Source of the DNA: a virus
IMG/VR virus record: IMGVR_UViG_3300044733_003647
Coordinates: 64,001 to 128,000 of that record
Strand: one strand, 5' to 3'
Length of the DNA: 64,000 nucleotides
In this document: positions 1-64,000 of the stretch, piece by piece
Layout of the letters: every line of letters starts with the position of its first letter
How positions within the stretch are numbered: the first letter of the stretch is position 1
Notes under the pieces: model-generated
The model's database searches: none
Told to the model about the DNA's origin: nothing
Seen by the model: the letters and a program-made list of their open reading frames with translations, nothing else
Program-made: the position numbers and the translations under genes

Positions 1-1
1 A

Positions 2-667
2 AGTAATCTTTCCAGTGGTACTGTTCCTCTCGCTAGACTGAGTGGCATCACAACCACACAATTGAGTGCTAGTGCTGGTATTACGAATACACAGTTGTCA
101 AGTAGCACAATTTCTGGTGTTTCCTTGGGTGGAACTTTATCTTCACACTCAGCGGGAACATATTTGGTTGGTGATGTTTACAATGGCAGCACATCAAGAA
201 CATGGTCTGTTGATGCCACGACAACAGGTACCGCAAATAAAATTGCTGCAAGAGATGGTTCGGGTGACATATACGCAACAGTGTTCAGAGGTCTTGCAAC
301 TAGTGCCAACTACGCTGACTTGGCAGAAAAGTATTTGGCTGATCAAGAATATGAAGTTGGAACAGTTGTTGCTGTTGGTGGCGAAGCAGAAGTTACCGCT
401 GGTTCATATGGAGATAGAGCAATCGGAGTAGTATCTGCTCATCCTGCTTATATGATGAACAGTGAACTGGAAGGTGGAACTTATATTGCACTTAAAGGTA
501 GGGTTCCAGTGAAAGTATCTGGCACTGTGCGTAAAGGACAACGTTTGGTTGCATATAACAACGGTACGGCTGTTGCAGCAGTGCCACATGCAAATGACGT
601 TTTCGCAATCGCACTAGAATCGAGTGATGATACTGGAGTAAAACTAATTGAAGCAGTGATTTTATAA
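2..667 (+). CDS. Tail fibre/spike protein, C-terminal part with peptidase G2-like intramolecular chaperone/autocleavage domain (5' truncated by window)
   Basis: Frame is open from base 2; ADLAEKY...GTVV...IGVVS..PAY.MN...ALKGRVPVKV motif typical of autocleaving C-terminal chaperone domains. Confidence 0.75.
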   Translation, partial: SNLSSGTVPLARLSGITTTQLSASAGITNTQLSSSTISGVSLGGTLSSHSAGTYLVGDVYNGSTSRTWSVDATTTGTANKIAARDGSGDIYATVFRGLATSANYADLAEKYLADQEYEVGTVVAVGGEAEVTAGSYGDRAIGVVSAHPAYMMNSELEGGTYIALKGRVPVKVSGTVRKGQRLVAYNNGTAVAAVPHANDVFAIALESSDDTGVKLIEAVIL

Positions 668-749
668 ATTTCGAAATCCTGAGATCCGGCCCGAAAAAAA
701 TCGCCGCGCATCTCAGGTTCCGAAAAGTCATTTTTACTTTTTGATTGTT

Positions 750-1265
750 ATGATTACACTAGATGAGTTTGAAAACTTCTTACACACCGATTTGGTATAT
801 GAACAGAAAATAATCTCTGTCATTGATGATCAATCGCGTCAAATATTTCTGGATGGAATTGGTGAACTATATAAACATACAGGCAGCACCATAAAACTGG
901 AACAAATGGAAAAATACAGTCAAAGTATTTTTCAGAAATGCCAGAACCTTAGAAAAAAATACTCACATAATGGTCCGGTAACTTGTCATGCATTTCTGGC
1001 ATTCAAAGGTTCCAAAAGTTTTGGTTTGCATATAGATCCGGATGATGTTATAATTGAATGTATTTTCGGCTCAAAAACTCTGTTTGTTAATGATGTGAAA
1101 AATGTATTGAAAAGTGGTGACTGTATCTATATACCAGCCAACACACCACATGAGATCATTAATGAAGACAAGTCTTTGATATTGAGTTTTGGATTAGAAA
1201 AATTTTATGTTGAAAAGATAAATCATGGACTTAATGTTCTATTTGAAGACGACGGAAACTTGTAA
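750..1265 (+). CDS. JmjC/cupin-4-like Fe(II)/2OG oxygenase
   Basis: SFGLHIDPDDV...GSKT...LKSGDCIYIPANTPH gives an HxD...H triad; ATG at 750. Confidence 0.75.
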   Translation: MITLDEFENFLHTDLVYEQKIISVIDDQSRQIFLDGIGELYKHTGSTIKLEQMEKYSQSIFQKCQNLRKKYSHNGPVTCHAFLAFKGSKSFGLHIDPDDVIIECIFGSKTLFVNDVKNVLKSGDCIYIPANTPHEIINEDKSLILSFGLEKFYVEKINHGLNVLFEDDGNL

Positions 1266-2280
1266 CTTAAACTGTTTACATTGTTTTACCAGTGGTTCCA
1301 AAGGCGCAAAGATATATTGGAATCACATCAAGGTTGCCGACTGGTTACACAGAATGGCAGCACAAACACAATATGCACCACACGTTCACTTTGAATTTCA
1401 TGGTGGCGAACCATTCTTGGCAGATATATCTTCTATGCAGTATGTGTATGACAATTGCCAGAACTTATGGAAAAGTCAAAGTTGGGGCATCACAACCAAT
1501 CTGGCTTTCAAACTAGACCAAGAAAAAATAGACTTCATTATGGGTCCATTGGGTGGCAGAGTCGGTACCAGTTGGGATCCAGATATTCGATTTGCAAATC
1601 CTAAACAGTATGATCTGTGGAGAAAGAATGTGCAGACACTGATTGATATGGGTGTCGTTGTGAAACTATTCATCAGTGTAACTAAAGGCACGATTGCAAT
1701 TGAACCTATCGAACTACTAGAGTGGGTCAGATCACTCGGTGTCAAAGAACTGGCACTAGAAAGACTGACGATGAACGGCAGTGCCAAACAAAACCTACAT
1801 ATATTTCCCACAAATGTGGAACAGGACGAATGGTTTCTGAAGATGCACCATCAGAGTGAAGAACATGGTGCAAGAGGTTGGTTTGATAATGAATTTCTGG
1901 AAACGGTGTACAATAAATTCGAAACGGGTTTCACCGCAGGCGGAACATTCTGTAGAGATTGTGAAGAGAAGTTATTCACACTAAATGCGGATGGAACCAT
2001 ATCTGGATGCCCAAATTCTGCACCGGAGTTTCAATTTGGCACGATAGATGATGATATAGAAAGCCTTATAAATAGTCCAACCAGATTGGAAAACATTGCA
2101 TGTGAAAGGTCTAGGGATCCTAGATGTTATTCGTGTGATGTATTTGAATATTGTGGCGGAGATTGTCATCAACTAGAATGGGAAAATGATGTGTGTGGTG
2201 CACCAAAAAGTTTGATGAGATTCTTAAAAAGCAATCAAAAAAGAAAAGTATGGATATTAAAAGATGGCAACATTAACTAA
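1225..2280 (+). CDS. Radical SAM/SPASM domain protein 1
   Basis: CNLNCLHC, FHGGEPF; C-terminal CRDC...ISGCP...CYSCDVFEYCGGDC...C. Confidence 0.92.
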   Translation: MDLMFYLKTTETCNLNCLHCFTSGSKGAKIYWNHIKVADWLHRMAAQTQYAPHVHFEFHGGEPFLADISSMQYVYDNCQNLWKSQSWGITTNLAFKLDQEKIDFIMGPLGGRVGTSWDPDIRFANPKQYDLWRKNVQTLIDMGVVVKLFISVTKGTIAIEPIELLEWVRSLGVKELALERLTMNGSAKQNLHIFPTNVEQDEWFLKMHHQSEEHGARGWFDNEFLETVYNKFETGFTAGGTFCRDCEEKLFTLNADGTISGCPNSAPEFQFGTIDDDIESLINSPTRLENIACERSRDPRCYSCDVFEYCGGDCHQLEWENDVCGAPKSLMRFLKSNQKRKVWILKDGNIN

Positions 2281-2836
2281 CCCTATAAGAACACAAAACA
2301 TCGTTGATAGATTTGCAGATTACGTAACCGCAACATCAGCTTCAGGTATTTCATGGGGCACAAACGCATATCCATTTGCAGAATTTGATGGTGGATATTT
2401 TGGTGGTTCAACTAGTGGAAGAGCAATAGGCATAAATGGAGGAAGTATTGGTTCTTCCGGCACAAGAATTACAGCATCAAATATTTACAATACACTTGTG
2501 AATGAAACTGCGGCATACACTTCAATCAGGAACTTACGTGCGATATTGTTTGTCGATGGCGCCGGTGGCAACACCGGTTCACGCCCAACACCCGGTGTTA
2601 TTTACGACCAAACAGCTGTTGCGTACATGAACGGTAGTTATCTTCAAAGCATTGGTACACCAGCAAATAATGGTGTAGCTTCCGGAAATGTCGCGTCTGC
2701 CACAAATCTAGAATCATTCTTTAACACATTAAGAAGTACATATAATAGTGCAAGAGGAAGTACAGTGACTATACAAGTTAACGTCTGTCATGCTTCTTGC
2801 CATTCGTCATGCCATGGTTCGCGTTCTAGGAGATAA
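2264..2836 (+). CDS. 190-aa G/S/T/N/A-rich protein with C-terminal (CHxS)3-RSRR tail; candidate substrate of the cluster
   Basis: Ends VCHASCHSSCHGSRSRR; no Cys or His elsewhere; overlaps the rSAM1 stop. Confidence 0.8.
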   Translation: MATLTNPIRTQNIVDRFADYVTATSASGISWGTNAYPFAEFDGGYFGGSTSGRAIGINGGSIGSSGTRITASNIYNTLVNETAAYTSIRNLRAILFVDGAGGNTGSRPTPGVIYDQTAVAYMNGSYLQSIGTPANNGVASGNVASATNLESFFNTLRSTYNSARGSTVTIQVNVCHASCHSSCHGSRSRR

Positions 2837-2838
2837 TA

Positions 2839-3558
2839 ATGAATGTCGTTGAAACAACTGCGCCAGTATCTATTGATAATTTAAAAAAATATTTCACAGA
2901 CAAAACAACTTTTTTTGTTATCAACTATAAAGACAGTACCTTAAAAGGTTCAAAACTTTTGACATATATTTCCAACCTGGACATACCATGTGATATCTCT
3001 TTTAAAGATTGTTCGAATGAAGAATGCTTTGAAATGATCAAAGATTACTTGAATACATCCATGATTGTTAATGTTCCATCTTTAGAAAGTTCTACGATTG
3101 CAATTCTTCATCAAGCAAAAGGATTGATACCGCCGATTGATAAAGAATTCATTGAACAGAATAGAGAAATTTTGAATAAATGGATATCTAAACTGGAAAG
3201 TTTGACTCTTTATAATATGCATATCATCAAAGATGATGCATTTAAACAGTTCGTTGATAGTTTTCCGGTTGATGATACAAAAGAAATGAACGGAGTTAAT
3301 TTCATAAGTCTGTTAAAACACAAAAATTTATATTCGTTCTTTCAGAACACAAATCAAAACAGTTTAAAATTTTATTCACACTATTTTAATGAGTACGTTT
3401 TTAAAGGTAAGAATTTATTTTCTTACTGGGCAAACGAAAACAATCCTTTATTTTTGCTTACATATGGTATCGCTGAAGGGCTGGTTAAAGAAAATGAATA
3501 CGTTGAAATGAAAAATAAAACTATTCAGGAGTTTAAAGATGTTTCATCTGTTCAATAA
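2839..3558 (+). CDS. Hypothetical protein (rSAM cluster)
   Basis: 239-aa ORF coupled to both neighbours. Confidence 0.75.
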   Translation: MNVVETTAPVSIDNLKKYFTDKTTFFVINYKDSTLKGSKLLTYISNLDIPCDISFKDCSNEECFEMIKDYLNTSMIVNVPSLESSTIAILHQAKGLIPPIDKEFIEQNREILNKWISKLESLTLYNMHIIKDDAFKQFVDSFPVDDTKEMNGVNFISLLKHKNLYSFFQNTNQNSLKFYSHYFNEYVFKGKNLFSYWANENNPLFLLTYGIAEGLVKENEYVEMKNKTIQEFKDVSSVQ

Positions 3559-4576
3559 AGTTTATATCGTTTCAGATAGTTTGATTGATATAAACTTTGA
3601 TAGAGTGGTGCTATCGGAGAAGTATGGAATTAAAATGTCCGAACAATTGGACAAAGTTTCATATGGTGAGTTATTAATGTATGCAGACAAATTTGCAAAT
3701 CTGGGAAAATCTTTCGATAATTTTGTAAAAGCACTACACGATCATAGTTCAAAAACAAACAAAAGTGTTTTGGTGTATGTTGATGACAAAAATTTTATCG
3801 AATTGACAAGTAATTGGTTAATTAGACTATTCAAAAATATGGATGCAAGCACTGCTTGGTTCGTTGTTGATTCTTATCTAAAGAAAACGAAGAAAAGCCA
3901 ATCTTGGAGAAATAATCACTCTTCTTCACAAGTAGAAATATACAAAGATGTGAGTGAAACAGAATTCAAAAAAGTATTTGGTGGTCTTACTATTGACAAA
4001 GTTGATGCAGTGTATACCACAATCAGAGAACAGATAAGTTTAGAATTTTTAGTCGCGTCTTATAAACATGATGGTTCAAACTTACCACAATTAATTGTTT
4101 CTTTAGAAAAAATTCTAAAAAGAACACTACAAGAAATATTGTTGGAGATAAAACACACTGTGTATAAGAACCAACATAAACCCAACTTTAATATTCCATT
4201 CGATGAAACATTTTTTGGCAATTCAACACTGTATAAATCTGAACTACTTGGTAAAGTTGGTGAAGCATCGAATGTTGATATCATAAATTCTTCCGAAGAA
4301 GACATTAAGAAATTCAAAGATATAGCCAAACAAGTCTATATGAATTGGGATAAATTCTCTGAGAATTCTCCCATCATCAAGAAACTGGACTTGCTTGATC
4401 TGCTGCGCGGCGGCTTAACAAAAGAAGAAGTCGATAAAGTTTTACAGATGGAAAAAGAAGATACATCGAACAGTAGAGTTTATCCATCTAGCGACGAAGA
4501 ACACATCAACATCTACTTGTTGGATCATGTATTAAATCAAAACTCGGAACAATTGAAATCATATCAACTTAGATGA
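3539..4576 (+). CDS. Hypothetical protein (rSAM cluster)
   Basis: 345-aa ORF, AGGAG SD upstream, overlaps neighbours. Confidence 0.75.
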   Translation: MFHLFNKVYIVSDSLIDINFDRVVLSEKYGIKMSEQLDKVSYGELLMYADKFANLGKSFDNFVKALHDHSSKTNKSVLVYVDDKNFIELTSNWLIRLFKNMDASTAWFVVDSYLKKTKKSQSWRNNHSSSQVEIYKDVSETEFKKVFGGLTIDKVDAVYTTIREQISLEFLVASYKHDGSNLPQLIVSLEKILKRTLQEILLEIKHTVYKNQHKPNFNIPFDETFFGNSTLYKSELLGKVGEASNVDIINSSEEDIKKFKDIAKQVYMNWDKFSENSPIIKKLDLLDLLRGGLTKEEVDKVLQMEKEDTSNSRVYPSSDEEHINIYLLDHVLNQNSEQLKSYQLR

Positions 4577-5202
4577 AACAAAATGATTATTATGATTTAG
4601 GTTTTTTTCAATCGAATGTACCTGATGATATCTTGAAATTACTTTGGTCGGAAGTTTATCTGACTGAGTGGATGAATGATTCGGAAGAGGGTATCTACAA
4701 ACAAATACCTTCTTGGTACAAAAAGAAAAACAAATATGAATTGAAGAAAGATGGTTCAAATAGATCCGAATATGAACGTCTGATTGGAAAAGAAGTTTTC
4801 GAAAAGACTCCGATCACACTGATAAAAATTGGCAATAAACTTATAGAGAATGATCAATTTGATTTTTTCAGAACTTACTACAAATCACACGAATTAAAAT
4901 ACATTGATCTCTGGAATGGTTCAGAGAGTATAGATTACCATTTCGATACGATAAATGGATGTGACACGCTCATTCTGATTTATCTTACAGACTCCGAAAA
5001 GTGGTCGAGTGAATGGGGCGGTTCTATAACCATGAAGAAACAAGTCGGCAACATTTGTCATTATGAACAAAAAATTCTTCCTAATAATGGAACTATGTTG
5101 GTTATAAACAATGCAAACCCACTTGTCATGCACAAGGTAGAAAAACTTCATAACACATCAATAAATAGATACACCTTCTCTTTTATTTACAAGTGGTTTT
5201 AA
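4573..5202 (+). CDS. 2OG-Fe(II) oxygenase
   Basis: YHFD...LILIYL...WGG...MHKV...RYTF (HxD...H...R); ATGA overlap. Confidence 0.85.
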   Translation: MKQNDYYDLGFFQSNVPDDILKLLWSEVYLTEWMNDSEEGIYKQIPSWYKKKNKYELKKDGSNRSEYERLIGKEVFEKTPITLIKIGNKLIENDQFDFFRTYYKSHELKYIDLWNGSESIDYHFDTINGCDTLILIYLTDSEKWSSEWGGSITMKKQVGNICHYEQKILPNNGTMLVINNANPLVMHKVEKLHNTSINRYTFSFIYKWF

Positions 5203-5203
5203 A

Positions 5204-6223
5204 TTGATAGCTGAACATGTATTGAATATACACAATAAGAGACCAGATACTGGTGAAATTATTGTAACACTGTTTGAATATTGTGATCTGAGTTGTTTAT
5301 TCTGCAACCAAGACCACGATAGCTATGAGGGTATCGATACAATAGTTGGTAAATTTGACTCAATTAAATTGTCAATTGACCAGCAAATAAAAAAAGGCAA
5401 AAAGCAAATCTCCATACACATGATGGGTGGAGAATTATTCTCGGATACAGTAGAAGATAAAGTATTCGACGACTACGCCGAACTCACCAAGAAATTACTG
5501 GCATACGGCAAAGAAATAAACATACCTTTAGAAGTTTCTTTCATTACCAACTTTATATGGGAAAAGAAACAAAGAATAAAGAAATTTCTGGACGATAACG
5601 AAATATCGGTTATGACTAGTTATGACCCGTCAGGTAGATTCAACAAAAAAACTTTTGAAGTCTACAAAAAAAACATACAAGATTTTAAAGAATATATAAT
5701 CAGTGTCAACGTCATTATGACGAAGCCAAATATAGATAAATTCATGTCGGACAATGTACCGTTTTTTGATTACTTGTACGAAAACTTTCCAATCTATTTT
5801 GATTATTATGGACCAGGAAAAAACCATGAATTTCTAATGGCGAAAGACATTGAGATTCGTGACTTTATGAAGTACATGTTTGAGAACTGGAACAATTGTC
5901 ATCCGTTCAAAACATTTGCCAATAAAACCGCAAACAAAATGTCATGCATGGATACGCATACTGTTATGCCATCTGGAAAATGGGGTGGTTGTGGTTACTT
6001 TGAGAATTTGGAGAAAGTTATACCTATTAAAGTTGTGACTGAACAACAATGGTTTGATAGTTACAATTGTTACGAATGCGAACACCTACAAAGGTGTACT
6101 ATGGGGTGTTTTATGAGCAATCACGTGAAAGACATGAGAACTCAAGACACATGTTGGTTAAAAGAAGTCTATGACTATGTTGATTTAAAAGTTGGAAACG
6201 AAAATGATATTACCATTAATTGA
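5204..6223 (+). CDS. Radical SAM/SPASM-like protein 2
   Basis: CDLSCLFC, MGGE; C-terminal CMD...GGCG...CYECEHLQRCTMGC...C; TTG start. Confidence 0.88.
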   Translation: MIAEHVLNIHNKRPDTGEIIVTLFEYCDLSCLFCNQDHDSYEGIDTIVGKFDSIKLSIDQQIKKGKKQISIHMMGGELFSDTVEDKVFDDYAELTKKLLAYGKEINIPLEVSFITNFIWEKKQRIKKFLDDNEISVMTSYDPSGRFNKKTFEVYKKNIQDFKEYIISVNVIMTKPNIDKFMSDNVPFFDYLYENFPIYFDYYGPGKNHEFLMAKDIEIRDFMKYMFENWNNCHPFKTFANKTANKMSCMDTHTVMPSGKWGGCGYFENLEKVIPIKVVTEQQWFDSYNCYECEHLQRCTMGCFMSNHVKDMRTQDTCWLKEVYDYVDLKVGNENDITIN

Positions 6224-7304
6224 ATTAAACAAAGATTTCATTGCCTCGGAGGCAATTCATTACGTTCAAAGAACATATACAGATTTTAAATTTGAATATG
6301 ACTTGCTTCGCAGAGACATACACATGGTCATCGACATATTCATGGGTGAATTGCATGTGGAAGGTGGTGTTTACTCCTATGATATCGAAGAAGGTAAAGA
6401 TGATTCTTACTTTCAACTGAACAGATACAAAAGGTCGTTTACAGTTTTCAGAAATCATTCAGATGAAACAATAAACTGTATACAATACACGGCAAACTTA
6501 ATAAAAGATGTAATCACAAATAAAAAAATTCAACCAGTTTACAATACACAATTTGAACAACTGTATGATACTAAACAAAAATTCAATGAAGAAAAACTAG
6601 GTGAATTTGATACGATTTGTGGATTGATTGTTGCGAATTCTGCCGCAGGTTCAAACAGAAATTACCATATTGATTTCATTGAAGAATATTTCGATAAAGG
6701 TTTCGTTGTGACCAAAATTCCTCCTCATATTCACGAAAGATTATGGGAAGAAGTCAGAAATACCAAATGGATCGATGCAAAGAAATCAACTTACAAAAAA
6801 GTTCCAGACTGGTATCACGAAAACGAAAAACATTATGTTGATCCTACCGGATATGATAGACCATCTTACGAAAGAAAAATTGGTGCAGACATTTTCACAA
6901 ATGCACCAAAGAGTTTAATTGATATTTCGGATGATCTGATCAAAGATGATACATTCTCACCTTTAAGGATGTATAGACCACCAAATGCCATCACAAAGTA
7001 TCTTCATTTCTGGAATGGCAGTGAGAATTCACCACATCACGTTGATGCAATCGATGGTTCTGACCTAATGGTTTTCTGTTATCTGACAGAAGAAAAGGAC
7101 TGGAAAGAAGAGTGGGGTGGTTACATTAATATTATGAAAGAAGTGAATTCAGAAATAACAAACACCAAAACCATTTTACCAAACGATGGTGTCATGGTAT
7201 TGGTAAACAATTCTGCACCAATCTTCAAACATGGCATTCGGAACTTAATCAAACGCGACATTAATAGATACACATTCATCTTTCATTACACTTGGACATA
7301 TTGA
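6204..7304 (+). CDS. 2OG-Fe(II) oxygenase with N-terminal extension (paralogue of 4573..5202)
   Basis: WNGSE..HHVDAIDGSD...WGG...FKHG...RYTF; ATG at 6204. Confidence 0.85.
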   Translation: MILPLIELNKDFIASEAIHYVQRTYTDFKFEYDLLRRDIHMVIDIFMGELHVEGGVYSYDIEEGKDDSYFQLNRYKRSFTVFRNHSDETINCIQYTANLIKDVITNKKIQPVYNTQFEQLYDTKQKFNEEKLGEFDTICGLIVANSAAGSNRNYHIDFIEEYFDKGFVVTKIPPHIHERLWEEVRNTKWIDAKKSTYKKVPDWYHENEKHYVDPTGYDRPSYERKIGADIFTNAPKSLIDISDDLIKDDTFSPLRMYRPPNAITKYLHFWNGSENSPHHVDAIDGSDLMVFCYLTEEKDWKEEWGGYINIMKEVNSEITNTKTILPNDGVMVLVNNSAPIFKHGIRNLIKRDINRYTFIFHYTWTY

Positions 7305-7319
7305 ATCTAAAATTTTGTC

Positions 7320-8390
7320 ATGGAATTAATTATTAAACCCACTGAAAAGTGTAACTTCAAGTGTACCTTTTGTTCAAGTACGCACATCACCGATGATAAG
7401 ACAGCGGAGTTGGATCACGAATATATCTTTAAGTTTTTAAAGAGATATCCAGAAACAAATACCATAATTGTTAATGGTGGCGATCCACTAATGATGAGCC
7501 CAGAATATTACTGGAAAATAATTGAACATCTGAATGAAATTGGTAGTGATGCTCGCATATCATTTACCAGTAATCTATGGCCATTCTATAAGAATCCCAA
7601 AAAATGGACCGAACTGTTTACGCATCCTCGCATGGGTATTACAACCAGTTTCCAATATGGTGGTGGTAGACTCAAAGGTGACTTGACAGAGTTCAGTGAA
7701 GAAGACTTCTGGAACGTCAGTGATATGATGCTGGACGTTGTTGGTTATCGCCCGGACTTCATAAGTGTTATCACTAAGGAGAATGAACATCTAGCCATCA
7801 AGAACGTTGAACTGGCCAAGGAAATGGATGTGGAATGTAAATTGAACTATGCGTTCAGTAGTGGACCTCCGGTAAAATTTAAAAACATTACCATGGGCCA
7901 ACAAGGGCAACCATATTTACTGGCATATATGTATAAAATATATGTTGAAATATGGAAAAAAGATTTGACAAAGTGGGAATATAACACAAAACAGATGGTA
8001 AAAAGACTGGTTGGTCATGCAACCACTTGCCCACAAAATAGAAACTGTGATGCAAACATCCGAACATTACAACCTAGTGGTGACTATTATAGTTGCGGTG
8101 CATTTGGTGACGATAAACTTTATCAAATAGATTTCGAAAAAGAAATGTCAGGTGAAAAAATATTTCCTTTGAGATTTCAACCAGAAATACAGAGCCTTAA
8201 AAGTTCTTGTTTCACTTGCCCAATGTTTCAAATTTGTAATGGTTGCAAGAAAACAATCAAAGATTTAAAAGACCATGACTTGGTGGAAGAACACTGTTCT
8301 AAAATGAAACTGTTGGCACCAGATATTATCGAGTCAAATGGAATGACAGGTATTCTGGAGCCTACACCGTATGTTAGAGAATACCCATGA
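7320..8390 (+). CDS. Radical SAM/SPASM domain protein 3
   Basis: KPTEKCNFKCTFC, NGGDPL; CPQNRNC...YSCG...CFTCPMFQICNGC...HC. Confidence 0.92.
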   Translation: MELIIKPTEKCNFKCTFCSSTHITDDKTAELDHEYIFKFLKRYPETNTIIVNGGDPLMMSPEYYWKIIEHLNEIGSDARISFTSNLWPFYKNPKKWTELFTHPRMGITTSFQYGGGRLKGDLTEFSEEDFWNVSDMMLDVVGYRPDFISVITKENEHLAIKNVELAKEMDVECKLNYAFSSGPPVKFKNITMGQQGQPYLLAYMYKIYVEIWKKDLTKWEYNTKQMVKRLVGHATTCPQNRNCDANIRTLQPSGDYYSCGAFGDDKLYQIDFEKEMSGEKIFPLRFQPEIQSLKSSCFTCPMFQICNGCKKTIKDLKDHDLVEEHCSKMKLLAPDIIESNGMTGILEPTPYVREYP

Positions 8391-9295
8391 ATGTTTCTAT
8401 TAATCCCAGTTACTTCTGTAACTTCAGATGTGACTTTTGTTATCTGACGGAAGAACAGTTGTCTGACCAGAAGAAAATAGAATTAGAAAAACTAGATGAT
8501 TTGTTATCACAGATACCAAACATAGAACATGTTGATTTGTATGGTGGTGAAATTGGTACATTAAAGAAAGACTACTTTTATGGATTGAGAGACACGATTC
8601 GCAAACACTATAGTGGCAAAATCAATATCAATACCAACTATTCAATGTTGCATGAAGGTTTTTATGAAGATGATTTCTACCTGAGTGTTAGTTACGATTG
8701 GGTAGCCAGAGAAAAGTCAGACAGAGTTTATCAGAACATGTTGATGAGCCCAGTACCCATAGCCGTACTGGTCTTGGCTAGCCCCAAAGTATTACAGATG
8801 GATGTAGATGATTTTATATTATCGATGAACATGTGTAGTAGTGTGAGAAGTGTGGAAATAAAACCTTACAGCACCAACCAGGCAAATCAACATCCCGTCA
8901 CACACAAAGACTTTGAGGAGTTTGTTAAAAAGTGGATCGAAAGCCCGTTACAAAAAAACTTTGAATTCATTAACGAATATTATATTGAAGATGTTCTGAA
9001 TGGTAACCGAAATGCATTCAGTGATGACCACATCTACATCACACCAAATGGTAAATTTGCTGTACTGGAATTCGATTTAAATGACAATGAATATTTTTTG
9101 GAACTGGATAGTTGGGAAGACTACCTTAAATGGACACAAAAAGAAAAACGAAACAACGTTAGTGATATCTGTAGAAGTTGTGAGTTTTATGGTAAATGCC
9201 TGACAGAACACTATCGTTACGTCAAGGATCTAAATAATAGTTGCAATGGTTATAAATTTTTAATAGAGTGGTATCGTGAAAGACTGGAAAATTAG
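8387..9295 (+). CDS. Radical SAM protein 4 (partial SPASM)
   Basis: CNFRCDFC, YGGE; C-terminal CRSCEFYGKC...SC; ATGA overlap. Confidence 0.88.
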   Translation: MNVSINPSYFCNFRCDFCYLTEEQLSDQKKIELEKLDDLLSQIPNIEHVDLYGGEIGTLKKDYFYGLRDTIRKHYSGKININTNYSMLHEGFYEDDFYLSVSYDWVAREKSDRVYQNMLMSPVPIAVLVLASPKVLQMDVDDFILSMNMCSSVRSVEIKPYSTNQANQHPVTHKDFEEFVKKWIESPLQKNFEFINEYYIEDVLNGNRNAFSDDHIYITPNGKFAVLEFDLNDNEYFLELDSWEDYLKWTQKEKRNNVSDICRSCEFYGKCLTEHYRYVKDLNNSCNGYKFLIEWYRERLEN

Positions 9296-9671
9296 ACAAG
9301 AAATTTATCATAGACTCAACACCGATTTCGATGATGATCTGAAAACCAAATCGGTTGAAATGTCAGATGATATTATTGGTAATGCTGTTCGTTATTTCAA
9401 TGATCGTAACATAGGATGGATATATCCAGCCAAAAGTTACATGGTCGGCATATGTTATGCACGATGGTTGTCTGAATATTTTGGTGGAGAACCACTAGAA
9501 TATTTGAAAGAACAGTCTCTTCTTTTCGACAACGACCCATACTATAAAAATTACGAACTGGATCAAAAAACATATGATGAAATTCTGAGTAAGATCAATC
9601 ACTGGAACTTTGAAGAAAAGGGTTTGGTGCCAGATGTGAAAAAGTATTTTATGGAAGAGTTCATGTTATGA
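9276..9671 (+). CDS. Hypothetical protein (rSAM cluster)
   Basis: 131-aa ORF overlapping both neighbours. Confidence 0.7.
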   Translation: MKDWKIRQEIYHRLNTDFDDDLKTKSVEMSDDIIGNAVRYFNDRNIGWIYPAKSYMVGICYARWLSEYFGGEPLEYLKEQSLLFDNDPYYKNYELDQKTYDEILSKINHWNFEEKGLVPDVKKYFMEEFML

Positions 9672-10240
9672 TTCAGAATTTGTGGCCAACACCATTTCTG
9701 AAAACGGATTTTTCGGAAGAAATAAGAAATAATCTTCTCAGTCATTTTTTAACCAAATATGACATGTTCAATTCTTCAGGTGATTTAAGTAACATAAACA
9801 TATTCGACGATGAATCGGATATTATTTGTAAGTTTACTGATGAAGTTGTGTTATCACTTTTTGATACATTTCTGAAAGAGAGTTTGGGAAAAGAAATCTC
9901 AGATTGGAAAAGTCACAATCTAAAAGGCTGGTTGACTGGTTCCGGAAAAAACTACGCCTCAAATTTCCACAACCATAAGGGTGCGGCAGTATCATCCATC
10001 TTTTATATCTTGTGTGAAGAGATAGATGTTGGTGGTGATATTTACTTCACAGATCCGAGACAGAACTCAAATAGAGGTTATGATAATCAATTCTCAAAGT
10101 GGTTTGATAATCTATCTTTCACACCAAAGAGTGGTGATGCCGTGGTTTTTCCAAGTTTTCTATATCATTTTGTTGAAACTTATAGGGGAAACATCAGAAT
10201 AGCTATGCCAGTTGATCTGTTCCTCTATACAAATGAGTGA
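9668..10240 (+). CDS. Putative 2OG-Fe(II) oxygenase (TIGR02466-like phage family)
   Basis: LWPTP N-terminus, FHNH...SSIFY...FTDPR...PKSGDAVVFPSFLYHFV...RIAM. Confidence 0.85.
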   Translation: MIQNLWPTPFLKTDFSEEIRNNLLSHFLTKYDMFNSSGDLSNINIFDDESDIICKFTDEVVLSLFDTFLKESLGKEISDWKSHNLKGWLTGSGKNYASNFHNHKGAAVSSIFYILCEEIDVGGDIYFTDPRQNSNRGYDNQFSKWFDNLSFTPKSGDAVVFPSFLYHFVETYRGNIRIAMPVDLFLYTNE

Positions 10241-10285
10241 CGATAAGTCCAAAATGTCCTAAATATTTTAGTGTCTTTCAGACAT

Positions 10286-10293
10286 GATAAATA
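10286..10293 (+). promoter_or_regulatory. T4-type late promoter variant (GATAAATA)
   Basis: xxTAAATA boxes recur upstream of structural genes (also 11436, 26134, 32346, 37952, 40693). Confidence 0.55.
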
Positions 10294-10324
10294 CCGATAT
10301 AATAATAAAAGGTAGAAATAACCC

Positions 10325-10666
10325 ATGGCAGCAGGATATCAAGAATTATTCATTGAGCAAGGCGCCGACTTCTCGACTTCTATCACCTTGGATGATGCAG
10401 ACAACGAACCTTTCGATTTAACTGGTTATCAAGCAAAAAGTCAGATAAAGAAGTCATACTATTCAAGTACCTCGGCAGCTCAATTCGTCATAACCATTCC
10501 CACACCAGTGAATGGTGTGTTAAGCATGTCTATAAGTGCAGCAAATACAGCAAACATATCTGCTGGAAGATATGTCTATGACGTTTTAATTAAAAATTCT
10601 AGTAACAATACCACTAGAGTTCTGGAAGGAATCGTTAATATTGTGCCACAAGTTACTAAATTTTAA
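10325..10666 (+). CDS. Small virion structural protein (baseplate/fibre-associated)
   Basis: IEQGADF...FDLTGY...QIKKSY...GRYVYDV...RVLEG pattern common in T4-like aquatic phages. Confidence 0.65.
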   Translation: MAAGYQELFIEQGADFSTSITLDDADNEPFDLTGYQAKSQIKKSYYSSTSAAQFVITIPTPVNGVLSMSISAANTANISAGRYVYDVLIKNSSNNTTRVLEGIVNIVPQVTKF

Positions 10667-10675
10667 AGGATAGAA

Positions 10676-11212
10676 ATGCCTACAGTAACTGTCTCACAAC
10701 CTTCAGTAATAAAAGTAAAGATTGATAGTCAACAGACTAAAGTCAGCACTATCAATTATGCAACAAAGTCGATAAAGGACTCTCCAGACGTTGACATGAC
10801 CGGTGCAGCCACCGGTGATGTGCTTGTCTATAATGCGAACACACAAATATTCAGTGCAAGAAGAATTGGCTCGGCGACACCAGTTACAGGCGCATTGTTA
10901 CCAACATCTACAAGAGCTTTCGATCTTGGTAGTAGAACACAAAGATTTAGAAGTATTTATTTGTCCGGTAATACCATTGATATGGACGGAACACAGTTAA
11001 AAGCTGACGCAGCAAATGGTACATTATCATTTAGTGCAGCTCCAACAGCCGAATTTCCAAATCCAATTGCAATTTTAATAACTCCGCAAGGAGGTTTTGC
11101 TCCAGTGCAAACTGTGGGTGGAGAAATACCCGCAAACACAAATGTACAAAGTATTATTGCAAACACCGCAACATATTTACAATTCACCGGTGGTGACGCA
11201 GGATTTTTTTAA
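10676..11212 (+). CDS. Tail fibre-associated structural protein
   Basis: GDVLVYNA...LLP...FDLGS...FRSIYLSGNTI fibre motifs; ends DAGFF. Confidence 0.6.
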   Translation: MPTVTVSQPSVIKVKIDSQQTKVSTINYATKSIKDSPDVDMTGAATGDVLVYNANTQIFSARRIGSATPVTGALLPTSTRAFDLGSRTQRFRSIYLSGNTIDMDGTQLKADAANGTLSFSAAPTAEFPNPIAILITPQGGFAPVQTVGGEIPANTNVQSIIANTATYLQFTGGDAGFF

Positions 11213-11437
11213 ATGGCTAATACCGTAATACAGATTTTAAGGTCATATTCAAACGTTGCGCCAACAACTTTGGCGGATGGTGAATTGGCATATTCTTTTC
11301 TCGCAAACGCACTGTATATTGGTTCAAATACCGGTCAAGTTATATTGATTGGTGGTTCAAGTTTTGCACAAAACGTTACTGTTGCAGTCGCAAATACGTC
11401 AATTGAAACTTTAAATGCTGACGGTGGCGAATTTTAA
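11213..11437 (+). CDS. 74-aa mini-protein: fibre N-terminal (Mtd_N-like) module plus DGGEF tail
   Basis: IQILRS...PTTLADGELAYSF...LYIG, homologous to N-termini of the 11487 and 14191 proteins. Confidence 0.65.
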   Translation: MANTVIQILRSYSNVAPTTLADGELAYSFLANALYIGSNTGQVILIGGSSFAQNVTVAVANTSIETLNADGGEF

Positions 11438-11486
11438 TAAATAGACCGTAGGATTGTTACAAAAAACAACAAAAAGGAAAATAATA

Positions 11487-13388
11487 ATGGCAAACACCTC
11501 GATTAGAATTAAACGCTCAACCACAACAGGAACACCAGGGAGTTTGGCCTCAGGTGAATTAGCGTACTCATACCTATCAAATACGATTTTTATCGGTTCG
11601 CCAGCTGGCACCGGTGTAGTCAATGTTGGTGGTCAATTTTACACCTCACAAATTGATTCTGCAACCAATATAAACACTGGTGGAGCAATTGTTCGCCGTG
11701 ATTCAAACGGTAACGCAGCGTTCGGTACCATTACCGCAACATCGATCAATGCAACAATTGAAGGTAATGCGAACTCTGCAACACAATTCCAGACAGATAG
11801 ATATATTAATATCTCTGGTGGTGATGTAGTTGCAACTGCACAACTGTATAACGGTACTGCAAACGCAACATTAAGTGCATCTCTATCAACAGTCTCTGGT
11901 TTATCTGCCGGCACATATGGTGGTACCACAACAGTACCTATTGTTACTGTTGCTGCAAACGGTCGTGTTATGGCCATTGCAAACTCCGCAACCATCGCAA
12001 CATCTTTAAATATTCAAGGTGATACTGGTACAGATACAGTTAATCTTGCAACAGACACACTAGATTTTGAAGGTGGTTCTGGTGTAATAACAGCCGTTTC
12101 GAACAATAAAGTTACAATCGCGGTCGATAATGGAACGGTACTGAGAACAAACACTGCGATTCAAAGACAGATTATTGATGGTAACGTAGAAATCAGCGGA
12201 AACTTGGTTGTTCTTGGTACAGAAACAGTCATTAACGTTGAAACACTAAACATTGCTGACCCGTTAATTTTCTTGGCGGCTAACAACAACATATCGGATA
12301 CCGTAGATATTGGTTTTTCTGGTAACTATAGTGATGGAACCATAAGACACGCTGGTGTGTTCAGACATGCGGGCACAAAAGATTTCTATGTTTTCGATAA
12401 TTACACTGGAGGTCATGCTAATAACGTTCTTGATATTGGTGATTCTAGTTTCCGCGTTGCAAACTTACGTGCAAACTTAATTTCTCAATATGCAAACGTT
12501 GAGACATTACAAGTCAGCACACTGAATGTAACTACTTTGTCATTAACAAATGACCTGACTGTTCCTAACGGCGGTACAGGTGCAAGTTCCTTCACTAACG
12601 GTGCAATTCTGGTTGGTGCTGGTTCAGGCGCATTGACAACACTAGCAAATAGTACATATACCCCAACAGGTACAGGTGCAGCCAATAATACATTATCTTC
12701 ACTGACAGTTGATGCATATGGCAGAACAACGGCAGCAACATTCGAAGCAATCTCTGGATTAACTGTTGCACAAGGTGGTACTGGTGTTAACACATTCAAT
12801 GCTGGTCAAATTGTTGTTGGTGATGGCACCAACGGCCTGAAACAAATTGCTAACGTAACATACACTCAAACAGGTACGTTAACAACCGCAAATACAGTTT
12901 CCGCAATTACTGTAGATGCTTATGGTCGTGTTAGTGCATTAACATCTTCAGCAATTGCTCTAGGTGCAGATCAGATTACTAGCGGAACATTAGGTGTTTC
13001 AAGAGGCGGTACTGGTGCATCGTCATTCACAAGTGGTGCTCTGCTTGTTGGTAACGGTTCTGGTGCAATCAGTGAACTTGCAAACTCAACATACACAGCA
13101 ACAGGTTCTGCTGGTGCAGCAAAGACAGTCACTTCACTGACAGTTGATGCATATGGTCGTGTAACTGCCGCAACATTCGCAGACATTTCCGGTCTGACTG
13201 TTTCACAAGGCGGTACAGGTGCATCCACATTCACCACAAGCGGTATCGTATACGGCAATGGAACTGGTGCATTACAAGTCACTGCGGCTGCTGGTACATC
13301 AGATCAAACATGGTCTAACCAAATTCTGACAGTAACCAATGCTGGTGTTCCAGTTTGGTCTTCTGCACTAGACGGAGGTCAATTCTAA
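11487..13388 (+). CDS. Long tail fibre protein
   Basis: IRIKRS...PGSLASGELAYS N-terminus; repeated TVDAYGR / V..GGTG motifs; ends DGGQF; ATG at 11487. Confidence 0.8.
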   Translation: MANTSIRIKRSTTTGTPGSLASGELAYSYLSNTIFIGSPAGTGVVNVGGQFYTSQIDSATNINTGGAIVRRDSNGNAAFGTITATSINATIEGNANSATQFQTDRYINISGGDVVATAQLYNGTANATLSASLSTVSGLSAGTYGGTTTVPIVTVAANGRVMAIANSATIATSLNIQGDTGTDTVNLATDTLDFEGGSGVITAVSNNKVTIAVDNGTVLRTNTAIQRQIIDGNVEISGNLVVLGTETVINVETLNIADPLIFLAANNNISDTVDIGFSGNYSDGTIRHAGVFRHAGTKDFYVFDNYTGGHANNVLDIGDSSFRVANLRANLISQYANVETLQVSTLNVTTLSLTNDLTVPNGGTGASSFTNGAILVGAGSGALTTLANSTYTPTGTGAANNTLSSLTVDAYGRTTAATFEAISGLTVAQGGTGVNTFNAGQIVVGDGTNGLKQIANVTYTQTGTLTTANTVSAITVDAYGRVSALTSSAIALGADQITSGTLGVSRGGTGASSFTSGALLVGNGSGAISELANSTYTATGSAGAAKTVTSLTVDAYGRVTAATFADISGLTVSQGGTGASTFTTSGIVYGNGTGALQVTAAAGTSDQTWSNQILTVTNAGVPVWSSALDGGQF

Positions 13389-13430
13389 TTTGACTATATA
13401 ATGTATGTTTCTTTATGATAGGAGTTTGAA

Positions 13431-14186
13431 ATGGGAAATGAAAAATATTTAAATTATTACATTGAGACATTGACAAGCACAGTAACAGATTGTGTTATTC
13501 GAAATGTCTCAATGCAAGCAAACGCAAAAGTTACTGATGATGTTATCAAAGAACAAAGTGAAAAGATTGATGCATTAACAAAGTTGAATGCCGATTTACA
13601 AAAATCTGTTCAAGATTTGAAAAACATTAATACGTCAAATGAAAGTGCTTTGGTTCAAGATTTGAAAAATAAGTTGGTCGAAAGTGAAAAAACTGCAACT
13701 AACTTAAGAAATGACATAGATCAATTGATAACAAAATACCGTGATTATGACAGTATTAAAAATCAATCGACTCATGTTGAAACTTTTAAATCCGAATTGA
13801 TCAAGGCTAGAGAAGAGACTAATAGAGTTCGTACTGAACTGGAAACAAAAGTCAACTCTTTAGTATCGGAAAATGCAGCTGAATTGAACAAGGCTAGAGA
13901 AGAGACTAATAGAGTTCGTAGTGAACTAGAAACAAAAATTAATTCTCTAGTATCAGAAAATGCGGGAAAAATTTCCACATTAACTGAACAACATAATAAA
14001 GATATTGTGCGTTTAAATGAAAAACATGATAAACAAGTTAATGAATTAACTGATAAAATTGACTATTTACAATTACCTCCTGCCAAAAGAAAAAAAATTG
14101 ATGAGCTAAATAAACAGATAGAACCAGAAATGGTAATCGATTCTGGCGAATTAAATAGCCCAATCAAAGATGGCGGATCGTTTTAA
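13431..14186 (+). CDS. Coiled-coil protein with 29-aa tandem duplication
   Basis: Heptad-rich; ends DGGSF; AGGAG SD. Confidence 0.75.
   Translation: MGNEKYLNYYIETLTSTVTDCVIRNVSMQANAKVTDDVIKEQSEKIDALTKLNADLQKSVQDLKNINTSNESALVQDLKNKLVESEKTATNLRNDIDQLITKYRDYDSIKNQSTHVETFKSELIKAREETNRVRTELETKVNSLVSENAAELNKAREETNRVRSELETKINSLVSENAGKISTLTEQHNKDIVRLNEKHDKQVNELTDKIDYLQLPPAKRKKIDELNKQIEPEMVIDSGELNSPIKDGGSF
13794..13967 (+). repeat. 87-bp in-frame tandem duplication
   Basis: ELIKAREETNRVRTELETKVNSLVSENAA / ELNKAREETNRVRSELETKINSLVSENAG. Confidence 0.9.
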
Positions 14187-14190
14187 GTAA

Positions 14191-17100
14191 ATGTCAAACA
14201 CATCAATACAGTTAAAAAAATCAGGCGCAACAGGTAACACACCAACAGGTTTATCCTTTGGTGAGGTTGCCATTAACTACGCCGATGGTAAACTATATTA
14301 TAAGAATTCATTGGGTGGAACATCTTACATTTCCAACCAGTTTTCATTCGACACCATCAATGCAAATAACTCACTGATACTTGCTACTGGTGTTTCAGAT
14401 ACTCTTTCTTTTGTTGCTGGTGATAACATCAGTATCAATACAAATACTGCAACAAAAACAATTGTTATTTCGGCCACATCTGGTGGTTCAACTTCAGGTG
14501 GAATATATGCTAACGGTGCATTTGCACAGGCAAATGCTGCTTACACACACGCCAATGCAGCATTCAATGCAGCAAACACTGGTGGATCTTCAACAGATTC
14601 TGTAGCAAGAACTACTGCAAATGCTGCTTACACACACGCCAATGCAGCATTCAATGCAGCAAACACTGGTGGTTCTTCAACAGATTCTGTAGCAAGAACT
14701 ACTGCAAATGCTGCTTTCGTTCAGGCAAATGCTGCTTACGCTTCTCAAAATACTACCGGATCATACGCAAACTCAGCATATACACAAGCCAATACTGCCA
14801 CAACCAATGCATCAACAGCAGACTCCAAAGCAGTAACAGCTGGATCATACGCAAACTCAGCATATACACAAGCAAATACCGCAACCAATAATGCGGCTGG
14901 TGCTTCTTTATATGCTAACGGAGCATTCATACAAGCCAATGCGGCTTTCAATAGAGCAAATTCTGTATTAGGTGGTTTCAGAGCCAACACTTTAATTGTT
15001 GCAAATGGTACTGGTTTCCTATCTAACTCAAATGCTGAGTTTAGTTTATCAAACAATACTTTGTATGTTCCAAATGCAAACATATCAAATGAAATAGTTG
15101 CAAACTCACTTATCTTCTATGATGGTACAAGATTAAATAGTGCAACTGGTATAAATGCGAATACAGCAAATAGTGCTGCAACAGCAAACGTGTCCATATT
15201 CGCAAGAGTAACAAACGTAACAACAGGAACTTATTTCCCAATTGTTACGGACACAACAATTACAGGTGCCGACACATTCCATTATTCAAGTGGTGACTTC
15301 TTAATGTATGCTGCGAATAATACATTCAGAGCCACTGGTAACGTTTGGGCTGGAGAATTTCTTGCTGTTGGTTCAAATATACCCGTTGTCAATTCGACTG
15401 GTCATTGGGTTGGTCAAACCATATCGGCTGGTTCAGCTGGAAGTGCTAATACAGCTAATGTTGCAATCAATGCAAGAATCACTAATGTAACAACAGGTAC
15501 TTATTTCCCCATTGTTACCGACACAACAATTACCGGCAGCGATACATTACACTATTCTAGCAATGATTTCTTAATGTATGCTGCGAATAATACATTCAGA
15601 GCCACTGGTAACGTTTGGGCTGGAGAATTTCTTGCTGTTGGCACAAATATTCCGGTTGTCAATTCTACTGGTCATTGGGTTGGTCAGACAGTAAACGGAA
15701 TAGATTCATTTGCGAGAACGACAGCAAACGCAGCACTACCTACAACTGGTGGTACAGTAACTGGTAACCTAACATTGTCCACAACATCGACAATGATTAT
15801 ACAAAACACCAGACCAACCACATCAAACAGCACAGGTGCATTAATTGTTAGGGGTGGTGTAGGTATAGCGGGCAACTTGTTTGTTGGTGGCATATTCACT
15901 GTAGACGGCGATTTTCAGGTTGGTAACACAACAAGTACCGGTAACGTTTTCAACTCTGGTTTTGTAACGTTCTCTCAACCAACACTGTTCACATCAAACG
16001 CAGCAACAACGTCAAATACAACTGGTGCAATAATTTCAACTGGTGGTATCGCCACTAGAGGAAACTTATTTTCTGGTGCAATCAGAATCACAGGACCATC
16101 ATCAAACGGATTAACTTTTGCTGATGGTACAGTACAATACACTGCGAATGCTCCATCTTCTTCTATAGCAAACGGAAGTAGCAATATTGTCATTCCAACA
16201 GCAAATGGAAATATAATAGCCAATGTTAGTGGAAACACAATTGTCACCATAACAGCTAATGGATTCTCAACATCTGGTGCAAATGGTGATATCAGTGGTG
16301 CAAATAATATTTTTTCTAATTTTATCAATGTTACATCAGCTTCAATTGTATCCGGTGTTAATGTAGTACCATTCATTCAAAGTGCATTCAACAGAGCAAA
16401 CAATTCATTGAATGCAAATACTGGTGGTAGAGTTACTGGAAATACCGTTATAAGCAACGTTGATATGGCTAACGCCATTTATAGTAACGTATCATTCTCT
16501 GTCGCAACACAAGAAGATGCACCTTCAGCCATGTCTATTAGTGCTGATGGTAAGAAAATGTTTGTGATGGGTACGACAGGCGATGATGTAAACGAATACG
16601 ACTTAACTACTCCATGGTTGGTTTCTTCAGCAACATTTGTCAGAGTATTTTCTGTTGCTTCACAAGAAAATTTTCCAACAGGTTTATTTTTCCGACCAGA
16701 TGGTCTTAAATTCTATGTTGTTGGACAAACCAATGACACCGTTTACCAATATGCGTTGACGACACCTTGGGATTTATCGACAGCTTCTTACGAAAGTAAA
16801 TCGTTCTCCGTTTCTAGTCAAGATAATAATCCAACAGGTATATTCTTTAGACCTAATGGTTTGTCAATGTATGTGACAGGATCTTCAACAGACTCTGTTC
16901 ATCAGTATACTTTATCAACAGCTTGGGATGTTTCAACAGCCACATTCCTGCAATCTTTTAGTGTTGCCTCTGAAGAAACAGTACCACAAGATTTGTCTTT
17001 TGCTAACGATGGTTCCCGAATGTTTGTTATGGGCAACATCGGTGATGATGTTAACATATACAATCTATCAACTTCGTGGAATGTTAGTACCGCCGTATTC

Positions 17101-18075
17101 TCAACAACATTCAGTGTTGCTGCACAAGATGATGCACCAATAGGTATGTTCATTGAAGTGGACGGAAGTAGATTTTACATGCTTGGTTCAAGCAATGATA
17201 CCGTCTATCAGTACAGACTTCCGATGGCAACGATTGAATTGACAGGAAACACATTTATAAATGGCGACATTAATGTTTTACAAAATTTAAATGTTGATGG
17301 ATCAGCCACATTCCGCAATGAAATTATTTCGAATAATGTAATATCAAGCAACATTTATGTTTCTGGGTATAATGTATTTACCTATATTACGAATGCTTAC
17401 ATACAAGCCAATGCTGCATTTGCTGCAGCTAATGCTGGTGGAGCCGGCACAGACCAATTTGCTAGAAACACAGCTAATGCAGCCTTCATACAAGCTAATG
17501 CCGCTTTCGCAGTGGCGAATACTGGCGGCGGTGGTGGCGGTCCAGGAACAGATAACGTAGCTAGACAAACGGCTAATGCAGCCTTCATACAAGCCAATGC
17601 TGCATTTGCTGCAGCTAACGCAGGAGGATCAGGCACAGATCAATACGCAAGAGACACAGCAAATGCTGCATTGATTGCAGTTAGTAATAACGCAGTGAAT
17701 TTGTTAGTTTATAGTAATTTCTTTATTGCAAATGGTAATACATCAACATTTAGTGTCACAACAAATCCTGAAAGTAAAGAATACACAGTAGTAAACATAG
17801 ATGGTGTTATTCAATTAAAGAATACATATTCATTAAGTGGAAACACAATTATTTTATCGGAAAATGTTGCAGCAAATGCAAATGTTGAAATAACAGTTTC
17901 TGGTGGAGGCGGCGGTGGTAATACTACTGTAGGTTTCGTTACTCAAAATAAAACTGTTATAGATAGTAATGTAACAATAGGTGCTGGTTTCAGTGCAGTC
18001 AGTGTTGGTCCATTATCTATAGCAAACAATGTCGTTATAAACATAGCTGCTGGACAAAAATGGGTAATTTTATAA
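14191..18075 (+). CDS. Long tail fibre/adhesin with ANAA coiled-coil repeats and beta-propeller
   Basis: Mtd_N-like start; ANAAF.QAN repeats; about five PTGLFF.PDG.K.YV.G..D.VYQY.L.TAWD.STA blades. Confidence 0.8.
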   Translation: MSNTSIQLKKSGATGNTPTGLSFGEVAINYADGKLYYKNSLGGTSYISNQFSFDTINANNSLILATGVSDTLSFVAGDNISINTNTATKTIVISATSGGSTSGGIYANGAFAQANAAYTHANAAFNAANTGGSSTDSVARTTANAAYTHANAAFNAANTGGSSTDSVARTTANAAFVQANAAYASQNTTGSYANSAYTQANTATTNASTADSKAVTAGSYANSAYTQANTATNNAAGASLYANGAFIQANAAFNRANSVLGGFRANTLIVANGTGFLSNSNAEFSLSNNTLYVPNANISNEIVANSLIFYDGTRLNSATGINANTANSAATANVSIFARVTNVTTGTYFPIVTDTTITGADTFHYSSGDFLMYAANNTFRATGNVWAGEFLAVGSNIPVVNSTGHWVGQTISAGSAGSANTANVAINARITNVTTGTYFPIVTDTTITGSDTLHYSSNDFLMYAANNTFRATGNVWAGEFLAVGTNIPVVNSTGHWVGQTVNGIDSFARTTANAALPTTGGTVTGNLTLSTTSTMIIQNTRPTTSNSTGALIVRGGVGIAGNLFVGGIFTVDGDFQVGNTTSTGNVFNSGFVTFSQPTLFTSNAATTSNTTGAIISTGGIATRGNLFSGAIRITGPSSNGLTFADGTVQYTANAPSSSIANGSSNIVIPTANGNIIANVSGNTIVTITANGFSTSGANGDISGANNIFSNFINVTSASIVSGVNVVPFIQSAFNRANNSLNANTGGRVTGNTVISNVDMANAIYSNVSFSVATQEDAPSAMSISADGKKMFVMGTTGDDVNEYDLTTPWLVSSATFVRVFSVASQENFPTGLFFRPDGLKFYVVGQTNDTVYQYALTTPWDLSTASYESKSFSVSSQDNNPTGIFFRPNGLSMYVTGSSTDSVHQYTLSTAWDVSTATFLQSFSVASEETVPQDLSFANDGSRMFVMGNIGDDVNIYNLSTSWNVSTAVFSTTFSVAAQDDAPIGMFIEVDGSRFYMLGSSNDTVYQYRLPMATIELTGNTFINGDINVLQNLNVDGSATFRNEIISNNVISSNIYVSGYNVFTYITNAYIQANAAFAAANAGGAGTDQFARNTANAAFIQANAAFAVANTGGGGGGPGTDNVARQTANAAFIQANAAFAAANAGGSGTDQYARDTANAALIAVSNNAVNLLVYSNFFIANGNTSTFSVTTNPESKEYTVVNIDGVIQLKNTYSLSGNTIILSENVAANANVEITVSGGGGGGNTTVGFVTQNKTVIDSNVTIGAGFSAVSVGPLSIANNVVINIAAGQKWVIL
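14530..14703 (+). repeat. 87-bp near-perfect tandem duplication in fibre gene
   Basis: ANAAYTHANAAFNAANTGGSSTDSVARTT x2. Confidence 0.9.
15190..15690 (+). repeat. 270-bp-period internal duplication in fibre gene
   Basis: TNVTTGTYFPIVTDTTITG...FLMYAANNTFRATGNVWAGEFLAVG..IPVVNSTGHWVGQT twice; identical DNA blocks start at 15301 and 15571. Confidence 0.9.
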
Positions 18076-18104
18076 AATTTGATATTGACAAAAACGGATA
18101 AAAA

Positions 18105-18743
18105 ATGCCAAGTATTATTAACGCATCAACTTCATCAACAGGTCTTTTACAATCGGCAGATGCCAGTGGCATTCTACAGTTACAGAGTAATGGCACAACA
18201 GGATTAACTGTGAATGCTAATGCAAATGTAACAATAAGCAACAGTTTATTTGTGAGCGGAAATGAAGTTCAACCATTGGTTTCTGGAACATCACAAACTA
18301 CAACTAGTGGAACTAGCATAGATTTCACTAGCATACCAAGTTGGGTAAGAAGAATTACAGTGATGTTTAATGGGGTAAGCACAAATGGAACTAGCATAAT
18401 TCAAATTCAAGTTGGATCTGGATCCTTTGTTACATCTGGTTACTTTGCAAATTATGGTGCAATTAATTTGGGTACCGGACAAGCAAACATTACAACAGGA
18501 ATTCCTGTATATGCGGGTGCATCAGCAGCTTCTGTATCCACCGGACACATTATACTCACTTTAATTGGATCAAATACTTGGATTGCATCTGGAGTTGTGT
18601 TATACACAAATAATGCTGGAGCTATGTATATGATTGCTGGTAATACCCCTTCGCTTGCCGGTGCGCTCGACAGAGTAAGATTAACCACAGTAAACGGCAC
18701 TGACACTTTTGACGCTGGCTCAGTTAACATATTATACGAATAA
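18105..18743 (+). CDS. Tail fibre-associated structural protein
   Basis: SGTSIDFTSIPSWVRRIT...LDRVRLTTVNGTDTFDAGSVNILYE. Confidence 0.7.
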   Translation: MPSIINASTSSTGLLQSADASGILQLQSNGTTGLTVNANANVTISNSLFVSGNEVQPLVSGTSQTTTSGTSIDFTSIPSWVRRITVMFNGVSTNGTSIIQIQVGSGSFVTSGYFANYGAINLGTGQANITTGIPVYAGASAASVSTGHIILTLIGSNTWIASGVVLYTNNAGAMYMIAGNTPSLAGALDRVRLTTVNGTDTFDAGSVNILYE

Positions 18744-18755
18744 CAGGAACAAATA

Positions 18756-19343
18756 ATGCCATACGGAACATTAGCACTAGACGCAATAGAAAGTTCTGGT
18801 AATTTAAGTATTACTGGTAATGTTACAACTACGGGCACAATTACTAGTTCTACAGGTGTTACTTATCCTTTAGTGGCAAATACAGCTAAGACCACAACCA
18901 GTGGCACCAGTATAAATTTCACTGATATTCCAGATTGGGTGAAAAGAATTACACTTATGTATAGCGGCGTTAGCACTAGCGGTACTAGTAATTGGTTAAT
19001 ACAGCTCGGAGATTCAGGCGGAGTTGAAAACACTGGCTATTTGGGGGTTGGAACTTTTCTTGGAGCTACAACTAGCGGTACAAACTACACGGCTGGATTT
19101 GGATTCTCAATTGGCGGTGCTGGTCATATATTGCATGGGTCAGCTGTTCTTACTTTGCTTTCTAGTTCAACAAACTCTTGGACTTGTATGGGTAGTTTAG
19201 GTGGAACTGGTACCGCCGCCGGATTTATATACTCAACTGCTGGTGCCAAATCACTAAGTGGAACTTTAGATAGAGTTAGACTAACCACAGTAAACGGTAC
19301 AGATACTTTCGACGCTGGCTCAGTTAATATTTTGTATGAGTAA
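18756..19343 (+). CDS. Tail fibre-associated structural protein (paralogue of previous)
   Basis: Identical last 25 aa to the previous ORF. Confidence 0.7.
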   Translation: MPYGTLALDAIESSGNLSITGNVTTTGTITSSTGVTYPLVANTAKTTTSGTSINFTDIPDWVKRITLMYSGVSTSGTSNWLIQLGDSGGVENTGYLGVGTFLGATTSGTNYTAGFGFSIGGAGHILHGSAVLTLLSSSTNSWTCMGSLGGTGTAAGFIYSTAGAKSLSGTLDRVRLTTVNGTDTFDAGSVNILYE

Positions 19344-19349
19344 ACAATT

Positions 19350-20363
19350 ATGGCAATAACATTAGACGGATCCTCTGGATTAGTATTACCATCTTGGGCT
19401 ACTGCTGGTCGCCCGAGTAATCCTCAAAATGGTCAAATGGGATTGAATACAACATTGGGGTATATAGAGTGGTACAATCAAGCTTATGGATCATGGCAGG
19501 GAATTTTTCAGGGTCTCAATTATGCTATAAATTATCTAGTTGTCGCAGGCGGCGGTGCTGGAGGTGGTGCTGGTTCCACTTGGGCATCGGCAGGCGGCGG
19601 CGGCGCCGGCGGTTATCGTACTGGAACACTTGGTGTAACTAGTCAAACTAATTATACCATTGTAGTTGGAGCTGGTGGCACATCTACATCAGTATATGGT
19701 GGAGGCACAGCTGGCAGTAATTCTTCATTAACAACAGACATAGTTTCAGCTGGCGGCGGCGGAGGTAGTGGTTTTAATGGTGCTGGAAGTACCGGTGGAT
19801 CTGGTGGCGGTGGCGGTGGATATACAAGTGCTCCAGGCACAAGTACGGGATATACCGGTAATATTCCAGTAACATCACCATCACAAGGTAACAATGGTGG
19901 AAATGGGTCTGGTGGAAATGGGTCTGGATCATCTGCCGGTGGTGGTGGCGGTGGATCTGGCGCAGTAGGTTCAAATTCAGCTAGCACCAGCGTAGGTGGT
20001 GCTGGTGGAGCCGGTACAGCTTCAACAATCACTGGATCATCTGTAACCTATGCTGCAGGCGGAGGCGGTGGAGCAGGTGGAACTGGTGGAGCAGGTGGAT
20101 CATCTATAGGGGGTGCCGGCGGATCTGGTAATAGTAACGGAAGTGCATCACCTGCTCCAAATACTGGTAGCGGTGGCGGAGGAGGTGGCGGCGGTGCCAG
20201 TGGTGGTGGAACATTGGGCGGATCTGGTAGTTCAGGTATTGTAATTGTTTCGTATGCTAGTACAGCTCAAAGAGGTACTGGAGGAATAGTTTCAACATAT
20301 GTGTCTGCTAATACTACCTATTGGGTACACACTTTTACCTCATCTGGAACATATACAGCATAA
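19350..20363 (+). CDS. Glycine-rich virion protein
   Basis: YLVVAGGGAGG...YTIVVGAGG...GSSGIVIV...HTFTSSGT glycine-rich domain. Confidence 0.75.
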   Translation: MAITLDGSSGLVLPSWATAGRPSNPQNGQMGLNTTLGYIEWYNQAYGSWQGIFQGLNYAINYLVVAGGGAGGGAGSTWASAGGGGAGGYRTGTLGVTSQTNYTIVVGAGGTSTSVYGGGTAGSNSSLTTDIVSAGGGGGSGFNGAGSTGGSGGGGGGYTSAPGTSTGYTGNIPVTSPSQGNNGGNGSGGNGSGSSAGGGGGGSGAVGSNSASTSVGGAGGAGTASTITGSSVTYAAGGGGGAGGTGGAGGSSIGGAGGSGNSNGSASPAPNTGSGGGGGGGGASGGGTLGGSGSSGIVIVSYASTAQRGTGGIVSTYVSANTTYWVHTFTSSGTYTA

Positions 20364-20373
20364 ACGAAATAAA

Positions 20374-21162
20374 ATGGGAATTAATATAGGCCGAGGAATT
20401 AATGTTGGTGGTGGATTAACATTTGGTTATTCTCCGTCACCCATTTCAGTTGAATATTTAATTGTTGCTGGTGCCGGTGGCGGCGGCGGCCGTGGAGTTA
20501 ATGTAGGAGGCGGTGGCGGCGGAGCCGGTGGTTTATTAACTGGTATGGATTTTTTTAATTTCGATCAATCTTACGCAATTATTGTTGGTGCTGGCGGCGC
20601 CGGTGCGGCGTTCAACACTAACGGAACTTCTGGGCAAAACTCATCATTTAACACAGTATCGGCAATTGGTGGTGGATTTGGTGCAATATTTGGACCCGCA
20701 GGAAACGGCGGAAGTGGAGGTGGTGTTAGTGGTGCAAATCAAACCGCTGGTTCAGGCACCGCTGGCCAAGGAAATAACGGTTCTATAGGAGCAGGCACGA
20801 TTGGAGTAACACCCTGTACCGGCGGTGGAGGAGGAGGTGCGGGTTCTGCGGCTAGCGGCCGCATTGGAGGTACAGGTTTAACAAATAGTATATCTGGATC
20901 TTCAGTAACATATGCAGTCGGCGGCGATGGTGGTAACACAGGAGGAGCAGGTAATACTTCAGGAGCTTCCAATACAGGCAATGCTGGTCGTGGATCGGAC
21001 GGCGATGCATCTTTATCGGGTAGCGGTGGATCCGGCATCGTAATTATAAGATATTCTGATACATTGCCAGCAGCTAAGAGCACAACCGGTAGCCCCACAA
21101 TTTCTGTGTCGGGTGGATATAGAATATATACTTTTACAGGATCAGGTAGTATTACATTTTAA
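20374..21162 (+). CDS. Glycine-rich virion protein
   Basis: VEYLIVAGAGGGG...GGSGIVIIRY...YRIYTFTGSGSITF; ATG at 20374. Confidence 0.75.
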   Translation: MGINIGRGINVGGGLTFGYSPSPISVEYLIVAGAGGGGGRGVNVGGGGGGAGGLLTGMDFFNFDQSYAIIVGAGGAGAAFNTNGTSGQNSSFNTVSAIGGGFGAIFGPAGNGGSGGGVSGANQTAGSGTAGQGNNGSIGAGTIGVTPCTGGGGGGAGSAASGRIGGTGLTNSISGSSVTYAVGGDGGNTGGAGNTSGASNTGNAGRGSDGDASLSGSGGSGIVIIRYSDTLPAAKSTTGSPTISVSGGYRIYTFTGSGSITF

Positions 21163-21173
21163 GAGGTTAAAAA

Positions 21174-21551
21174 ATGGCACATTTTGCACAATTGGATGAA
21201 AATAATATTGTCACACAAGTAATCGTAGTAAACAACCAAGAATTATTGGATGAGAGCAATGTCGAGCAAGAAGAAAAAGGTATTGTTTTTTGCCAATCAC
21301 TTTTGGGTGGTAATTGGAAACAAACAAGTTACAATGCAAACATAAGAAAAAATTATGCAGGTGTAGGTTACACATATGATGTTGAAAGAGATGCTTTTAT
21401 TCCACCAAAACCATATGCATATGCATCTTGGATTTTGAATGAAGATACATGCAGATGGGAAGCACCAATTGCTTATCCAGAAGATGGCAAAGCATACACA
21501 TGGAACGAAGAAACTGTTTCTTGGCAAGAAGTGATTCTAGATTTAGAATAA
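21174..21551 (+). CDS. Fibre-associated small protein (putative assembly chaperone)
   Basis: MAHFAQLDENNIVTQVIVV...WKQTSYN..RKNYAGVGYTYD...WEAP, which typically follows Gly-rich fibre genes. Confidence 0.65.
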   Translation: MAHFAQLDENNIVTQVIVVNNQELLDESNVEQEEKGIVFCQSLLGGNWKQTSYNANIRKNYAGVGYTYDVERDAFIPPKPYAYASWILNEDTCRWEAPIAYPEDGKAYTWNEETVSWQEVILDLE

Positions 21552-21578
21552 ATACTTTATTTAAAAGACATTTAAAAC

Positions 21579-24500
21579 ATGCCACTAACTAGAATTCAAC
21601 CGCAAGGTTTAGATAGCACTGGAACTTATACATTCAATGGTATTATAGCAAACACTGCTATTGTTGCTGGTAATGATATCTCTTCTGGTGGCGGACCTAA
21701 AATAACAAATATACAGGTAACCGATAGTTCATACAATGTATTGGATGATACATCTGTAAGTACATCTGGTGGTTACATTAAAATTACAGGCACAGGCTTT
21801 GCATCTGGTTGTCAAGTATTAATTAATAATACTCCAGTAACATCAGTAACTTTTGTAAGTGCGACAGAAGTTAGGGCACAAGTTCCTGCAACCTCGGCCG
21901 GAACATATGTTGTTTATTTGGTAAACAGCGATGGTGGCGTAGCAATACGGGTTAATGGTATTACATTTAGTGGCACACCTAATTGGGTAACATCAAGCAC
22001 ACTTCCAAATAGTGATCCGTTAGTATCCATTCAATTGAGTGCAACAAGTGATAGTGCAGTTGTATATTCATTGGCCGCAGGCAGCACTTTACCTACTGGT
22101 ATAACACTTTCAAGTGGTGGTTTGTTGAGTGGAACTGTAACAGGAACAGATCAAACAACTTATAATTTTACTATAAATGCAATTGACGCAGAGTTGCAAG
22201 ATAGCCCAAGAACATTTAGCATAACGATAACTTTTAGTGATTTAAACTTTCCTTATGTAACTACTTTGATTAGTGCAAACACTGCAACTTTGCCATACGA
22301 CAGTGATGCCAGTAATAATAATTTTGCAATAACACCAAATGGTGATGTTAGACCGAACGGCTTTAATCCATATACACCTGGCTACTATAGTAATTATTTT
22401 GATGGTACTGGTGATTATTTGACTGTTCCGAGTACATCAAGTTTATCTATGGGCACTGGTGATTTTTGTATTGAAATGTGGATTTACCCAACCGCATTGT
22501 CCGCTACATCACAAGTACTGTATGCAAATTTTTCTGCTGGCACCACTCAAATGGGTGTTTTTATTAGAAACACAAGCACCATTCGTTTTTCAAGTTGGGA
22601 TACTGCGTATTTGGATAGTGCTTCCGGAAGTATTGTAAATAATATATGGCATCATATTGTTGTTTGCAGGGCTACGACTACTACATCATTGTTTATAAAT
22701 GGTGTTAGGGCTGCAACTGCGACAGGTGCTTCAAATGATTTTTCATCCAGTTCTGCTTTTTCAATTGGTCGTAATCCAAATAATACTGAATTTTTTCCCG
22801 GTTACATATCTAATCTTCGGGTTATAAAAGGCAGCGCTCTATATAACCCTTCTAGCACTACAATTACAGTCCCGACGACACCATTGACTGCTATAGCCAA
22901 CACCAGCTTACTAACCTGCCAAAGTAATGGATTTATTGACAACAGCACAAACGCATTTACTATCACACGCAATGGTGACACACTGGTATCAGGATTTGAT
23001 CCGTTTGTACCCGACACCAGCTACGGTACCTATGGAAGCACTTACTTTGATGGCACTGGTGATTATCTAGCACCCGCAACTAATTCTGCTTTCGCATTTG
23101 GCACAGGCGATTTTACTTTTGAATGCTGGATTTATGCTACTACTGCTAATGATTCTCCAATTTATGAGAGCCGTTCAACAAACTCAACCACAGATGGATT
23201 TACTGTAACGGCATTTTCTTCAACTGTAATTAGAGTTTATACAACAGCAGTACTTGTTTCTGCTACCGTTTCTAACTATGTAAATACATGGACACATGTC
23301 GCATTTACACGACAGGGTAGCACCAACCGTTTATTTGTAAATGGTGTACTTGGTGCAACGGCAACAGCCGCTGACAACTTTAGTAATACTACTGCATTCA
23401 TTGGTGCAGGACGATACGCAAGTAGTAGTTTATCTGCTTACTTTACAGGATACATCTCTGATGCTAGGATAGTAAAAGGTACAGCAGTCTATACCTCAGC
23501 GTTTACTCCACCTACAACACCATTAACCGCAATAGCCAACACAAGTTTGTTGACCTGCCAAACCAATCAACCCGATAATAACAATATATTATTAGATTCC
23601 AGCACCAACAACTTCTTAATTACAAGAAACGGTAATACCACACAAGGCACATTTAGCCCATATGGTCCGTTATGGAGTAACTACTTTGATGGTACTGGTG
23701 ATTATTTAACAATTCCTTACAGTGCATCTATGGTTCAGTGGTGGGACACTGATTACACCATTGAAATGTGGGTGTATAATGTTACCAACTCACAAACATC
23801 TAATGGCTTTCCCCTTCAAGTTGCTTACGGACTCCCTGCCCAAGCTGATACTTATTGGTCATTCGGTACTCTTACTAATGGTACACTAATGTTCTATTAT
23901 TATAACGGAGGCGCAGTAACATCAGCAGTTAGTAGTGCTACAGTGCCTTTGAATACTTGGACGCATGTTGCGATGGTTTATACTAATTCAAGCACGACTC
24001 TTAAAGGTTACATTAACGGAGTTCAAGCATTTTCAGTATCAAAATCCGGCACGCCTCAGGGTCCTTCGGGGCAGACTGTAAACTTGGGGGCAGTACAATC
24101 TACAGGATACAATGGTTATATTTCAAATCTTCGTATAGTAAGAGGTACGGCAGTATATACCTCAGCATTTACTCCAAGTACTTCACCACTAACTGCCATA
24201 GCCAATACCAGTTTACTAACTTGCACAGATAATAGATTCGTAGACGATAGCCCAAACAATTTTACCATCACCCGTAACGGCGATGTTAGTGTACAAAGAT
24301 TTAGTCCTTTTAGTCCACAGACAGTCACTACTTTTTATAGTGGTTATTTTGATGGTACTGGAGATTGGCTAGTTACAACAACATCTCCTGCAACATTGTC
24401 TGGAAGTTTTACTATAGAAGGATGGGTTTATATAACATCTTTAGCAGCTGGCAGAAGCCTAGTGTGTGTAGGCGACGACAATACTTCAACTGGCGCCTTG

Positions 24501-26138
24501 TTTTTTGTAAACACATCTGGAAGATTAGCAATTTTTGGAAACGGTGGTAATATTTTAGTTGGTACTTCACAGACTGTGGCAGTAAATACTTGGAATCATA
24601 TTGCATTTGTTCGATCATCAGGTACAATAACAGCATATCTTAATGGAGTTGCAGATTCAACTACAGCATCTAACAGTACAGCATTTACAGGTGCAAACAG
24701 AATTGGTGGAGAATTATTTGCTGGAAATGCCGGTGGTACTATAATGTTGGGTTATATCTCTAACTATAGATTAGTAAATGGAACCGCAGTATATACCTCA
24801 GCATTCACTCCACCTACTCAACCATTAACTGCAATATCCGGTACAAGTTTACTAACATGTCAAAGTGCAACTTTTATAGACAATTCAACTAATAACTTTA
24901 CTATTACAGTTGCTGGTAACACCACACCAACAACAGTTGCACCATTTACACCCACAGCAACAACAGGAGTTGCTTACTCACCAAGTGTGTATGGTGGTAG
25001 TATGTATTTTGATGGTAGTGGAGACTATTTAACTGTTCCGCCCAGCACAACAACATATTTGTCTAATAGAGCATTCACCATTGAAGCATGGGTTTATCTC
25101 AATGCGAACTATGTAGTATTAGTATCTCGTCGAGCAGAGGTTTCAGCTCGTGGATTTTTCCTTACATATGGTAACATTACAGATAACAAATTCACTTTTT
25201 ATGCTGGTGATACTGATGGTGGTTTTTGGAATGTGCAGTTGACTTCAACAGATACTTTTTCTTTGAGACAATGGCACCATGTTGTAATAACTAGAAATTC
25301 CAGTAATGTATTCACTCTATGGGTCAATGGGGTATCTCAAGCAACTGGTACTGCTTCATTTACTATAGCAGATGACACAAGCAACTTGTTAATTGGTGCC
25401 ATAGACAGCGGAAATGCACCAATGAACGGATATATTTCCAATCTACGAATTATAACAGGTCAAGCACTTTACACCAGCAATTTTGCACCCCCTGTTAGTC
25501 CACTAATAGCAATTCAAAACAGTGTTTTACTGTTAAATGGTACCAGTGCAGGCGTTTATGACAGTTCTATGATGAACGATTATGAAACCGTGGGCAATAG
25601 TAACTTGGTAACAAGCATTAAAAAATACGGCAACAGTAGTTTATATTTTGATGGCACTGGGGATTATTTGGCTACAAACAGTACACTAATAACAAATTTT
25701 GGAGCAAGACCGTTTACTATAGAATCTTGGGTATATTTTAATTCTGTGTCAGGTACTCGATATATAATGTCAACTTATCAAGATTCAGGCACAGGCTGGG
25801 CCCTTGGTTTATTCAACTCAAAGTTTAATTTTTGGGCAACAGGAGACGGGGCAGATATTGTTGGCACAACCACTCCTGTTATTAACACATGGTATCACTT
25901 GGCAGTATCGGGCCAAACAGGATCAATAAAACTTTTTGTAAACGGAATTCAAGAAGGATCTACATATACTGGCGCAACAGCATTAAACTCTACATCCACT
26001 TTGCGTGTTGGCGACGGAGCAGGTGCCGCAGCCGGCCAAGCCTTAAACGGCTATCTAGACGATGTTCGTATCACCCGCGGTGCGGCCCGTTACACTGCAA
26101 ACTTTACCCCACCTAGCAGTCCCTTTATAACCAAATAA
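21579..26138 (+). CDS. Large adhesin: IPT/TIG and Ig-like domains plus about six LamG/concanavalin-like domains
   Basis: Repeated SxYFDGTGDYL...FTIE.W.Y...W.H.A..R...GYISNLR. Confidence 0.85.
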   Translation: MPLTRIQPQGLDSTGTYTFNGIIANTAIVAGNDISSGGGPKITNIQVTDSSYNVLDDTSVSTSGGYIKITGTGFASGCQVLINNTPVTSVTFVSATEVRAQVPATSAGTYVVYLVNSDGGVAIRVNGITFSGTPNWVTSSTLPNSDPLVSIQLSATSDSAVVYSLAAGSTLPTGITLSSGGLLSGTVTGTDQTTYNFTINAIDAELQDSPRTFSITITFSDLNFPYVTTLISANTATLPYDSDASNNNFAITPNGDVRPNGFNPYTPGYYSNYFDGTGDYLTVPSTSSLSMGTGDFCIEMWIYPTALSATSQVLYANFSAGTTQMGVFIRNTSTIRFSSWDTAYLDSASGSIVNNIWHHIVVCRATTTTSLFINGVRAATATGASNDFSSSSAFSIGRNPNNTEFFPGYISNLRVIKGSALYNPSSTTITVPTTPLTAIANTSLLTCQSNGFIDNSTNAFTITRNGDTLVSGFDPFVPDTSYGTYGSTYFDGTGDYLAPATNSAFAFGTGDFTFECWIYATTANDSPIYESRSTNSTTDGFTVTAFSSTVIRVYTTAVLVSATVSNYVNTWTHVAFTRQGSTNRLFVNGVLGATATAADNFSNTTAFIGAGRYASSSLSAYFTGYISDARIVKGTAVYTSAFTPPTTPLTAIANTSLLTCQTNQPDNNNILLDSSTNNFLITRNGNTTQGTFSPYGPLWSNYFDGTGDYLTIPYSASMVQWWDTDYTIEMWVYNVTNSQTSNGFPLQVAYGLPAQADTYWSFGTLTNGTLMFYYYNGGAVTSAVSSATVPLNTWTHVAMVYTNSSTTLKGYINGVQAFSVSKSGTPQGPSGQTVNLGAVQSTGYNGYISNLRIVRGTAVYTSAFTPSTSPLTAIANTSLLTCTDNRFVDDSPNNFTITRNGDVSVQRFSPFSPQTVTTFYSGYFDGTGDWLVTTTSPATLSGSFTIEGWVYITSLAAGRSLVCVGDDNTSTGALFFVNTSGRLAIFGNGGNILVGTSQTVAVNTWNHIAFVRSSGTITAYLNGVADSTTASNSTAFTGANRIGGELFAGNAGGTIMLGYISNYRLVNGTAVYTSAFTPPTQPLTAISGTSLLTCQSATFIDNSTNNFTITVAGNTTPTTVAPFTPTATTGVAYSPSVYGGSMYFDGSGDYLTVPPSTTTYLSNRAFTIEAWVYLNANYVVLVSRRAEVSARGFFLTYGNITDNKFTFYAGDTDGGFWNVQLTSTDTFSLRQWHHVVITRNSSNVFTLWVNGVSQATGTASFTIADDTSNLLIGAIDSGNAPMNGYISNLRIITGQALYTSNFAPPVSPLIAIQNSVLLLNGTSAGVYDSSMMNDYETVGNSNLVTSIKKYGNSSLYFDGTGDYLATNSTLITNFGARPFTIESWVYFNSVSGTRYIMSTYQDSGTGWALGLFNSKFNFWATGDGADIVGTTTPVINTWYHLAVSGQTGSIKLFVNGIQEGSTYTGATALNSTSTLRVGDGAGAAAGQALNGYLDDVRITRGAARYTANFTPPSSPFITK

Positions 26139-26160
26139 ATAGTCCATAAAGGACAAAAAA

Positions 26161-26934
26161 ATGGCCACAATAACAACAAGAGCAGATTTCAAAGATTATT
26201 GTCTAAGACGTTTGGGTTTTCCTGTCATCGAAATCAATATTGATGATGACCAGGTGGAAGATCGTATCGATGATGCATTACAGTATTGGCAAGACTATCA
26301 TTTTGACGGTCTGCAAAAATTATACTTCATCAAACGAATCGATCAAACCGATATTGACAATCATTATTTGGATCTTAGTCAAGCCAGAGACACCGCAAAC
26401 AACGTTTCGGAAATTACTGGTGTGACCAGAATATTTCCAATGTATGATTCTCAAGCATCGATTAACATGTTCGACTTGAGATATCAGTTGCGTCTAAACG
26501 AATTGTATGACTTTACTTCCGCATCATACATTAACTACACAATGACGATGCAACATCTACGTATGTTGGAACAGTTATTCGTTGGTGAAGTTCCTATCCG
26601 TTATCAAAGACATATGCAAAAACTGTTTATTGATTGGGCTTGGGGATCCTCGCAAGCACCAGTTGGTACAGTAGTTGTTGTTGAGTGTTATGGTTTAATT
26701 GATCCTGGTGCGTATGGTAGAGTCTGGAATGATCGTTGGTTAAAAGAATATGCAACTGCACTCATCAAGAGAAGTTGGGGCAATAATCTGAAGAAGTTTG
26801 CCGGTGTTCAATTACCAGGCGGCGTAACTTTGAACGGAGATAAAATATACACCGAAGCTGTAGATGAAATAAAGATGCTGGAAGCCGACATGGAAAAGAA
26901 TTATGGTGGTATTTTGGAATTCTATTTGAATTAA
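26161..26934 (+). CDS. gp13: Neck protein gp13
   Basis: DYCLRRLGFPVIEINIDDDQVEDRIDDALQY...WLKEYATALIK..WG.NL.KF..LPGGVTLNG. Confidence 0.92.
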   Translation: MATITTRADFKDYCLRRLGFPVIEINIDDDQVEDRIDDALQYWQDYHFDGLQKLYFIKRIDQTDIDNHYLDLSQARDTANNVSEITGVTRIFPMYDSQASINMFDLRYQLRLNELYDFTSASYINYTMTMQHLRMLEQLFVGEVPIRYQRHMQKLFIDWAWGSSQAPVGTVVVVECYGLIDPGAYGRVWNDRWLKEYATALIKRSWGNNLKKFAGVQLPGGVTLNGDKIYTEAVDEIKMLEADMEKNYGGILEFYLN

Positions 26935-26935
26935 T

Positions 26936-27493
26936 ATGAAGCATAAACACCATATAATTCCAAAACACATGGGAGGAACAGATGATCCTTCCAATTTAAT
27001 TGAGCTCACTGTTGAAGAACATGCAGACGCTCACCGTTTATTATGGGAAAAATATGGTAATTGGCAAGACAATGTTGCTTGGAAAGCTTTAAGTGGTCAC
27101 ATTGGTAAAGAAGATATTATACACATGATTCATAAAAATATGAATAAAGGCAGAATACCGACATTGGAAACCAGAGAAAAAATGGCACTCGCTAAAAGAG
27201 GCAAAAAAATATCTAAAGAACATGCGAAAGCCCTACACAATGGTAGAAAAAACTCAAAAAATAGTGAAGAACATTTAAAAATATTGTCGAATGCCAATAA
27301 AGGCAAAACAATATCAGAAGAACAAATAAAAAAATCAATTGAAACAAGAAAAAAAAATAACGACACTTCTAAAATTTCAAGTATAGCTGGAAAAGCAAGT
27401 GCGGAAAAATATAAAAATGATCCTATCCGTCAACAAGCACACTCACAAAGAATGAAAAAGTGGTGGAATGAAAGAAGAAAGGTAGGAACCTAA
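26936..27493 (+). mobile_element. Free-standing HNH homing endonuclease with NUMOD3-like repeats
   Basis: HKHHIIPKHMGGTDDPSNLIELTVEEHADAH; ETREKMALAKRGK..SKEH. Confidence 0.85.
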
Positions 27494-27494
27494 A

Positions 27495-28379
27495 ATTGCG
27501 ACCTCGGTGTACTTTAACAACTACAACTCGATTGCAGAACAACGGGTTGTTGAAGACTTAATAGTTGAGTCGATAAAAATTATGGGATTTGACTCCTATT
27601 ACTGCCCAATCTTCAATGAAGAAGATAGAGATATACTGTATGGCGAAGATCCAGTTAAAAAATTCAAGTCTGCTTTCCCTGTCGAATTCTATCTTTCAAA
27701 TGCTTTGGAGTATATGGGAGACAAAGAGTTCTTTACCAAGTTTGGTTTAGAAATACGAAACAACGCAAACGTTATCATATCAAAGCGTTCGTTCTCTCAA
27801 CGTGTTCCACAGAACGTATTTACAAGACCACGTGAAGGTGATTTGATTTATGTACCTTTCTTAAATGGTACTGGTGAATTGTTTGAGATTAAGTTCGTGA
27901 ATCAAACAAAAGACTTCTTCACATTAGGTCGCAAGATTCCATTCTTCTATGAACTGGAACTTGAGAAGTTTAAGTATTCTCAAGAAGTTATCGATACCGG
28001 TATTGCTGATATTGATGATGTTGTGACACAATCTAGTTACACAATCGATCTGACAGTTCGTAACGGAAATGCAATAAACTATTCACAAAAAGAAATTGTG
28101 TATCAATCTAGTGATCAAACACTGGCAAATGCATCTTCTAGTGCAACTGTACAGAATTGGGATGCATCATCAAATACCATAAGTGTTACAAACATTTATG
28201 GAGAATTTACAGACAACGTTACAATTATTGGTGCAACAAGTAATGCTCGATATATGTTAACAACTTACAATCCTTTGAGAGATAGTACGCCAAATGAAAA
28301 CTATGACAATATGTACATAGAAGATCAGGCAAATAATATTATTGATTTCACGGAAATTAATCCGTTCGGAAAAATTTAA
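27495..28379 (+). CDS. gp14: Neck protein gp14 (probable ATT start; GTG at 27507 is the alternative)
   Basis: (I)ATSVYFNNY...EDLIVESIK..G...FTKFGLEIR...RPREGDLIYVP...NPFG. Confidence 0.9.
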   Translation: MATSVYFNNYNSIAEQRVVEDLIVESIKIMGFDSYYCPIFNEEDRDILYGEDPVKKFKSAFPVEFYLSNALEYMGDKEFFTKFGLEIRNNANVIISKRSFSQRVPQNVFTRPREGDLIYVPFLNGTGELFEIKFVNQTKDFFTLGRKIPFFYELELEKFKYSQEVIDTGIADIDDVVTQSSYTIDLTVRNGNAINYSQKEIVYQSSDQTLANASSSATVQNWDASSNTISVTNIYGEFTDNVTIIGATSNARYMLTTYNPLRDSTPNENYDNMYIEDQANNIIDFTEINPFGKI

Positions 28380-29404
28380 TGGCAGCAATTCAATACAATC
28401 GCATCATACGAAAAATTGTTGTTGGGTTTGGTGACCTATTCAATAATATTACACTGGTGCGTTACGACTCAAATCAAATCGAAAAGGAAAGATTCTTAAT
28501 ACCTATTGCATACGCTTCCAAAGAACGTTATGTGATGCGTTTAGAGGATGATCCAAACCTGGACAAAAAAGTACAGATCGCTTTACCTCGTCTGTCTTTT
28601 GAAATGACTGGGCTTTCTTATGATAGTTCCAGAAAACAAAATACAAACGTTAAGAATTTTGCTTCTAATGCAACTGGAGCAATATCACAATATAATCCAG
28701 TACCATACAATTTTGATTTCAATCTGTATTTGTATGTACGTAATATTGAAGACGCAACTCAAGTTATTGAACATATCGTACCATATTTCACACCGGATTA
28801 TACAGTAAAATTGAATCTGATTCCTGAAATGGGTATCGTGAAAGAAATACCTGTAATTTTAAATTCTACAGATCACGAAATAGTTTATGAAGGTGATAGA
28901 GAACAAGCCACAAGGATGATCATTTGGACTTTAAGGTTCACCGTCAAAGGCTTTATATTTGGTAAACACACAGAAACAAATTTCATTACACATTCTATTT
29001 CTTCAATATACAGTTTAAATTCCACAAATGATGTTGTATCATTTACAATGAATCCAGCCACAGGAAATGGATATTATGGAATAGGAGATGTTGTTTACCA
29101 AGGGTATTCTTTTGGTACAGCCACAGCCACTGCAAAAGTTACACAGTGGATACCTTCTCTAAATATTTTGAGACTGACAGATATAAAAGGTAATTTCAAT
29201 TCAACATCTCCAATTATTTCTGCTCAAACAAATGCAAGTTATACATACACATCGTACTCACCATTCGAAGGCAAGTATGCACAAATTGATACTGCAACTG
29301 CAACATTCGATTTGAATACATATACCATGGACAGCACTGCTGGTGATATTACGATGGACCTGGATTCAGGTAAATATCCATCATCAATAAGGGAATACAA
29401 CTAA
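28379..29404 (+). CDS. gp15: Tail sheath stabiliser/terminator gp15
   Basis: IRKIVVGFGDLFNNI...LPRLSFEM...PVPYN...QVIEHIVPYFTP. Confidence 0.9.
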   Translation: MAAIQYNRIIRKIVVGFGDLFNNITLVRYDSNQIEKERFLIPIAYASKERYVMRLEDDPNLDKKVQIALPRLSFEMTGLSYDSSRKQNTNVKNFASNATGAISQYNPVPYNFDFNLYLYVRNIEDATQVIEHIVPYFTPDYTVKLNLIPEMGIVKEIPVILNSTDHEIVYEGDREQATRMIIWTLRFTVKGFIFGKHTETNFITHSISSIYSLNSTNDVVSFTMNPATGNGYYGIGDVVYQGYSFGTATATAKVTQWIPSLNILRLTDIKGNFNSTSPIISAQTNASYTYTSYSPFEGKYAQIDTATATFDLNTYTMDSTAGDITMDLDSGKYPSSIREYN

Positions 29405-29405
29405 A

Positions 29406-30245
29406 ATGGCTCAAGAAGTAATAAACACAGGAACATTACCAAATGATGGTAAGGGCGATACTTTAAGAATAGCCGGTCAAAAAATAAACAATAACTTTTT
29501 TGAGTTATATAATGTCGGCGCCGTAACAGATAACACAGCCAGACAAAGAGCTAACGCAGCTTTCGATACAGCAAACACAAAAATCGCAAAGGCTGGTGAT
29601 ATTGTTACCGGCTCATTGATTTTTAGAACGAATGCAAATAATGCATATCCAAATACAAGAATAGGTAATATTCAAGAAGCAAACAGTATTGATGTTTTTG
29701 CAGGAAATGAAAATGACTTTGCTCAATTAAATTGGGCAAATACAAATTTTGCAATTGTTGATAGTGTTGGTGTTGTTGCCACTACAGCAAATACTTCTGT
29801 TGAATTGAAAGATGAACAGGAATTAGTTTTAGTCAGAGTAAATACACAGAATTGGTCATTTACTAGTAATGGAAGAGTAACTGTTTTTGATACTTCAACA
29901 GCTGCCAAAACAACTTTGGCTCCAGGTTTTAGAAATGCAATAACAGTAACTTCAAATACACACAACGCATCAAATACAAATGACATTTTATTTTGTGATC
30001 CAACCACTGCGGGTGGCAATGTAGTTGTAAATCTTTCAGCCAACGTAGATGCCGGTAAATGTTATACAATTAAAAATATAAATCCCGGTGGATATAGTGT
30101 CAACGTAAGTGGTACGGAAAGAGCTTACCCATACATAGAAGATCCTGATGCTTTAGGAAATTTTGTGACAAGAGTAAGAATGTCAAACACTGGAGAAGTA
30201 TACACATGGGTTTTTGATTCCGGAGTCTATAGATACATACAATAA
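29406..30245 (+). CDS. Structural protein with gp9/gp10-type N-terminus
   Basis: INTGTLPNDGKGDTLR.AGQKINNNF.ELY. Confidence 0.7.
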   Translation: MAQEVINTGTLPNDGKGDTLRIAGQKINNNFFELYNVGAVTDNTARQRANAAFDTANTKIAKAGDIVTGSLIFRTNANNAYPNTRIGNIQEANSIDVFAGNENDFAQLNWANTNFAIVDSVGVVATTANTSVELKDEQELVLVRVNTQNWSFTSNGRVTVFDTSTAAKTTLAPGFRNAITVTSNTHNASNTNDILFCDPTTAGGNVVVNLSANVDAGKCYTIKNINPGGYSVNVSGTERAYPYIEDPDALGNFVTRVRMSNTGEVYTWVFDSGVYRYIQ

Positions 30246-30248
30246 AAT

Positions 30249-30668
30249 ATGAATACTTTTGATAAAAATATGGAAAAAATATTTGATGTTACTCCGGTTG
30301 AAGTGCCGGAGAAACAATCATTGATACCTGTGAAAAGTGATTCTGAAGAATTGGATTTGAAACAAGACTTGACAGATGCATACGAACAATCGAAAAGTAA
30401 TCTTCAAGATATAATCGAACAAGGCAAAGATGCAATGGATGAAATCCTACAGATTGCAAAAGCAGGTCAGCATCCAAGAGCGTTCGAAGTCTATGGTACT
30501 CTACTAAAGAATATGGTAGAAGCCAATGATCGTCTATTAAAAATGCAAAAAGAAATGCGTGAGATGGACGGAAAGAAAAAAGATAATGGTGATACTAAAA
30601 TTGACAAGGCTATTTTTGTTGGTTCGACTGCTGAACTATCAAAAATTCTAAAGAATAATGGACAATAA
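30249..30668 (+). CDS. gp16: Terminase small subunit gp16
   Basis: HPRAFEVYG.LLK...AIFVGSTAELSK; lies before gp17. Confidence 0.9.
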   Translation: MNTFDKNMEKIFDVTPVEVPEKQSLIPVKSDSEELDLKQDLTDAYEQSKSNLQDIIEQGKDAMDEILQIAKAGQHPRAFEVYGTLLKNMVEANDRLLKMQKEMREMDGKKKDNGDTKIDKAIFVGSTAELSKILKNNGQ

Positions 30669-32334
30669 AGATTCTTACCGCGACAATCCGTTATTAAAGA
30701 GAGCCGGTGTACAACTAGAATATACTCAAGAACAAATCGATGAGTATATAAAATGTGCAAAAGATCCAATTTATTTCGCAAAAAATTATGTAAAGATCGT
30801 CAACGTTGATGAAGGTCTTATTAATTTTAGGATGTGGCCTTTTCAGGAGAAAATGCTCAACCTTTTTAAGGACAATCGTTTCGTAATTACAAAATGTCCT
30901 CGACAGGTTGGTAAAACCACAACAACGGTTGCATATCTATTACATGCAACATTATTCCAAGACTCTCAAAACGTTGCCGTTCTTGCCAACAAAGGCTCTC
31001 TGGCCAGAGATATTCTTGGTAAATACCAACTTGCGTATGAAAACCTACCAATGTGGTTACAACAAGGTGTCATCACATGGAATAAGGGTAACGTAGAACT
31101 GGAAAACGGTTCAAAGATTATTGCTGCATCCACATCATCAAGTGCTATCCGAGGTGGTGCATTCAACATCGTATTCTTGGATGAATTTGCGTTCGTTCCA
31201 CAAAACATTGCTACAGAATTCTTCAACTCTGTTTATCCCGTTATCTCATCCGGTAAGAAAACAAAGATCATTATTGTTTCTACGCCAAATGGTATGAATC
31301 TGTTCTACAAACTCTGGATGGATTCAATCAACAAAAAGAACGATTACGTTTCATTTGAGATTCACTGGTCAAACGTACCAGGAAGAGATGAAAAGTGGAA
31401 AGAAGAAACGATTCGTAACACTTCATTACGTCAGTTCCAACAGGAATTTGAAACTGAGTTCTTGGGTTCTTCAAACACACTGATCTCCGGTTATAAACTT
31501 CAGCAATTGGTGTACAGAGATCCAATTGCTGATCACGACATGTTGAAAATCTATGAACATCCGATCAAAGAAATCAACGGGCATCCAAAAGACAATCTGT
31601 ATGCAATTGTTGTTGATGTGTCGGAAGGTAAAAACTTGGACAGTTCTGCATTCTCTGTGATTGATATATCTCAGACACCATACAAACAGGTTGCAACGTA
31701 CAAGAGTTCATCGATTTCACCGATATTGTTCCCGACAGTCATCTATAACGCAGCAAAGTACTATAACGATGCATACGTTCTGGTAGAAATCAATAACAAC
31801 CCACAAGTTGCAGACTCACTACATGCAGATTTTGAGTATGAGAACCTATGGAAAGTATTCACGGGTAATAAGAAACCACAACAACTATCTGCCGGTTTTG
31901 CAAGAGGTGTGCAGATGGGCATTAAAATGTCTCCCCAAGTTAAAGCAATTGGTTGTTCAAACCTAAAAACTTTGATCGAAGGCGACAAACTTTTAATCAA
32001 TGACTTTGATACTTATTCCGAACTGACAACTTTTGTTCAACAGAACAATTCATTCAAAGCGGAAGAAGGTGCAAATGATGACTTAGTTATGGGTCTGGTT
32101 ATTTTTGCATGGTTAACAACACAAAAATACTTTAAAGAAATCGTTAACCATGATGTTAGAAAACAAATTCAGTTGGAAAGCATGAACCAGGTAGATGAAG
32201 AAACTTTACCTGCACCAATTATTGAAAATGGTTTAGACAACGACTTTGAAATAATGGGTGGAGATATCTGGGAAGTTGCAAATGGAGGAGAAACATATGC
32301 AAACTTCATCAGAAAGACATTAAGTGGTTTATAA
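30658..32334 (+). CDS. gp17: Terminase large subunit gp17
   Basis: PRQVGKTT Walker A, FLDEFAF Walker B, VSTPNG, NDDLVM. Confidence 0.97.
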   Translation: MDNKDSYRDNPLLKRAGVQLEYTQEQIDEYIKCAKDPIYFAKNYVKIVNVDEGLINFRMWPFQEKMLNLFKDNRFVITKCPRQVGKTTTTVAYLLHATLFQDSQNVAVLANKGSLARDILGKYQLAYENLPMWLQQGVITWNKGNVELENGSKIIAASTSSSAIRGGAFNIVFLDEFAFVPQNIATEFFNSVYPVISSGKKTKIIIVSTPNGMNLFYKLWMDSINKKNDYVSFEIHWSNVPGRDEKWKEETIRNTSLRQFQQEFETEFLGSSNTLISGYKLQQLVYRDPIADHDMLKIYEHPIKEINGHPKDNLYAIVVDVSEGKNLDSSAFSVIDISQTPYKQVATYKSSSISPILFPTVIYNAAKYYNDAYVLVEINNNPQVADSLHADFEYENLWKVFTGNKKPQQLSAGFARGVQMGIKMSPQVKAIGCSNLKTLIEGDKLLINDFDTYSELTTFVQQNNSFKAEEGANDDLVMGLVIFAWLTTQKYFKEIVNHDVRKQIQLESMNQVDEETLPAPIIENGLDNDFEIMGGDIWEVANGGETYANFIRKTLSGL

Positions 32335-32345
32335 AAACAATGTTT

Positions 32346-32353
32346 CATAAATA
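32346..32353 (+). promoter_or_regulatory. T4-type late promoter variant (CATAAATA)
   Basis: Upstream of gp18. Confidence 0.6.
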
Positions 32354-32407
32354 ACCATTATGGTATTCAACTGCCAAAAGAACAAATATTAATTCAAGGA
32401 GAATAAA

Positions 32408-34096
32408 ATGGCATTTCAAATCTCTCCAGGCGTAAATGTTTCAGAAGTAGACTTAACAACAGTAGTCCCTTCTGTACTTACAACCGCCGGTGCTTTTGTT
32501 GGAACTTTCGATTGGGGTCCAGCACAAGAAATTAAGTTGATTGACAGTGAAATCACTTTACTCAAAACTTTTGGTCAACCAAGTTCAAACTCTGCTGTAT
32601 CTTTCTTTTCAGCAGCAAACTTTTTGGCATATGGAAATAACTTAAGTGTTGTCCGTGCTGTTGGTGCAAACTGTTTCAATTCTTGCGTAACATCAGCTGC
32701 GGCCGTTAAAGTTAACAACGAATCTGCGTTCCAAGAATCTTATCTAAGCGCAAATACAAACACTTTTGGTTCTTTCATGGCCAGATTCCCTGGCGTATTA
32801 GGCAATTCTCTAAACGTTTCTGTTTGTTCAAGCAGCACACAATTCAGTACATGGGATTATAAGTCTTATTTCACATCAGCACCAGGCACATCTGATTACA
32901 CAACTTCTTTAGGTGGTTCAAATGATGAACTGCACGTTGTTGTTGTCGATGAAGATGGTCTGTTTACGGGTATCAAAGGTACCGTGTTAGAAACATTCCC
33001 ATTTGTTTCAAAAGCATCAGACGCAAAGATTAATGGTCAATCAAACTACTACAAACAAGTAATTTTTGATACATCAAGCTATGTGTATGCAGTTGCACCT
33101 GTAGATTTCTCAAACACTGTGACAACATGGGGCACAACAGCTGCAAATAAAACTTTCGCCAATGCGTTAAACACATACCAATCTTTGGGTGGCGGAAATG
33201 ATGAACTGCCATCAACTGCTAATCTGCAAACAGCGTGGGATTTATTTGGAAACAAAGACACTGTTGACATATCTCTAGTTGTTACCGGTGATGCAAGCAC
33301 AACAGTTCAACAATACATAATTGATAACGTTGTTAATGCTCGTAAAGACTGTGTTGCTTTCATTTCACCAGCAGAAACAGATGTTGTAAGTGAAACAGAT
33401 TCAACTGCAACAACAAATATTACCACATGGTTGTCAACACTGTCACGTTCTTCATCATATGTTGTTGCCGATTCTGGTTGGAAATACCAGTTCGACAAAT
33501 ACAATAACGTATATCGTTGGATTCCACTGAACGGTGATATTGCTGGTCTGTGTGTATACACCGACAACGTAACAGATCCTTGGTTCTCTCCAGCAGGTTA
33601 CAACCGTGGTGCCATCAAGAACGTTATCAAACTGGCTTGGAACCCACCAAAAACATATCGTGACACACTATATGCAGCAGGTGTAAACCCAGTTGTTTCC
33701 TTCCCAGGTCAAGGAACCATATTGTTTGGTGACAAAACACTGTTGAACAAACCTTCAGCATTTGATCGTATCAATGTGCGTAGATTGTTTATTGTTCTGG
33801 AAAAGGCAATCTCTGAGGCATCTAAGTTCTCACTGTTCGAATTGAATGATGAATTCACAAGATCACAATTTGTGTCTCTGATTACTCCATTCTTACGTGA
33901 CATTCAAGGTCGCCGTGGTATCGTTGACTTTAAAGTTGTTTGCGATGCAACAAATAATACACCACAAGTTATTGATAACAATCAATTCGTTGGTGATATT
34001 TACATTAAGCCTGCTCGTTCAATTAACTACATTCAATTGAATTTTGTTGCTGTTGCTACGGGTGTTGAGTTTAACACAGTTGTTGGTGCAGCTTAA
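32408..34096 (+). CDS. gp18: Tail sheath protein gp18
   Basis: SPGVNVSEVDLT...WFSPAGYNRG...RINVRRLF...YIKPARSINYIQLNFVA. Confidence 0.97.
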   Translation: MAFQISPGVNVSEVDLTTVVPSVLTTAGAFVGTFDWGPAQEIKLIDSEITLLKTFGQPSSNSAVSFFSAANFLAYGNNLSVVRAVGANCFNSCVTSAAAVKVNNESAFQESYLSANTNTFGSFMARFPGVLGNSLNVSVCSSSTQFSTWDYKSYFTSAPGTSDYTTSLGGSNDELHVVVVDEDGLFTGIKGTVLETFPFVSKASDAKINGQSNYYKQVIFDTSSYVYAVAPVDFSNTVTTWGTTAANKTFANALNTYQSLGGGNDELPSTANLQTAWDLFGNKDTVDISLVVTGDASTTVQQYIIDNVVNARKDCVAFISPAETDVVSETDSTATTNITTWLSTLSRSSSYVVADSGWKYQFDKYNNVYRWIPLNGDIAGLCVYTDNVTDPWFSPAGYNRGAIKNVIKLAWNPPKTYRDTLYAAGVNPVVSFPGQGTILFGDKTLLNKPSAFDRINVRRLFIVLEKAISEASKFSLFELNDEFTRSQFVSLITPFLRDIQGRRGIVDFKVVCDATNNTPQVIDNNQFVGDIYIKPARSINYIQLNFVAVATGVEFNTVVGAA

Positions 34097-34122
34097 TAAA
34101 TAAACAATAACGGGAGAAAAAA

Positions 34123-34704
34123 ATGGCATTTAATGTAGCAGAATTCAGATCAAACATGATTGGTGACGGCGCACGTGCCAATCTGTTTTCTGTAGACATG
34201 ATTCTACCAAGCTATGCACTATCTGCACAAGCTGCAACAAACAAAGTCAGATTCATGGCCAAGTCGGCACAGTTACCTGGTTCCACAATCGGAACAGTAC
34301 CTATGTTCTACTTTGGTCGTGAAATGAAATTTGCTGGTAACAGATCATTTGCAGATTGGACAATTACGATTGTTAATGATGAAGACTTCCTGATCAGAAA
34401 TGCAATGGAAAGTTGGATGAATGCAATCAACAATCACAGATCAAACACAAGAGCTGGCGTTGCACTAAGAAATGGTTCTGGTCCAGCAACAACCGTTGGT
34501 GGTTATACAACTGACGCAAATGTTGTGCAGTATGGCAAAACAGGAAATACTTTAAAGAATTATAACTTTGTTGGTATCTTCCCAATCGACATATCTGCAA
34601 TCGACTTAGACTGGGGTTCAAACGATGCTATCGAAGAATTCACAGTAACATTTGCTTATCAGTATTGGGAAACCAATTCCACTCCTCCTGGCGCAGTAGG
34701 TTAA
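34123..34704 (+). CDS. gp19: Tail tube protein gp19
   Basis: GARANLF...AQLPGS...FAGNRSFADWTITIVNDEDF...IEEFTVTFAYQYW. Confidence 0.95.
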   Translation: MAFNVAEFRSNMIGDGARANLFSVDMILPSYALSAQAATNKVRFMAKSAQLPGSTIGTVPMFYFGREMKFAGNRSFADWTITIVNDEDFLIRNAMESWMNAINNHRSNTRAGVALRNGSGPATTVGGYTTDANVVQYGKTGNTLKNYNFVGIFPIDISAIDLDWGSNDAIEEFTVTFAYQYWETNSTPPGAVG

Positions 34705-34727
34705 AGTGGTTAAATATTGATTTAAAC

Positions 34728-34749
34728 GGAAGAGCTGCAAAGCTCTTCC
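34728..34749 (+). terminator. Hairpin after gp19 (terminator or processing signal)
   Basis: GGAAGAGCT-GCAA-AGCTCTTCC; weak U-tract. Confidence 0.5.
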
Positions 34750-34789
34750 ACTTATGATTAGTTGATTTTATTATTAATTTTTAAAAAAC

Positions 34790-36517
34790 ATGGCCGATAC
34801 AAATAAATTTTCACTTTTTGGTTTTACAATCTCACGTGATAAGAGAGAACAGCAAGATGTTCTCCAGCAATCTTTTGCGCCTCCGGCAGCAGATGATGGC
34901 GCATTAACTATTTCATCAGCCGCTTATTATGGTACATATGTTGACTTAGACGGTACCGCAAAGAACGAAGTAGAACTGATTTCTAGATATCGCGAAATGT
35001 CAATGCAACCAGAAATCGAATCTGCGATTGATGACATAGTTAATGAAGCTATTTGCCAAGACGATGATGGCAAAATTATCAATATCGTTTTAGACAACCT
35101 AAAACAACCCGATAGAATCAAAAAAGCTTTAAAAGAAGAGTTCAACATCATTCTTAAATTGTTGAACTACAACAATATGGCTCACGATATCTTCCGTAGA
35201 TATTATGTTGATGGTAGAATGTATTACCACATCATCATTGATAAAGAAAATCCTGCTGAAGGTATTAAAGAATTAAGATATATTGATCCACGTAAACTAC
35301 GCAAGGTTCGTGAAATCAAAAAACAAAAGGATGAAAGAACTGGTGCAGAGATAATGGCCACGGTCAATGAGTATTATCTCTATAATGACAAGGTTGTCAC
35401 TGGAAGTTCTTCCAACTATGGACCTGTTGGTGTTCGTATCACGACAGACTCTATTATCTCCGTAGTCTCAGGACTCATGGATTCACGCCGTGCAGTTGTT
35501 TTAAGTTACCTACACAAGGCAATTAAACCATTGAACCAGTTGCGTATGATTGAAGACGCAACGGTTATCTACCGTATCTCTAGAGCGCCAGAACGCCGTA
35601 TCTTCTATATTGACGTAGGCAATTTACCAAAGTTAAAAGCAGAACAATACCTGCGTGACATTATGGTCAAATACAAAAACAAACTTGTGTATGACGCAAA
35701 CACTGGTGAAATCCGTGACGACAGAAAATTCTTATCCATGATGGAAGACTTCTGGTTGCCACGTAGAGAAGGTGGTAAGGGTACAGAAATCACTACACTA
35801 CCAGGCGGTCAAAACCTGGGTGAACTGGAAGACGTTAAGTATTTCCAGAAAAAACTATACGGTGCTTTGAACGTTCCAGTTTCTAGATTGGAAACAAACC
35901 AGAGTTTTTCTCTAGGTCGTTCATCAGAAATTACACGTGATGAAATTAAGTTCTCTAAGTTTGTTGCACGTATGCGTAACAAGTTTTCGGATGTTTTTGA
36001 CCAAGCAATGCGTGTTCAGTGCGTATTAAAAGGTATTTGTACCGCTGAAGAGTGGGATACTTTCAAAGAAAACATCTATTTCGATTTCATCCAAGACAAT
36101 AACTTCACAGAACTCAAAGATGCAGAGTTAATGAGAGAAAGACTTTCGTTACTGCAATCTGTGGATCCTTATACAGGTCGTTACTTCTCACAGAAGTGGA
36201 TTCAACAAAACGTGTTGCGTCTGACAGATGATGAAATTAAAGACATGCAAGATCAAATCGATCTGGAAAAAGAACAAGGTTTAGGATTACCAGTTGAGGT
36301 AACAAACTCAGTTGCACAACAGCAAATGGCAGGTGACATTCAAACGCAACAGCAGTTGCAAATGGCACAAGGTCAAGCTGAGATACAACAAGATATGCAA
36401 CCACAAGAGCAAACGCCTGTGGCAAATAATTCAAGTGACAAAAAGAAACAAACCAATTCTAGAGCCGACTTGAGTTTAGAAAATACTACATTTACTAAAT
36501 TGAAACGTATATTATAA
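34790..36517 (+). CDS. gp20: Portal protein gp20
   Basis: YRISRAPERRIFYIDVGNLPK.KAEQYL...EDFWLPRREGGKGTEITTLPGG. Confidence 0.97.
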   Translation: MADTNKFSLFGFTISRDKREQQDVLQQSFAPPAADDGALTISSAAYYGTYVDLDGTAKNEVELISRYREMSMQPEIESAIDDIVNEAICQDDDGKIINIVLDNLKQPDRIKKALKEEFNIILKLLNYNNMAHDIFRRYYVDGRMYYHIIIDKENPAEGIKELRYIDPRKLRKVREIKKQKDERTGAEIMATVNEYYLYNDKVVTGSSSNYGPVGVRITTDSIISVVSGLMDSRRAVVLSYLHKAIKPLNQLRMIEDATVIYRISRAPERRIFYIDVGNLPKLKAEQYLRDIMVKYKNKLVYDANTGEIRDDRKFLSMMEDFWLPRREGGKGTEITTLPGGQNLGELEDVKYFQKKLYGALNVPVSRLETNQSFSLGRSSEITRDEIKFSKFVARMRNKFSDVFDQAMRVQCVLKGICTAEEWDTFKENIYFDFIQDNNFTELKDAELMRERLSLLQSVDPYTGRYFSQKWIQQNVLRLTDDEIKDMQDQIDLEKEQGLGLPVEVTNSVAQQQMAGDIQTQQQLQMAQGQAEIQQDMQPQEQTPVANNSSDKKKQTNSRADLSLENTTFTKLKRIL

Positions 36518-36527
36518 GGAGATAGAG

Positions 36528-36719
36528 ATGAGCGAAGTAACAAGAAACATAGTTGATTTGGCAGATGAAGGTGATGCAAAGAATATGCGTGATGCATTGT
36601 ATGCAGCCATTCAAGATAGAGTAATGGCACATATAGATTCTCACAAACAGAGTATTGCAAAAACATTAATTGCACCAGAAGAATCGGAAGATTCAACTGA
36701 TGCGGTTGAAAACGCTTAA
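36528..36719 (+). CDS. Small acidic prohead core protein (gp67-like position)
   Basis: 63-aa ORF directly after the portal gene with AGGAG SD. Confidence 0.55.
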   Translation: MSEVTRNIVDLADEGDAKNMRDALYAAIQDRVMAHIDSHKQSIAKTLIAPEESEDSTDAVENA

Positions 36720-36747
36720 ATACCTCAAATAATACTAGGGATAAAAA

Positions 36748-37293
36748 ATGGCCAACAAATATTCTTATCAAGTACTAAAGGACGACACACAATTTGCAGT
36801 CATCAAACTGACAGCAGATTTTGACGGTACTGGCCAAGAGAACAATACAGCAAGAATTGCCGCAAACACTCTTTATGGTGCTTTGGCAACAAACGGTTTC
36901 TTAGTTGCAAATTCTCAAGGCGGCGCAGCAAACACAACACTATCATATTACGGTTTAAATGTGAATCGTATTTGGTATGATACAGATGGAGCAACAGGTG
37001 ATGTTCAATTGTATTGGTCAAATACCGCAAGTGCATTAGCTAATGCAGGTGTACCAATCATGTTCTTACAGGGTAATGGTGAATATGATGCCGGTGGAAA
37101 CTGGATCACTATCAGAAATCCCAATAGAACATCATTTAACAATGGGGACATTGGCATAGTTACAAGAGGTCAAGTTGCAAATTCAAGTTACACAATTATT
37201 CTAGAATTGCGTAAAGAAAACGAATACTACCAGCGCGGTCAGTTCAACGATCCTGCTGCATTCAACTACGGCGAATATTCGATCCGTCCATAA
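36748..37293 (+). CDS. Hypothetical head-region protein
   Basis: 181-aa ORF between gp20 and gp21. Confidence 0.7.
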   Translation: MANKYSYQVLKDDTQFAVIKLTADFDGTGQENNTARIAANTLYGALATNGFLVANSQGGAANTTLSYYGLNVNRIWYDTDGATGDVQLYWSNTASALANAGVPIMFLQGNGEYDAGGNWITIRNPNRTSFNNGDIGIVTRGQVANSSYTIILELRKENEYYQRGQFNDPAAFNYGEYSIRP

Positions 37294-37305
37294 TAAGGTA
37301 ATAAA

Positions 37306-37950
37306 ATGAAACTTATTAAAGAAATTACCGAGTCCGTAAATTACTTAACGGAAGAAAAAGATGGAAAGAAAACGCTTTTCATTGAGGGTCCTTTCCTCGT
37401 TTCCGAAAGAACAAACAAAAATGGACGCATGTATAAAGAAGAAACTATGCGTAAAGAAGTTTCTCGTTATACAGAAGAATACATCAATAAAAATCGTGCC
37501 TTCGGTGAACTGGGGCATCCAGATACACCTTCAATCAATCTCGACCGTGTCTCTCACTTAATTGTGGGTCTACGTCAAGAAGGAAATGATTGGATAGGCA
37601 AAGCTAAAATTCTTGAAACACCAATGGGTAACATTGCAAAGAATCTGATCGAAGGCGGCGCACAACTAGGTGTGTCTTCTCGCGGTATGGGTTCTCTGAA
37701 AGCTGTCAATGGTGTTAACATAGTTCAAGATGACTTTCATCTGGCCACAGCGGCAGATATTGTAGCAGATCCTTCTGCGCCTGGAGCTTTTGTTCAAGGT
37801 ATTATGGAAGGTAAAGAATGGGTGTTCGTTAACGGAATTTGGACTGAACAACATATCGAAGAGTCGAAAAAACTAATTCAAAAAGTTTCTCGTAAAGATG
37901 TTGAAAAAGTAAGTTTACAAATTTTCGAAAACTTCATCAAAAAACTTTAA
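37306..37950 (+). CDS. gp21: Prohead protease gp21
   Basis: AFGELGHP...VSH...GVSSRGMGS...DIVADPSAPGA. Confidence 0.95.
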   Translation: MKLIKEITESVNYLTEEKDGKKTLFIEGPFLVSERTNKNGRMYKEETMRKEVSRYTEEYINKNRAFGELGHPDTPSINLDRVSHLIVGLRQEGNDWIGKAKILETPMGNIAKNLIEGGAQLGVSSRGMGSLKAVNGVNIVQDDFHLATAADIVADPSAPGAFVQGIMEGKEWVFVNGIWTEQHIEESKKLIQKVSRKDVEKVSLQIFENFIKKL

Positions 37951-37951
37951 T

Positions 37952-37959
37952 TATAAATA
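37952..37959 (+). promoter_or_regulatory. T4 late promoter TATAAATA
   Basis: Exact gp55 consensus upstream of gp22/gp23. Confidence 0.8.
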
Positions 37960-37988
37960 TCCAATATAAAATCAAGGAGATTCTCAAA

Positions 37989-39239
37989 ATGGGAAAATTT
38001 AATCTGACAGAAGCCGCTAAAGACATTTTGCAAGGCAACGTATCTGCAAAACACGGTGGCCAAGATGCACCACAAAAACTAAGTGGCGCAGTTGCTTATG
38101 GTACAAAAGAAGCTGGCGAAGTTGCTGGTGTCGTTGACAAACAAGACGACGATAAGCCAGATTATACAAAAGGCACACCAAGTGCTACACCTCCTGGTGC
38201 TACACCTCCTGTCGGTGCTCAGCCTGGTGGCAAGTTGTCTGGCCCAGCAGAAACAGAAGGCCGTAAAGATTTGGCACAAACTGTTCAAGCAGATGCCACA
38301 GAATACGCTTCAATCCGTGACCGCGTAAAAGCTCGTCTGGCTACACAAACAATGCAATCAAATCCTGGCGCAGTTTTTCATGCCGTTCCAGAAGAAACAG
38401 AAGTTGATTCTGAAGTTATTGCAGAAGCCGAAAAAGAAGGCCATGAGGACGAAGCTCAAGACAAAGCAATGATCAAGAAGATGATGAAGAAACAAAAAAT
38501 GAAAGAAGACATGGACGCTGACGTTGATGCACTTCTTTCTGGTGAAAATCTCTCTGAAGAATTCAAAGAGAAAGCACAAACAATTTTTGAAGCTGCCGTT
38601 ATTGCACGTTCACACGCAATCGTTGAAGAAGTTGAAGAAGCTCTGTACGAAGAGTTCGAACTGGCTGTTGAAGAAGTCAAAGATGAACTGGCAACAAAGC
38701 TTGATGATTACATCAACTATATGGCAGAAGAGTGGGTCAAAGAGAACCAACTGGCAATCGAAAAAGGTCTGCGCGCCGAAATCGTTGAAGATTTCATCCG
38801 TGGATTACACGACCTGTTCAAAGAACACTATATCGATATTCCAGAAGAAAAAGTGGATGTTGTCGAAGAACTGACAAACAAAGTTGAAGAACTTGAAGCC
38901 ACAATCAGCGAACAGATCGAATCTGCTGTTCAGTTGAAGAAGGAATTAAACGAACACAAAAAGAATGAGGCTATACATGCAGTATGTGAGGGCCTAACGC
39001 AGACTCAAGTGGAAAAAATGAAATCACTCGCAGAGAGTGTTGACTTTACCACTGACGAAGATTTCGCGGACAAACTAGTTACACTGAGACAATCATATTT
39101 CAGTGCATCAGTTAAAACTGCGGACAGTTCTGCTCTGAATGAAGCGGTGGAGATCGAGGAAGAAAAGAAGGAACAACCTTCGGCCGATCCAATGATCAAC
39201 ATGTATGCAAAAACAATCTCAAAAACATTGGCTAAATAA
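37989..39239 (+). CDS. gp22: Prohead scaffold gp22
   Basis: LSEEFKEKAQTIFEAAV...LDDYINY.AEEW..EN..AIE.GLR. Confidence 0.92.
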   Translation: MGKFNLTEAAKDILQGNVSAKHGGQDAPQKLSGAVAYGTKEAGEVAGVVDKQDDDKPDYTKGTPSATPPGATPPVGAQPGGKLSGPAETEGRKDLAQTVQADATEYASIRDRVKARLATQTMQSNPGAVFHAVPEETEVDSEVIAEAEKEGHEDEAQDKAMIKKMMKKQKMKEDMDADVDALLSGENLSEEFKEKAQTIFEAAVIARSHAIVEEVEEALYEEFELAVEEVKDELATKLDDYINYMAEEWVKENQLAIEKGLRAEIVEDFIRGLHDLFKEHYIDIPEEKVDVVEELTNKVEELEATISEQIESAVQLKKELNEHKKNEAIHAVCEGLTQTQVEKMKSLAESVDFTTDEDFADKLVTLRQSYFSASVKTADSSALNEAVEIEEEKKEQPSADPMINMYAKTISKTLAK

Positions 39240-39279
39240 ATAAAATTTACCAATATTAGAAACTCACAAGGAGAAATCA

Positions 39280-40626
39280 ATGTTTCTATCTGAAGAATTA
39301 CAAAAGAAATGGACTCCTGTTCTGGAACACCCAGAACTGGAAAAAATTACAGATCCATATAAGAAAGCCGTTACTGCTGTAGTGTTGGAAAACCAACAAC
39401 AAGCAATGAAGGAATCTGCACAACAACTGAATGAAACAACATACTCAGCTGCGCCAACAAACGTAACTGGTGGTGTTTCAAACTATGACCCAATCTTAAT
39501 CAGCTTGGTTCGTCGTGCTCTGCCTAACCTGATTGCTTATGACGTTGCTGGCGTTCAGCCAATGACAGGTCCTACAGGCCTGATCTTCGCAATGCGTGCT
39601 CGTTACGACACACAATCTGGCGGTCCTTCTAATACAAACGAAGCCTTCTTCAACGAAGCCAACACCATTTTCTCTGGTGCTGGTTCTTCTACTAACCTGT
39701 ACGGCTTCCGTGGTAACAACACAACAGACGTTAGAACAAACTCTGTTGCAGACTTTACTGCTAACAGCTACACAACCGGTATCGGCATGACAACAACACG
39801 TGCTGAAGGCCTGGGTGCAGATACAGACACAGGTATGTTCAACCAGATGGCATTCAGCATTGAGAAAGTTACTGTAACTGCTCAATCACGTGCTCTGAAG
39901 GCTGAGTATTCTCTGGAACTGGCACAAGACCTGAAAGCAGTTCATGGTCTGGATGCTGAAACAGAACTGTCTAACATTCTGTCTACAGAGATTCTTGCTG
40001 AAATCAACCGCGAAGTTATTCGTACAATCTACACATGCGCTGTTAACGGTGCTCAGTACGGTACAACAACCGCTGGCGTGTTCGACTTAGACACAGACTC
40101 TAACGGTCGTTGGTCTGTTGAGCGTTTCAAAGGTCTGATTTTCCAAATCGAACGTGATGCTAACGTTATCGCTAAGCAGACTCGTCGTGGAAAAGGTAAC
40201 GTTCTGATCGTTTCTTCAGACGTTGCTTCTGCTATGGCTATGGCTGGTGTTCTGCAATATACACCTGCTCTGCAAGCTGACCTGCAAGTTGACGACACAG
40301 GTAACACCTTCGCTGGTCTGTTACATGGTCGTATCAAGGTCTACATCGACCCATACTTCGGTGGATACACATCTAACCAAGAATTGGTCACAGTTGGTTA
40401 TAAGGGTACTTCTCCTTATGACGCAGGCTTGTTCTACTGCCCATACGTTCCTCTGCAAATGGTTCGTGCAGTTGACCAGTACACATTCCAACCAAAGATT
40501 GGATTCAAGACACGTTACGGCATGGTTGCAAACCCATTCGCAACAGGTCTGACAACTGGCAATGGTGCTCTGAACGCACGTAGCAACGTTTACTACAGAA
40601 TCTTCCAAGTTAAGAACCTGATGTAA
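39280..40626 (+). CDS. gp23: Major capsid protein gp23
   Basis: GVQPMTGPTGLIFAMR...SRALKAEYSLELAQDLKAVHGLDAE...FQPKIGFKTRYG. Confidence 0.98.
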   Translation: MFLSEELQKKWTPVLEHPELEKITDPYKKAVTAVVLENQQQAMKESAQQLNETTYSAAPTNVTGGVSNYDPILISLVRRALPNLIAYDVAGVQPMTGPTGLIFAMRARYDTQSGGPSNTNEAFFNEANTIFSGAGSSTNLYGFRGNNTTDVRTNSVADFTANSYTTGIGMTTTRAEGLGADTDTGMFNQMAFSIEKVTVTAQSRALKAEYSLELAQDLKAVHGLDAETELSNILSTEILAEINREVIRTIYTCAVNGAQYGTTTAGVFDLDTDSNGRWSVERFKGLIFQIERDANVIAKQTRRGKGNVLIVSSDVASAMAMAGVLQYTPALQADLQVDDTGNTFAGLLHGRIKVYIDPYFGGYTSNQELVTVGYKGTSPYDAGLFYCPYVPLQMVRAVDQYTFQPKIGFKTRYGMVANPFATGLTTGNGALNARSNVYYRIFQVKNLM

Positions 40627-40656
40627 TCGGTAAGTCACCGTTAAGAGTGACACTTT

Positions 40657-40686
40657 AAAGGGACCAAGAAATTGGTCCCTTTTTTT
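40657..40686 (+). terminator. Intrinsic terminator after gp23
   Basis: AAAGGGACCAA-GAAA-TTGGTCCCTTTTTTT. Confidence 0.9.
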
Positions 40687-40717
40687 ATGGCTCCTAAATA
40701 CCTACAAGGAGATTTAA

Positions 40718-41230
40718 ATGACCGCACTGAACAGAAATCCAGAAAATACAAATCTATTACAACCAACAAAGTTTTTGTTGACGTTCAGTAGAATTGCTAC
40801 GACACAATATTTTTGTCAGACAATTAGTATACCAAGTATTTCTTTGGGTGAAGTGGACAGAGTTACACCGTTTCTGGACATGTATTCTCCTGGTACAAAA
40901 CTAAAATATGATCCATTGGACATTTCTTTCATAATAGATGAAGATTTGCAATCCTGGAAAAACTTATATGACTGGTTCATTTCAATTGCCGATCCGGAAG
41001 GTTTTGGTGGAAGAACAGCAAATCGTGAACTTCAACAACAAAAATATTTTTCTGATGCAACGTTGACTGTACTAAGTGCTCTGAATAATCCAATTTTAAG
41101 AATTGATTTTACAAATGTATTTCCATTAACCATGTCGAGTATTGATTTTGATACCAGATTATCAGCCGACACTGTGGTTACATGTAATGCAACTTTTAGG
41201 TATCAATCATATAAGTACTTGACAATTTAA
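40718..41230 (+). CDS. gp3: Tail tube terminator gp3
   Basis: NLLQPTKF...YFCQ..SIP...PGTKLKYDPL.ISFIIDEDLQSW..LYDW...SDATL. Confidence 0.85.
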   Translation: MTALNRNPENTNLLQPTKFLLTFSRIATTQYFCQTISIPSISLGEVDRVTPFLDMYSPGTKLKYDPLDISFIIDEDLQSWKNLYDWFISIADPEGFGGRTANRELQQQKYFSDATLTVLSALNNPILRIDFTNVFPLTMSSIDFDTRLSADTVVTCNATFRYQSYKYLTI

Positions 41231-41247
41231 CTGATATCCTTTATAAT
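41219..41247 (+). promoter_or_regulatory. Sigma70-consensus promoter for uvsY
   Basis: TTGACA-N17-TATAAT. Confidence 0.8.
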
Positions 41248-41315
41248 GTTTTGAAACAATTTATTTAACGTAAGTTGTTGTCCTGTATAATAAAAACTGA
41301 ATTTGTGAAACGATT

Positions 41316-41750
41316 ATGGAAACAATTGAAAACATATTGAAAATGTGGGAAACCGATGCAGTCATAGACCAAACGGAACCCAGCAAAGAACTTATCAAAA
41401 TACCCACACTGCACAGCAAGTATCTTGGATTTCTAACCAAACACAAGATCGCATCGAAAAAGGCACACTTTGATTATCTACGTATGCGTAAGGTCAAGTG
41501 GGAGTACTTCACTGGTAAATTGTCTCAAGAAGAACTGGAAGAATATGGTTGGGAACCATTTCAGTTTGCACTCAAATCGGATATCTCCACATATCTTGAA
41601 GCAGACAAAGACTTGATTAAGTTACTTGAAAAGAAAGTATACCATGATGAAACAGTTTCTGTTGTGGAATCTATCATGTCGGAACTGAAACAAAGAACTT
41701 GGCAATTGAGAGACTTCATCTCATGGGAAAAATTTATAGGTGGTCAATAA
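41316..41750 (+). CDS. uvsY: Recombination mediator UvsY
   Basis: KIPTLHSKYL...WEYFTGK...YLEADKDL...RTWQLRD.I.W.KF..G. Confidence 0.9.
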   Translation: METIENILKMWETDAVIDQTEPSKELIKIPTLHSKYLGFLTKHKIASKKAHFDYLRMRKVKWEYFTGKLSQEELEEYGWEPFQFALKSDISTYLEADKDLIKLLEKKVYHDETVSVVESIMSELKQRTWQLRDFISWEKFIGGQ

Positions 41751-42151
41751 TGAGTAATAATAAATTGTCCACCAAAATATGCATTAAGTGTGAAAAATCA
41801 AAACCACTAGATGCATTTATGACAAGAGAAAATTTGGCTAGTGGTAAATCTTCTTATAGAACTGAGTGTAAAGAATGTACTTATGAAAAAGCTAAGTTAA
41901 GAAAAAAATTGGAAAAACAACATCCAAGACCAACAGATTTAAATTACTGTTGTCCAATTTGTGAAAAAACAGAGTCACAATTAAAAAAGAACGGAAGATT
42001 TGCGGATAGATCAATTTGGTGTTTAGATCACAATCACGTAACGGAAGAGTTTCGCAATTGGATATGCAATAATTGTAATGTGGCTATAGGTAGATTTGAA
42101 GATAATTCGTCTATTGCATATAAAGCGTATAAGTATCTATTAAATGATTGA
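41750..42151 (+). CDS. Endonuclease VII-like HNH protein (probable homing endonuclease)
   Basis: CIKC...CKEC; CPIC...LDHNH.T..FR.WICNNCN.AIG. Confidence 0.8.
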   Translation: MSNNKLSTKICIKCEKSKPLDAFMTRENLASGKSSYRTECKECTYEKAKLRKKLEKQHPRPTDLNYCCPICEKTESQLKKNGRFADRSIWCLDHNHVTEEFRNWICNNCNVAIGRFEDNSSIAYKAYKYLLND

Positions 42152-43631
42152 CTTATTAATAACAAAAAAAGATGAGGTGTTCGCCAAGATATCTTGTGAA
42201 CGCCATATCGCTATGGAGTTATCAGAATACTTCACATTCTTTGTACCTGGTTATCAATTCGTTCCAACCTATCGGAATCGAATCTGGGACGGTAAAATAA
42301 GACTATTCAATCTAGCGACAAGTCAAATATATCTTGGGCTGATACCTTATCTGAAAGAGTTCTGTGAAGAACGCAACTACAAGTACGAATTTGAAGAAAC
42401 ACAAGATGAATATTCGATATATCATTTTGAAAAATATGTTAAAACTCTGAATCTACATTCACAAGGTCGACCAATTGATGTAAGAGATCATCAAAGAAAA
42501 GCATTCATTCATGCAATGCAACATAGAAGAGCTCTGTTGTTGTCTCCCACCGCATCAGGAAAATCACTGATCATTTATTTGTTGTTTAGACAGTTACTAG
42601 ATTATCAGAATCTAAAAGGATTGATTATTGTTCCCACAACTTCTCTTGTTGAACAGTTATATTCAGACTTTGAAGACTACTCTTCACACAACGGTTTCAA
42701 TGTGGAAGAAAACGTACACAGAATATATCAAGGCAAAGACAAACATACAAACAAGAATCTGACTATCTCTACATGGCAGTCACTTTATCAATTGCCAAAA
42801 CAATACTTTGAACAGTTTGACTACATCATTGGAGATGAGGCACACTTGTTCAAGGCACAGTCACTCACAACAATTATGACTGCCGCAAACAAGACAAAGT
42901 ATCGTATTGGTTTAACTGGTACTTTAGATGGTACAAAGACTCACAAACTGGTTTTGGAAGGTTTGTTTGGAACTGTAGAGAAGGTAATCACAACAAAAGA
43001 GTTGATCGACAAAAAGCAATTGTCACCTTTCAATATCAAATGTCTGGTACTTAAACATTCACCAGAGGTATGTGAAAATCATAAAGATGACACTTATCAG
43101 GAAGAAATAGAATACCTTATTACATCCGAAAACAGAAATAGATTCATCAGGAATCTATGCATCAGTTTAGATAAAAATACCCTAGTGCTTTATCAAATGG
43201 TTGAAAAACATGGTAAAATATTGTATAATATAATTAAAGAAAAAGCAAACGGCCGCAAGGTATTTTTTGTACATGGCGGAGTAGAAACAGAAGACAGAGA
43301 GAATATTCGTAAGATTATGGAGACAGAGAATGATGCTATTGTTGTGGCTTCTTTTGGGACTTTTTCTACTGGAATTAATATTAGGAATTTACATAATATT
43401 ATCTTCGCATCTCCGTCAAAGTCAAGAGTTCGAAATCTTCAATCGATTGGACGATCTCTTAGACAGTCGGAAGGTAAAGAAATGGCAACACTCTATGACA
43501 TTGCAGACGACCTCAGACACAAAAAGAAAATGAACTTTACGTTGCAACATTTCGTGGAAAGAGTGAAAATATATAATGAAGAGAAGTTCTCTTTCAAACT
43601 TTATAACATAGGATTAAAAGATGGAAAATAA
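42144..43631 (+). CDS. uvsW: DNA helicase UvsW
   Basis: SPTASGKS, GDEAH, GLTGT, LQSIGRSLR. Confidence 0.95.
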   Translation: MIDLLITKKDEVFAKISCERHIAMELSEYFTFFVPGYQFVPTYRNRIWDGKIRLFNLATSQIYLGLIPYLKEFCEERNYKYEFEETQDEYSIYHFEKYVKTLNLHSQGRPIDVRDHQRKAFIHAMQHRRALLLSPTASGKSLIIYLLFRQLLDYQNLKGLIIVPTTSLVEQLYSDFEDYSSHNGFNVEENVHRIYQGKDKHTNKNLTISTWQSLYQLPKQYFEQFDYIIGDEAHLFKAQSLTTIMTAANKTKYRIGLTGTLDGTKTHKLVLEGLFGTVEKVITTKELIDKKQLSPFNIKCLVLKHSPEVCENHKDDTYQEEIEYLITSENRNRFIRNLCISLDKNTLVLYQMVEKHGKILYNIIKEKANGRKVFFVHGGVETEDRENIRKIMETENDAIVVASFGTFSTGINIRNLHNIIFASPSKSRVRNLQSIGRSLRQSEGKEMATLYDIADDLRHKKKMNFTLQHFVERVKIYNEEKFSFKLYNIGLKDGK

Positions 43632-43983
43632 CATTTACGCTTTGAGATTTAAAGATGGTATTGATGTTATTTGTGTTATGGAACAACTTGATTCATATCA
43701 AATTAAAATTACAAACCCCATGATGTTTGAAGTTAGGAATTCAAATCTGCTTTTGCAACATTGGTTACCGGTAGATATTATGAAAGGTGATTCAGTGGCA
43801 ATTAACAATGAAGATGTTCTTTGTATTTTTGAACCAACTGAGGATTTTAAAGAATACTATCTGAATACCGTGGAGAGGATGGCAGAAATATTGAATAACA
43901 GATCCAAAGTAAAAGAACAAGATGTTAATATGGCGGAGATGTTAAGAGAAATGGAATCAATTAAAGGAACTTTATTACATTAA
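43621..43983 (+). CDS. Conserved T4-like hypothetical protein (Sm-like) between uvsW and gp55
   Basis: 120-aa ORF in a conserved syntenic position. Confidence 0.6.
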   Translation: MENNIYALRFKDGIDVICVMEQLDSYQIKITNPMMFEVRNSNLLLQHWLPVDIMKGDSVAINNEDVLCIFEPTEDFKEYYLNTVERMAEILNNRSKVKEQDVNMAEMLREMESIKGTLLH

Positions 43984-44056
43984 TATCATCGGGGCTACAC
44001 CGTGAACTGTATCACGTGTCAAGCCTTTTGTCAACAACTTTTTATGGTATACTTGA

Positions 44057-44599
44057 ATGAACAAACAGAAACACTACATCAATAACGAAGATTTCCTAAA
44101 GGCCTTGGTTGCATACAAGGAACTATGTATCGAAGCCGAGAAGAACGGCAAAGCAAAACCCAACATACCAAATTATATCGGTGAATGTTGGATGAAAATT
44201 GCCGAAGGACTCTCACACAAACCAAACTTCATCAACTATACTTACCGAGATGAAATGATTTCGGATGGCATCGAAAACTGTCTGATGTATTTTGAGAACT
44301 TTGATCCGAATAAATCCAAAAACCCATTTGCATACTTCACCCAAATCATTTACTACGCCTTCCTCAGGAGAATACAGAAGGAAAAGAAACAATTGTATGT
44401 GAAGTATAAGTCTACCGAACAAATTGGTATTCTGGATGAATTTGAAACCATGGAGTTCGAAGATGGTACAACCAAACAGTTTGAACTGTATGACAACATT
44501 GCCGAGTTTATTGAGAACTACGAAGTTGCCAAAAAAACTAAAAAAGAATTGAAGACGGTAAAGAAACCAAAAGGGCTTGAAAAATTTATTGAGGAGTGA
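44057..44599 (+). CDS. gp55: Late sigma factor gp55
   Basis: HYINNEDFL...KIAEGLSHKPNF.NYTYRDEMISDGIENC...NPFAYFTQIIYYAFLRRI.KEKKQ. Confidence 0.96.
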   Translation: MNKQKHYINNEDFLKALVAYKELCIEAEKNGKAKPNIPNYIGECWMKIAEGLSHKPNFINYTYRDEMISDGIENCLMYFENFDPNKSKNPFAYFTQIIYYAFLRRIQKEKKQLYVKYKSTEQIGILDEFETMEFEDGTTKQFELYDNIAEFIENYEVAKKTKKELKTVKKPKGLEKFIEE

Positions 44600-44603
44600 T
44601 ATA

Positions 44604-45065
44604 ATGAAAATTGGATTTAATTGTAGCACCTTTGATTTGTTCCATGCTGGGCATGTCACAATGTTGCGAGAAGAAAAAAGACACTGTAATTATTTGATTG
44701 TGGCAGTACAGGTTGATCCAACCGTGGATAGGCCAGATACCAAAAATAAACCAGTAATGTCTATGTACGAAAGATTTATGTGTGTGTCGGCTTGCAAATA
44801 TGTTGATGAAGTTTTGGTATACCATACCGAAGAAGATTTATTGAACATGTTGAAAACGGTGCATATTGATATTCGCTTTTTAGGTGATGAATATAAAACA
44901 AAGGACTTTACTGGAAAACAATGGTGTTTGGATCAAGGCATAGAATTGTTCTATCACGAACGACAACACCCATACAGTAGTTCTGGTTTAAGAAAAAGAG
45001 TATGGGAAGCGGAAGAAAAAAGAATGGGTATTTTGAAACAGGAATATAATGATTGTAAAAAATGA
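44604..45065 (+). CDS. Cytidylyltransferase (TagD/glycerol-3-phosphate CT-like)
   Basis: FDLFHAGH, ER...CKYVDEV, R.HPYSSS.LR. Confidence 0.85.
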   Translation: MKIGFNCSTFDLFHAGHVTMLREEKRHCNYLIVAVQVDPTVDRPDTKNKPVMSMYERFMCVSACKYVDEVLVYHTEEDLLNMLKTVHIDIRFLGDEYKTKDFTGKQWCLDQGIELFYHERQHPYSSSGLRKRVWEAEEKRMGILKQEYNDCKK

Positions 45066-46135
45066 AAATTGCCATAATAACTGATCAACATTTTGGTGCG
45101 AGAAATGATTCGGTACACTTTTTAGATTTTTACGAAAAGTTTTATAGAGATACCTTCTTTCCTAAAATCAAAGAGGAAAATGTACAAGCCGTATTGATGT
45201 TGGGTGATACTTTTGACCGCAGAAAGTACATGAACTTCTATACACTCAAACGTGCCAAAGAAATGTTCTTTGATCCTCTGGCACAAATGGGAATTGATGT
45301 TCACATTCTGGCTGGCAATCACGACACCTATTTCAAGAACACGAATGATGTGAACTCGGTTGATCTGTTACTCCGAGAATACTCTAGTTCATTTAATGTG
45401 ATTGATGATCCAACGGAGATTTATGTTGGTCCACACAAGATTTGCATGATGCCTTGGATTTGTCCAGAAAATTATGAAGATAGTATGACGATGCTTCAAA
45501 CTACTGATGCAAAGTACTGCATGGGTCACTTTGAAATTTCTGGTTTTGCAATGTATCGCGGTATGCCATCTGAAGGAGGATTAGATCGTGGGATTTTTCG
45601 TAAGTTCTCTCATACTTTTTCTGGTCATTATCATCATAAGTCTAGTTCAGACGACATTTACTACCTCGGAAATCCATACGAACTCACTTGGCAAGATTAC
45701 AACGATCCTCGCGGCTTTCATATCTTTAATTTGGATAACGATGGGCTTGATTTTGTAAAGAATCCAAATGTCATGTTTCACCGCATCAAGTATGATGACA
45801 AGGAAGAAACTATCACCGAAATCAACAATAAAGATTTATCAGTTTACACCGGCGCTTATGTTAAAGTGGTTGTAATGAATAAAACGAATCCATATTTGTT
45901 TGACAAGTTTATGAATAACTTGTATAATGTCAATCCAATTGATATCACCATTGCAGAAGACTTTTCTGAATTGACAGAAGGTGTTGAAGAGAATATGGTA
46001 GATCAAGCTGAAGACACCTTAACCATACTCAACAAATATGTTGATGCAATTAAGGAAGATAGCATAGATAATAATGAATTGAAAAAATTATTGAAAGAAC
46101 TCTACGTAGAGGCATTGAATACTGAGAGAGCATGA
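45062..46135 (+). CDS. gp47: Recombination nuclease gp47 (Mre11-like)
   Basis: DQHFG, GDTFD, GNHD, GHF, SGHYH. Confidence 0.95.
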   Translation: MKIAIITDQHFGARNDSVHFLDFYEKFYRDTFFPKIKEENVQAVLMLGDTFDRRKYMNFYTLKRAKEMFFDPLAQMGIDVHILAGNHDTYFKNTNDVNSVDLLLREYSSSFNVIDDPTEIYVGPHKICMMPWICPENYEDSMTMLQTTDAKYCMGHFEISGFAMYRGMPSEGGLDRGIFRKFSHTFSGHYHHKSSSDDIYYLGNPYELTWQDYNDPRGFHIFNLDNDGLDFVKNPNVMFHRIKYDDKEETITEINNKDLSVYTGAYVKVVVMNKTNPYLFDKFMNNLYNVNPIDITIAEDFSELTEGVEENMVDQAEDTLTILNKYVDAIKEDSIDNNELKKLLKELYVEALNTERA

Positions 46136-47850
46136 TACTATTTCAAAAAATCCGTTGGAAGAATTTACTGTCTACCGGTAATTCTTTCACCGAAATCAAT
46201 TTCACCAGATCAACAAACACACTGATTATTGGTCAGAATGGAGCAGGTAAATCCACCATTCTTGATGCATTGTGTTTTGTTTTGTTTGGTAAACCATTCA
46301 GAAAAATAAATAAACCACAACTGTTAAACTCTATCAATGGTAGAGATGCGGTAGTCGAAATAGAATTTTCTATTGGTAAAAAATCGTACAAAGTTGTTCG
46401 TGGTATTAAACCCAACATCTTTGAGATTTATGTTGATGGTGTTCTGCTGAACCAAGATGCAGCTGCAAAAGATTATCAAGAAGTACTAGAGAACAATATT
46501 CTCAAATTAAATTACAAATCTTTCACGCAGGTTGTGATTCTTGGTTCAGCTTCTTTCGTTCCGTTTATGCAGTTATCTGCTTCAGATCGTAGGACAATTA
46601 TCGAAGACCTACTAGACATTCAAATTTTCTCTTCAATGAATTCCGTTGTCAAAGAGAAAATGTCCACAATCAAAGATGATATTACCAAAGTAAAATTTGA
46701 TATCAATCTGGTGGAAGAAAAAATTAAGTTTCAGAAACAAAACATTGAAGACCATCGTTTACGTAATGATGTTGAGATTGAAAATAAGAGAAATGAAATT
46801 GTCACCTCACAAGGACAAATTACCAAAATCACTAACGACATTTCTCTCATACAGAAACATGTCGATGCACTAACTTACAAAGTTGGTGATGGCCAAGACA
46901 GTCTGGATAAAAAGTCTAAAAAACTAATTCAGTTGGAAGCCAAGATTGAAAACAATATTTCAAAGAATGAAAAGGATATTGAATTTTATGAAAAAAATGA
47001 CAATTGCCCAACATGTAAACAGTCTATTGAAACACATTTCAAAGCTCAGCAAATCCAAGAAAGAAAAGATAAAGTCAACACACAACAAAAAGGTCTTGAC
47101 GAAATTAAGGCAGAGATCGGTAAAATTACAAAACGAATGAATGATATCGCTGCCGTATTGAAACACATCAATGCACACAATGGCGAAATTATTAAACACA
47201 ACTCAACCATATCTGCTATACAACAATATATTACCAAACTGAATAAAGAGATCACCGATCTCTCTTCAACCAAAGACAATCTGGAAGAAGAGAATGAGAA
47301 GTTGAAAGATTTGAAAAGTGAATTGACAACATATACTGAATCGTATGAAAAACTTGTTTCGTTGAAACATTACCATGAATATGCCAGCACTCTACTGAAA
47401 GATACTGGTATCAAAACAAAGATCATCAAACAGTACTTGCCGATTATGAACAAGTTGATCAACAAGTACCTGTCTTCAATGGACTTCTTTGTCAACTTCA
47501 ATATTAACGAAAACTTTGAAGAGACAATCAAGAGTCGGCACCGCGATGAATTTTCATATGCTAATTTTTCCGAAGGTGAGAAACAAAAGATTGATATGGC
47601 ATTGTTGTTAACTTGGCGCCAAGTTGCCAAATTGAAAAATAGTACCAATACCAATCTGTTGATATTGGATGAAATATTTGATAGTAGTTTGGATACGGCT
47701 TCTGTTGAACTGTTGATGAACCTACTAAAAGAGTTGTCTTCTGATACAAACGTTTTTGTCATCTCACACAAAGGTGATCAACTGTTTGATAAGTTCCGTT
47801 CCGTTATTAAGTTTGTAAAGAAGAATAATTTTTCTGTGATTGAGAAATAA
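46132..47850 (+). CDS. gp46: Recombination ATPase gp46 (Rad50-like)
   Basis: GQNGAGKST, CPTC hook, FSEGE, LILDE, ISH. Confidence 0.95.
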   Translation: MILFQKIRWKNLLSTGNSFTEINFTRSTNTLIIGQNGAGKSTILDALCFVLFGKPFRKINKPQLLNSINGRDAVVEIEFSIGKKSYKVVRGIKPNIFEIYVDGVLLNQDAAAKDYQEVLENNILKLNYKSFTQVVILGSASFVPFMQLSASDRRTIIEDLLDIQIFSSMNSVVKEKMSTIKDDITKVKFDINLVEEKIKFQKQNIEDHRLRNDVEIENKRNEIVTSQGQITKITNDISLIQKHVDALTYKVGDGQDSLDKKSKKLIQLEAKIENNISKNEKDIEFYEKNDNCPTCKQSIETHFKAQQIQERKDKVNTQQKGLDEIKAEIGKITKRMNDIAAVLKHINAHNGEIIKHNSTISAIQQYITKLNKEITDLSSTKDNLEEENEKLKDLKSELTTYTESYEKLVSLKHYHEYASTLLKDTGIKTKIIKQYLPIMNKLINKYLSSMDFFVNFNINENFEETIKSRHRDEFSYANFSEGEKQKIDMALLLTWRQVAKLKNSTNTNLLILDEIFDSSLDTASVELLMNLLKELSSDTNVFVISHKGDQLFDKFRSVIKFVKKNNFSVIEK

Positions 47851-47861
47851 AAGGAAACAAA

Positions 47862-48455
47862 ATGAGTACTGATGAAGTTGTATTATACGATACACAAGAA
47901 CAAAGTAAGGTTGCGTCAATTGCACCAATTTTTAAACTTGTTCCTCCAGATTGGCCAACTCTTTACCAAGTGTTGCCAGAGTTTAACTTTAAGAAACCAC
48001 CCGTTAATCCGGCAGAGTTTGCTTCTTCTCTGGTAGAAACCTGTAAAACAAATAATGGATTAGGTCTTTCTGCAAATCAATGTGGTTATGCACATCGTGT
48101 TTTTGTTATGGGTACGGGTGAGGAATATGTTGCATTCTTTAATCCTGAACTGATCTCTTCTGAAGGAGAAGTTCATATGGATGAAGGTTGCCTTTCTTTT
48201 CCAATGTTGACATTAAAGGTAACAAGACCAAAAACAATTCAGGTAAAATACCAAGACTTCAAAGGTGAAACACATACCAAAACTTTTGAAGGATTAACCG
48301 CCAGGTGTTTCCTGCATGAACTTGACCACATGAACGGAATAGTGTATACTGACAGGACTAAACCTCTTGCACTTCAACTTGGTTTGAAAAAACTGAGTAA
48401 GTTAAACAAGAAGATGCTTAAGTTTCAAAAGTACAATCTATCAAAAAAGAAATAA
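47862..48455 (+). CDS. def: Peptide deformylase
   Basis: GLGLSANQ, EGCLS, HELDH. Confidence 0.95.
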   Translation: MSTDEVVLYDTQEQSKVASIAPIFKLVPPDWPTLYQVLPEFNFKKPPVNPAEFASSLVETCKTNNGLGLSANQCGYAHRVFVMGTGEEYVAFFNPELISSEGEVHMDEGCLSFPMLTLKVTRPKTIQVKYQDFKGETHTKTFEGLTARCFLHELDHMNGIVYTDRTKPLALQLGLKKLSKLNKKMLKFQKYNLSKKK

Positions 48456-48458
48456 TTA

Positions 48459-49733
48459 ATGGCGAAGAAAAAAGTATATCCATCGTTCGATGAACAGTGG
48501 CGTCTTTGGCAAATTGAAAATGAGCCAGCACGTTTCACTCATATTGATACCGAGAAACTAAAACAATCTTTAGTCGATGACTTGACGAAGGCATCCAACA
48601 TGGATGTCCGTGAATATACTTTGTATCAAAAGTGGTGTGAGGTACATGAGAAGTATCCCACAAGAGAGATCAATACTATTTTTGATGGATATCAGGTTCA
48701 ATTGGTCGACAACAACCAAATGAAGATGATTGAAGAAGTCAAATCGAATTTCTGGATGCCAGAAACACCAGAGTGTTATGAGAAACTAAAACCTAAAATG
48801 GTCTTGTCTAATGGACCTTTGGCAGAAACCTGGAACACCATTCGTACCTTCTCTTCAACAATGAAGAACAATTCAAACATTGGTCGAAACTTGTTCTACA
48901 CTGTTCAAGATGAAGTTACAGGTAAATATCTTGGTGTCATCTGCATTTCATCCGACTTTCTTGACTTGACACCGCGAGACAAGGCAATTGGTTGGGAAAG
49001 AACCATCAAGACACAAGGTAATATGATTAATCATACTGCAATCGGTTCGACCATCGTACCTTTGCAACCTCTTGGATTCAACTATATGGGCGGCAAATTA
49101 TTGGCACTACTTTGTCTCTCTGATACTGTACAGAAAGATTGGAAGAGACAATATGGTGATGTACTCGTAGGTGTGACAACAACATCACTCTATGGTAATA
49201 CCAAATCAAATGGTCTGTCTCAGTATGATGGGCTTGAACACTGGAACAAAATGGGTTTCTCTAGTGGTTCTGTTGCATTCGAACCGACAAAGAAGACCGT
49301 TAATGCTGTCTATGATTGGGTGAAAGAAAATCACACTCAAAAATATTTCGAATGGTGGGAAGCCAAAAAACCAAATGGTTTGCCTTTTAAACGTGATCAT
49401 AAAAACCGCACGTTGAATTTCGCATATCCAAAACTTGGCATTCCTAAAAACCTGGTTCGTACCGAACATCAAAGAGGCATTTATTTTTCTCCTCTTTATA
49501 ATAATACCAATGAATTCTTAAGAAAAGAAATTGGTGAAAATGAACTGATCAAATCTTTCGATACATCCGAAGAAACCCTATCGAATATTTGGAAAATCAA
49601 ATATGCCAAAGGTAGGATTTCCATGTTGAAGAAGAAGAACAATGTCTCTTATGAGTCTTTGTTTTATGATGATTTGATCTTCTTGTCTTGGGAAGAAACC
49701 AAGGCAAAATACCTGCCACAAGTTGGCAGATAA
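48459..49733 (+). CDS. DUF4338/DruA-like protein
   Basis: GRNL.Y.V.D..TGKYLGVI...RD..IGW...QP.GFNYMGGKLLA...TTTSLYG...SQY. Confidence 0.6.
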   Translation: MAKKKVYPSFDEQWRLWQIENEPARFTHIDTEKLKQSLVDDLTKASNMDVREYTLYQKWCEVHEKYPTREINTIFDGYQVQLVDNNQMKMIEEVKSNFWMPETPECYEKLKPKMVLSNGPLAETWNTIRTFSSTMKNNSNIGRNLFYTVQDEVTGKYLGVICISSDFLDLTPRDKAIGWERTIKTQGNMINHTAIGSTIVPLQPLGFNYMGGKLLALLCLSDTVQKDWKRQYGDVLVGVTTTSLYGNTKSNGLSQYDGLEHWNKMGFSSGSVAFEPTKKTVNAVYDWVKENHTQKYFEWWEAKKPNGLPFKRDHKNRTLNFAYPKLGIPKNLVRTEHQRGIYFSPLYNNTNEFLRKEIGENELIKSFDTSEETLSNIWKIKYAKGRISMLKKKNNVSYESLFYDDLIFLSWEETKAKYLPQVGR

Positions 49734-49755
49734 TTCAAGTATACCATGAAAATAC

Positions 49756-49784
49756 TTGACACGGTGTCTATATAATAGTATACT
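49756..49784 (+). promoter_or_regulatory. Sigma70-type promoter
   Basis: TTGACA-N17-TATACT. Confidence 0.75.
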
Positions 49785-49840
49785 GTGAAGACTTGCAAAA
49801 CGCAAGATTTTTGTTAAACCTTGTCATTATGGAGATTACT

Positions 49841-50110
49841 ATGACTAAATTATCCGCTAAGCAACGCCTACTTAACTTTCTGAGCAAGAAAGAAGGCTAC
49901 AACACCCTCTCTACCGCACAAGCTCGTGCTCGCTTCGGCATCCAGAATGTCAGCGCTCGTATCGATGAGCTGCGTCAAGAAGGTCATGTTATCTACACGA
50001 ACACCAAGACCCGCGCTGACGGTTCTAAGGTTTCTGTTTATCGTATGGGCACACCAACCAAAGCTTTGGTTCGTGCTGCACGCCAAGCCGGTTACAGTTT
50101 CAACGCTTAA
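49841..50110 (+). CDS. Small winged-HTH DNA-binding protein
   Basis: LSTAQARARFGIQNVSARIDELRQEGHVI; GGAG SD; ATG at 49841. Confidence 0.75.
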   Translation: MTKLSAKQRLLNFLSKKEGYNTLSTAQARARFGIQNVSARIDELRQEGHVIYTNTKTRADGSKVSVYRMGTPTKALVRAARQAGYSFNA

Positions 50111-50123
50111 TTGACGTTTGACT

Positions 50124-50157
50124 GGGAGACCACCATGGGGTGGTTCTCCCTTTTTTT
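50124..50157 (+). terminator. Intrinsic terminator
   Basis: GGGAGACCACC...GGTGGTTCTCCC-TTTTTTT. Confidence 0.85.
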
Positions 50158-50172
50158 ATTTTTGGAGAGATA

Positions 50173-50991
50173 ATGGAAATTTCAATTAAAAAAGAAGAGC
50201 TTCAAAAGAAAAGTATTTTCGTTGCAACACCTATGTATGGTGGTATGAATCACGGACTGTATGCCAAGGCTTGCCTTGATTTGCAGTCTATTTGTATTCA
50301 GTATGGTGTACAAGTTAAATTTTCATTTCTCTTCAATGAATCTTTGATTACACGTGCAAGAAACTACCTTGTTGATGAGTTCTTAAATCGTTCAAACTGC
50401 ACACATATGTTGTTTATTGACTCTGATATTCACTTTGATCCGAAAGATGTGATTGCACTTCTTGCTCTGGACAAAGATGTTATCGGTGGTCCTTATCCTA
50501 AGAAAGCTATTAAATGGCGTTCTGTTAAGAAAGCCATGGAGAGAAATCCAGAAATCGATGCTCAAGCTTTGGAGAAAGTAACTGGTGATTATGTTTTCAA
50601 TCCCGTTCGTGGTACTGAAAAGTTTTCTGTGTCTGAACCACTTGAAGTTCTGGAAATTGGTACGGGCTTTATGATGATTAAGCGTGAAGTATTCCCCAAG
50701 ATGGAAGAAGCGTACCCACAGTTGCGTTATAAACCCGATCACGTTGGCCAGGCACATTTTGATGGTTCGCGTTACATTCACGCTTTCTTTGATACTATCA
50801 TTGATACTGAAGATTCTGCAACTGGCGGCGGCACAGATCGTTATCTGTCTGAAGATTATATGTTCTGTCAACTCTGGCGTAAACTTGGTGGACAAATCTG
50901 GCTTTGCCCTTGGATGCGTACTGATCACATCGGTACATATCACTTCAAAGGCGACATGCCTGCTGTTGCGAATTTTGTTGGAGAAATGTGA
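50173..50991 (+). CDS. GT-A fold glycosyltransferase-like protein
   Basis: VATPMYGG, ESLITRARN, FIDSD (DxD), GTGFM.IKR, LSEDY.FC. Confidence 0.8.
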   Translation: MEISIKKEELQKKSIFVATPMYGGMNHGLYAKACLDLQSICIQYGVQVKFSFLFNESLITRARNYLVDEFLNRSNCTHMLFIDSDIHFDPKDVIALLALDKDVIGGPYPKKAIKWRSVKKAMERNPEIDAQALEKVTGDYVFNPVRGTEKFSVSEPLEVLEIGTGFMMIKREVFPKMEEAYPQLRYKPDHVGQAHFDGSRYIHAFFDTIIDTEDSATGGGTDRYLSEDYMFCQLWRKLGGQIWLCPWMRTDHIGTYHFKGDMPAVANFVGEM

Positions 50992-51635
50992 TGATTGTAG
51001 GCCTACTTGGATTCATTGGTTCAGGTAAAGGCACAGCAGGTGACATCCTTAGAGACATGGGCTTTACTCCTTTGAGTTTTGCCAAAGGTGTTAAGGATGT
51101 TGCCGCTGAAATGTTTGGCTGGCCTAGACACCTTCTAGAAGGTGATACTGATGCCTCCCGCAAGTGGCGAGAACAACCTGACGAATTTTGGTCTAAAGAA
51201 TTTGGAAAAGATTTTACACCAAGACTCGCATTACAGTTGTTGGGCACAGAAGTTGGTAGAGATGTATTTCACAAAGATTTTTGGGTTATTAAAATGAAGA
51301 GATACATCATGTCGAACCCGGAACAAAATTTTGTTATCACTGATGTTCGTTTTGAAAATGAAATACAATTTGTACATGATCAAGGTGGCATTTTGATTGA
51401 AATACAAAGAGGTGTTAAACCACATTGGTATGACATTGCAAGAAAAGCAAACCGCGGTGATCGTGCTGCAGAAAGCTTCATGTTGCGATCTGGTATACAT
51501 GAATCTGAGTGGCGTTGGATTGGCGGACATATTGATTATATCATTGAGAATGATGGTACATTGGAAGACTTGAAGAAAAAGGTCACCAAAAAACTTGAAC
51601 TTTCCTACGGTTCTAGTACAATTGAAGAAATGTAA
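50991..51635 (+). CDS. gp1: dNMP kinase (gp1-like)
   Basis: GFIGSGKGT, SFA, TPR.ALQ..GTE, ITDVRF.NE. Confidence 0.88.
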   Translation: MIVGLLGFIGSGKGTAGDILRDMGFTPLSFAKGVKDVAAEMFGWPRHLLEGDTDASRKWREQPDEFWSKEFGKDFTPRLALQLLGTEVGRDVFHKDFWVIKMKRYIMSNPEQNFVITDVRFENEIQFVHDQGGILIEIQRGVKPHWYDIARKANRGDRAAESFMLRSGIHESEWRWIGGHIDYIIENDGTLEDLKKKVTKKLELSYGSSTIEEM

Positions 51636-51648
51636 TAAGGAGTATATT

Positions 51649-52323
51649 ATGAAATTATCGAGTGAGACACTAACAGTGTTGAAAAACTTTGCTGGCATTA
51701 ATTCCGGCATTGAATTTAAAACAGGCAATAAGATTGCAACCATTTCGTCAACTAAAACGGTTCTTGCAAAAGCAACCTTACCTGATGAGTTCCCACAAGA
51801 CTTTTGCATCTATGATCTGAATCAATTTTTGTCGGTGTTCTCTCTGAACAAAGATACTGAATTGGATTTCGACACACAACACGTGATCTTTAAATCTGGT
51901 CGCAGCAAAACAAAATATCGTACTACTGTAAAGACGATGATCGTTTCTCCTCCAGATAAAGAACTGAAACTACCAACAGTCGATGGTGAGTTTGTGTTGA
52001 AAGATGAAGACTTGGCCCAGGCATTGAAGAATGCTGCCGTTCTTGGATCGTCACACATTGCATTTCAATCTGATGGTTCTAAAGTTGTCGTTTCGACATT
52101 CGATGCCAAGGATGATTCTGCACACACGAACACAATCGAAATCGGCGAGATTAATAATGAAAAAGTTTTTAAGGCAGTTTTTCTTGCTGAAAACTTTAAG
52201 ATGATTCCTGGCACTTACACTGTTGAAGTCTCGTCACAGGGGCTTGCTTCATTCAAGAATGAAAAGGGTGATCTGCAATATTGGATTGCCATCGAAGCCA
52301 AAGAATCTAAATTCGGAGAATAA
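51649..52323 (+). CDS. gp45: Sliding clamp gp45
   Basis: MKLSSETLTVLKNFA.IN...F.IYDLNQFL...YWIAIE. Confidence 0.93.
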   Translation: MKLSSETLTVLKNFAGINSGIEFKTGNKIATISSTKTVLAKATLPDEFPQDFCIYDLNQFLSVFSLNKDTELDFDTQHVIFKSGRSKTKYRTTVKTMIVSPPDKELKLPTVDGEFVLKDEDLAQALKNAAVLGSSHIAFQSDGSKVVVSTFDAKDDSAHTNTIEIGEINNEKVFKAVFLAENFKMIPGTYTVEVSSQGLASFKNEKGDLQYWIAIEAKESKFGE

Positions 52324-52324
52324 C

Positions 52325-52522
52325 ATGTTGATTTATTTTACTGATGCAATGTCTAAAAAACCAATTGCAATTAATCCTGAACATGTTATTGCTGTATTGG
52401 AATCTCCAAATACGGAAGAAGTTCCGGGAAACACTGTCGTCAACTTGATCACAGGCACTGTTGCTCTAGAACAAATGATGTTGGATGTTGTTGGATTGAT
52501 TAATGGAGAACTTAACAAATGA
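52325..52522 (+). CDS. Hypothetical protein
   Basis: 65-aa ORF with IAINPEHVIAV motif; GGAG SD. Confidence 0.6.
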   Translation: MLIYFTDAMSKKPIAINPEHVIAVLESPNTEEVPGNTVVNLITGTVALEQMMLDVVGLINGELNK

Positions 52523-52794
52523 CTAAAGTGAATACACTATTTGGTTCTTATGATGAAGAACAACTTAAAAAATTGAAAGGTTATGTTGATGAGATGGTTC
52601 TACACATGAACCGCAATCAATCGAATAATGAGGCAATCAAAGATATCGTTGATGCTGCCAATGATGAGTTGAAAGTTCCTAAAAAGATTGTTAAACGCAT
52701 GGCAAAAACCCAGTTCAAACAATCTTTCCACACAGAGGTTGCCGAATCTAAAGAATTTGAAGCCCTTTTCGAATCGATGTTGGATGTAAAATGA
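52519..52794 (+). CDS. DsbA-like dsDNA-binding protein
   Basis: LKGYVDE...EAIKDI...ELKVPKK.VKRMAK..FKQ.F. Confidence 0.65.
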   Translation: MTKVNTLFGSYDEEQLKKLKGYVDEMVLHMNRNQSNNEAIKDIVDAANDELKVPKKIVKRMAKTQFKQSFHTEVAESKEFEALFESMLDVK

Positions 52795-53138
52795 ATCCGG
52801 CCAGCAGAAGAAATTTTGCAAAAGGCCTGGGATTAACAGGCCTTTTTTTGGCTGGCGTTGCAGGTTACAAAGAAGTCCAAGAACGTATTGTTTATAAACA
52901 AGATGAGTTGCCAACCAAAGAGTTGGAAAAACAACTTGAAAAGAAACCTGTGTTGCAACTTCAAGCAACATATGGTGAAGAATTGCCACCACAACAGAGT
53001 ATTTATGGAAATTATTTTCTTGTTGGTATGGGACCAAATTATAAACCTGGAACAGAGAAACATGTTTCGGTGAATATTGCACCAGGTCCTGATGGTAAAC
53101 TTTACGTCAAAGAGAATGACACCTGGCGTAAAATCTGA
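52791..53138 (+). CDS. Hypothetical protein with twin-arginine-like N-terminus
   Basis: SRRNFAK followed by hydrophobic GLGLTGLFLAGVAG. Confidence 0.6.
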   Translation: MNPASRRNFAKGLGLTGLFLAGVAGYKEVQERIVYKQDELPTKELEKQLEKKPVLQLQATYGEELPPQQSIYGNYFLVGMGPNYKPGTEKHVSVNIAPGPDGKLYVKENDTWRKI

Positions 53139-53170
53139 TACAATGTTATTTTATATTATGGAGAATTTGA

Positions 53171-54106
53171 ATGAACGAACACATGTTGTGGGTGGAGAAG
53201 TATCGTCCTAAGACCATCGAGGAATGTATTCTTCCTGATGCACTCAAAAAGACATTTCAGGACTTTGTAAATCAGAAGAAGATTCCCAACCTTCTTTTGT
53301 CAGGCACCGCAGGTGTCGGTAAAACCACCGTTGCAAGAGCCCTCTGTGAAGAGATTGGATGCGATTACATCATCATCAACGGTTCTGATGAGTCTGGTAT
53401 CGATGTTCTGCGGAACAAAATCAAGAACTATGCGTCCTCAATGTCCTTATCTGGTGGACGCAAAGTTGTTATTCTAGACGAAGCGGACTATCTAAATCCA
53501 AATTCGACGCAACCTGCGCTGCGTGGTGCAATCGAAGAGTTTGCTTCTAACTGCTCGTTTATCTTTACTTGCAATTACAAGAATCGGATTATCGATCCTA
53601 TTCATTCTCGTTGCACAGTAATCGACTTTAAAGCTAATGGCAGCAAAGCCAAGATGGCATCACAGTTCTTTAAACGTGTTGAAAATATCCTTCAGACTGA
53701 AGATATCACTTACGAAAAAGAAGTTGTTGCATCCGTTATCACTAAACACTTTCCAGACAATCGTAGAATTCTGAACGAACTTCAGAGATATGCTGCTGGC
53801 GGTACTATCGATAAAGGTATTCTGGCATCAGTTTCTGAAATTCGTATTACTGAACTTATCACTGCACTCAAAGACAAAGACTTTGCATCGTGCCGTAAGT
53901 GGGTCACAAACAACCTGGACAATGATCCGACACGCATTTTCAGAAACATCTATGATGGTTTGTATGGTGTTCTAGAAGCAAACTCTGTGCCACAGATGGT
54001 TGTGATTCTGGCGAAATACCAATATCAAGCCGCATTTGTTGCAGACCATGAGATTAATCTGATCGCATGTCTGACTGAAATCATGGTTGAGTGTCAGTTC
54101 AAATGA
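53171..54106 (+). CDS. gp44: Clamp loader large subunit gp44
   Basis: LWVEKYRP, GTAGVGKTT, ILDEAD, SRC. Confidence 0.96.
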   Translation: MNEHMLWVEKYRPKTIEECILPDALKKTFQDFVNQKKIPNLLLSGTAGVGKTTVARALCEEIGCDYIIINGSDESGIDVLRNKIKNYASSMSLSGGRKVVILDEADYLNPNSTQPALRGAIEEFASNCSFIFTCNYKNRIIDPIHSRCTVIDFKANGSKAKMASQFFKRVENILQTEDITYEKEVVASVITKHFPDNRRILNELQRYAAGGTIDKGILASVSEIRITELITALKDKDFASCRKWVTNNLDNDPTRIFRNIYDGLYGVLEANSVPQMVVILAKYQYQAAFVADHEINLIACLTEIMVECQFK

Positions 54107-54471
54107 GTCCGTTCGATTATGTGGATCTGATTCTTCAAAAGAAGAAGGCAGAAGATGAACTGGATTTCAAGGATTACGCACCCTTTATTGTTAATCGGTC
54201 TTTGTCATATCATCTAGATTGCGTACTGTATGCAAGTGAAATGAATCTTTGGCCAGGTATCGACAAAGACATGCAATACCAGTATTTTCTAAATAACATT
54301 AGACCCATGAAGCGCAAGTTCGCTCCGTGGCAAAAGTCTAAAAAAGATGAGAATATTGATTGCGTAAAAACCTACTTTGGGTATTCGAATCAAAAAGCCA
54401 AAGAGGCTTTGCGTATTCTCACCGATGAACAAATCTCTGAAATAAGAATAAAAACAGATAAGGGTGGGTGA
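54103..54471 (+). CDS. gp62: Clamp loader small subunit gp62
   Basis: Y.PFIVNRSLS...MN...QY.YFLN.IR..KRF..W.K...YFGYS..KA. Confidence 0.9.
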   Translation: MSPFDYVDLILQKKKAEDELDFKDYAPFIVNRSLSYHLDCVLYASEMNLWPGIDKDMQYQYFLNNIRPMKRKFAPWQKSKKDENIDCVKTYFGYSNQKAKEALRILTDEQISEIRIKTDKGG

Positions 54472-54472
54472 A

Positions 54473-54880
54473 ATGAATGACGTTAGGAATTTGGTAGAAG
54501 TAACTTTAAAAGAAAAAGATGATTTTCTAAAGGTGCGTGAAACACTTACCCGTATCGGTGTTGCATCTAAAAAAGACAAAACTCTTTATCAATCTTGCCA
54601 CATTCTGCACAAACGTGGGCAGTACTATGTGGTACATTTCAAAGAATTATTTGCTCTAGACGGAAAAGAAACCGATATTACCGACAATGACCTATCTCGC
54701 AGAAATGCGATTGTTAACTTGTTGGAAGATTGGGGTCTTTTAAAAATTGTCAACAAAGAGCAAACAAAAACTCCAGAACCTATCTTCCTTTCTCAGGTGA
54801 AGATCATTTCACATAAAGAAAAAGATGAGTGGCAACTGGTACCGAAATACAATATCGGTAAACGTTCAAATAATTCTTGA
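54473..54880 (+). CDS. regA: Translational repressor RegA
   Basis: DDFLKVRETLTRIGVAS...LYQSCHILHKRG.YY.VHFKELF.LDG. Confidence 0.96.
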   Translation: MNDVRNLVEVTLKEKDDFLKVRETLTRIGVASKKDKTLYQSCHILHKRGQYYVVHFKELFALDGKETDITDNDLSRRNAIVNLLEDWGLLKIVNKEQTKTPEPIFLSQVKIISHKEKDEWQLVPKYNIGKRSNNS

Positions 54881-54905
54881 CATCCAATATAAATAATTGT
54901 ATAAT
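54877..54905 (+). promoter_or_regulatory. Sigma70 promoter with nested T4 late promoter
   Basis: TTGACA-N17-TATAAT with TATAAATA (54888-54895) in the spacer. Confidence 0.8.
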
Positions 54906-54910
54906 CCTAG

Positions 54911-55095
54911 TCCCATCGGGATGGGAAACTACCATGCCTGTGAAGGGTAGTAAAAGAACCACAGGTGCCAATTCTGCCCACCTTAGGGCCTGTTTGTCGC
55001 TACGGTAAAAGGCGTCCGTGTAATTACACCTCTGACACGAAAGTTCAGACCAGTATAAGGTAAGCTGGATTAACCGCAACGCCTTCGGGGTTGCA
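54911..55095 (+). ncRNA. Putative structured leader RNA upstream of hsp20
   Basis: Several hairpins plus two loop complementarities (CCTGTG/CACAGG; ACCTTA/TAAGGT). Confidence 0.55.
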
Positions 55096-55105
55096 ATTTT
55101 TTGTA

Positions 55106-55120
55106 CTCGCTTAATAGGAG
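55106..55120 (+). promoter_or_regulatory. ROSE-like RNA thermometer hairpin occluding the hsp20 SD
   Basis: CTC(G)CT-TAAT-AGGAG, i.e. UCGCU with bulged G opposite the SD. Confidence 0.65.
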
Positions 55121-55126
55121 AACTAT

Positions 55127-55588
55127 ATGACATACGTAAAAGATGTGTTCGGCAAAGACCTTTTCGACTTCCACAAATTTGACCCTTTCGCTGTTGGTTA
55201 CGACAAGATGTTCGATGACCTGCAAGAAATGGCAAAGAATGTGACTAAGGCTATTCCTTCTTATCCCCCATATAACATTCGCCAAGTCAAAGATAACAAA
55301 TGGGTTATCGAACTGGCAGTTGCAGGTTTTGCAAAATCTGATATTGAGGTAACTCTAGAAGGTAATAAATTGGTTATCAAAGGCGCAACACAGGACAATG
55401 AGCCTGAAGAAGGTACATTCCTACACAAAGGCATTGCTACTCGCAATTTCACCCGCGAATTCAAACTTGCGGACAAAATCGAAATTGAAAATGCGGAACT
55501 TACCAATGGTATGTTAAAGATTTGGTTGGAAAACCTAGTCAAAACACAAGACATGGTCAAGAAAATTTCCGTGAAAAGTAAAGAATAA
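55127..55588 (+). CDS. hsp20: Small heat-shock protein Hsp20/IbpA family
   Basis: YPPYNI...IELAVAGF...FLHKGIATRNF.R.F.LA...A.L.NGML.I.L. Confidence 0.95.
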   Translation: MTYVKDVFGKDLFDFHKFDPFAVGYDKMFDDLQEMAKNVTKAIPSYPPYNIRQVKDNKWVIELAVAGFAKSDIEVTLEGNKLVIKGATQDNEPEEGTFLHKGIATRNFTREFKLADKIEIENAELTNGMLKIWLENLVKTQDMVKKISVKSKE

Positions 55589-55589
55589 A

Positions 55590-55676
55590 ATGATTAGAAA
55601 ATTATTCGAAGCTTTTTTGGAAGCAATTCAAAATCTTAAAAAATATAAATCTGGACCAAGTATAAAAGGTAGTTAA
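55590..55676 (+). CDS. Small hypothetical peptide (28 aa)
   Basis: MIRKLFEAFLEAIQNLKKYKSGPSIKGS starts 1 nt after the hsp20 stop. Confidence 0.35.
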   Translation: MIRKLFEAFLEAIQNLKKYKSGPSIKGS

Positions 55677-55690
55677 TACCAAAACCAAAT

Positions 55691-55726
55691 GGAGGGCTTG
55701 ACAGGCCCTCCACTTTATTGTATAAT
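55691..55726 (+). promoter_or_regulatory. Sigma70 promoter whose -35 sits in a hairpin loop
   Basis: GGAGGGC-TTGACAG-GCCCTCC; TTGACA-N17-TATAAT. Confidence 0.75.
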
Positions 55727-55732
55727 TTTATT

Positions 55733-55930
55733 ATGAAAACGCAAAAAAAATCTATTCTCAAAAAAGTCCGTGTGAAAATCTCAAATGAGGAGTTCTACAC
55801 GTTCTCTGATTGGCCATCAAAGGAAATTGATGGTGTGGAATTTATTGCCGTGAATAAACGTCTTCCAGCAGGTAATCAAACACAACTAATCCATTGGTTG
55901 CGTAAAGATAGCGTAGAATATATCAAATAA
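55733..55930 (+). CDS. Hypothetical protein
   Basis: 65-aa ORF whose ATG lies about 7 nt after the -10 box (possibly leaderless). Confidence 0.6.
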   Translation: MKTQKKSILKKVRVKISNEEFYTFSDWPSKEIDGVEFIAVNKRLPAGNQTQLIHWLRKDSVEYIK

Positions 55931-55935
55931 TATTT

Positions 55936-56011
<76 letters not shown>

Positions 56012-56029
56012 TTTTAAAAAAGGAAAAAC

Positions 56030-56479
56030 ATGTCTACCACAATAAAAAACTTAGAGAGTGCATTGGCTGGTGAGTCAATGGCACATATTAAATATCGCTA
56101 TTTCGCCAAGATTGCCCAAGATGAAGGTTTTGAGGACATTGCTAAACATTTTTGGCATACCGCAGACCAAGAACTTCTACATGCATGGGGTCACCTTGAG
56201 TTGTTGATTGGTAAGCCTTCCACTAAAGAATGTTTGGAGAAAGCAATTGAAGGTGAAACGTATGAATTCACCACAATGTATCCAGATTTTCAACGTGCAG
56301 CTGAACTTGAAGGTGATCTTACCGCCTCAATGGAAGCAAAAGTACAAATTGAAGAATCTAAAGAACACGCCGAACAATTTAAAAAGGTTCTTGAATTGGC
56401 AGAGAAACGTTTCGCTGCACTTGCTAAGGTCGAGAAACGCCACGCAGAAGCATATCAACAAAAACTAGGAGAACTATAA
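56030..56479 (+). CDS. Rubrerythrin (ferritin-like domain)
   Basis: NLESALAGESMA..KY..FA..A..EG...QE..HA...GETYE...MYP.F...ES.EH. Confidence 0.9.
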   Translation: MSTTIKNLESALAGESMAHIKYRYFAKIAQDEGFEDIAKHFWHTADQELLHAWGHLELLIGKPSTKECLEKAIEGETYEFTTMYPDFQRAAELEGDLTASMEAKVQIEESKEHAEQFKKVLELAEKRFAALAKVEKRHAEAYQQKLGEL

Positions 56480-56610
56480 TGAGTGAGAAAGTATATGTTT
56501 GTATCGTTTGTGGTCACACATTGTCTGAAGCAGATTATTTGAGTCTGCCAGATTCAGTTAATTGTCCCGAGTGTGGTGTTTCTAAAGAAGATTATGTTTT
56601 GATGGAGTAA
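56479..56610 (+). CDS. Rubredoxin-like protein (not in ORF track)
   Basis: MSEKVYVCIVCGH...LPDSVNCPECGVSKEDY with two CxxC motifs; TAATG coupling. Confidence 0.85.
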   Translation: MSEKVYVCIVCGHTLSEADYLSLPDSVNCPECGVSKEDYVLME

Positions 56611-56613
56611 TTT

Positions 56614-57024
56614 ATGGACTGCATGGTTATTGGTGATAGCATTGCGGTTGGTACAGCAATGTACCGACCAGAATGTGTTAGTTATTCGCGTGGTGGTTGG
56701 AATACTTGGCAGTGGAATAGAGATTATCTTTCTATGGCATCAAGTAAATCTTATAAGACAGTGATTATTAGTTTGGGTGCTAATGACCATGCAGGCGTAA
56801 AAACTGAGCAAGAACTCCGCAAAATGCGTCAAAACATTAAAGCGGATAGAGTTTTTTGGATTAGTCCAGGTATGGAACGCAAGCCTGTACCTCAAACTGC
56901 AATCGAAAAAATTGCAAAAGAATATGGTGATTTTGTTTTACCTAGACCTAAAGATCATATGAGTACTGATGGAATTCATCCTACAGGTAAAGGTTATAAA
57001 ATTCTGGCAGAACAATCTAGATGA
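56614..57024 (+). CDS. SGNH/GDSL hydrolase-like protein
   Basis: IGDSIA, SLGAND, DGIHP. Confidence 0.8.
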   Translation: MDCMVIGDSIAVGTAMYRPECVSYSRGGWNTWQWNRDYLSMASSKSYKTVIISLGANDHAGVKTEQELRKMRQNIKADRVFWISPGMERKPVPQTAIEKIAKEYGDFVLPRPKDHMSTDGIHPTGKGYKILAEQSR

Positions 57025-57036
57025 ATACGAAGTTCC

Positions 57037-57531
57037 TTAAGTTTTTGTAAAGATTAGCCACATAAATTTAATAAAGGCAATTAAAATAAACAATCCAATC
57101 AAAGAAACAACTATGGTTAAAAAATCTTCTGCCATTTGTTCTCTTTGTTTGGCTTTTGCTTTTATCATTTCCCTTTCAGCAGCATTTCTCTCTTTGATTA
57201 GGCGTGTTCGTTCGCGGAGCATGTCTTCCCAAACATCTCCGTTGCCACTGTATATCAACAGTTCTTTAAGTTCTTTTTCGGCATCTCTGAGTCTTTTCGA
57301 ATTCATTGCAAGTTCTAAAGCTACAGCACCTAATTCACTGTCACTTTTACCAACATTTTTTGCTTTCAGTTTAACTGAAGCTGAATGTACCGTATCGGAT
57401 GAATTGAAAAATTTTATAAACTCACCGGTTAAAGAATGAATATCTTTACCTAGAGCCATTGCTTTTTTGATATTATTAACTGACGATTGAGCCACACTAA
57501 AAGCGATGCCGATTGTTACAGGATCAATCAT
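57037..57531 (-). CDS. Hypothetical membrane-anchored protein
   Basis: MIDPVTI N-terminus, coiled coil, C-terminal TM helix; the only clear minus-strand gene. Confidence 0.7.
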   Translation of the reverse strand: MIDPVTIGIAFSVAQSSVNNIKKAMALGKDIHSLTGEFIKFFNSSDTVHSASVKLKAKNVGKSDSELGAVALELAMNSKRLRDAEKELKELLIYSGNGDVWEDMLRERTRLIKERNAAEREMIKAKAKQREQMAEDFLTIVVSLIGLFILIAFIKFMWLIFTKT

Positions 57532-57551
57532 ATAATTATTTAGGATGTGAA

Positions 57552-58067
57552 ATGAAAGAAAAATTTATTAATGCATATATGAAAACGGCCGAGGTGTTCG
57601 CAGAACTATCCTCGGCTCGTAGACTCCATGTCGGTGCGATTGTTGTAAAAGATGATCGCATCATTTCAATTGGTTATAATGGTACTCCTTCTGGTTGGGA
57701 TAACAACTGTGAAGATAAAGAGTATATGGACCAAGGAGCTGGTGGTTGGCTCAGTCCAGAAGAAATTGAACATTCATGGCCAAACCTAGAACAACAACTT
57801 CCAAAAGAATCCAATATTTGGAAAAGATATAAGTTAACAACCAAACCTGAGGTACTTCATGCTGAAACAAATGCAATTGCAAAGTTGGCTAAAAATGGCG
57901 CTTCTTCTAATGGTGCTGTATTGTTTGTTACTCACGCTCCTTGTTTGGATTGCGCCAAGCTTGTATATCAAAGTGGCATCAATTCTGTGTATTATCGCAA
58001 CAGTTATCGTAGTGAAAGTGGCATTCAATTCTTGGAGAAAGCTGGAGTTAAAGTAGAGAAAATTTAG
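57552..58067 (+). CDS. dCMP deaminase
   Basis: VGAIVVKD.RIIS.GYNG, HAE.NAI, PCLDC. Confidence 0.92.
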   Translation: MKEKFINAYMKTAEVFAELSSARRLHVGAIVVKDDRIISIGYNGTPSGWDNNCEDKEYMDQGAGGWLSPEEIEHSWPNLEQQLPKESNIWKRYKLTTKPEVLHAETNAIAKLAKNGASSNGAVLFVTHAPCLDCAKLVYQSGINSVYYRNSYRSESGIQFLEKAGVKVEKI

Positions 58068-58115
58068 TTGATAAATATATGTGGGTAATAGTGTCTCAAA
58101 AATGGAGATTCTTTG

Positions 58116-58622
58116 ATGCAGGTACGTATACTTAACTGTCCAGATAAAGACTTCAGACCTTTCGTTGAGAGAGCTGCCGTTTTTTACGCCAAAGAACTTA
58201 TACCAAATACCAGAATTCGAAATAATTGCCTAACAGAAATACATTTCGATACTAAATTAGATGATTATGGCTTCGCAAGTGTAGAAGATTACAATAGCAG
58301 AAAACAACCTAGACATTTTATTATCGAAATCAATCCACTTATTGGTTCCAGAAGAATACTTGAAACACTTGCACATGAAATGGTACACGTGAAACAGTAC
58401 ATTTTTGGTGAAACCAATGATACATTAACCAAATGGCGTAATAAAAAATTAGATCCTGATAAAATAGATTATTGGGTACAGCCTTGGGAAATAGATGCGT
58501 ATGGCAGAGAAACAGGTTTATTAACCAAGTTTGCGATATCAGAACTTCTATGGGAAGTATTTGACGACTTTGTTGACCCTTCTGGCCCAATACAAGAAAA
58601 ACCAATTGCCTGGAAAAGATAA
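58116..58622 (+). CDS. Putative zinc metallopeptidase
   Basis: TLAHEMVHVKQ (HExxH)...QPWEIDA. Confidence 0.75.
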   Translation: MQVRILNCPDKDFRPFVERAAVFYAKELIPNTRIRNNCLTEIHFDTKLDDYGFASVEDYNSRKQPRHFIIEINPLIGSRRILETLAHEMVHVKQYIFGETNDTLTKWRNKKLDPDKIDYWVQPWEIDAYGRETGLLTKFAISELLWEVFDDFVDPSGPIQEKPIAWKR

Positions 58623-59167
58623 TGTCACACAAAGCACAATTAAATTTTGTTAATCGATTAAAAGAAAATAAACCTAATTTTTTTAATAATGCAAAAATTA
58701 TTGAAATTGGAAGTTTGGATATTAATGGAACAATTAGAAGTTTTTTTGAAAATTGTGATTATGTTGGTGTCGATGTTGGGCCGGGAAAAGGAGTCGATTT
58801 GGTTTGTGAAGGTCAAAAAGTAGATCATCCAGACAACACTTATGATGTTTCTTGTTCTTGTAATTGTTTCGAACATAATCCATATTGGGTTGAAACATTT
58901 AGAAATATGTTTAGATTAACAAAAAGTGGTGGACTAATTTTTGTTTCTGTTCCTACCACGGGAAGACCGCCTCATGGTACACATGAAATTTCTCCGGAAG
59001 ATAGTCCATTAACAATAAGCATTGGTTGGAATTACTATAAAAATTTAACCGAAAAAGACTTTACTGATAATTTTAATTTAAATGAAATGTTTAGTGAATT
59101 TAAATTTGAAGAATACCATGAAGAAAATAGTGAACATGATTTATACTTTTTTGGTATTAAAAAATAA
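58622..59167 (+). CDS. SAM-dependent methyltransferase (type 11-like)
   Basis: IIEIGS.DING, YVGVD...GVD, FEH.P.W, GGLI. Confidence 0.8.
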   Translation: MSHKAQLNFVNRLKENKPNFFNNAKIIEIGSLDINGTIRSFFENCDYVGVDVGPGKGVDLVCEGQKVDHPDNTYDVSCSCNCFEHNPYWVETFRNMFRLTKSGGLIFVSVPTTGRPPHGTHEISPEDSPLTISIGWNYYKNLTEKDFTDNFNLNEMFSEFKFEEYHEENSEHDLYFFGIKK

Positions 59168-59181
59168 TTTTTAAAAACCGC

Positions 59182-59210
59182 TTGACAAACAAACAAAACG
59201 CCTATATAAT
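59182..59210 (+). promoter_or_regulatory. Sigma70-consensus promoter driving the leader/attenuator
   Basis: TTGACA-N17-TATAAT. Confidence 0.85.
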
Positions 59211-59241
59211 ACAAACATTGTTAAATTTTTTAGGAAGAATC

Positions 59242-59346
59242 GTGTCTCTCATACATAAACCCTTTAGTTTGCAGCCAGAGTATCGCACAATTAATTGTGC
59301 CGATGCGTCATGGCCGACCGGGTTTTGTGTAGAAAAGGATTGTTAA
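59242..59346 (+). CDS. 34-aa putative attenuator leader peptide MSLIHKPFSLQPEYRTINCADASWPTGFCVEKDC
   Basis: AGGA SD at 59232, GTG start, TAA stop; all 20 amino acids; first 27 codons all distinct. Confidence 0.7.
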   Translation: MSLIHKPFSLQPEYRTINCADASWPTGFCVEKDC

Positions 59347-59383
59347 GAACTAAGTTCTAAAAAAGACTCCAAACACAAGACCC
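59320..59383 (+). promoter_or_regulatory. Antiterminator helix
   Basis: GGGTTTTGTGT (59320-59330) pairs 11/11 (one G-U) with ACACAAGACCC (59373-59383), overlapping the terminator 5' arm. Confidence 0.7.
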
Positions 59384-59410
59384 TTAGACTAAAACTCTAA
59401 GGGTTTTTTG
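59380..59410 (+). terminator. Intrinsic terminator (attenuator)
   Basis: ACCCTTAGA-CTAAAAC-TCTAAGGGT-TTTTT. Confidence 0.85.
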
Positions 59411-59415
59411 TTTGG

Positions 59416-59487
59416 TGTTGCGATAAAACAACACACTGGTTGACAGGTCATTGAATCTGTCATACAATACACTTTGTTCTTTAAAAA
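59416..59487 (+). promoter_or_regulatory. tRNA-array promoter 1 with upstream inverted repeat and boxA-like element
   Basis: TGTTG-N8-CAACA-N6-TTGACA-N17-TACAAT, then TGTTCTTTAAAAA (59475-59487). Confidence 0.75.
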
Positions 59488-59505
59488 TTTATAGAGTTAT
59501 TTTGA

Positions 59506-59579
59506 TCCCGGATTGTGTAGTGGTAGCACAGCAGACTTTGACTCTGTTAGTATAAGTTCGATTCTTATTCCGGGTGCCA
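59506..59579 (+). tRNA. tRNA-Gln(TTG)
   Basis: GCAGA-CTTTGAC-TCTGT, TTCGA, CCA. Confidence 0.9.
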
Positions 59580-59784
59580 TAAGTATGATAATTAAGTTGT
59601 CGGATGTGTGAAAGCAAGAGCCTCGAAATTCTTGTAAGTTGGACCTAATTAGTCTAGTAGCAAACAAGTAACACTATCACTGACGGATCCTAAGAGTAGA
59701 AATACTCATAAGCACAGGCGCTGATAAATTGTGCATAATGCTTCCAATGTTGTGATGGAAGAACTTAATTATCATTCTTATGGC
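59576..59784 (+). ncRNA. Putative structured RNA closed by a 23-bp inverted repeat
   Basis: GCCATAAGTATGATAATTAAGTT / AACTTAATTATCATTCTTATGGC (22/23). Confidence 0.55.
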
Positions 59785-59798
59785 AAAGGAGATATGCA

Positions 59799-60257
59799 AT
59801 GAAAAAAATTGTATTGTCTATATTATTGTCTTTACCTTTATTTGCTCATGCATGTAAAGGTTATGTGATAGGATTTAAAGGTTTGAATGATTCATTTAAT
59901 TCTGTTGCATTTCAGAAATACTCAAATCGTTTAGGTTATTGTGGTAAATCTTTTTCTTGGTTTCAAGATAGAGAAGCATTACAATACATTCAAACACTAA
60001 AGAAACCTTATCGCCTTTATGGTTTCAGTAGAGGCGCACAGACAGTTTCAGATGTGTTAAAACAAACGAAAAGAAAACCTGAGTATGTCGTGACCATTGG
60101 TGCTTACAAAACTGCGAATGTTAATTTTGATGAGTACGATATACGTTATGATAATTTTTTTGACCATTCTGGAGTAGGTCAGAAAAGCCCAGGAGTATTT
60201 TTCAATGTGTCTCATGCAGACATAGAGAAAGAAGTTAGTGAATTTATAATAGAATAA
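59799..60257 (+). CDS. Exported alpha/beta-hydrolase-like protein
   Basis: Signal peptide MKKIVLSILLSLPLFAHA; GFSRG nucleophile elbow; AGGAG SD. Confidence 0.65.
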   Translation: MKKIVLSILLSLPLFAHACKGYVIGFKGLNDSFNSVAFQKYSNRLGYCGKSFSWFQDREALQYIQTLKKPYRLYGFSRGAQTVSDVLKQTKRKPEYVVTIGAYKTANVNFDEYDIRYDNFFDHSGVGQKSPGVFFNVSHADIEKEVSEFIIE

Positions 60258-60258
60258 T

Positions 60259-60350
60259 GGAAGCGTGCCAGAGTCCGGTTTATTGGAACAGTCTTGAAAA
60301 CTGTCGATCTAGAAATAGGTCCGTGAGTTCGAATCTCACCGCTTCCACCA
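60259..60350 (+). tRNA. tRNA-Ser(TGA)
   Basis: ACAGT-CTTGAAA-ACTGT, long variable arm, CCA. Confidence 0.92.
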
Positions 60351-60353
60351 ATT

Positions 60354-60427
60354 CAGGGTATATGATAGTGGCAGTCGCCGAGGTTTGGAACCTTGTAGTG
60401 CAAGTTCGATTCTTGCTACCCTGACCA
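60354..60427 (+). tRNA. tRNA-Pro(TGG) copy 1 (divergent)
   Basis: CGAGG-TTTGGAA-CCTTG, CCA. Confidence 0.85.
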
Positions 60428-60437
60428 CAAAGATTTC

Positions 60438-60527
60438 GGAGAGTGGGCAGGATGGTAATGCAGCGGATTGCTAATCCGTAGATCGTGTAACAGCGGTCAG
60501 TGGGTTCGACTCCCACACTCTCCACCA
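60438..60527 (+). tRNA. tRNA-Ser(GCT)
   Basis: GCGGA-TTGCTAA-TCCGT, long variable arm, CCA. Confidence 0.92.
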
Positions 60528-60529
60528 AT

Positions 60530-60620
60530 ACCTCTGTAGTTTAATGGTAAAACAGCGGATTTATACCCCGTAGCGCCAGATAAGCGGCTGATGTGAGTTC
60601 GATTCTCACCAGAGGTACCA
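60530..60620 (+). tRNA. Atypical tRNA with TAT anticodon and long variable arm
   Basis: ACCTCTG/CAGAGGT acceptor, GCGGA-TTTATAC-CCCGT, about 21-nt variable region, CCA. Confidence 0.75.
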
Positions 60621-60626
60621 ATTTAT

Positions 60627-60702
60627 GTGGGTGTGACCCGAAAGGCTAGGGAACGGATTGCAAATCCGTTTTATGCAGGTTCGATTCCTGTCACCCACTC
60701 CA
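60627..60702 (+). tRNA. tRNA-Cys(GCA)
   Basis: ACGGA-TTGCAAA-TCCGT, U73, CCA. Confidence 0.9.
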
Positions 60703-60729
60703 GTTCATTCGCCATTCGCGAATAGAGAA

Positions 60730-60819
60730 TGTTGTTAAAAAACAACAGTATGGTTGACAGATTCGGTAGTTCTGTTACAATACATTCATACGTTGAGAAA
60801 TCAACATGTTCTTTAAAAA
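60730..60819 (+). promoter_or_regulatory. tRNA-array promoter 2 with the same architecture
   Basis: TGTTG-N8-CAACA-N6-TTGACA-N16-TACAAT, then TGTTCTTTAAAAA (60807-60819). Confidence 0.75.
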
Positions 60820-60824
60820 TTTAC

Positions 60825-60913
60825 GCGAGTGTGGTGGAACGGTATACACAGCAGACTTAAAATCTGCCAGGACCGCAAGGTCCTTGAGGGTTCGAATCCC
60901 TCCACTCGCACCA
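60825..60913 (+). tRNA. tRNA-Leu(TAA)
   Basis: GCAGA-CTTAAAA-TCTGC, long variable arm, CCA. Confidence 0.92.
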
Positions 60914-60915
60914 AT

Positions 60916-60991
60916 GCACCTATCGTCTAACGGTTAGGACGGCGCCCTTTCAAGGCGCAAACGAGGGGTTCGATTCCCCCTAGGTGTACCA
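60916..60991 (+). tRNA. tRNA-Glu(TTC)
   Basis: GCGCC-CTTTCAA-GGCGC, CCA. Confidence 0.9.
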
Positions 60992-61138
60992 TTTGTTTAG
61001 TGTTATCAAGGTATCGTGTATGGACGCATACACTATTCGGGCTCAACCGGCCGGGAACGGGTCCTGATATAACTGCATCGGCTTTGAAGAGGAAGCACCT
61101 CAATTCTAAATTTGCACGATAACACTAAACAAATGGTA
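60987..61138 (+). ncRNA. Putative structured RNA closed by a perfect 21-bp inverted repeat
   Basis: TACCATTTGTTTAGTGTTATC / GATAACACTAAACAAATGGTA. Confidence 0.55.
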
Positions 61139-61144
61139 ATTTAT

Positions 61145-61218
61145 GGGGGTATAACTTAGTGGTAAAGTATCCGGCTTTTAACCGGAAAACCAGAGTTCAA
61201 TTCTCTGTGCCCCTACCA
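61145..61218 (+). tRNA. tRNA-Lys(TTT)
   Basis: TCCGG-CTTTTAA-CCGGA, CCA. Confidence 0.92.
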
Positions 61219-61329
61219 TATAAAAACACATTGTCATGCAGCACAGCCGAATCTGTGTGTAACTCCTAGGCGTAACCTATTGTGAGAAATAGGGGAGTGC
61301 AATTCTCATCAGTGTGTTTCTATATGGTA
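61214..61329 (+). ncRNA. Putative structured RNA closed by a 20-bp inverted repeat
   Basis: TACCATATAAAAACACATTG / CAGTGTGTTTCTATATGGTA (one mismatch, one G-U). Confidence 0.5.
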
Positions 61330-61331
61330 AA

Positions 61332-61485
61332 TTATTTGTTGAAAGCCTGACAGAAAGTGCTTAACCAGCGGCCTAACTCTCAAGGTAATACCAACCCTTG
61401 CACTTATTGCTGTGGTGGCAATCGCTTCCAAGGGGACCACTTTATTACTAGGTCTTAAACAGTAGAGAGTGCTTTCAACAAATAA
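61332..61485 (+). ncRNA. Putative structured RNA closed by a perfect 15-bp inverted repeat
   Basis: TTATTTGTTGAAAGC / GCTTTCAACAAATAA. Confidence 0.5.
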
Positions 61486-61557
61486 AAAGGGAGAATCGCC
61501 GCGAGGCGTATTCTTAAACGACCTGTAGAACTCCCAGGCGTCCCGTAGTTAGTTTTT

Positions 61558-61650
61558 GGAGGTCTTGATGCTAAGGCGTGTGCATCACCGGACTGTAAAT
61601 CCGGTCCCTCGTGGTAAACATTCGCGGTTCGACTCCGTGGACCTCCACCA
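61558..61650 (+). tRNA. tRNA-Tyr(GTA)
   Basis: CCGGA-CTGTAAA-TCCGG, long variable arm, CCA. Confidence 0.9.
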
Positions 61651-61668
61651 ATTTAATAGGAGAGTACT

Positions 61669-61872
61669 ATGTTAATTTCAGAAATATCAAATTATACCAC
61701 TTGGGTGGGTGATATTAGAAAAACAATAGTAAGAGAAATTTTTAAATATGATGAGGGTAATGATGTAATAGTTGTAACAGTTCATGGTCAAGAATTTGCA
61801 CAACTGTATAGTGAAAAAGGAAAAGAAGTTTCACAAGATAATAAAGGAACGAATATAGATATTCGTGCTTAA
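61669..61872 (+). CDS. Hypothetical protein
   Basis: 67-aa ORF with AGGAG SD inside the tRNA array. Confidence 0.6.
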   Translation: MLISEISNYTTWVGDIRKTIVREIFKYDEGNDVIVVTVHGQEFAQLYSEKGKEVSQDNKGTNIDIRA

Positions 61873-61877
61873 GATTT

Positions 61878-61952
61878 GGTCTCAAAGTGTTCATGGACGC
61901 ACGTATGCCTGTCACGCATAAAGAAGGGGATCGTTACCCCTTGGGACCGCCA
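61878..61952 (+). tRNA. tRNA-Asp(GTC)
   Basis: TATGC-CTGTCAC-GCATA; T-loop ATCGTTA; G73, CCA. Confidence 0.88.
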
Positions 61953-61956
61953 GAAC

Positions 61957-62157
61957 GTTCTGTCTAATCAACAGATAGTCTGACCCGGACGATGAGAAGT
62001 GGTGTGATATCCACGGGTGGTACACTTTAAACCGAAAGTGCGTTGGCAATACGATAACGGTCCCTGTCGGGAAGCGGGTGGAAGGTATGCGTGATGGATA
62101 TGAGAGACAACCAACTAAATCCTGATGTACTACAATTACCGCCGGGGGACGCAGAGC
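61957..62157 (+). ncRNA. Putative GC-rich structured RNA after tRNA-Asp
   Basis: Ends pair (GTTCTGT/GCAGAGC; CCCGG/CCGGG); internal hairpins; no credible ORF. Confidence 0.45.
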
Positions 62158-62248
62158 ATATTGAAACACATTCGCCTTCCCATGGTGGGAAGGTCCCGTA
62201 AAGCTGTCCTAGGCGGTGGGGTAGTTGCAAGAAGTGTGTTTCAATATG
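62157..62248 (+). ncRNA. Putative structured RNA closed by a perfect 14-bp inverted repeat
   Basis: CATATTGAAACACA / TGTGTTTCAATATG. Confidence 0.5.
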
Positions 62249-62394
62249 GTGTCTGCAAACTGCTCACTTGTTGAACCTATAATTTACTAGACGGGTGACT
62301 AGGATGGTTCGCAACCTTAAAGGTATGATCCGTACAGCGTTAACGGACAGTCTAGTAAGTCGGATATGAGCACCGACCACCATTTTATTTTTAT

Positions 62395-62469
62395 TCCAGT
62401 GTAGCACAGCGGTAGTGCAGGTGACTGTTAATCACTTGGTCGTTGGTTCGATCCCAGCCACTGGAGCCA
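62395..62469 (+). tRNA. tRNA-Asn(GTT)
   Basis: GGTGA-CTGTTAA-TCACT, CCA. Confidence 0.92.
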
Positions 62470-62476
62470 ATTTAAT

Positions 62477-62553
62477 CCGAGTATAGCGCAGTCTGGTAGC
62501 GCACCTGGTTTGGGACCAGGGGGTCGGGAGTTCGAACCTCTCTACTCGGACCA
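62477..62553 (+). tRNA. tRNA-Pro(TGG) copy 2
   Basis: CCTGG-TTTGGGA-CCAGG, CCA. Confidence 0.93.
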
Positions 62554-62607
62554 ACACTCGCCTTGACTTATGGCGTATAATAAGAAAAATAATAAGTCAT
62601 CTTTTTT

Positions 62608-62683
62608 GGGCTGATAGTGATACTGGGGTACACGCTGGTTTTGCAATCCAGAGATAGGAGTTCGATCCTCCTTCGGTCCACCA
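62608..62683 (+). tRNA. tRNA-Ala(TGC)
   Basis: Loop TTTGCAA; G3-U70 pair; CCA. Confidence 0.88.
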
Positions 62684-62689
62684 ATTAAT

Positions 62690-62764
62690 GGTACTATGAC
62701 GTAGACGGATGCGTACCGGTTTCATAAGCCGAGGAGATTGGATCGTTACCAATTAGTACCACCA
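62690..62764 (+). tRNA. tRNA-Met(CAT), elongator-like
   Basis: CCGGT-TTCATAA-GCCGA; T-loop ATCGTTA; CCA. Confidence 0.8.
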
Positions 62765-62767
62765 TAA

Positions 62768-62845
62768 CCGCCCGTAACTCAGTGGACTTAGAGTGCTTGG
62801 CTACGAACTAAGAAGTCGGGAGTTCGAATCTCTCCGGGCGGTCCA
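62768..62845 (+). tRNA. tRNA-Arg(ACG)
   Basis: CTTGG-CTACGAA-CTAAG, CCA. Confidence 0.92.
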
Positions 62846-62849
62846 TTTT

Positions 62850-62924
62850 ACCCTTGTAGCTCAGAGGAAGAGCACCGTCTTGATAAGGCGTAGGTCGACA
62901 TTTCGAAATTGTCCAAGGGTACCA
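62850..62924 (+). tRNA. tRNA-Ile(GAT)
   Basis: Loop TTGATAA, CCA. Confidence 0.88.
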
Positions 62925-62927
62925 AAT

Positions 62928-63001
62928 ATCTCGCTGGTGTAATGGCAGCATCACAGTCTCCAAAACTGTTGGTCGGGGTTCGAGTCCCTGGCGGGATGCC
63001 A
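62928..63001 (+). tRNA. tRNA-Trp(CCA)
   Basis: ACAGT-CTCCAAA-ACTGT, CCA. Confidence 0.92.
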
Positions 63002-63027
63002 TAAGTAAAATAAGAAAGGTGATTGAT

Positions 63028-63516
63028 ATGAAAAATTTCAATTTGCAAGAAGTAAAAGAATTTGTCTTGAATCAAGGACCCGATACGAAAGTTTATTTGG
63101 GTGCAGACTCAGAACGTATTCGTGTTAATGGTGTTTGGTATGCAGATTATGCTCTTGCAGTTGTAGTTCATATCGATGGTCGCCATGGTTGTAAAATCTT
63201 TGGTTATGTTGAGAGAGAACTGGATTACGATCATAAGAAAAGTAAACCAGCAATGCGTCTGATGACTGAAGTTTATAAAGTGTCTGAATTGTTCCAAAGT
63301 TTGGCTGATGTGTTGGAAGACCGTCATGTTGAAGTTCACTTAGACCTTAATAAGTCTGATGAATACGGAAGTTCATGCGTTGTACAACAAGCAATTGGTT
63401 ATATCAAAGGTACATGTAACATGACACCTATGGTTAAACCAGATGCACCAGCTGCTTCGTTCTGTGCAGACCGATTAAAACGGATTCTTACAGAACAAGT
63501 AACTGTAACATGTTAA
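63028..63516 (+). CDS. RNase H-like YkuK/DUF458 family protein
   Basis: VYLGADSE...RLMTEVYK...EVHLDLN...GYI...VKPDA.AAS..AD. Confidence 0.8.
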   Translation: MKNFNLQEVKEFVLNQGPDTKVYLGADSERIRVNGVWYADYALAVVVHIDGRHGCKIFGYVERELDYDHKKSKPAMRLMTEVYKVSELFQSLADVLEDRHVEVHLDLNKSDEYGSSCVVQQAIGYIKGTCNMTPMVKPDAPAASFCADRLKRILTEQVTVTC

Positions 63517-63523
63517 TGACGAT

Positions 63524-63599
63524 GGAGTTATTAGTGTAGTGGACTGCACACCTTGCTGTGACCGAGGTAGTATGAGTTCGATCCTCATATAACTCCCCA
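63524..63599 (+). tRNA. tRNA-His(GTG)
   Basis: CCTTG-CTGTGAC-CGAGG; G-1/C73; CCA. Confidence 0.9.
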
Positions 63600-63605
63600 A
63601 ATTAT

Positions 63606-63680
63606 GCCTTGTTAACTCAGCGGTAGAGTGTCTCCCTTACAAGGAGAAGGTCGGCGGTTCGATCCCGTCACAAGGTACCA
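63606..63680 (+). tRNA. tRNA-Val(TAC)
   Basis: TCTCC-CTTACAA-GGAGA, CCA. Confidence 0.92.
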
Positions 63681-63683
63681 ATT

Positions 63684-63759
63684 GCTGCTTTAGCTGATGT
63701 GGTCATAGCGGCGGCCTGAAGAGCCGTTGAAGTTGGTTCGATTCCAACAGGCAGCGCCA
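63684..63759 (+). tRNA. tRNA-Phe(GAA)
   Basis: GCGGC-CTGAAGA-GCCGT, CCA. Confidence 0.88.
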
Positions 63760-63760
63760 A

Positions 63761-63834
63761 GCTCTCATAGTATAATGGTATTACATACCCTTGGTAAGGG
63801 TAAAACACAAGTTCAATTCTTGTTGGGAGCACCA
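63761..63834 (+). tRNA. tRNA-Thr(GGT)
   Basis: TACCC-TTGGTAA-GGGTA, CCA. Confidence 0.92.
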
Positions 63835-63977
63835 ATGTTGGGAATAACCAACGGTTTGAATTCAGCTTTCGCTTGATTAATTATTGGATGTGGTGTAAAA
63901 TACCTACTTGTTGTAAGATAAATGCAGTGATGCACATTAGCTGAGATTTTTATAGGTTCATTCATAAAAGTATATAT

Positions 63978-64000
63978 GCCCCGGTGACGGAATCGGTATA
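63978..64000 (+). tRNA. Start of another tRNA (Leu-like), truncated by window end
   Basis: GCCCCGG-TG-ACGGAATCGGTATA acceptor/D-arm pattern. Confidence 0.5.

Follow-up and report, generated by a model that had tools for sequence, protein, structure and literature searches.

A phage cassette of radical SAM enzymes and Fe(II) oxygenases that probably modifies a Cys/His-tailed virion protein

Why should a phage keep a set of radical SAM (rSAM) enzymes and Fe(II) oxygenases among the genes for its tail? The question is raised here by a freshwater T4-like phage (IMG/VR record IMGVR_UViG_3300044733_003647) in which a 12-gene set of such enzymes lies among tail-fibre genes. The window analysed comprises 64,000 nucleotides (positions 64,001 to 128,000 of that record). 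The enzymes are always accompanied by a small protein with an almost invariant Cys/His tail, the candidate substrate P*, a counterpart of which is present in purified particles of a cultured phage; the probable function of the set is therefore the chemical finishing of a virion protein, by a route not described before. A literature search found no paper on the cassette as such.

The initial annotation described 12 consecutive ORFs with overlapping or abutting ends, and this arrangement was confirmed: all lie on the + strand, tightly packed from 741/750 to 10240 (Table 1), with junctions that overlap by 4-41 nt or leave gaps of 1-15 nt. For ORF1 the start codon is either TTG 741 or, as is likely, ATG 750. 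The cassette encodes a JmjC/cupin protein, four rSAM enzymes, three 2OG oxygenases, three proteins of unknown function and the 190-residue P*, so that the original count of four rSAMs (ORF2, 7, 9 and 10) and four Fe(II)/2OG-type oxygenases (ORF1, 6, 8 and 12) stands. Its placement among tail genes also holds, the upstream neighbours being a gp8-like gene and the genes for a baseplate protein (DUF4815, 1695 aa) and a fibre (1001 aa), and the downstream one an LtfC-like fibre-assembly gene. No peptidase or transporter family of Pfam or NCBIfam was matched within the cassette, in agreement with the earlier statement that neither a transporter nor a dedicated protease is visible.

Table 1. Features of the cassette and its immediate flanks (window coordinates; scores in bits against family cut-offs)
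Feature	Position	Strand	Observations
Tail fibre/spike, C-terminal 221 aa of 1001 aa	2..667	+	IMC/Peptidase_G2-like domain
ORF1, JmjC/cupin-type Fe(II) oxygenase	741..1265	+	JmjC_2 37.9 bits (cut-off 22); Cupin_2 33 bits, also above its Pfam cut-off
ORF2, rSAM_A, radical SAM/SPASM	1225..2280	+	CNLNCLHC, 7-Cys SPASM; directly 5' of P*
ORF3, P*, 190-aa candidate substrate	2264..2836	+	alpha/beta body 1-175 + disordered tail
P* tail CHAS-CHSS-CHGS-RSRR, then stop codon	2786..2833	+	
orf4, conserved protein of no known family	2839..3558	+	phrog_20767 E 2.8e-70; almost always directly 3' of P*
orf5, frequent cassette member, no family match	3539..4576	+	
ORF6, 2OG-Fe(II) oxygenase (P4H-like)	4573..5202	+	2OG-FeII_Oxy_3 31.3 vs 27
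ORF7, rSAM_B, SPASM-type Cys pattern	5204..6223	+	CDLSCLFC; CX10GX4C...CX2CX5CX3C...C; phrog_1802 8e-43
ORF8, 2OG-Fe(II) oxygenase, ~160-aa N-terminal extension	6192..7304	+	2OG-FeII_Oxy_3 28.4 vs 27, residues 278-364
ORF9, rSAM_C, radical SAM/SPASM	7320..8390	+	Radical_SAM 41.2 vs 29.5
ORF10, rSAM_D, one C-terminal Cys cluster	8387..9295	+	CNFRCDFC, CX2CX5C...C; Radical_SAM 29.4 vs 29.5
orf11, small conserved protein, no NCBIfam family	9276..9671	+	phrog_20737 7e-48; follows rSAM_D
ORF12, 2OG-Fe(II) oxygenase (Oxy_5 type)	9668..10240	+	PF13759 40.5 vs 27; phrog_81
LtfC-like fibre-assembly protein	10325..10666	+	PF23926 30.2 vs 27; phrog_3304; first gene 3' of cassette

A CxxxCxxC motif near the N-terminus can be read directly in ORF2, 7, 9 and 10, all of which match phrog_1802 (E of 2e-32 to 7e-66); the Pfam Radical_SAM cut-off is passed by ORF9 only, with ORF10 0.1 bit short and ORF2 and ORF7 below it. 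The auxiliary C-terminal cysteines attributed to each enzyme are present as the full seven-Cys SPASM pattern (CX9-15GX4C ... CX2CX5CX3C ... C) in ORF2, 7 and 9 and as a single cluster, just CX2CX5C...C, in ORF10. ORF2 also passes TIGR04085 (35.0 vs 27), which ORF9 narrowly misses (25.7). The best curated matches (PapB, anSME, DynA, HxsB/C, cyclophane formers and QhpD) are peptide or protein maturases, as had been supposed, and neither QueE nor DNA-modification enzymes are among the leading ones. PapB (1.3e-12), anSME, DynA and HxsB head the list for rSAM_A, DynA is the best match of rSAM_C over its full length (3.9e-13), and rSAM_B gives weak matches to PapB and QhpD. These scores fall 6- to 25-fold under the cut-offs of the named maturase families, so the chemistry is not readable from homology. 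rSAM_C is better conserved than any other enzyme of the cassette, with 60-64% identity to jumbo-phage and 53-63% to Bdellovibrionota sequences; orthologues of rSAM_A in jumbo phages are 47-50% identical, those of rSAM_D 45-56%, and those of rSAM_B 40% (Atu_ph07) and 30% (RSL2).

Among the oxygenases, ORF6, 8 and 12 pass 2OG-Fe(II) Pfam cut-offs, and an HxD...H triad is readable in ORF1 (as HID...H), ORF6 and ORF8; ORF6 shares 39% identity with the C-terminal half of ORF8. Orthologues of ORF1 lie upstream of rSAM_A in Atu_ph07 and RSL2, and ORF12 is a variable accessory at the cassette end whose position differs between loci. No Pfam or NCBIfam family was found for orf4, orf5 or orf11. The AF2 model of orf4 (pLDDT 85) matched no known fold, and the succession of rSAM_D and orf11 recurs in phages and Bdellovibrionota.

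The Cys/His-tailed protein singled out by the initial annotation is ORF3, whose 190 residues end in CHASCHSSCHGSRSRR, a stretch of 16 residues that holds every cysteine and histidine of the protein. Its AF2 model has a pLDDT of 84, falling below 50 in the tail; a disordered tail on a confidently folded body is what an accessible core would be expected to look like in such a model. A structure search gave no match for the fold in the PDB, and the BFVD matches were family members only, Atu_ph07 gp170 included. Since the body has no recognisable fold, a structural role for P* rests on context and one proteome. Clustering of the family yields 806 groups at 90% and 554 at 50% identity, and across the latter the tail is nearly invariant, being conserved far more than the body. 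Its codons vary synonymously and freely (Cys and His are each written with both of their codons, and Ser with codons of both families), and purifying selection on the tail is shown at this level. In a set of 143 representatives that were found by profile and end in RR, 136-138 keep the Cys and His residues, and R-4, R-2 and R-1 are invariant; the fourth position of the unit is Ser far more often than Asn or Ala, residues other than Ser occurring at times in repeats 1 and 2. One family member carries CYSD-CYVN-P-CYRS, with Tyr in place of all three His and an intact cassette around it. Such a replacement is in keeping with cross-linking through an aromatic residue, and H-x-(S/N/A/D) agrees with the omega-x-X3 motif of triceptides.

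Of 118 viral contigs that bear the motif, about 100 share with the window the order cupin-A-P*-4-5-B-(ox)-C-(ox)-D-11-(ox5), a recurrence on independent contigs that takes the arrangement far beyond chance. Counted over viral loci with enough flanking DNA on the relevant side, the cupin gene is present in 53/79, rSAM_A in 65/85, orf4 in 82/92, orf5 in 47/71, rSAM_B in 48/56 and rSAM_C in 25/31. Among cultured jumbo phages, Atu_ph07 and RSL2/RSF1/FLC6 have the cassette too; in the unrelated Atu_ph07 and RSL2, the cupin, A, P*, orf4, B, C and D have one-to-one orthologues in the same order. In the predatory Bdellovibrionota, the core surrounds tail-bearing genes on chromosomal contigs of about 20 MAGs. 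The gene-neighbourhood search proposed earlier thus finds the enzymes together with the CHxS-tailed protein, in fixed order, in hundreds of phages as well as in Bdellovibrionota. Flanking genes were checked in one predator genome and are of housekeeping type on either side, so that the locus there is not a prophage. In several predator loci an S74 fibre-type gene lies beside the cassette (compare the MAT fibres, PMC10769870). Inspection of the Bdellovibrionota P* sequences revealed no obvious signal peptide, which makes a surface-fibre role there awkward.

The upstream fibre is a complete ORF (L154:9662-12667) that starts upstream of the window. Its C-terminus matches tail-fibre phrogs and, weakly, Pfam Peptidase_G2 (E of 2.9e-5; 24.0 vs a cut-off of 25). 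A phmmer search with its last 260 residues gave homologues in about 70 tail-bearing loci, among them gp176 of Atu_ph07, a virion protein (PMC6102473 Table S5), and most viral loci with sufficient upstream sequence have a fibre gene with such an IMC-type (chaperone-type) C-terminus next to the cassette. The P* homologue gp170 was itself detected in Atu_ph07 virions, with eight peptides and 35% coverage, while the virion list contains neither the enzymes gp165/168/171/172 nor the orf4 orthologue gp169 (PMC6102473 Table S5). This supports the earlier proposal that the modified protein is probably a virion component. The mass of gp170 is 31.89 kDa (31,894 Da as computed), yet its abundance was highest in the top gel band, band 1, whereas bands 7-8 are where proteins of 28-34 kDa reach their maximum (PMC6102473 Table S5); this top-band signal could come from aggregation or an SDS-stable oligomer.

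We consider it likely that the 12 genes form a single maturation cassette for a virion protein whose tail is cross-linked and whose product is built into the particle. The maturase matches, the co-occurrence, the lack of a protease or exporter and the presence of gp170 in virions all favour the original reading of a RiPP-like pathway directed at a phage protein and not at a secreted peptide. The combination of O2-dependent oxygenases with O2-sensitive rSAMs, unusual for a single pathway, counts against it. We infer the tail as substrate, the chemistry, the place in the virion and the role as follows. The compact alpha/beta body of P* would present a flexible C-terminal tail of 16 residues, (Cys-His-x-Ser)x3-Arg-x-Arg-Arg, into which four paralogous, individually conserved rSAMs would put covalent cross-links late in infection. 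The most likely chemistry, resembling that of triceptides or dynobactin, appears to be three-residue macrocycles in which the ring of each His is bonded to the beta-carbon of the second residue after it (H-x-S); thioethers from the three tail cysteines might be formed additionally or instead. The cupin and 2OG oxygenases may contribute hydroxylations, and orf4, orf5 and orf11 may be non-virion helpers for substrate presentation or assembly. The product would not be exported, joining the particle within, or attached to, the fibre/baseplate apparatus of the neighbouring genes, where a rigid, basic, protease-resistant tail could lock P* into the fibre complex or touch the host surface.

Metal sites in phage fibres are established, T4 gp37 with its His-x-His iron sites being an example, and the three Cys and three His of the tail might likewise bind Zn or Fe, perhaps shared within a trimer, while the enzymes act elsewhere, such as on the neighbouring fibre protein. 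A low-confidence helix predicted at residues 176-184, the i, i+4, i+8 spacing that would set Cys and His on adjacent helix faces and the nearly constant presence of the fibre gene are in keeping with such a site. However, P* lies between rSAM_A and orf4 at almost every locus, a terminal disordered repeat is a typical rSAM substrate, no other protein of the genome was found to carry a repeated, conserved core-like motif, and the all-His-to-Tyr variant in an intact cassette is hard to square with Cys/His metal binding; we regard this explanation as unlikely.

It seems more doubtful that P* serves as a precursor of a RiPP or cofactor, its body being only a long leader or scaffold and its tail being modified, cut off and released as a small bioactive peptide or redox cofactor in the style of PQQ or mycofactocin. 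The core does sit at the extreme C-terminus, as in those precursors, and several rSAM/SPASM enzymes with oxygenases are typical of RiPP clusters, but protease, exporter and immunity genes are all absent from the cassette, the body is a conserved, confidently folded domain of 175 residues, and the cassette lies among fibre/baseplate genes in phages and beside fibre-type genes in predators. Peptides from the body of gp170 were, moreover, recovered from purified virions (PMC6102473 Table S5). Very improbable, in our view, is a DNA, nucleotide or small-metabolite target with the tailed protein as an unrelated structural gene nearby. The rSAMs do match MoaA, viperin, NrdG and QueE weakly, among many others, and 2OG-FeII_Oxy_5 proteins often stand alone in aquatic phages (phrog_81); those rSAM matches, however, score below the maturase matches and draw mostly on the N-terminal region that binds the cluster, SPASM domains indicate peptide substrates, and the strict co-inheritance of P* and enzymes in T4-like phages, two jumbo lineages and Bdellovibrionota would be unexpected for unrelated genes.

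The closest known system is the HXS antiphage defence system (Nat Commun 2026, PMC13128918). It provides a precedent, since the rSAMs HxsB and HxsC, with HxsD, there mature HxsA, which is of full size and carries HxS repeats. Both systems have a full-size substrate with a functional body and tandem His-x-Ser units rich in basic residues, more than one rSAM (one of SPASM type) and small helper proteins, and in both the product is a functional protein and not a secreted small peptide. The phage cassette differs in its invariant Cys before each His, in having exactly three C-terminal units followed by RxRR, in its four rSAMs with cupin and 2OG oxygenases, and in a substrate that lacks a peptidoglycan-binding domain or N-terminal processing signal. 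It is phage-encoded in a fibre module, whereas HXS is bacterial and serves defence, and the scores are distant (ORF2, 36 bits vs an HxsB cut-off of 370; ORF9, 28.5 bits vs an HxsC cut-off of 268).

The triceptide or three-residue cyclophane systems (FxsB, GrrM/OscB, YhhB, AmcB) and those of dynobactin and darobactin (DynA, DarE) share the tandem aromatic-x-X3 motif, which is H-x-S/N/A in P* and Y-x-D/N/S in one variant, as well as SPASM rSAMs with weak full-length similarity (DynA 3.9e-13 for ORF9; HxsB, AmcB, FxsB and YhhB 1e-6 to 3e-9 for ORF2). Their substrates are short peptides, whereas P* is a folded virion-type protein of 190 residues with an invariant Cys before every motif, and the scores are far under the family cut-offs. 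Thioether-forming rSAM-SPASM maturases include PapB of the ranthipeptides and QhpD, whose target is the QhpC subunit; QhpD and the sulfatase-modifying anSME show that an rSAM can modify Cys within an entire protein. PapB and anSME are the top NCBIfam matches of ORF2 and QhpD a weak match of ORF7, and the last unit of P*, C-H-(G/S/A)-S-R, loosely resembles the sulfatase motif C-x-(P/A)-x-R. The matches reach 22-48 bits vs cut-offs of 340-453, however, and the phage cassette has four enzymes instead of one, with no Cys-X3-Asp acceptor, sulfatase or amine-dehydrogenase partner.

The genome papers of jumbo phages FLC6 and SURPRISE13 annotate cupin, Fe-S oxidoreductase, radical SAM and 2OG oxygenase genes but draw no link among these genes or between them and either the tailed protein or the virion (PMC8066314, PMC11898562). 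These phages (with orthologues in RSL2, RSF1 and Atu_ph07) carry an orthologous cassette with the order kept, enzymes 30-64% identical and a tail identical in type, and its presence in cultured phages makes the proposed maturation testable there. The version in the window is fuller, adding orf5, orf11 and three 2OG genes.

The virus record (156.7 kb, ∼94% complete), of which the window forms bases 64001-128000, encodes a major capsid protein 63-66% identical to its counterparts in Pelagibacter and Methylophilales T4-like myophages, together with a terminase, sheath, portal, clamp loader and related T4-type genes. DNA of this uncultured phage was found again in many lake-water metagenomes. Twelve same-strand ORFs, with neighbouring ends that overlap by 4-41 nt or sit 1-15 nt apart, lie in a setting of baseplate and fibre genes; the cassette comprises up to 12 genes and ∼6% of the genome. 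The initial annotation had described this gene content, packing and setting, and re-reading of the ORFs, families and neighbours showed it to be right in every item. Elsewhere in the window, six stretches of a 1519-aa ORF match many 'baseplate wedge / virion structural protein' phrogs, and its product is a large repetitive structural protein of the kind typical of aquatic T4-like phages.

Features of the cassette, its surroundings and the loci compared (L codes and G000 are handles of these loci; P* and P codes denote the tailed protein and representatives of its family)
Feature	Location	Assignment and remarks
Cassette, ORF1-ORF12	window 741/750-10240 (+ strand)	
ORF1		JmjC/cupin; JmjC_2 37.9 (cut-off 22); HxD/E...H triad read
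ORF2, ORF7, ORF9, ORF10 (rSAM_A, B, C, D)		Radical SAM; CxxxCxxC near N-terminus; all match phrog_1802 (2e-32 to 7e-66)
ORF3 (P*)		190-aa tailed protein; no family
ORF4, ORF5, ORF11 (orf4, orf5, orf11)		No family
ORF6, ORF8		P4H-like 2OG oxygenases; 31.3 and 28.4 (cut-off 27); triad read in both; 39% mutual identity
ORF12		Oxy_5-type 2OG oxygenase; 40.5 (cut-off 27)
Upstream neighbours	fibre end at 667	gp8-like gene; 1695-aa DUF4815 protein; 1001-aa fibre with IMC/Peptidase_G2-like C-terminus
Downstream neighbour		LtfC-like gene
Inverted repeat	window 680-718	CCTGAGAT…ATCTCAGG
1519-aa ORF	window 21579-26138	
Identical 18-mers	G000:C1:62465-62482 and 62597-62614	In 1001-aa fibre gene, upstream of window
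Atu_ph07 gp164	L002:15159-16064	rSAM_D orthologue, aligned from 15159; annotated CDS start 15351
B12-binding radical SAM	L159:7033-8694; L161:14420-15985	520-550 aa; class-B methylase type
Long P* family member (P0152)	L161:8001-9362	453 aa; N-terminal extension, Pfam Gly_rich_2 (PF21722)
Four-unit tails	L140; L146	Some Bdellovibrionota
Halobacteriovoraceae Peptidase_S74 protein	L155:10765-12006 (- strand)	
Tandem subclass	L004:2523-3286; L025, L032, L037, L051, L056, L059, L068, L070, L072, L073, L080, L082, L084, L090, L110, L116	
Tandem subclass, genome loci	L131, L139, L151	

Sigma-70-type promoter-like sites were no commoner than in shuffled sequence, terminator-like sites were only slightly commoner and the T4 late motif TATAAATA was not enriched; operon status is therefore argued from gene packing. 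The 73 nt that separate the fibre stop from the cassette hold an inverted repeat that could act as a terminator or attenuator, and a promoter of its own may thus drive the cassette.

The product of ORF3, P*, has no Cys, His or Lys in residues 1-174 and ends in CHASCHSSCHGSRSRR. AlphaFold models the body (residues 1-175) as an α/β domain with a pLDDT of 84, residues 177-190 falling below 50. No PDB counterpart of this fold was found (Foldseek at E<=1e-3; best Z of 4.3 in a wide VIA-align search), and all matches at E <= 0.001 in a viral structure library were uncharacterised phage proteins, including gp170 of the cultured jumbo phage Atu_ph07. Searching 1.84 billion representatives with a profile gave 554 family members at 50% clustering, and three CH units and the RR end are present in 138 of the best 150 of these. 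Cys and His are kept in 136-138 of 143 aligned tails, and none of the three Arg varies. The residue after His is unconstrained, and at the next position Ser greatly outnumbers Asn and Ala. Cys and His are each encoded by both of their codons and Ser by codons of both families (AGY and TCN), and this synonymous variation indicates that selection acts on the peptide. In one representative (P0255), from a complete cassette, Tyr replaces each of the three His (CYSD-CYVN-P-CYRS-RGRR).

Some Bdellovibrionota tails have four CHxS units instead of three, and longer forms of the protein occur (276-319 aa, and a 453-aa member whose P* body and tail carry an N-terminal extension). The Lys-free body was considered as a clue, for example to avoidance of reaction with an aldehyde product, and was discarded because Lys is absent in only seven of 150 representatives. 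The whole 157-kb genome encodes no second CH..CH protein, other matches being out of frame within a fibre-gene repeat. NCBIfam has no model for P* (bacterial P* included), orf4, orf5 or orf11. For the orf4 fold, Foldseek gave no PDB match, the highest VIA Z was 5.1 and covered just 55 residues, and TM stayed <0.5 in the Atlas shape search; a Protein Atlas feature search gave no usable match for orf4 or orf5. Prediction of an orf4-P* complex scored 0.00, which is no evidence either way.

Neither megablast of the cassette nor tblastn of ORF3 against phage records gave a match, and the jumbo-phage homologues of P* were reached via rSAM_A and synteny. With rSAM_A, tblastn found genes of 47-50% identity in jumbo phages only (Atu_ph07, Sinorhizobium phage Phosso, the Ralstonia RSL2/RSF1/FLC4 group, Burkholderia phages FLC6, FLC8 and SURPRISE13, and a Pseudomonas phage). 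The gene that follows ends in CHSSCHASCHNSRSRR in Atu_ph07 and in CHSSCHTSCHGSRGRR in RSL2, and both phages carry cupin, rSAM_A, P*, orf4, rSAM_B, rSAM_C (60-64% identical) and rSAM_D in window order. A scan with a degenerate nucleotide pattern of the tail matched at least 118 viral contigs and 32 genome contigs. When each ORF of the tail-bearing loci was assigned to its best family, using one profile HMM per window ORF, the string cupin-A-P*-4-5-B-(ox)-C-(ox)-D-11-(ox5) recurred; among loci with enough DNA, rSAM_A is present in 65 of 85, orf4 in 82 of 92, rSAM_B in 48 of 56 and rSAM_C in 25 of 31. Exceptions to this order belong mostly to a divergent subclass in which a large fibre gene abuts the first of two tandem tailed proteins (about 127 aa; ∼125-140 aa across the subclass), followed by orf4-like and weak radical SAM genes, the latter too divergent to register well in Pfam. 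The cassette is spread over three unrelated phage lineages and the chromosomes of predatory bacteria. Some cassettes, that of the Tyr-for-His variant P0255 among them, contain an extra B12-binding radical SAM enzyme, which suggests additional C-methylation.

About 20 of the 32 genome matches are Bdellovibrionota MAGs, on contigs of up to 1.29 Mb, with orthologues of rSAM_A, orf4, rSAM_B, rSAM_C (53-63% identical), rSAM_D and orf11 around the tailed gene; the remainder look like phage contigs binned into MAGs. A Halobacteriovoraceae genome has the full set, cupin and 2OG genes included, set among housekeeping genes (acyl-CoA dehydrogenase, serine dehydratase, Mrp, YchF and PBP1) and adjoining a Peptidase_S74-terminated protein, homologues of which occur at five more genome loci. 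The N-terminus of this protein is hydrophobic and prepilin-like (…QAGISLVQVMISLAIMAI…), hinting that the fibre may be borne on a pilus or pseudopilus. The prey-recognition adhesins of Bdellovibrio are S74-terminated phage-like MAT fibres (PMC10769870), and a cassette common to phages and predators ties phage fibres to adhesins of this type.

The fibre gene next to the cassette is likewise a recurrent neighbour: homologues of the last 260 residues of its product occur in ∼70 of the viral loci that have a tailed gene, usually immediately before the cassette, and include Atu_ph07 gp176, also a virion protein. Two copies of one 18-mer lie 132 nt apart within the fibre gene, which implies an internal repeat of ∼44 aa in the fibre shaft. 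Purified Atu_ph07 particles contain gp170 (31.89 kDa, eight unique peptides, 35% coverage; PMC6102473, Table S5). The computed mass of the Atu_ph07 tailed protein is 31,894 Da and gp176 and gp177 also agree in size, making the identification of this protein as gp170 secure. Homologues of the radical SAM, cupin and orf4 proteins (gp165, gp168, gp169, gp171 and gp172) are absent from the virion list of Atu_ph07 (PMC6102473). In the same study gp170 was spread over gel bands 1-9 with its maximum in band 1, where gp20 (127 kDa) and gp197 (87 kDa) also peak, while the other proteins between 28 and 34 kDa have their maxima in bands 7-8 (PMC6102473). Migration in the top band fits a heat- and SDS-stable high-mass species; other causes are possible. 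Virion membership has been detected for the homologue gp170 only, and P* of the window is provisionally assigned to the particle by homology.

The radical SAM enzymes themselves are distant from curated families. Against Pfam PF04055 (gathering cut-off 29.5), ORF9 scores 41.2, ORF10 29.4, ORF7 21.5 and ORF2 20.8. The seven-cysteine SPASM pattern (CX9-15GX4C ... CX2CX5CX3C ... C, two auxiliary clusters) can be read in ORF2, ORF7 and ORF9, ORF10 having CX2CX5C...C only, and the scores against TIGR04085 (SPASM, cut-off 27) are 35.0 for ORF2 and 25.7 for ORF9. Among curated families ORF9 matches DynA best, an enzyme that cross-links His and Trp; the matches of ORF2 are to HxsB, AmcB, FxsB and YhhB as well as to PapB and anSME. 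All of these similarities are far below the equivalog cut-offs: 36.0 against 370 for ORF2 with HxsB (TIGR03978), 28.5 and 15.4 against 267.9 for ORF9 and ORF10 with HxsC (TIGR03977), 43.3 and 47.3 against 349 for ORF2 and ORF9 with anSME (TIGR03942), and 18-30 bits against 310-445 with the cyclophane-former models (FxsB, GrrM, YhhB and AmcB). None of these radical SAM enzymes therefore belongs to a named family. A PDB sequence search with ORF2 and ORF9 gave anSME as the sole match (7.7e-5), over the N-terminal 70 residues, where the motif lies. In Atu_ph07, the deposited start of gp164 is probably too far downstream, leaving the CxxxCxxC region out of the annotation.

The simplest account of these facts, and the most likely, is that the cassette is a protein-maturation pathway. 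P* would be the substrate and its tail the core, the four radical SAM enzymes and the oxygenases would tailor the tail, orf4, orf5 and orf11 would serve as helpers, and the product would be a fibre- or baseplate-associated virion protein. A RiPP-like pathway turned to the modification of a phage protein, probably one of the virion, had been proposed from the window, and this reading stands, given the conserved cassette, the selection on the tail and the presence of gp170 in virions. The units H-x-(S/N/A), and Y-x-(D/N/S) in the variant P0255, match the aromatic-x-X3 motif of three-residue cyclophanes, from which we infer that similar chemistry may operate here; the invariant Cys suggest thioethers or a metal ligand in addition. 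A tentative reading, which may well prove wrong, is that the tail becomes a basic, enzyme-cross-linked Cys/His 'claw' on a small protein, (quasi-)covalently integrated with S74/IMC-type fibres, and that this hitherto unrecognised module, common to phages and Bdellovibrionota, is part of a structure used to grip or penetrate the target cell. Such integration would explain the migration of gp170 at the top of the gel. If true, this would be the first radical SAM post-translational modification of a virion, with a new Cys-His-x-Ser chemistry needing four dedicated radical SAM enzymes.

Radical SAM enzymes are known to mature small secreted peptides, a handful of enzymes (sulfatases, QhpC) and, as of 2026, also the defence effector HxsA; to our knowledge, no such maturation has been described for a virus particle. 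The cassette is real, conserved and apparently undescribed, and is apparently another form of radical SAM protein maturation. Its retention beside host-recognition fibres makes a role in adsorption or particle stability likely, and the action of four distinct radical SAM enzymes and O2-dependent oxygenases on an invariant Cys-His-x-Ser unit would probably be new enzymology. The proposal is directly testable, as Atu_ph07, RSL2/RSF1, FLC6/FLC8 and SURPRISE13 are cultured and the protein is already in one virion proteome. The FLC6 and SURPRISE13 genome papers list cupin, radical SAM and 2OG genes as annotations only (PMC8066314, PMC11898562), and no published description or interpretation of the cassette was found in full-text literature searches. 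Radical SAM does not feature in Aravind's survey of jumbo phages, and a cyanophage paper on a radical SAM 'antibiotic' gene proved to be unrelated.

A classical RiPP cluster has a short leader/core precursor with a leader peptidase and/or an exporter, whereas the cassette has a 190-aa folded protein, and family searches found no peptidase or transporter among the 12 ORFs. The anSME system acts on a C/S-x-P/A-x-R motif in a sulfatase, but the cassette encodes no sulfatase. The nearest described system is HXS, in which HxsB/HxsC and HxsD together mature an effector of 214 aa that contains five basic HxS repeats and carries a +8 Da change on SHRSS (PMC13128918). P* has three H-x-S units, but each follows a Cys, they are C-terminal and they are not accompanied by a peptidoglycan-binding domain. 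The logic of the two systems is alike, while their enzymes, motif, context and owner all differ.

Follow-up and report, generated by a model that had tools for sequence, protein, structure and literature searches.

The closest known system to the locus described here is the bacterial HXS defence, of which our phage gene cassette is not a member. In this antiphage system, the effector HxsA is matured by the radical SAM (rSAM) enzymes HxsB and HxsC, with HxsD (PMC13128918). A second point of reference is provided by the three-residue cyclophane (triceptide) RiPPs, which are rSAM/SPASM products that include His-based links (HtkB, HaaB), and bonds from His C2 to a C-beta are established triceptide chemistry (PMC11499958). 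Radical SAM/SPASM enzymes are known to mature small peptides and a few enzymes, to which a single defence effector was added in 2026. In the papers searched, marine T4-like and jumbo phages have their rSAM genes merely listed and left unexplained (PMC7029224, PMC5332604, PMC11898562), and our literature search found no paper describing the tail examined below or a function of the cassette.

The target gene lies near the start of the window, the whole 64,000-nucleotide stretch of DNA from a marine T4-like phage that was analysed, and its translation is a protein of 190 aa with the C-terminal end VCHASCHSSCHGSRSRR (Table 1). The translation agrees with the earlier note, which had described residues 1–174 (the body) as free of Lys, Cys and His and the C-terminus as (CHxS)3-RSRR; the body is also rich in G/S/T/N/A, as claimed, at 56%. 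Across the family, bodies contain a mean of 2.4 Lys and 0.9 His, and Cys is absent outside the tail in 82% of them. The Lys- and His-free body is peculiar to the window copy rather than a family trait. An internal echo in the body, likewise noticed before, was recovered at profile level by hhalign between residues 64–100 and 139–176 (probability 87.8%, E 3e-6), and the predicted model has two helix-strand units at these positions.

Table 1. Coordinates of the cassette genes and associated features in the window.
Feature	Positions	Strand	Basis or remark
Upstream fibre protein, C-terminal part	2-667	+	Peptidase_G2 IMC-like, 24 bits, just below the cut-off of 25
JmjC_2/cupin Fe(II) oxygenase, opens the cassette	741-1265	+	PF08007, 37.9 bits (cut-off 22); PF07883
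rSAM1, radical SAM/SPASM, 5' of target	1225-2280	+	CxxxCxxC; SPASM TIGR04085, 35 bits (cut-off 27)
Exact T4-type late-promoter-like box TATAAATA	2067-2074	+	inside rSAM1, ~190 nt 5' of target start
Target protein, 190 aa: alpha/beta body (residues 1-174) plus tail	2264-2836	+	translation, AF2 model
16-residue tail CHAS-CHSS-CHGS-RSRR, proposed modification site	2786-2833	+	near-invariance in family; first Cys codon at 2786
Conserved partner, 239 aa, function unassigned, always next to target	2839-3558	+	phrog_20767
345-aa protein without assigned function, weakly conserved cassette member	3539-4576	+	
2OG-Fe(II) oxygenase, variable accessory gene	4573-5202	+	PF13640; presence differs among loci
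rSAM2, radical SAM with SPASM-like Cys cluster	5204-6223	+	orthologues in all cultured relatives
2OG-Fe(II) oxygenase with N-terminal extension, variable accessory gene	6192-7304	+	PF13640
rSAM3, radical SAM/SPASM, best-conserved cassette enzyme	7320-8390	+	
rSAM4, radical SAM with reduced auxiliary Cys cluster	8387-9295	+	
Conserved 131-aa protein without assigned function	9276-9671	+	phrog_20737; in most loci
2OG-Fe(II) oxygenase, PF13759 type	9668-10240	+	

The earlier note had proposed a survey of the tail pattern together with rSAM adjacency. The pattern, written as (C-H-x-S)3-R-x-R-R, proved nearly invariant among 806 homologues (326 cluster representatives), and about 140 of 150 cluster representatives retain it at body identities as low as about 30%. 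In sequence terms, the conservation of the motif far exceeds chance. Codons and residues were tallied over 110 distinct tail DNAs. Ser is found at His+2 in 108 of the 110 tails for the first unit, in 87 for the second (with Asn in another 20) and in 91 for the third. The codons for Cys, His, Ser and Arg are freely mixed, with Ser drawn from both the AGY and TCN families, and the residues are fixed; the selection at the protein level suggested previously is therefore supported. The same suggestion had held that the codons of the units differ, which is true of Cys (TGT, TGC, TGC) and Ser (TCT, TCG, TCA, TCG) in the window copy but not of His, for which CAT is used three times. A tandem repeat at the DNA level was rejected because the units have different codons. 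A c-type haem motif (CxxxCH) was also rejected, as an export signal and a periplasmic context for haem attachment are missing. In one variant, found in two samples, all three His are replaced by Tyr in an otherwise normal cassette and the units read Y-x-D/N/S.

As for adjacency, an rSAM/SPASM gene immediately precedes the target in each of the 80 viral loci retrieved, and the order rSAM1-then-target is also seen in three cultured jumbo phages and 10 of 11 genome loci. A reverse search from rSAM3 gave about 58 informative loci, of which about 55 contain a tail-bearing ORF, and three further SPASM/twitch rSAMs and a JmjC_2-type cupin are co-conserved with the tail in every informative locus. In one cassette, an rSAM1-like gene is followed directly by the 239-aa partner, and the 21 kb that were fetched around it contain no tail protein. 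Neither a common occurrence of homologues without an rSAM neighbour nor one of homologues without the tail, each of which had been named in advance as counting against the proposal, was found. The adjoining rSAM1 and the co-conserved rSAMs and cupin support the earlier view in so far as the tail behaves as the core of an rSAM maturation system would.

Most members of the family come from marine T4-like phages whose relatives infect SAR11 and Methylophilales. Cassette and tail are also present in the cultured jumbo phages Ralstonia RSL2, Agrobacterium Atu_ph07 and Pseudomonas pPa_SNUABM_DT01, and in Bdellovibrio-like MAG contigs without fibre genes nearby. A tblastn search with the target returned 0 matches among 50,697 cultured phage records; the homologues in cultured phages were reached only via rSAM1 because their bodies are too divergent. 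Phages RP12 and RP31 were dropped, their rSAM cluster being of another kind.

The genes of the cassette are ordered as JmjC-type cupin, rSAM1, target, 239-aa protein, rSAM2, rSAM3 and rSAM4, with variable 2OG oxygenases. The fibre-protein part upstream is also matched by a tail-fibre PHROG, and almost every one of the 80 loci has a homologue of it 5′ of the cassette (gp176 being the Atu_ph07 counterpart). The cupin has orthologues in RSL2, Atu_ph07 and DT01, and PF08007 is a family of protein His/Arg hydroxylases. The 3′ end of rSAM1 shares 17 nt with the start of the target. The Cys of all three rSAM1 clusters are invariant in 19 orthologues, and its nearest solved structures are anSME, CteB and ChlB, relatives that act on peptides or proteins. 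rSAM3 is 57–64% identical to its orthologues in RSL2, Atu_ph07 and DT01. The 239-aa partner, present in all loci and the three cultured phages, gave no Pfam or PDB profile match and a best Atlas score of 0.75. PADLOC returned only generic rSAM (viperin) matches. Of 80 related loci, 69 carry an exact late box no more than 350 nt 5′ of the target, as against 0 of 80 control windows, which suggests expression at a structural level.

Structure prediction gave a different picture of the body from the one first proposed. AF2 produced a poor model from 26 close sequences (pLDDT 58), and an alignment of 133 sequences was required, from which the body was modelled as a compact alpha/beta domain with a pLDDT of 90.9. 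The tail is predicted to be a coil, where pLDDT drops from 75 to 54. The model agrees with a flexible tail; the predicted body looks globular and not fibre-like. The idea of the body as a structural leader also fails: because of the confident compact fold, the 174-aa body is, by the model, a conserved folded domain and not a disposable leader, short precursor forms are lacking and a homologue is retained in the virion. No fold relative beyond the family was found by Foldseek against the PDB (best E 0.63), by a wide VIA-align search (best Z only 4.0) or in the ESM Atlas (TM ≤ 0.33), which does not prove the modelled body to be a new fold. The target has no Pfam domain, including no peptidoglycan-binding or sulfatase domain, and its N-terminus, judged by eye, does not resemble a signal peptide.

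The description of the target as a virion-like protein finds support in Atu_ph07. Its homologue there, gp170, was identified by mass spectrometry of purified virions with 8 peptides and 35% coverage (PMC6102473 Table S5), and we confirmed its identity by its mass of 31,894 Da. The enzymes were not detected, and the products gp165, 168, 169, 171 and 172 are missing from the same virion list (PMC6102473 Table S5). On the published gel, gp170 (31.9 kDa) peaks in the top band 1, where proteins of 87–127 kDa peak (PMC6102473). Since the published Atu_ph07 loading buffer lists no reductant, disulfides could account for this high position. The virion evidence concerns gp170, a distant homologue of the target.

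What is shown directly is the motif and how it is conserved, the linkage of the genes, the predicted fold and a homologue in the virion. We propose, with a probability of about 60%, that the target is a late-expressed, virion-associated protein whose tail is the dedicated substrate of the cassette and is modified and then built into the particle. We infer the role of the tail as substrate, and the nature of its modification, from gene linkage and co-conservation. The tail is held invariant while the body falls to about 30% identity, the Ser kept at His+2 fits an H-x-S unit, and HxsA offers a precedent for rSAM-matured HxS repeats (PMC13128918). Because rSAM neighbours occur in hundreds of phages and a homologue is present in purified particles, the locus probably represents an undescribed route of chemically finishing a virion protein.

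In this proposal, the late-expressed target would belong to the tail-fibre/baseplate module, its compact alpha/beta body bearing the flexible 16-residue C-terminal tail (Cys-His-x-Ser)3-Arg-x-Arg-Arg. The tail would be processed by the four SPASM/twitch rSAMs, the JmjC-type cupin, the conserved partner and the variable 2OG oxygenases; these enzymes would work inside the infected cell and stay unpackaged, and the modified protein would be incorporated into the particle. The most likely chemistry would be radical cross-linking within or between tails. The links might join His to a Ser C-beta, as in the three-residue cyclophane/HxS type, or be Cys thioethers, or both kinds might occur, and the cupin may in addition beta-hydroxylate His or Arg. 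The outcome would be a rigid, protease-resistant end piece, possibly metal-binding or covalently oligomerised.

It speaks against this proposal that one cassette has no tail protein in the sequence fetched, that disulfides could explain the gel position of gp170, and that three Cys and three His could merely bind metal. In this last case, the tail would be an unmodified site for Zn, Fe or Cu via Cys3/His3, with RxRR perhaps as a contact for nucleic acid or for an acidic partner; the enzymes would act elsewhere, on fibre proteins or a small molecule, and the linkage would reflect only a shared structural module. The period-4 spacing of the six residues and the basic end agree with such a site, as does the lack of tail structure in the monomer model, which would be expected of a site that forms upon metal binding or oligomerisation. 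The cassette is also located among fibre genes, and in other phages metal ions are found along the axes of fibres and tail-tip proteins contain Fe-S clusters. We nevertheless consider a plain metal site unlikely. It leaves unexplained both the Ser at His+2, which is kept through both Ser codon families, and the wholesale swap of His to Tyr. Moreover, the tail gene stays with the rSAM cassette across unrelated phage lineages and in Bdellovibrio-like contigs where no fibre genes are nearby, and the cassette offers no other conserved Cys/His-rich candidate substrate.

If the preferred reading of a tail modified by its cassette is extended, the particle protein, with RiPP-type radical cross-links built directly into it, may be a phage-side counterpart of the bacterial HxS chemistry of HXS, in phages and in their prey-hunting relatives. 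Its step would be that of the envelope or of DNA entry, and its role that of an adhesin tip, a metal claw, a DNA handler or a decoy against HXS. We regard this extension as quite improbable; if true, rSAM-matured HxS proteins would be used by both sides of the arms race. Very improbable in our view is the alternative that the tail protein acts at DNA entry or counters HXS-type defence, as a virion-carried, basic, rSAM-matured HxS module that handles DNA or decoys HxsA-like effectors. HxsA is indeed matured by rSAM enzymes, carries basic HxS repeats, binds DNA and keeps phage DNA from entering (PMC13128918), and the phage tail likewise combines HxS units with a basic end and belongs to a protein whose homologue is virion-borne. 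However, this alternative is based on resemblance of motifs, neither the enzymes nor the substrate is homologous to Hxs proteins, and HXS is nearly confined to Pseudomonadota, mostly Gammaproteobacteria, whereas the tail family is mostly in marine T4-like phages. Least probable is a classical RiPP or cofactor pathway in which the body serves as leader or scaffold and the modified tail is cleaved off as a bioactive peptide or redox cofactor (cf. PQQ, mycofactocin), since, despite a C-terminal core adjoining SPASM maturases and a set of multiple rSAMs and oxygenases like that of cofactor pathways, domain searches of the cassette found neither a peptidase nor a transporter nor an RRE-type domain, the body is conserved and folded with a homologue in virions at 35% peptide coverage, the 13 short matches (mostly from short contigs) resemble fragments rather than genuine short precursors, and the late promoter-like box suggests structural-level expression.

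These results connect phage rSAM cassettes with a single invariant motif, the proposed substrate, in a virion protein. As culturable models are available in RSL2, Atu_ph07 and pPa_SNUABM_DT01, the role of the cassettes is directly testable. If the tail is cross-linked, virus particles would have a new class of post-translational modification, and Cys-His-x-Ser units would be a source of new rSAM chemistry.

Compared with RiPP systems in general, the locus shares a candidate substrate gene beside a SPASM maturase gene, with rSAM1 overlapping the target start and the arrangement repeated in 80 of 80 viral loci; a short precursor with leader removal and peptide release or export is not seen for the target. 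None of the named rSAM families PapB, SCIFF, AmcB, FxsB, YhhB, GrrM, DarE and DynA was matched at its cut-off, the best scores being 47.6 bits for PapB (cut-off 340) and 49.1 bits for DynA (cut-off 450). Because the scores are far under every curated family cut-off, no chemistry can be assigned to the rSAMs. Among solved structures, the anaerobic sulfatase-maturating enzyme anSME is closest in sequence to rSAM3 and second closest to rSAM1. In its last unit, C-H-[GS]-S-R, the tail has the Cys, the Ser at +3 and the Arg at +4 that also occur in the sulfatase motif C/S-x-P/A-x-R. The +2 position, however, is Gly in 52, Ser in 43 and Ala in 2 of 110 tails, where the sulfatase motif has Pro or Ala, and the anSME model TIGR03942 scored 43–47 bits against a cut-off of 349.

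The aromatic-x-x units of the tail (H-x-S, or Y-x-D/N/S in the one variant) beside SPASM rSAMs resemble triceptide systems. The phage maturases, however, are far under the curated cut-offs of AmcB, FxsB, YhhB and GrrM, the substrate is a folded 190-aa virion protein without leader removal or export, and the invariant Cys and RxRR end have no triceptide counterpart. The thioether-forming SPASM maturases (PapB/ranthipeptides, CteB, SCIFF) are similar in that PapB gives the top weak matches of rSAM1, CteB is near in its structure list and the tail Cys are regularly spaced; they differ in that the tail lacks acidic acceptors at the usual spacing and has a virion context. QhpD acts on the subunit QhpC, a protein that is cross-linked by an rSAM enzyme and remains in the final assembly. 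QhpC is a precedent for a cross-linked subunit.

With HXS, the phage locus shares a full-size protein, rather than a short peptide, with tandem His-x-Ser units in a basic context, and dedicated radical SAM genes that adjoin the substrate gene. His and Ser of the modified HxsA unit are essential (PMC13128918), and the tail His is invariant and the Ser nearly so. Despite three H-x-S triplets, the target and its three cultured-phage homologues gave no NCBIfam match at E ≤ 0.01, that of HxsA (TIGR03979) included. rSAM1 scored 36 bits with the HxsB model (cut-off 370), rSAM3 and rSAM4 scored 28.5 and 15.4 bits with the HxsC model (cut-off 267.9), and the HxsD model matched none of the 12 cassette proteins. 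HXS involves a peptidoglycan-binding domain, N-terminal processing and a periplasmic location, none of which was seen for the target. In the phage tail, Cys precedes every His, the repeat is placed at the extreme C-terminus and closes with RxRR, and the cassette has four SPASM/twitch rSAMs and a cupin. Finally, HXS is a periplasmic host defence, whereas the phage system is phage-encoded and virion-borne.

The target, a 190-residue protein, consists of a body (residues 1-174) and a 16-residue tail of three Cys-His-x-Ser units followed by Arg-x-Arg-Arg. As the earlier note had it, the body is without Lys, Cys or His and is rich in Gly, Ser, Thr, Asn and Ala (56%); its earliest Cys is encoded in the tail, from 2786. 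Its gene lies in a run of twelve abutting or overlapping ORFs, all on one strand, from 741 to 10240, and its start overlaps the 3' end of the gene for the first radical SAM protein (rSAM1) by 17 nt. The cupin gene of this cassette matches JmjC_2, the family to which the ribosomal-protein His and Arg beta-hydroxylases belong. Three further ORFs encode 2OG-Fe(II) oxygenases, and three had no assignable function by Pfam and PHROG comparison.

Coordinates of cassette genes and related features
Feature	Sequence	Position	Strand	Remark
Fibre gene	window	2-667		
Cupin	window	741-1265	+	JmjC_2 PF08007, 37.9 bits, above Pfam threshold
rSAM1	window	1225-2280	+	
Target	window	2264-2836	+	190 codons; product end VCHASCHSSCHGSRSRR
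rSAM2	window	5204-6223	+	
rSAM3	window	7320-8390	+	
rSAM4	window	8387-9295	+	
rSAM3	locus L082	16206-17282		
rSAM3	locus L083	14047-15153		
rSAM3	locus L084	13732-14823		
Tandem tail-protein genes	locus L092	6062-6879		
Tandem tail-protein genes	locus L119	585-1354		
Tandem tail-protein genes	locus L146	3477-4237		
Cys-Tyr variant, P0244	locus L096	2453-3034		
Cys-Tyr variant, P0244	locus L097	602-1183		
Tail protein, Gemella contig	locus L095	7980-8570		
rSAM1-like gene and partner	locus L100	2302-4135		

SPASM domains were at or near threshold in rSAM1 and rSAM3, and the CxxxCxxC and SPASM cysteines are invariant in 19 rSAM1 orthologues. The closest solved structures to rSAM1 by profile were 8vpo, anSME, CteB, ChlB and YydG, along with MoaA and the archaeal tetraether-lipid synthase; matches of the radical SAM proteins to PapB, anSME, DynA, HxsB, HxsC, AmcB, FxsB and others fell about ten-fold below the curated cut-offs. 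The upstream fibre gene ends in a Peptidase_G2 or intramolecular-chaperone-like domain, which at 24 bits narrowly misses the threshold. Almost every locus has this domain next to its cassette, and so does Atu_ph07, where it belongs to the virion protein gp176.

A word-indexed search returned 806 target homologues from marine and other metagenomes, nearly all of 187-196 residues and none with a functional name. When 50% cluster representatives were searched exhaustively with HMMER, 326 members were recovered, 151 of them at E≤1e-10. All tails of the closest 120 homologues have C-H-x-x three times and then R-x-R-R, barring two single-residue exceptions, and the exact pattern is kept in about 140 of 150 representatives, with body identity down to about 30%. 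Among 110 distinct tail DNAs from fetched loci, a set chosen by its Cys and Arg pattern, units 2 and 3 have His in 110/110, and Ser stands at His+2 in 108, 87 (plus 20 Asn) and 91 (plus 10 Asn and 9 Ala) for units 1, 2 and 3, respectively; the residue between the Arg residues is Gly in 96. In the same set, TGT and TGC for Cys and CAT and CAC for His have near-equal shares, Ser uses both AGY and TCN, and Arg uses six codons. Since residues are fixed and codons mixed, the unit is C-H-x-S and selection acts on the protein, in agreement with the earlier note.

AlphaFold2, given 133 diverse sequences, modelled residues 1-174 as a compact alpha/beta domain (mean pLDDT 90.9, pTM 0.84) and the tail as a coil off the last strand, where pLDDT drops from 75 to 54. 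The internal echo noticed earlier was borne out, as the two helix-strand units match each other at profile level. No structural relative of the domain was found among solved or Atlas structures; BFVD yielded only family members, Atu_ph07 gp170 among them, and, from a single uncultured myovirus, three larger proteins. In one homologue there is a fusion to a Gly_rich_2 domain.

An IMG/VR scan gave 80 loci with target relatives at 36-79% identity. The rSAM1 gene is directly 5' of the target in every locus that has upstream sequence, and, variable insertions apart, the genes follow one order: fibre, (cupin), rSAM1, target, 239-aa unknown (the partner), 345-aa unknown, rSAM2, rSAM3, rSAM4, 131-aa unknown, 2OG oxygenase. 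In the reverse direction, rSAM3 led to 79 new loci, and a tail-bearing ORF is present in about 55 of about 58 with enough flank; the exceptions are L171, which has rSAM1 and rSAM3 only, and L100. In L100 the partner comes directly after an rSAM1-like gene of 383 aa and 28% identity, and the tail protein is absent from the 21 kb fetched; its substrate may be elsewhere on the 149-kb contig or may have been lost. Among 185,579 species genomes, 10 of 11 loci carry the cassette, the eleventh being a 5.4-kb contig that breaks off at the gene. Five are Bdellovibrio-like MAG contigs (L087-L089, L093 and L094) with cassette and tail protein. One of these, L093 (Pseudobdellovibrio, 299-kb contig), has rearranged genes on both strands, a phosphonate ABC-transporter binding protein 6 kb off and no detected fibre homologue near the cassette, and it may be a chromosomal, non-phage copy. 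Another of the eleven, a Gram-positive-associated copy, is a Gemella contig, whose tail protein ends in CHSSCHSNCHHR, without RxRR, amid several divergent radical SAM genes.

In its major capsid protein, the window shares 63-66% identity with Methylophilales phage Melnitz and with Pelagibacter phages Mosig and HTVC008M; the IMG/VR virus record has 156,657 bp and an estimated completeness of 94%. Homologues of rSAM1 with 40-50% identity occur in the Ralstonia jumbo myophages RSL2 and RSF1, in Burkholderia FLC6, FLC8 and S13, and in Agrobacterium Atu_ph07, Sinorhizobium Phosso and Pseudomonas pPa_SNUABM_DT01 (DT01). The product of the gene after rSAM1 ends in VCHSSCHTSCHGSRGRR in RSL2, FCHSSCHASCHNSRSRR in Atu_ph07 and ICHTSCHTSCHSARGRR in DT01. 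An alignment of the DT01 protein with the target spans 171 residues (28% identity, E 4e-15), and the bodies are therefore homologous as well. Cupin, rSAM1, target, partner and rSAM2-rSAM4 form the core common to the marine phage and these three. Between the marine T4-like phage and these soil jumbo phages (hosts Ralstonia, Agrobacterium and Pseudomonas), rSAM3 is 57-64% identical; this is high for such distant phages and suggests either strong constraint or a cassette that has spread horizontally. Papers on these jumbo phages go no further than naming the products as radical SAM, cupin and 2OG proteins, and a pelagimyophage paper places radical SAM cassettes in a host-recognition cluster, with no function given.

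Tails vary in the number of units, with four in L168 and L121 and two in homologue P0238, and a G-rich end replaces RxRR in P0243, P0255 and P0262. P0244, present in two independent samples, has Cys-Tyr for Cys-His in all three units (CYSD-CYVNP-CYRS-RGRR), and its cassette is otherwise normal except for an extra B12-binding radical SAM gene. In three loci a tandem pair of genes for small tail-bearing proteins (125-137 aa) replaces the single one of 190 aa.

An exact match to the T4-type late promoter box, TATAAATA, is at 2067-2074 within the reading frame of rSAM1, some 190 nt 5' of the target, and is a putative promoter. Such a box occurs within 350 nt 5' of the target in 69 of the 80 related loci, against none of 80 control windows, with positions clustering at -176 to -200 or -25 to -34; this is consistent with a structural protein whose output exceeds that of its enzymes. 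TATAAATT at 663-670, with one mismatch to the box, overlaps the fibre gene stop codon, just before the cupin gene.

Purified Atu_ph07 particles have been analysed by ESI-MS/MS (PMC6102473), and gp170 (31.89 kDa) was represented by 8 unique peptides with 35% coverage, in bands 1-9 with peak abundance in band 1 (Supplementary Table S5). The translated target homologue of Atu_ph07 has a mass of 31,894 Da, confirming that it is gp170. In the same table, band 1 is where proteins of 87-127 kDa are most abundant, and those of about 30 kDa have their maximum in bands 7-8, so gp170 runs mostly as high-mass species after SDS heating. Since the published loading buffer names no reductant, disulfide-linked oligomers are no less possible than covalent links of another kind. 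The virion list has the fibre homologue gp176 and lacks the radical SAM proteins (gp165, gp168 and gp171), the cupin (gp172) and the partner (gp169) (PMC6102473).

Judged from gene linkage, co-conservation and an invariant tail on a diverging body, the tail is most likely the substrate of the cassette. The earlier note had viewed it as a RiPP-style core on a large leader; the target is better seen as a virion component with a putative modification than as a RiPP precursor, and short forms are rare (13 matches, mostly from short contigs) and look like fragments. His-based three-residue cyclophanes are established radical SAM chemistry (PMC11499958). The Hxs idea of the earlier note has since gained backing from a 2026 paper. 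HxsA, whose roughly 214 residues include five basic HxS repeats, is matured by HxsB, HxsC and HxsD, acquires +8 Da on an SHRSS unit (its His and both its Ser are essential), and stops phage DNA entry from the periplasm (PMC13128918). The phage cassette would work along similar lines in outline, but every sequence-based HXS membership test placed the phage system outside that group.

Follow-up and report, generated by a model that had tools for sequence, protein, structure and literature searches.

Upstream of its tRNA array the phage studied here carries an element that is quite likely a ribosome-mediated transcription attenuator of the leader-peptide type, and that would report the speed of decoding across nearly all tRNA species. 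It lies in the window, the stretch of 64,000 nucleotides of phage DNA that was analysed, and its central part is an open reading frame of 34 codons that contains all 20 amino acids. As evidenced by the comparison of homologous loci, the open frame, a pair of mutually exclusive helices, the geometry of the element, the amino-acid completeness and the location at the head of the array are genuine features of the family. We suppose that slow decoding by ribosomes probably leads the phage and its relatives to raise their tRNA production.

Attenuation by leader peptides is textbook knowledge for amino-acid biosynthesis, for a few synthetase genes and for some resistance genes, with leaders in which codons for one amino acid, or for a few, are repeated. 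The present element appears to re-use this known hardware with two new features, in that nearly the whole amino-acid alphabet is sampled and that the controlled genes are tRNAs. A literature search retrieved no published account of this leader family, nor of such control for tRNA genes, and to our knowledge little has been established about how expression of phage tRNA arrays is controlled.

The leader and its RNA structures in the window

The leader promoter P1 (59182–59210, plus strand, as are all features given below) matches TTGACA-N17-TATAAT in 12 of 12 positions, so that its earlier description as perfect holds, and the homologues likewise have a promoter in this position. Note that a tRNA-Gly elsewhere in the genome is driven directly by a promoter nearly identical to P1. 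A Shine-Dalgarno-like AGGAAG, read from the sequence at 59232–59237, stands 4 nt 5' of the GTG start of the leader ORF (59242–59346), which comprises 34 codons and a TAA stop; the ribosome binding site and the 20 amino acids claimed in the earlier note were thus both recovered. Since the start codon is GTG and not ATG, the sole methionine of the peptide is the initiator. A codon count likewise reproduced the claim that the first 27 codons are all different and that 30 of the 34 sense codons are distinct, the earliest repeat being codon 28. Each amino acid is used at most three times, and there is no regulatory codon run. The codons CTC, CCC, CGC, GCG, CCG and GGG, which had been judged out of place, are indeed used only 2–6 times per 1000 codons each in this phage, and codons with a relative synonymous usage (RSCU) below 0.5 account for 19% of the window leader versus 5.5% in gene windows.

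The 3' part of the ORF and the region behind it contain the elements of a switch. The antiterminator 5' strand R2 (GGGTTTTGTGT, 59320–59330) occupies codons 27–30 and pairs in nascent-transcript folds with the 3' strand R3 (ACACAAGACCC, 59373–59383), in a helix of 11 bp and -18.0 kcal/mol that covaries among the homologues. The intrinsic terminator (59381–59409) consists of a stem-loop at 59381–59403 (CCCTTAGA/TCTAAGGG) and a U-tract at 59404–59409, with a spacing of 34 nt between the stop codon and the terminator. The 3' end of R3 is part of it: CCC at 59381–59383 opens the terminator stem as delimited here, and ACCC at 59380–59383 lies within the extended stem. As R3 shares nucleotides with the terminator's 5' arm, R2:R3 pairing would prevent the terminator, and the 11-bp helix overlapping the 5' arm of a U-tailed terminator that had been noticed before stands at these positions.

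A further segment, R1 (ATACATAAACCC, codons 4–7, 59251–59262), is a candidate anti-antiterminator that pairs with R2 in the minimum-free-energy fold of the full transcript. The earlier note had likened the element to the geometry of the trp and his attenuators but had missed this upstream competitor, which makes it a four-segment design. The R1:R2 duplex reaches -14 to -19 kcal/mol (p = 0.04 versus shuffled R2) with significance in some groups only; as a universal feature it was rejected, as it is not significant in group C.

The full-length RNA of the window folds into R1:R2 plus the terminator. As full-length equilibrium folds with ribosome masks always yielded the terminator, they are uninformative for a co-transcriptional switch, and the nascent transcript was used instead. 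In masked folds of RNA extending to 59392, R2:R3 forms without a ribosome and with a ribosome stalled at codons 4–22, and it is lost or broken with the A site at codon 24 or 30. The proposal that a stall at any early codon frees the antiterminator is thus reproduced by the folds for codons 4–22, although only about 17 amino-acid types are located there. The proposal that a ribosome at the stop codon masks the antiterminator does not hold in the window, where R2 ends 13 nt 5' of the stop and a ribosome on the stop codon covers only about 2 nt of R2, leaving 9 of the 11 R2:R3 pairs formable. From these folds, R2 in the window would be masked during the reading of codons 24–33, after which R1 may take it up again. 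For most relatives, R2 either directly adjoins the stop codon or contains it.

In addition, the ORF contains a hairpin (59274–59314; about -19 kcal/mol for 59274–59316) that includes the invariant GAGTATCGCACA and GTCATGG. Its nucleotides are near-invariant in groups A–C, where the apical stem has been replaced and yet still pairs. In class D the motif TATCG...CATGG is read in a different frame, which points to a function at the RNA level that the attenuator model does not need.

The leader family and the tRNA array

Homologous leaders were collected from uncultured phage contigs of about 140–175 kb. They amount to 56 distinct sequences with 52 peptides of 31–47 codons, in 7 clusters at 55% identity; of 64 pattern hits, 15 were discarded as chance, 13 of them inside a prohead-protease-like gene, together with L148 and L149. 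The tRNA-Gln at the head of the array lies 13–138 nt downstream of each homologous leader, and in all homologues of sufficient length it is the first gene to follow the leader. When the regions upstream of related tRNA arrays were aligned, as the earlier note had proposed, amino-acid and codon diversity, ORF length and the helix were found to be kept while the peptide drifts.

The first set has 32 distinct homologues, and frame 0 is free of stops in all of them, with stops in frame +1 in 28 and in frame +2 in all 32; in the second set a leader ORF without internal stop was recovered for every new leader-bearing sequence. Indels between groups are multiples of three. The start signals vary: related groups have AGGAAG or GGAG, and elsewhere the mRNA is leaderless, with the ATG 6–7 nt past the -10 box. 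All 22 leaderless cases start with ATG, and the classes with a Shine-Dalgarno sequence use GTG (12), ATG (12) or TTG (6).

The structural elements are conserved as well. Stop codon and terminator are separated by 26–37 nt in all homologues despite unrelated spacer sequence, and the terminator stems of the first set comprise 14 distinct covarying sequences, each a G+C-rich hairpin followed by a U-run. The R2:R3 helix, found in 21 distinct variants in the first set, has -15 to -24.5 kcal/mol in the homologues versus -5 to -11 kcal/mol with shuffled R2 (p ≤ 0.02 in 33 of 34 of the first set, ≤ 0.04 in 27 of 27 of the second), and in all 61 sequences the native pairing is by far the more stable. 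In alignment A2, 86% of cells pair and both sides change in 5 of 10 pairs; the covariation score was reached by 0 of 500 shuffles, and slid registers fall to 37–56% paired. The overlap between R2:R3 and the terminator stem is 3–6 nt in every homologue, and the distance between the 3' end of R2 and the stop codon is -3 to +22 nt, mostly 0–3 nt.

Amino-acid content was determined for all 52 peptides, and 20 types were found in 35, 19 types in 15 and 17–18 types in 2. Among 31 leaders of the first set the mean is 19.5 types in frame 0, versus 15.1–17.0 in the other five frames and 16.3 in nucleotide-shuffled open frames. Unrelated peptide sequences from separate clusters, such as MMQNLRLSPITLSAMSPTWQANYRCENHGFIGTSKDPAEVCV, MKTNCISVLRKHLPLNSGWSVTRPQFAAIEYDSEGFGK and MKNISIHLSTTLCAKSATTWQADYRSLRSENNGFIPPLGVVYR, contain 20 types each. 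The set is also retained through rearrangement: a reciprocal exchange of histidine and arginine distinguishes L100 (..IHKP..EYRT..) from L161 (..IRKP..EYHT..), and in L157 the histidine is shifted into the core and the arginine to a position after the tryptophan. The peptides otherwise diverge beyond recognition, are unalignable between clusters and appear weakly constrained, with synonymous changes at 34% of codon differences versus 24% expected. Rare codons make up 16% of leader codons versus 5.5% in genes. Completeness has exceptions, as 17 of the 52 peptides are without one to three types (H, V, C, A or F), and the corresponding arrays keep the matching tRNA, for example Cys in L129. The stretch in which a stall leaves R2 free holds 16–19 types in the leaders and 17 in the window, with W, G and V outside. 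Some of the diversity may stem from RNA motifs, given that W, G, V and in many cases H fall within R2 or the conserved hairpin or next to them.

The array that follows the window leader starts with tRNA-Gln(UUG) at 59506–59579, identified by both ARAGORN and Rfam, and counts 21 tRNAs up to the end of the window and 28 in the genome, in addition to an upstream tRNA-Met. The phage tRNAs cover all 20 amino acids, and relatives with enough sequence have 23–32 tRNAs for 19–20 amino acids. Matching of types missing from the leader against the tRNA set of the array was uninformative, with arrays being near-complete or cut by contig ends. Downstream of the terminator the window has a second promoter, P2 (TTGACA-N17-TACAAT, 59440–59468, 11 of 12 matches). 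The caveat raised earlier that such a promoter would make the element a booster applies to the window, which like many relatives has a second promoter after the terminator; here the attenuator would add to transcription of the array and not gate it. It does not extend to the L100, L151, L156 and L186 lineages, in which P2 is absent, the sole promoter-like site is the one before the leader and the attenuator would be the only route. In the L100 lineage tRNA-Gln lies within about 10 nt of the terminator T-run, and in the other three the gap between terminator and tRNA-Gln is 35–57 nt. With no promoter between terminator and tRNA-Gln in these four lineages, expression of the array head from the leader promoter requires read-through of the terminator.

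Just 5' of tRNA-Gln a boxA-like TGTTCTTTAAAAATT was read from the sequence at 59475–59489; it may resemble the rrn boxA (TGCTCTTTAACAA). The motif GTTCTTTAAAAATTT recurs before tRNA-Gln in most leader classes; class F has the variant GTTCTTTAACAATTT in its place, and the L100 and L161 lineages have neither. This element is separate from the attenuator and downstream of it.

The leader family was found only in uncultured freshwater T4-like phages. The stretch is contained in 23 lake DNA sequencing runs, and the single RNA run with a match covers only 59612–59696 and 59826–60079, from a relative, with none over the leader. The leader region had no blastn match among 50,697 phage records, and with class E and F leaders as queries against cultured phages the match was limited to the tRNA-Gln part. 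Aeromonas phage 44RR2.8t has no analogous ORF upstream of its first tRNA. In the closest cultured relative with a large array, Stenotrophomonas phage DLP_6 (63% identity in the major capsid protein, 37 tRNA hits), our terminator script found no terminator and the pattern scan no leader/terminator pair at the array head. The idea that the tRNA region of phage T5 contains short ORFs with all 20 amino acids was not supported, as a scan of T5 from 20 to 50 kb returned no short promoter-ORF-terminator leader of this kind; T5.063 does have 20 types, but is 57 residues long and resembles an ordinary small protein.

Candidate mechanism and competing explanations

RNA polymerase would start at P1 and a ribosome would translate the 34-codon leader. 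If R2, at the 3' end of the ORF, pairs with R3, transcription would read through into tRNA-Gln and the array. A ribosome that keeps pace with the polymerase would occupy R2, or have just unwound it, as R3 emerges, so that the terminator forms and transcription stops; in the window, R1 could recapture R2 after a fast ribosome. Note that 9 of the 11 R2:R3 pairs remain available there when the ribosome stands on the stop codon, and termination under fast translation would therefore depend on timing or on R1. A ribosome lagging within the first 22 codons or so would leave R2 free, the antiterminator would form and the array would be transcribed. As 19–20 types occur mostly once or twice each and rare codons are enriched, the transit time through the leader should depend on nearly every charged tRNA, and as tRNAs are the product, the circuit should exert negative feedback on the phage tRNA pool. 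The array would also be induced when host tRNAs are scarce, uncharged or cleaved. From this arrangement we infer that the ORF is translated, in which direction the switch works and that it responds to tRNA supply, and the interpretation as an attenuator is supported by comparative sequence evidence, namely the open frames, the covarying helix and terminators, and the position at the array head.

In a stronger version, which we put forward tentatively and with slightly less than even confidence, the element would be a sensor for the whole tRNA pool. Some 17–20 amino-acid types would serve as independent test codons, running short of any single charged tRNA would induce the full set of tRNAs, and the rising tRNAs would then shut the array off. 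Possible sources of such a shortage would be a mismatch to host codon usage, host shut-off and anticodon-nuclease defences of the PrrC, RloC, VapC and PARIS kind. If true, the element would be an inducible, self-limiting counter-defence and a homeostat for tRNA supply. If the attenuator interpretation itself is right, the element would provide a regulatory mechanism for phage tRNA arrays, explaining how a phage with a full set avoids over-production, and a testable link to work on tRNA-targeting anti-phage defence and phage tRNA counter-defence. It could also find use as a reporter, being a small natural device that senses decoding speed globally.

The high diversity of the leader raises the question of whether it might have arisen by chance in one ancestral ORF and been inherited through a conserved core. 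Taken alone, the window ORF is borderline improbable and suggestive at most: with independent codon draws at the phage's own frequencies, the probability is 7e-4 for all 20 amino acids and 1.2e-4 for 27 distinct first codons, while the genome has about 1600 start-to-stop frames of 30–40 codons, such that an ORF of this kind is expected about 0.2–1 time per genome. Chance alone takes about 1 in 1000 short ORFs of related loci to 20 types (as against 0 of 7804 windows from real genes), and the conserved core supplies 12–14 types. The significance of the window ORF thus derives from its conservation across relatives. Without conditioning on the core, the probability of 20 types is 1e-4 to 2e-3 per peptide; with the core fixed it is 0.006–0.04, and these per-peptide values are not independent because the sequences are related by descent. 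Nevertheless, with the core fixed 17.5 types are expected on average and 19.5 are observed, and 17 of 29 peptides have 20 types although the probability is then about 0.01–0.02 per peptide. Classes D, E and G have 20 types although the core search pattern misses them, and conservation extends to the open frame, the spacing and the alternative helices, so that descent from a fortuitously diverse ORF is very unlikely, having already been made improbable by this evidence.

Another explanation is that the leader responds to any loss of translation capacity, be it through a lack of free ribosomes, a block in initiation or elongation, or host shut-off, and that its diversity is a by-product of overlapping RNA constraints or serves to avoid dependence on a single tRNA. 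Any delay of the ribosome would suffice for the switch and its geometry to work, the stall-sensitive stretch of the window leader leaves out 3 of the 20 types, completeness is leaky, and the leaderless classes would be sensitive to initiation conditions. We nonetheless regard this general response as rather unlikely: the diversity is specific to the reading frame, at 19.5 types versus 15–17 in other frames and 16.3 in shuffles, and it is kept across unrelated clusters and through reciprocal swaps, which a by-product of composition would not explain, and the only place where the element was found is the head of tRNA arrays. Less probable again is that promoter, ORF and terminator form an independent small gene, encoding a micropeptide, or yielding a structured RNA about 190 nt long, beside an array that is transcribed from P2. 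The window does have a complete unit with its own promoter and terminator and the separate P2 before tRNA-Gln, the transcript folds more stably than shuffled sequences (z = -4.3), and the nucleotide conservation of the ORF hairpin, part of which class D reads in another frame, points to an RNA-level role. Yet the four lineages checked are without a promoter between terminator and tRNA-Gln, and a conserved helix that excludes the terminator would be purposeless at the end of a simple gene. The peptide, as noted, is weakly constrained and unalignable between clusters; a search of 5.8 billion proteins with a 44-residue homologue of the window leader peptide found only two matches, both unnamed proteins, and the region has no Rfam match.

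Relation to known regulatory systems

The leader-peptide attenuator that we favour would share its layout with the classical enterobacterial examples (trpL, hisL, pheL, leuL, thrL and the multivalent ilvGMEDA and ilvBN), which have a short promoter-proximal ORF, an intrinsic terminator before the regulated genes and an antiterminator helix that excludes the terminator and whose availability is set by the position of the ribosome. The quantity sensed there, charged tRNA, is also the one in the proposed model. The 1:2 pairing of trp has a counterpart in groups A and B, an upstream segment able to sequester the antiterminator strand. The differences are nevertheless clear. Classical leaders carry codon runs for one or a few amino acids, whereas the phage leader has 19–20 types, one to three times each; the antiterminator 5' strand lies within the last codons of the phage ORF, but downstream of the stop codon in the classical systems; and tRNAs are the regulated genes in the phage, as against biosynthetic enzymes. 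Moreover, the element is located in a phage, and several of its classes have leaderless mRNAs. A general model of attenuation is available (PMC1183508).

Ribosome-stalling attenuators precede several resistance genes, among them the B. subtilis bmrCD/bmrB, vmlR and mef/mel(msrD) leaders (PMC4191407, PMC9226507, PMC4335068). As far as the parts of these reports that we consulted go, they share with the phage element a short leader ORF and a slowing of translation that is not tied to one amino acid and shifts a terminator/antiterminator pair towards read-through, but they depend on drug-stalled ribosomes and control efflux or ribosome-protection genes, with leaders that, in the same parts, are not compositionally complete and have no link to tRNA genes. 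Leaderless short polycysteine ORFs of mycobacteria have been described as attenuators (bioRxiv 10.1101/834739). According to the portion of that work available to us, these too are leaderless 5' short ORFs that control a downstream operon via translation speed, although they are specific for cysteine, act on cysteine-related genes and, in that portion, do not imply a terminator/antiterminator pair of the phage kind.

T-box riboswitches adjust read-through of genes for translation supply to the state of the tRNA pool, by a choice between terminator and antiterminator, as the phage leader would. An Rfam scan of 55000–64000 with E values up to 1 found no T-box or other family in 59182–59410; apart from the tRNA clan, its hits were below the gathering threshold (Plastid-ycf2, Plastid-psbl-rps4, sX4, YrlA). 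In contrast to the phage leader, a T-box binds one specific uncharged tRNA directly, without ribosome or ORF, and it controls aminoacyl-tRNA synthetase and amino-acid genes.

The leader element and its relatives

All parts that the earlier note had described were found in the window on the + strand: a leader promoter, P1 (59182-59210), whose TTGACA-N17-TATAAT boxes match the consensus at 12/12 positions, an AGGAAG motif read from the sequence (59232-59237), a 34-codon leader ORF with a GTG start that encodes all 20 amino acids (59242-59346), a terminator hairpin (59381-59403) followed by a U-tract, a second promoter, P2 (59440-59468), and the tRNA array. The first 27 codons are indeed all different and 30 of the 34 are distinct, the earliest repeat being codon 28. 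Given the codon frequencies of the phage, 34 codons hold all 20 amino acids with a probability of 7e-4 and the first 27 are distinct with a probability of 1.2e-4; start-to-stop frames of 30-40 codons number about 1600 in the genome. Twenty types are reached by approximately 1/1000 short ORFs from related loci (n=9467) and by 0/7804 windows from real genes. Taken alone, the ORF exceeds chance only marginally, and the case therefore rests on its relatives.

These were reached by three routes. The downstream gene for a 152-aa protein gave three contigs that carry a homologous leader, a pattern derived from two invariant stretches (GAGTATCGCACA...GTCATGG) yielded 64 loci, 49 of them true homologues, and the anticodon arm of the phage tRNA-Gln, used as a query, added about 60 further loci, many of which have far more divergent leaders without the GAGTATCGCACA...GTCATGG core. 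The remaining pattern loci are chance matches, mostly within a head-protease-like gene. The combined set comprises 56 distinct leader sequences with 52 distinct peptides (31-47 residues), forming seven clusters at 55% identity. Wherever the sequence suffices, the element is found 13-138 nt ahead of tRNA-Gln, with which the array begins, and the arrays of the relatives comprise up to 32 tRNAs. The earlier note had proposed comparing the regions upstream of related tRNA arrays; this comparison found the open frame, the amino-acid diversity and the helix pairing to be kept, with the peptides of different clusters mutually unalignable.

Reading frame and amino-acid content

In the first set of relatives, the leader frame is open in 32/32 distinct sequences, the other two frames contain stops in 28/32 and 32/32, and the groups differ in length by multiples of three. 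Groups A and B carry AGGAAG or GGAG ahead of GTG, TTG or ATG; groups C, D, E and G have an ATG 6-7 nt past the -10 hexamer, the layout of a leaderless mRNA. Leaderless initiation requires an ATG start, and leaders with this layout have it in 22/22 cases; the SD-led leaders start with GTG (12), ATG (12) or TTG (6). Open frame, length changes in threes and start-codon pattern speak for translation of the ORF. The synonymous share of nearest-neighbour codon differences is 34%, versus 24% expected at random, and the peptide sequence is under only weak constraint.

Of the 52 peptides, 35 contain 20 amino-acid types, 15 contain 19 and two contain 17-18. Across 31 leaders of the first set the reading frame averages 19.5 types, against 15.1-17.0 when this DNA is read in its five remaining frames and 16.3 in nucleotide-shuffled open frames, so that base composition alone is no explanation. 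The nucleotide-conserved core common to groups A-C supplies 12-14 types; conditional on this core, the expectation is 17.5 types and a peptide has a P(20) of 0.006-0.04, yet 17/29 peptides reach 20. Classes D, E and G have no match to the core pattern and unrelated peptide sequences, yet also reach 20 types. Some amino-acid changes look compensated: H and R are exchanged between locus L100 (..IHKP..EYRT..) and locus L161 (..IRKP..EYHT..), and in L157 an N-terminal H is lost, an H gained in the core and an R regained past the Trp. Note that completeness is not absolute, as 17 peptides are without H, V, C, A or F; no tRNA loss matching a leader's absent amino acid was seen in the arrays where this is visible. 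Rare codons (RSCU < 0.5) are three times as frequent in leaders as in genes (16% vs 5.5%).

The proposed RNA switch

R2, a stretch rich in G within the final ORF codons, pairs in every sequence with R3, located 5' of the terminator and overlapping its stem by 3-6 nt. The duplex amounts to -15 to -24.5 kcal/mol, whereas shuffled R2 gives -5 to -11, and occurs as 21 distinct helix variants in the first set. In alignment A2, 86% of R2:R3 cells are paired and both sides have changed in 5/10 pairs (e.g. one position has U-A, C-G and U-G, and a second has G-C and A-U); the covariation score was reached by 0/500 shuffles, and slid registers are only 37-56% paired. The terminator stems likewise covary (14 variants), and the distance from stop codon to terminator stem is 26-37 nt in all classes, with unrelated spacer sequences. 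Folding of the nascent window RNA to 59392 yields R2:R3, and folding of the full transcript yields R1 (59251-59262) paired with R2, plus the terminator. This alternation follows the same four-segment logic as attenuators of the trp type. R1:R2 pairing is significant in groups A and B, and not significant in group C.

We further modelled the ribosome by masking 30 nt about the A-site codon and folding the nascent RNA. R2:R3 is kept for stalls at codons 4-22 and broken with the A site at codon 24 or 30; the stretch over which a stall leaves R2 free holds 16-19 amino-acid types (17 in the window). The earlier view that a ribosome at the stop codon masks the antiterminator is inaccurate for the window, where only 2 nt of R2 are then covered. 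R2 reaches up to the stop codon or contains it in most relatives, where a terminating ribosome would therefore cover R2. In the window, termination under fast translation would need either a ribosome passing codons 24-33 as R3 emerges, or recapture of R2 by R1.

A hairpin within the ORF (59274-59314) and its flanks TATCG...CATGG are conserved at the nucleotide level, and TATCG...(A/G/T)(A/C)ATGG is kept across classes A-D and G. The frame of CATGG differs, reading S-W (TCA TGG) in A-C and H-G (CAT GGC) in D, and this conservation across frames points to an RNA-level element. As a guess only, the hairpin could make the polymerase pause and so keep it in step with the ribosome, as 1:2 does in trp and his.

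Proposed attenuation and the tRNA array

We consider it probable that the element is a ribosome-mediated attenuator, its leader giving a readout of decoding speed across almost every tRNA species; slow decoding would raise transcription of the array, and sufficient tRNAs would lower it. Comparative sequence analysis supports it well as a variant of leader-peptide attenuation. That the leader senses general translation capacity, its amino-acid diversity being incidental, is a considerably less likely reading. An independent small gene or small RNA is improbable and fits the data poorly, as does chance combined with inheritance, to which we assign hardly any weight. The trpL, hisL and ilvL-type attenuators share the working of the proposed attenuator, but their defining runs of cognate codons are absent here and they differ in the regulated genes, the phage element putatively controlling tRNA genes. 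Antibiotic-sensing attenuators (bmrCD, vmlR, msrD) respond to non-specific ribosome delay, as the phage element would.

The element is not a T-box riboswitch, and an Rfam scan found no family matching it. A leader-peptide search in 5.8 billion proteins returned two matches, both unnamed, and no description of such an element was found in the literature searched. No analogue was found in phages T5 (20-50 kb), 44RR2.8t (ahead of its first tRNA) and DLP_6 (array head). Immediately upstream of its tRNA array, Stenotrophomonas phage DLP_6 shows GGGGATGCCCAGGTTTCGACGGG and then, in frame, ANDDSFAPMAIAA-stop (L215:1400-1600, about 102.9-103.1 kb), which, judged by eye only, reads like tmRNA.

In the L100 lineage tRNA-Gln lies within about 10 nt of the terminator T-run, and in L151, L156 and L186 the gap of 35-57 nt contains only a small hairpin and a boxA-like motif. 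No promoter was found between terminator and tRNA-Gln at these four loci, the sole promoter-like site preceding the leader; the array head would therefore be transcribed from the leader promoter only by terminator read-through. In the window P2 lies 3' of the terminator, and the attenuator would thus add to array transcription, as the earlier note had recognised. A palindrome, TGTTG-N8-CAACA (59416-59436), is located between the terminator and the P2 -35 box and is kept in P2-bearing relatives; it may serve as an operator or form another hairpin. A near-copy of P1 (TTGACA-N17-TATAAT, same CCTATATAAT) directly precedes tRNA-Gly farther along the array (L002:1500-1530, equal to G000:C1:128835-128864 of the phage contig) with neither leader ORF nor terminator behind it, which makes P1 a tRNA-type promoter. 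Directly before tRNA-Gln, most leader classes carry TGTTCTTTAAAAATT (59475-59489 in the window), a motif that resembles rrn boxA, was not seen in the L100/L161 lineages and, in classes D and E, has a small hairpin (GGGCATCGTCCC) in front of it. The resemblance suggests that transcripts past the attenuator may assemble an rrn-like antitermination complex.

The viral contig of 156.7 kb (G+C 38%; the window is its bases 64001-128000) carries terminase, portal, major head protein, tail sheath and gp46-like genes that mark its source as a T4-like myovirus. Judged by the major capsid protein (63-66% identity), phages of Methylophilales, Pelagibacter and Stenotrophomonas are its closest cultured relatives, and the DNA runs containing the window stretch are lake-water metagenomes. 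tRNA-Gln at 59506 is followed by 20 more tRNAs up to the window end; the whole genome has 28 tRNAs starting with tRNA-Gln and, in addition, an upstream tRNA-Met, jointly covering all 20 amino acids. ARAGORN also located a tmRNA gene outside the window (G000:C1:30546-30962; tag peptide ANDEKFALAA). Carrying a tmRNA and a putative translation-speed attenuator besides its full set of tRNAs, the phage may manage translation broadly.

Within the array, a tRNA at 62690-62761 was scored by Rfam (41.5 bits) without an ARAGORN call. The 91-nt tRNA at 60530-60620 (anticodon TAT, long variable arm), called tRNA-Ile by ARAGORN, has an unusual shape for an AUA decoder. The non-coding stretch 59612-59696, 3' of tRNA-Gln, is covered at a depth of 37-52 by metatranscriptome contigs of a related phage, with its flanks uncovered, and may represent an abundant small RNA belonging to the tRNA array.
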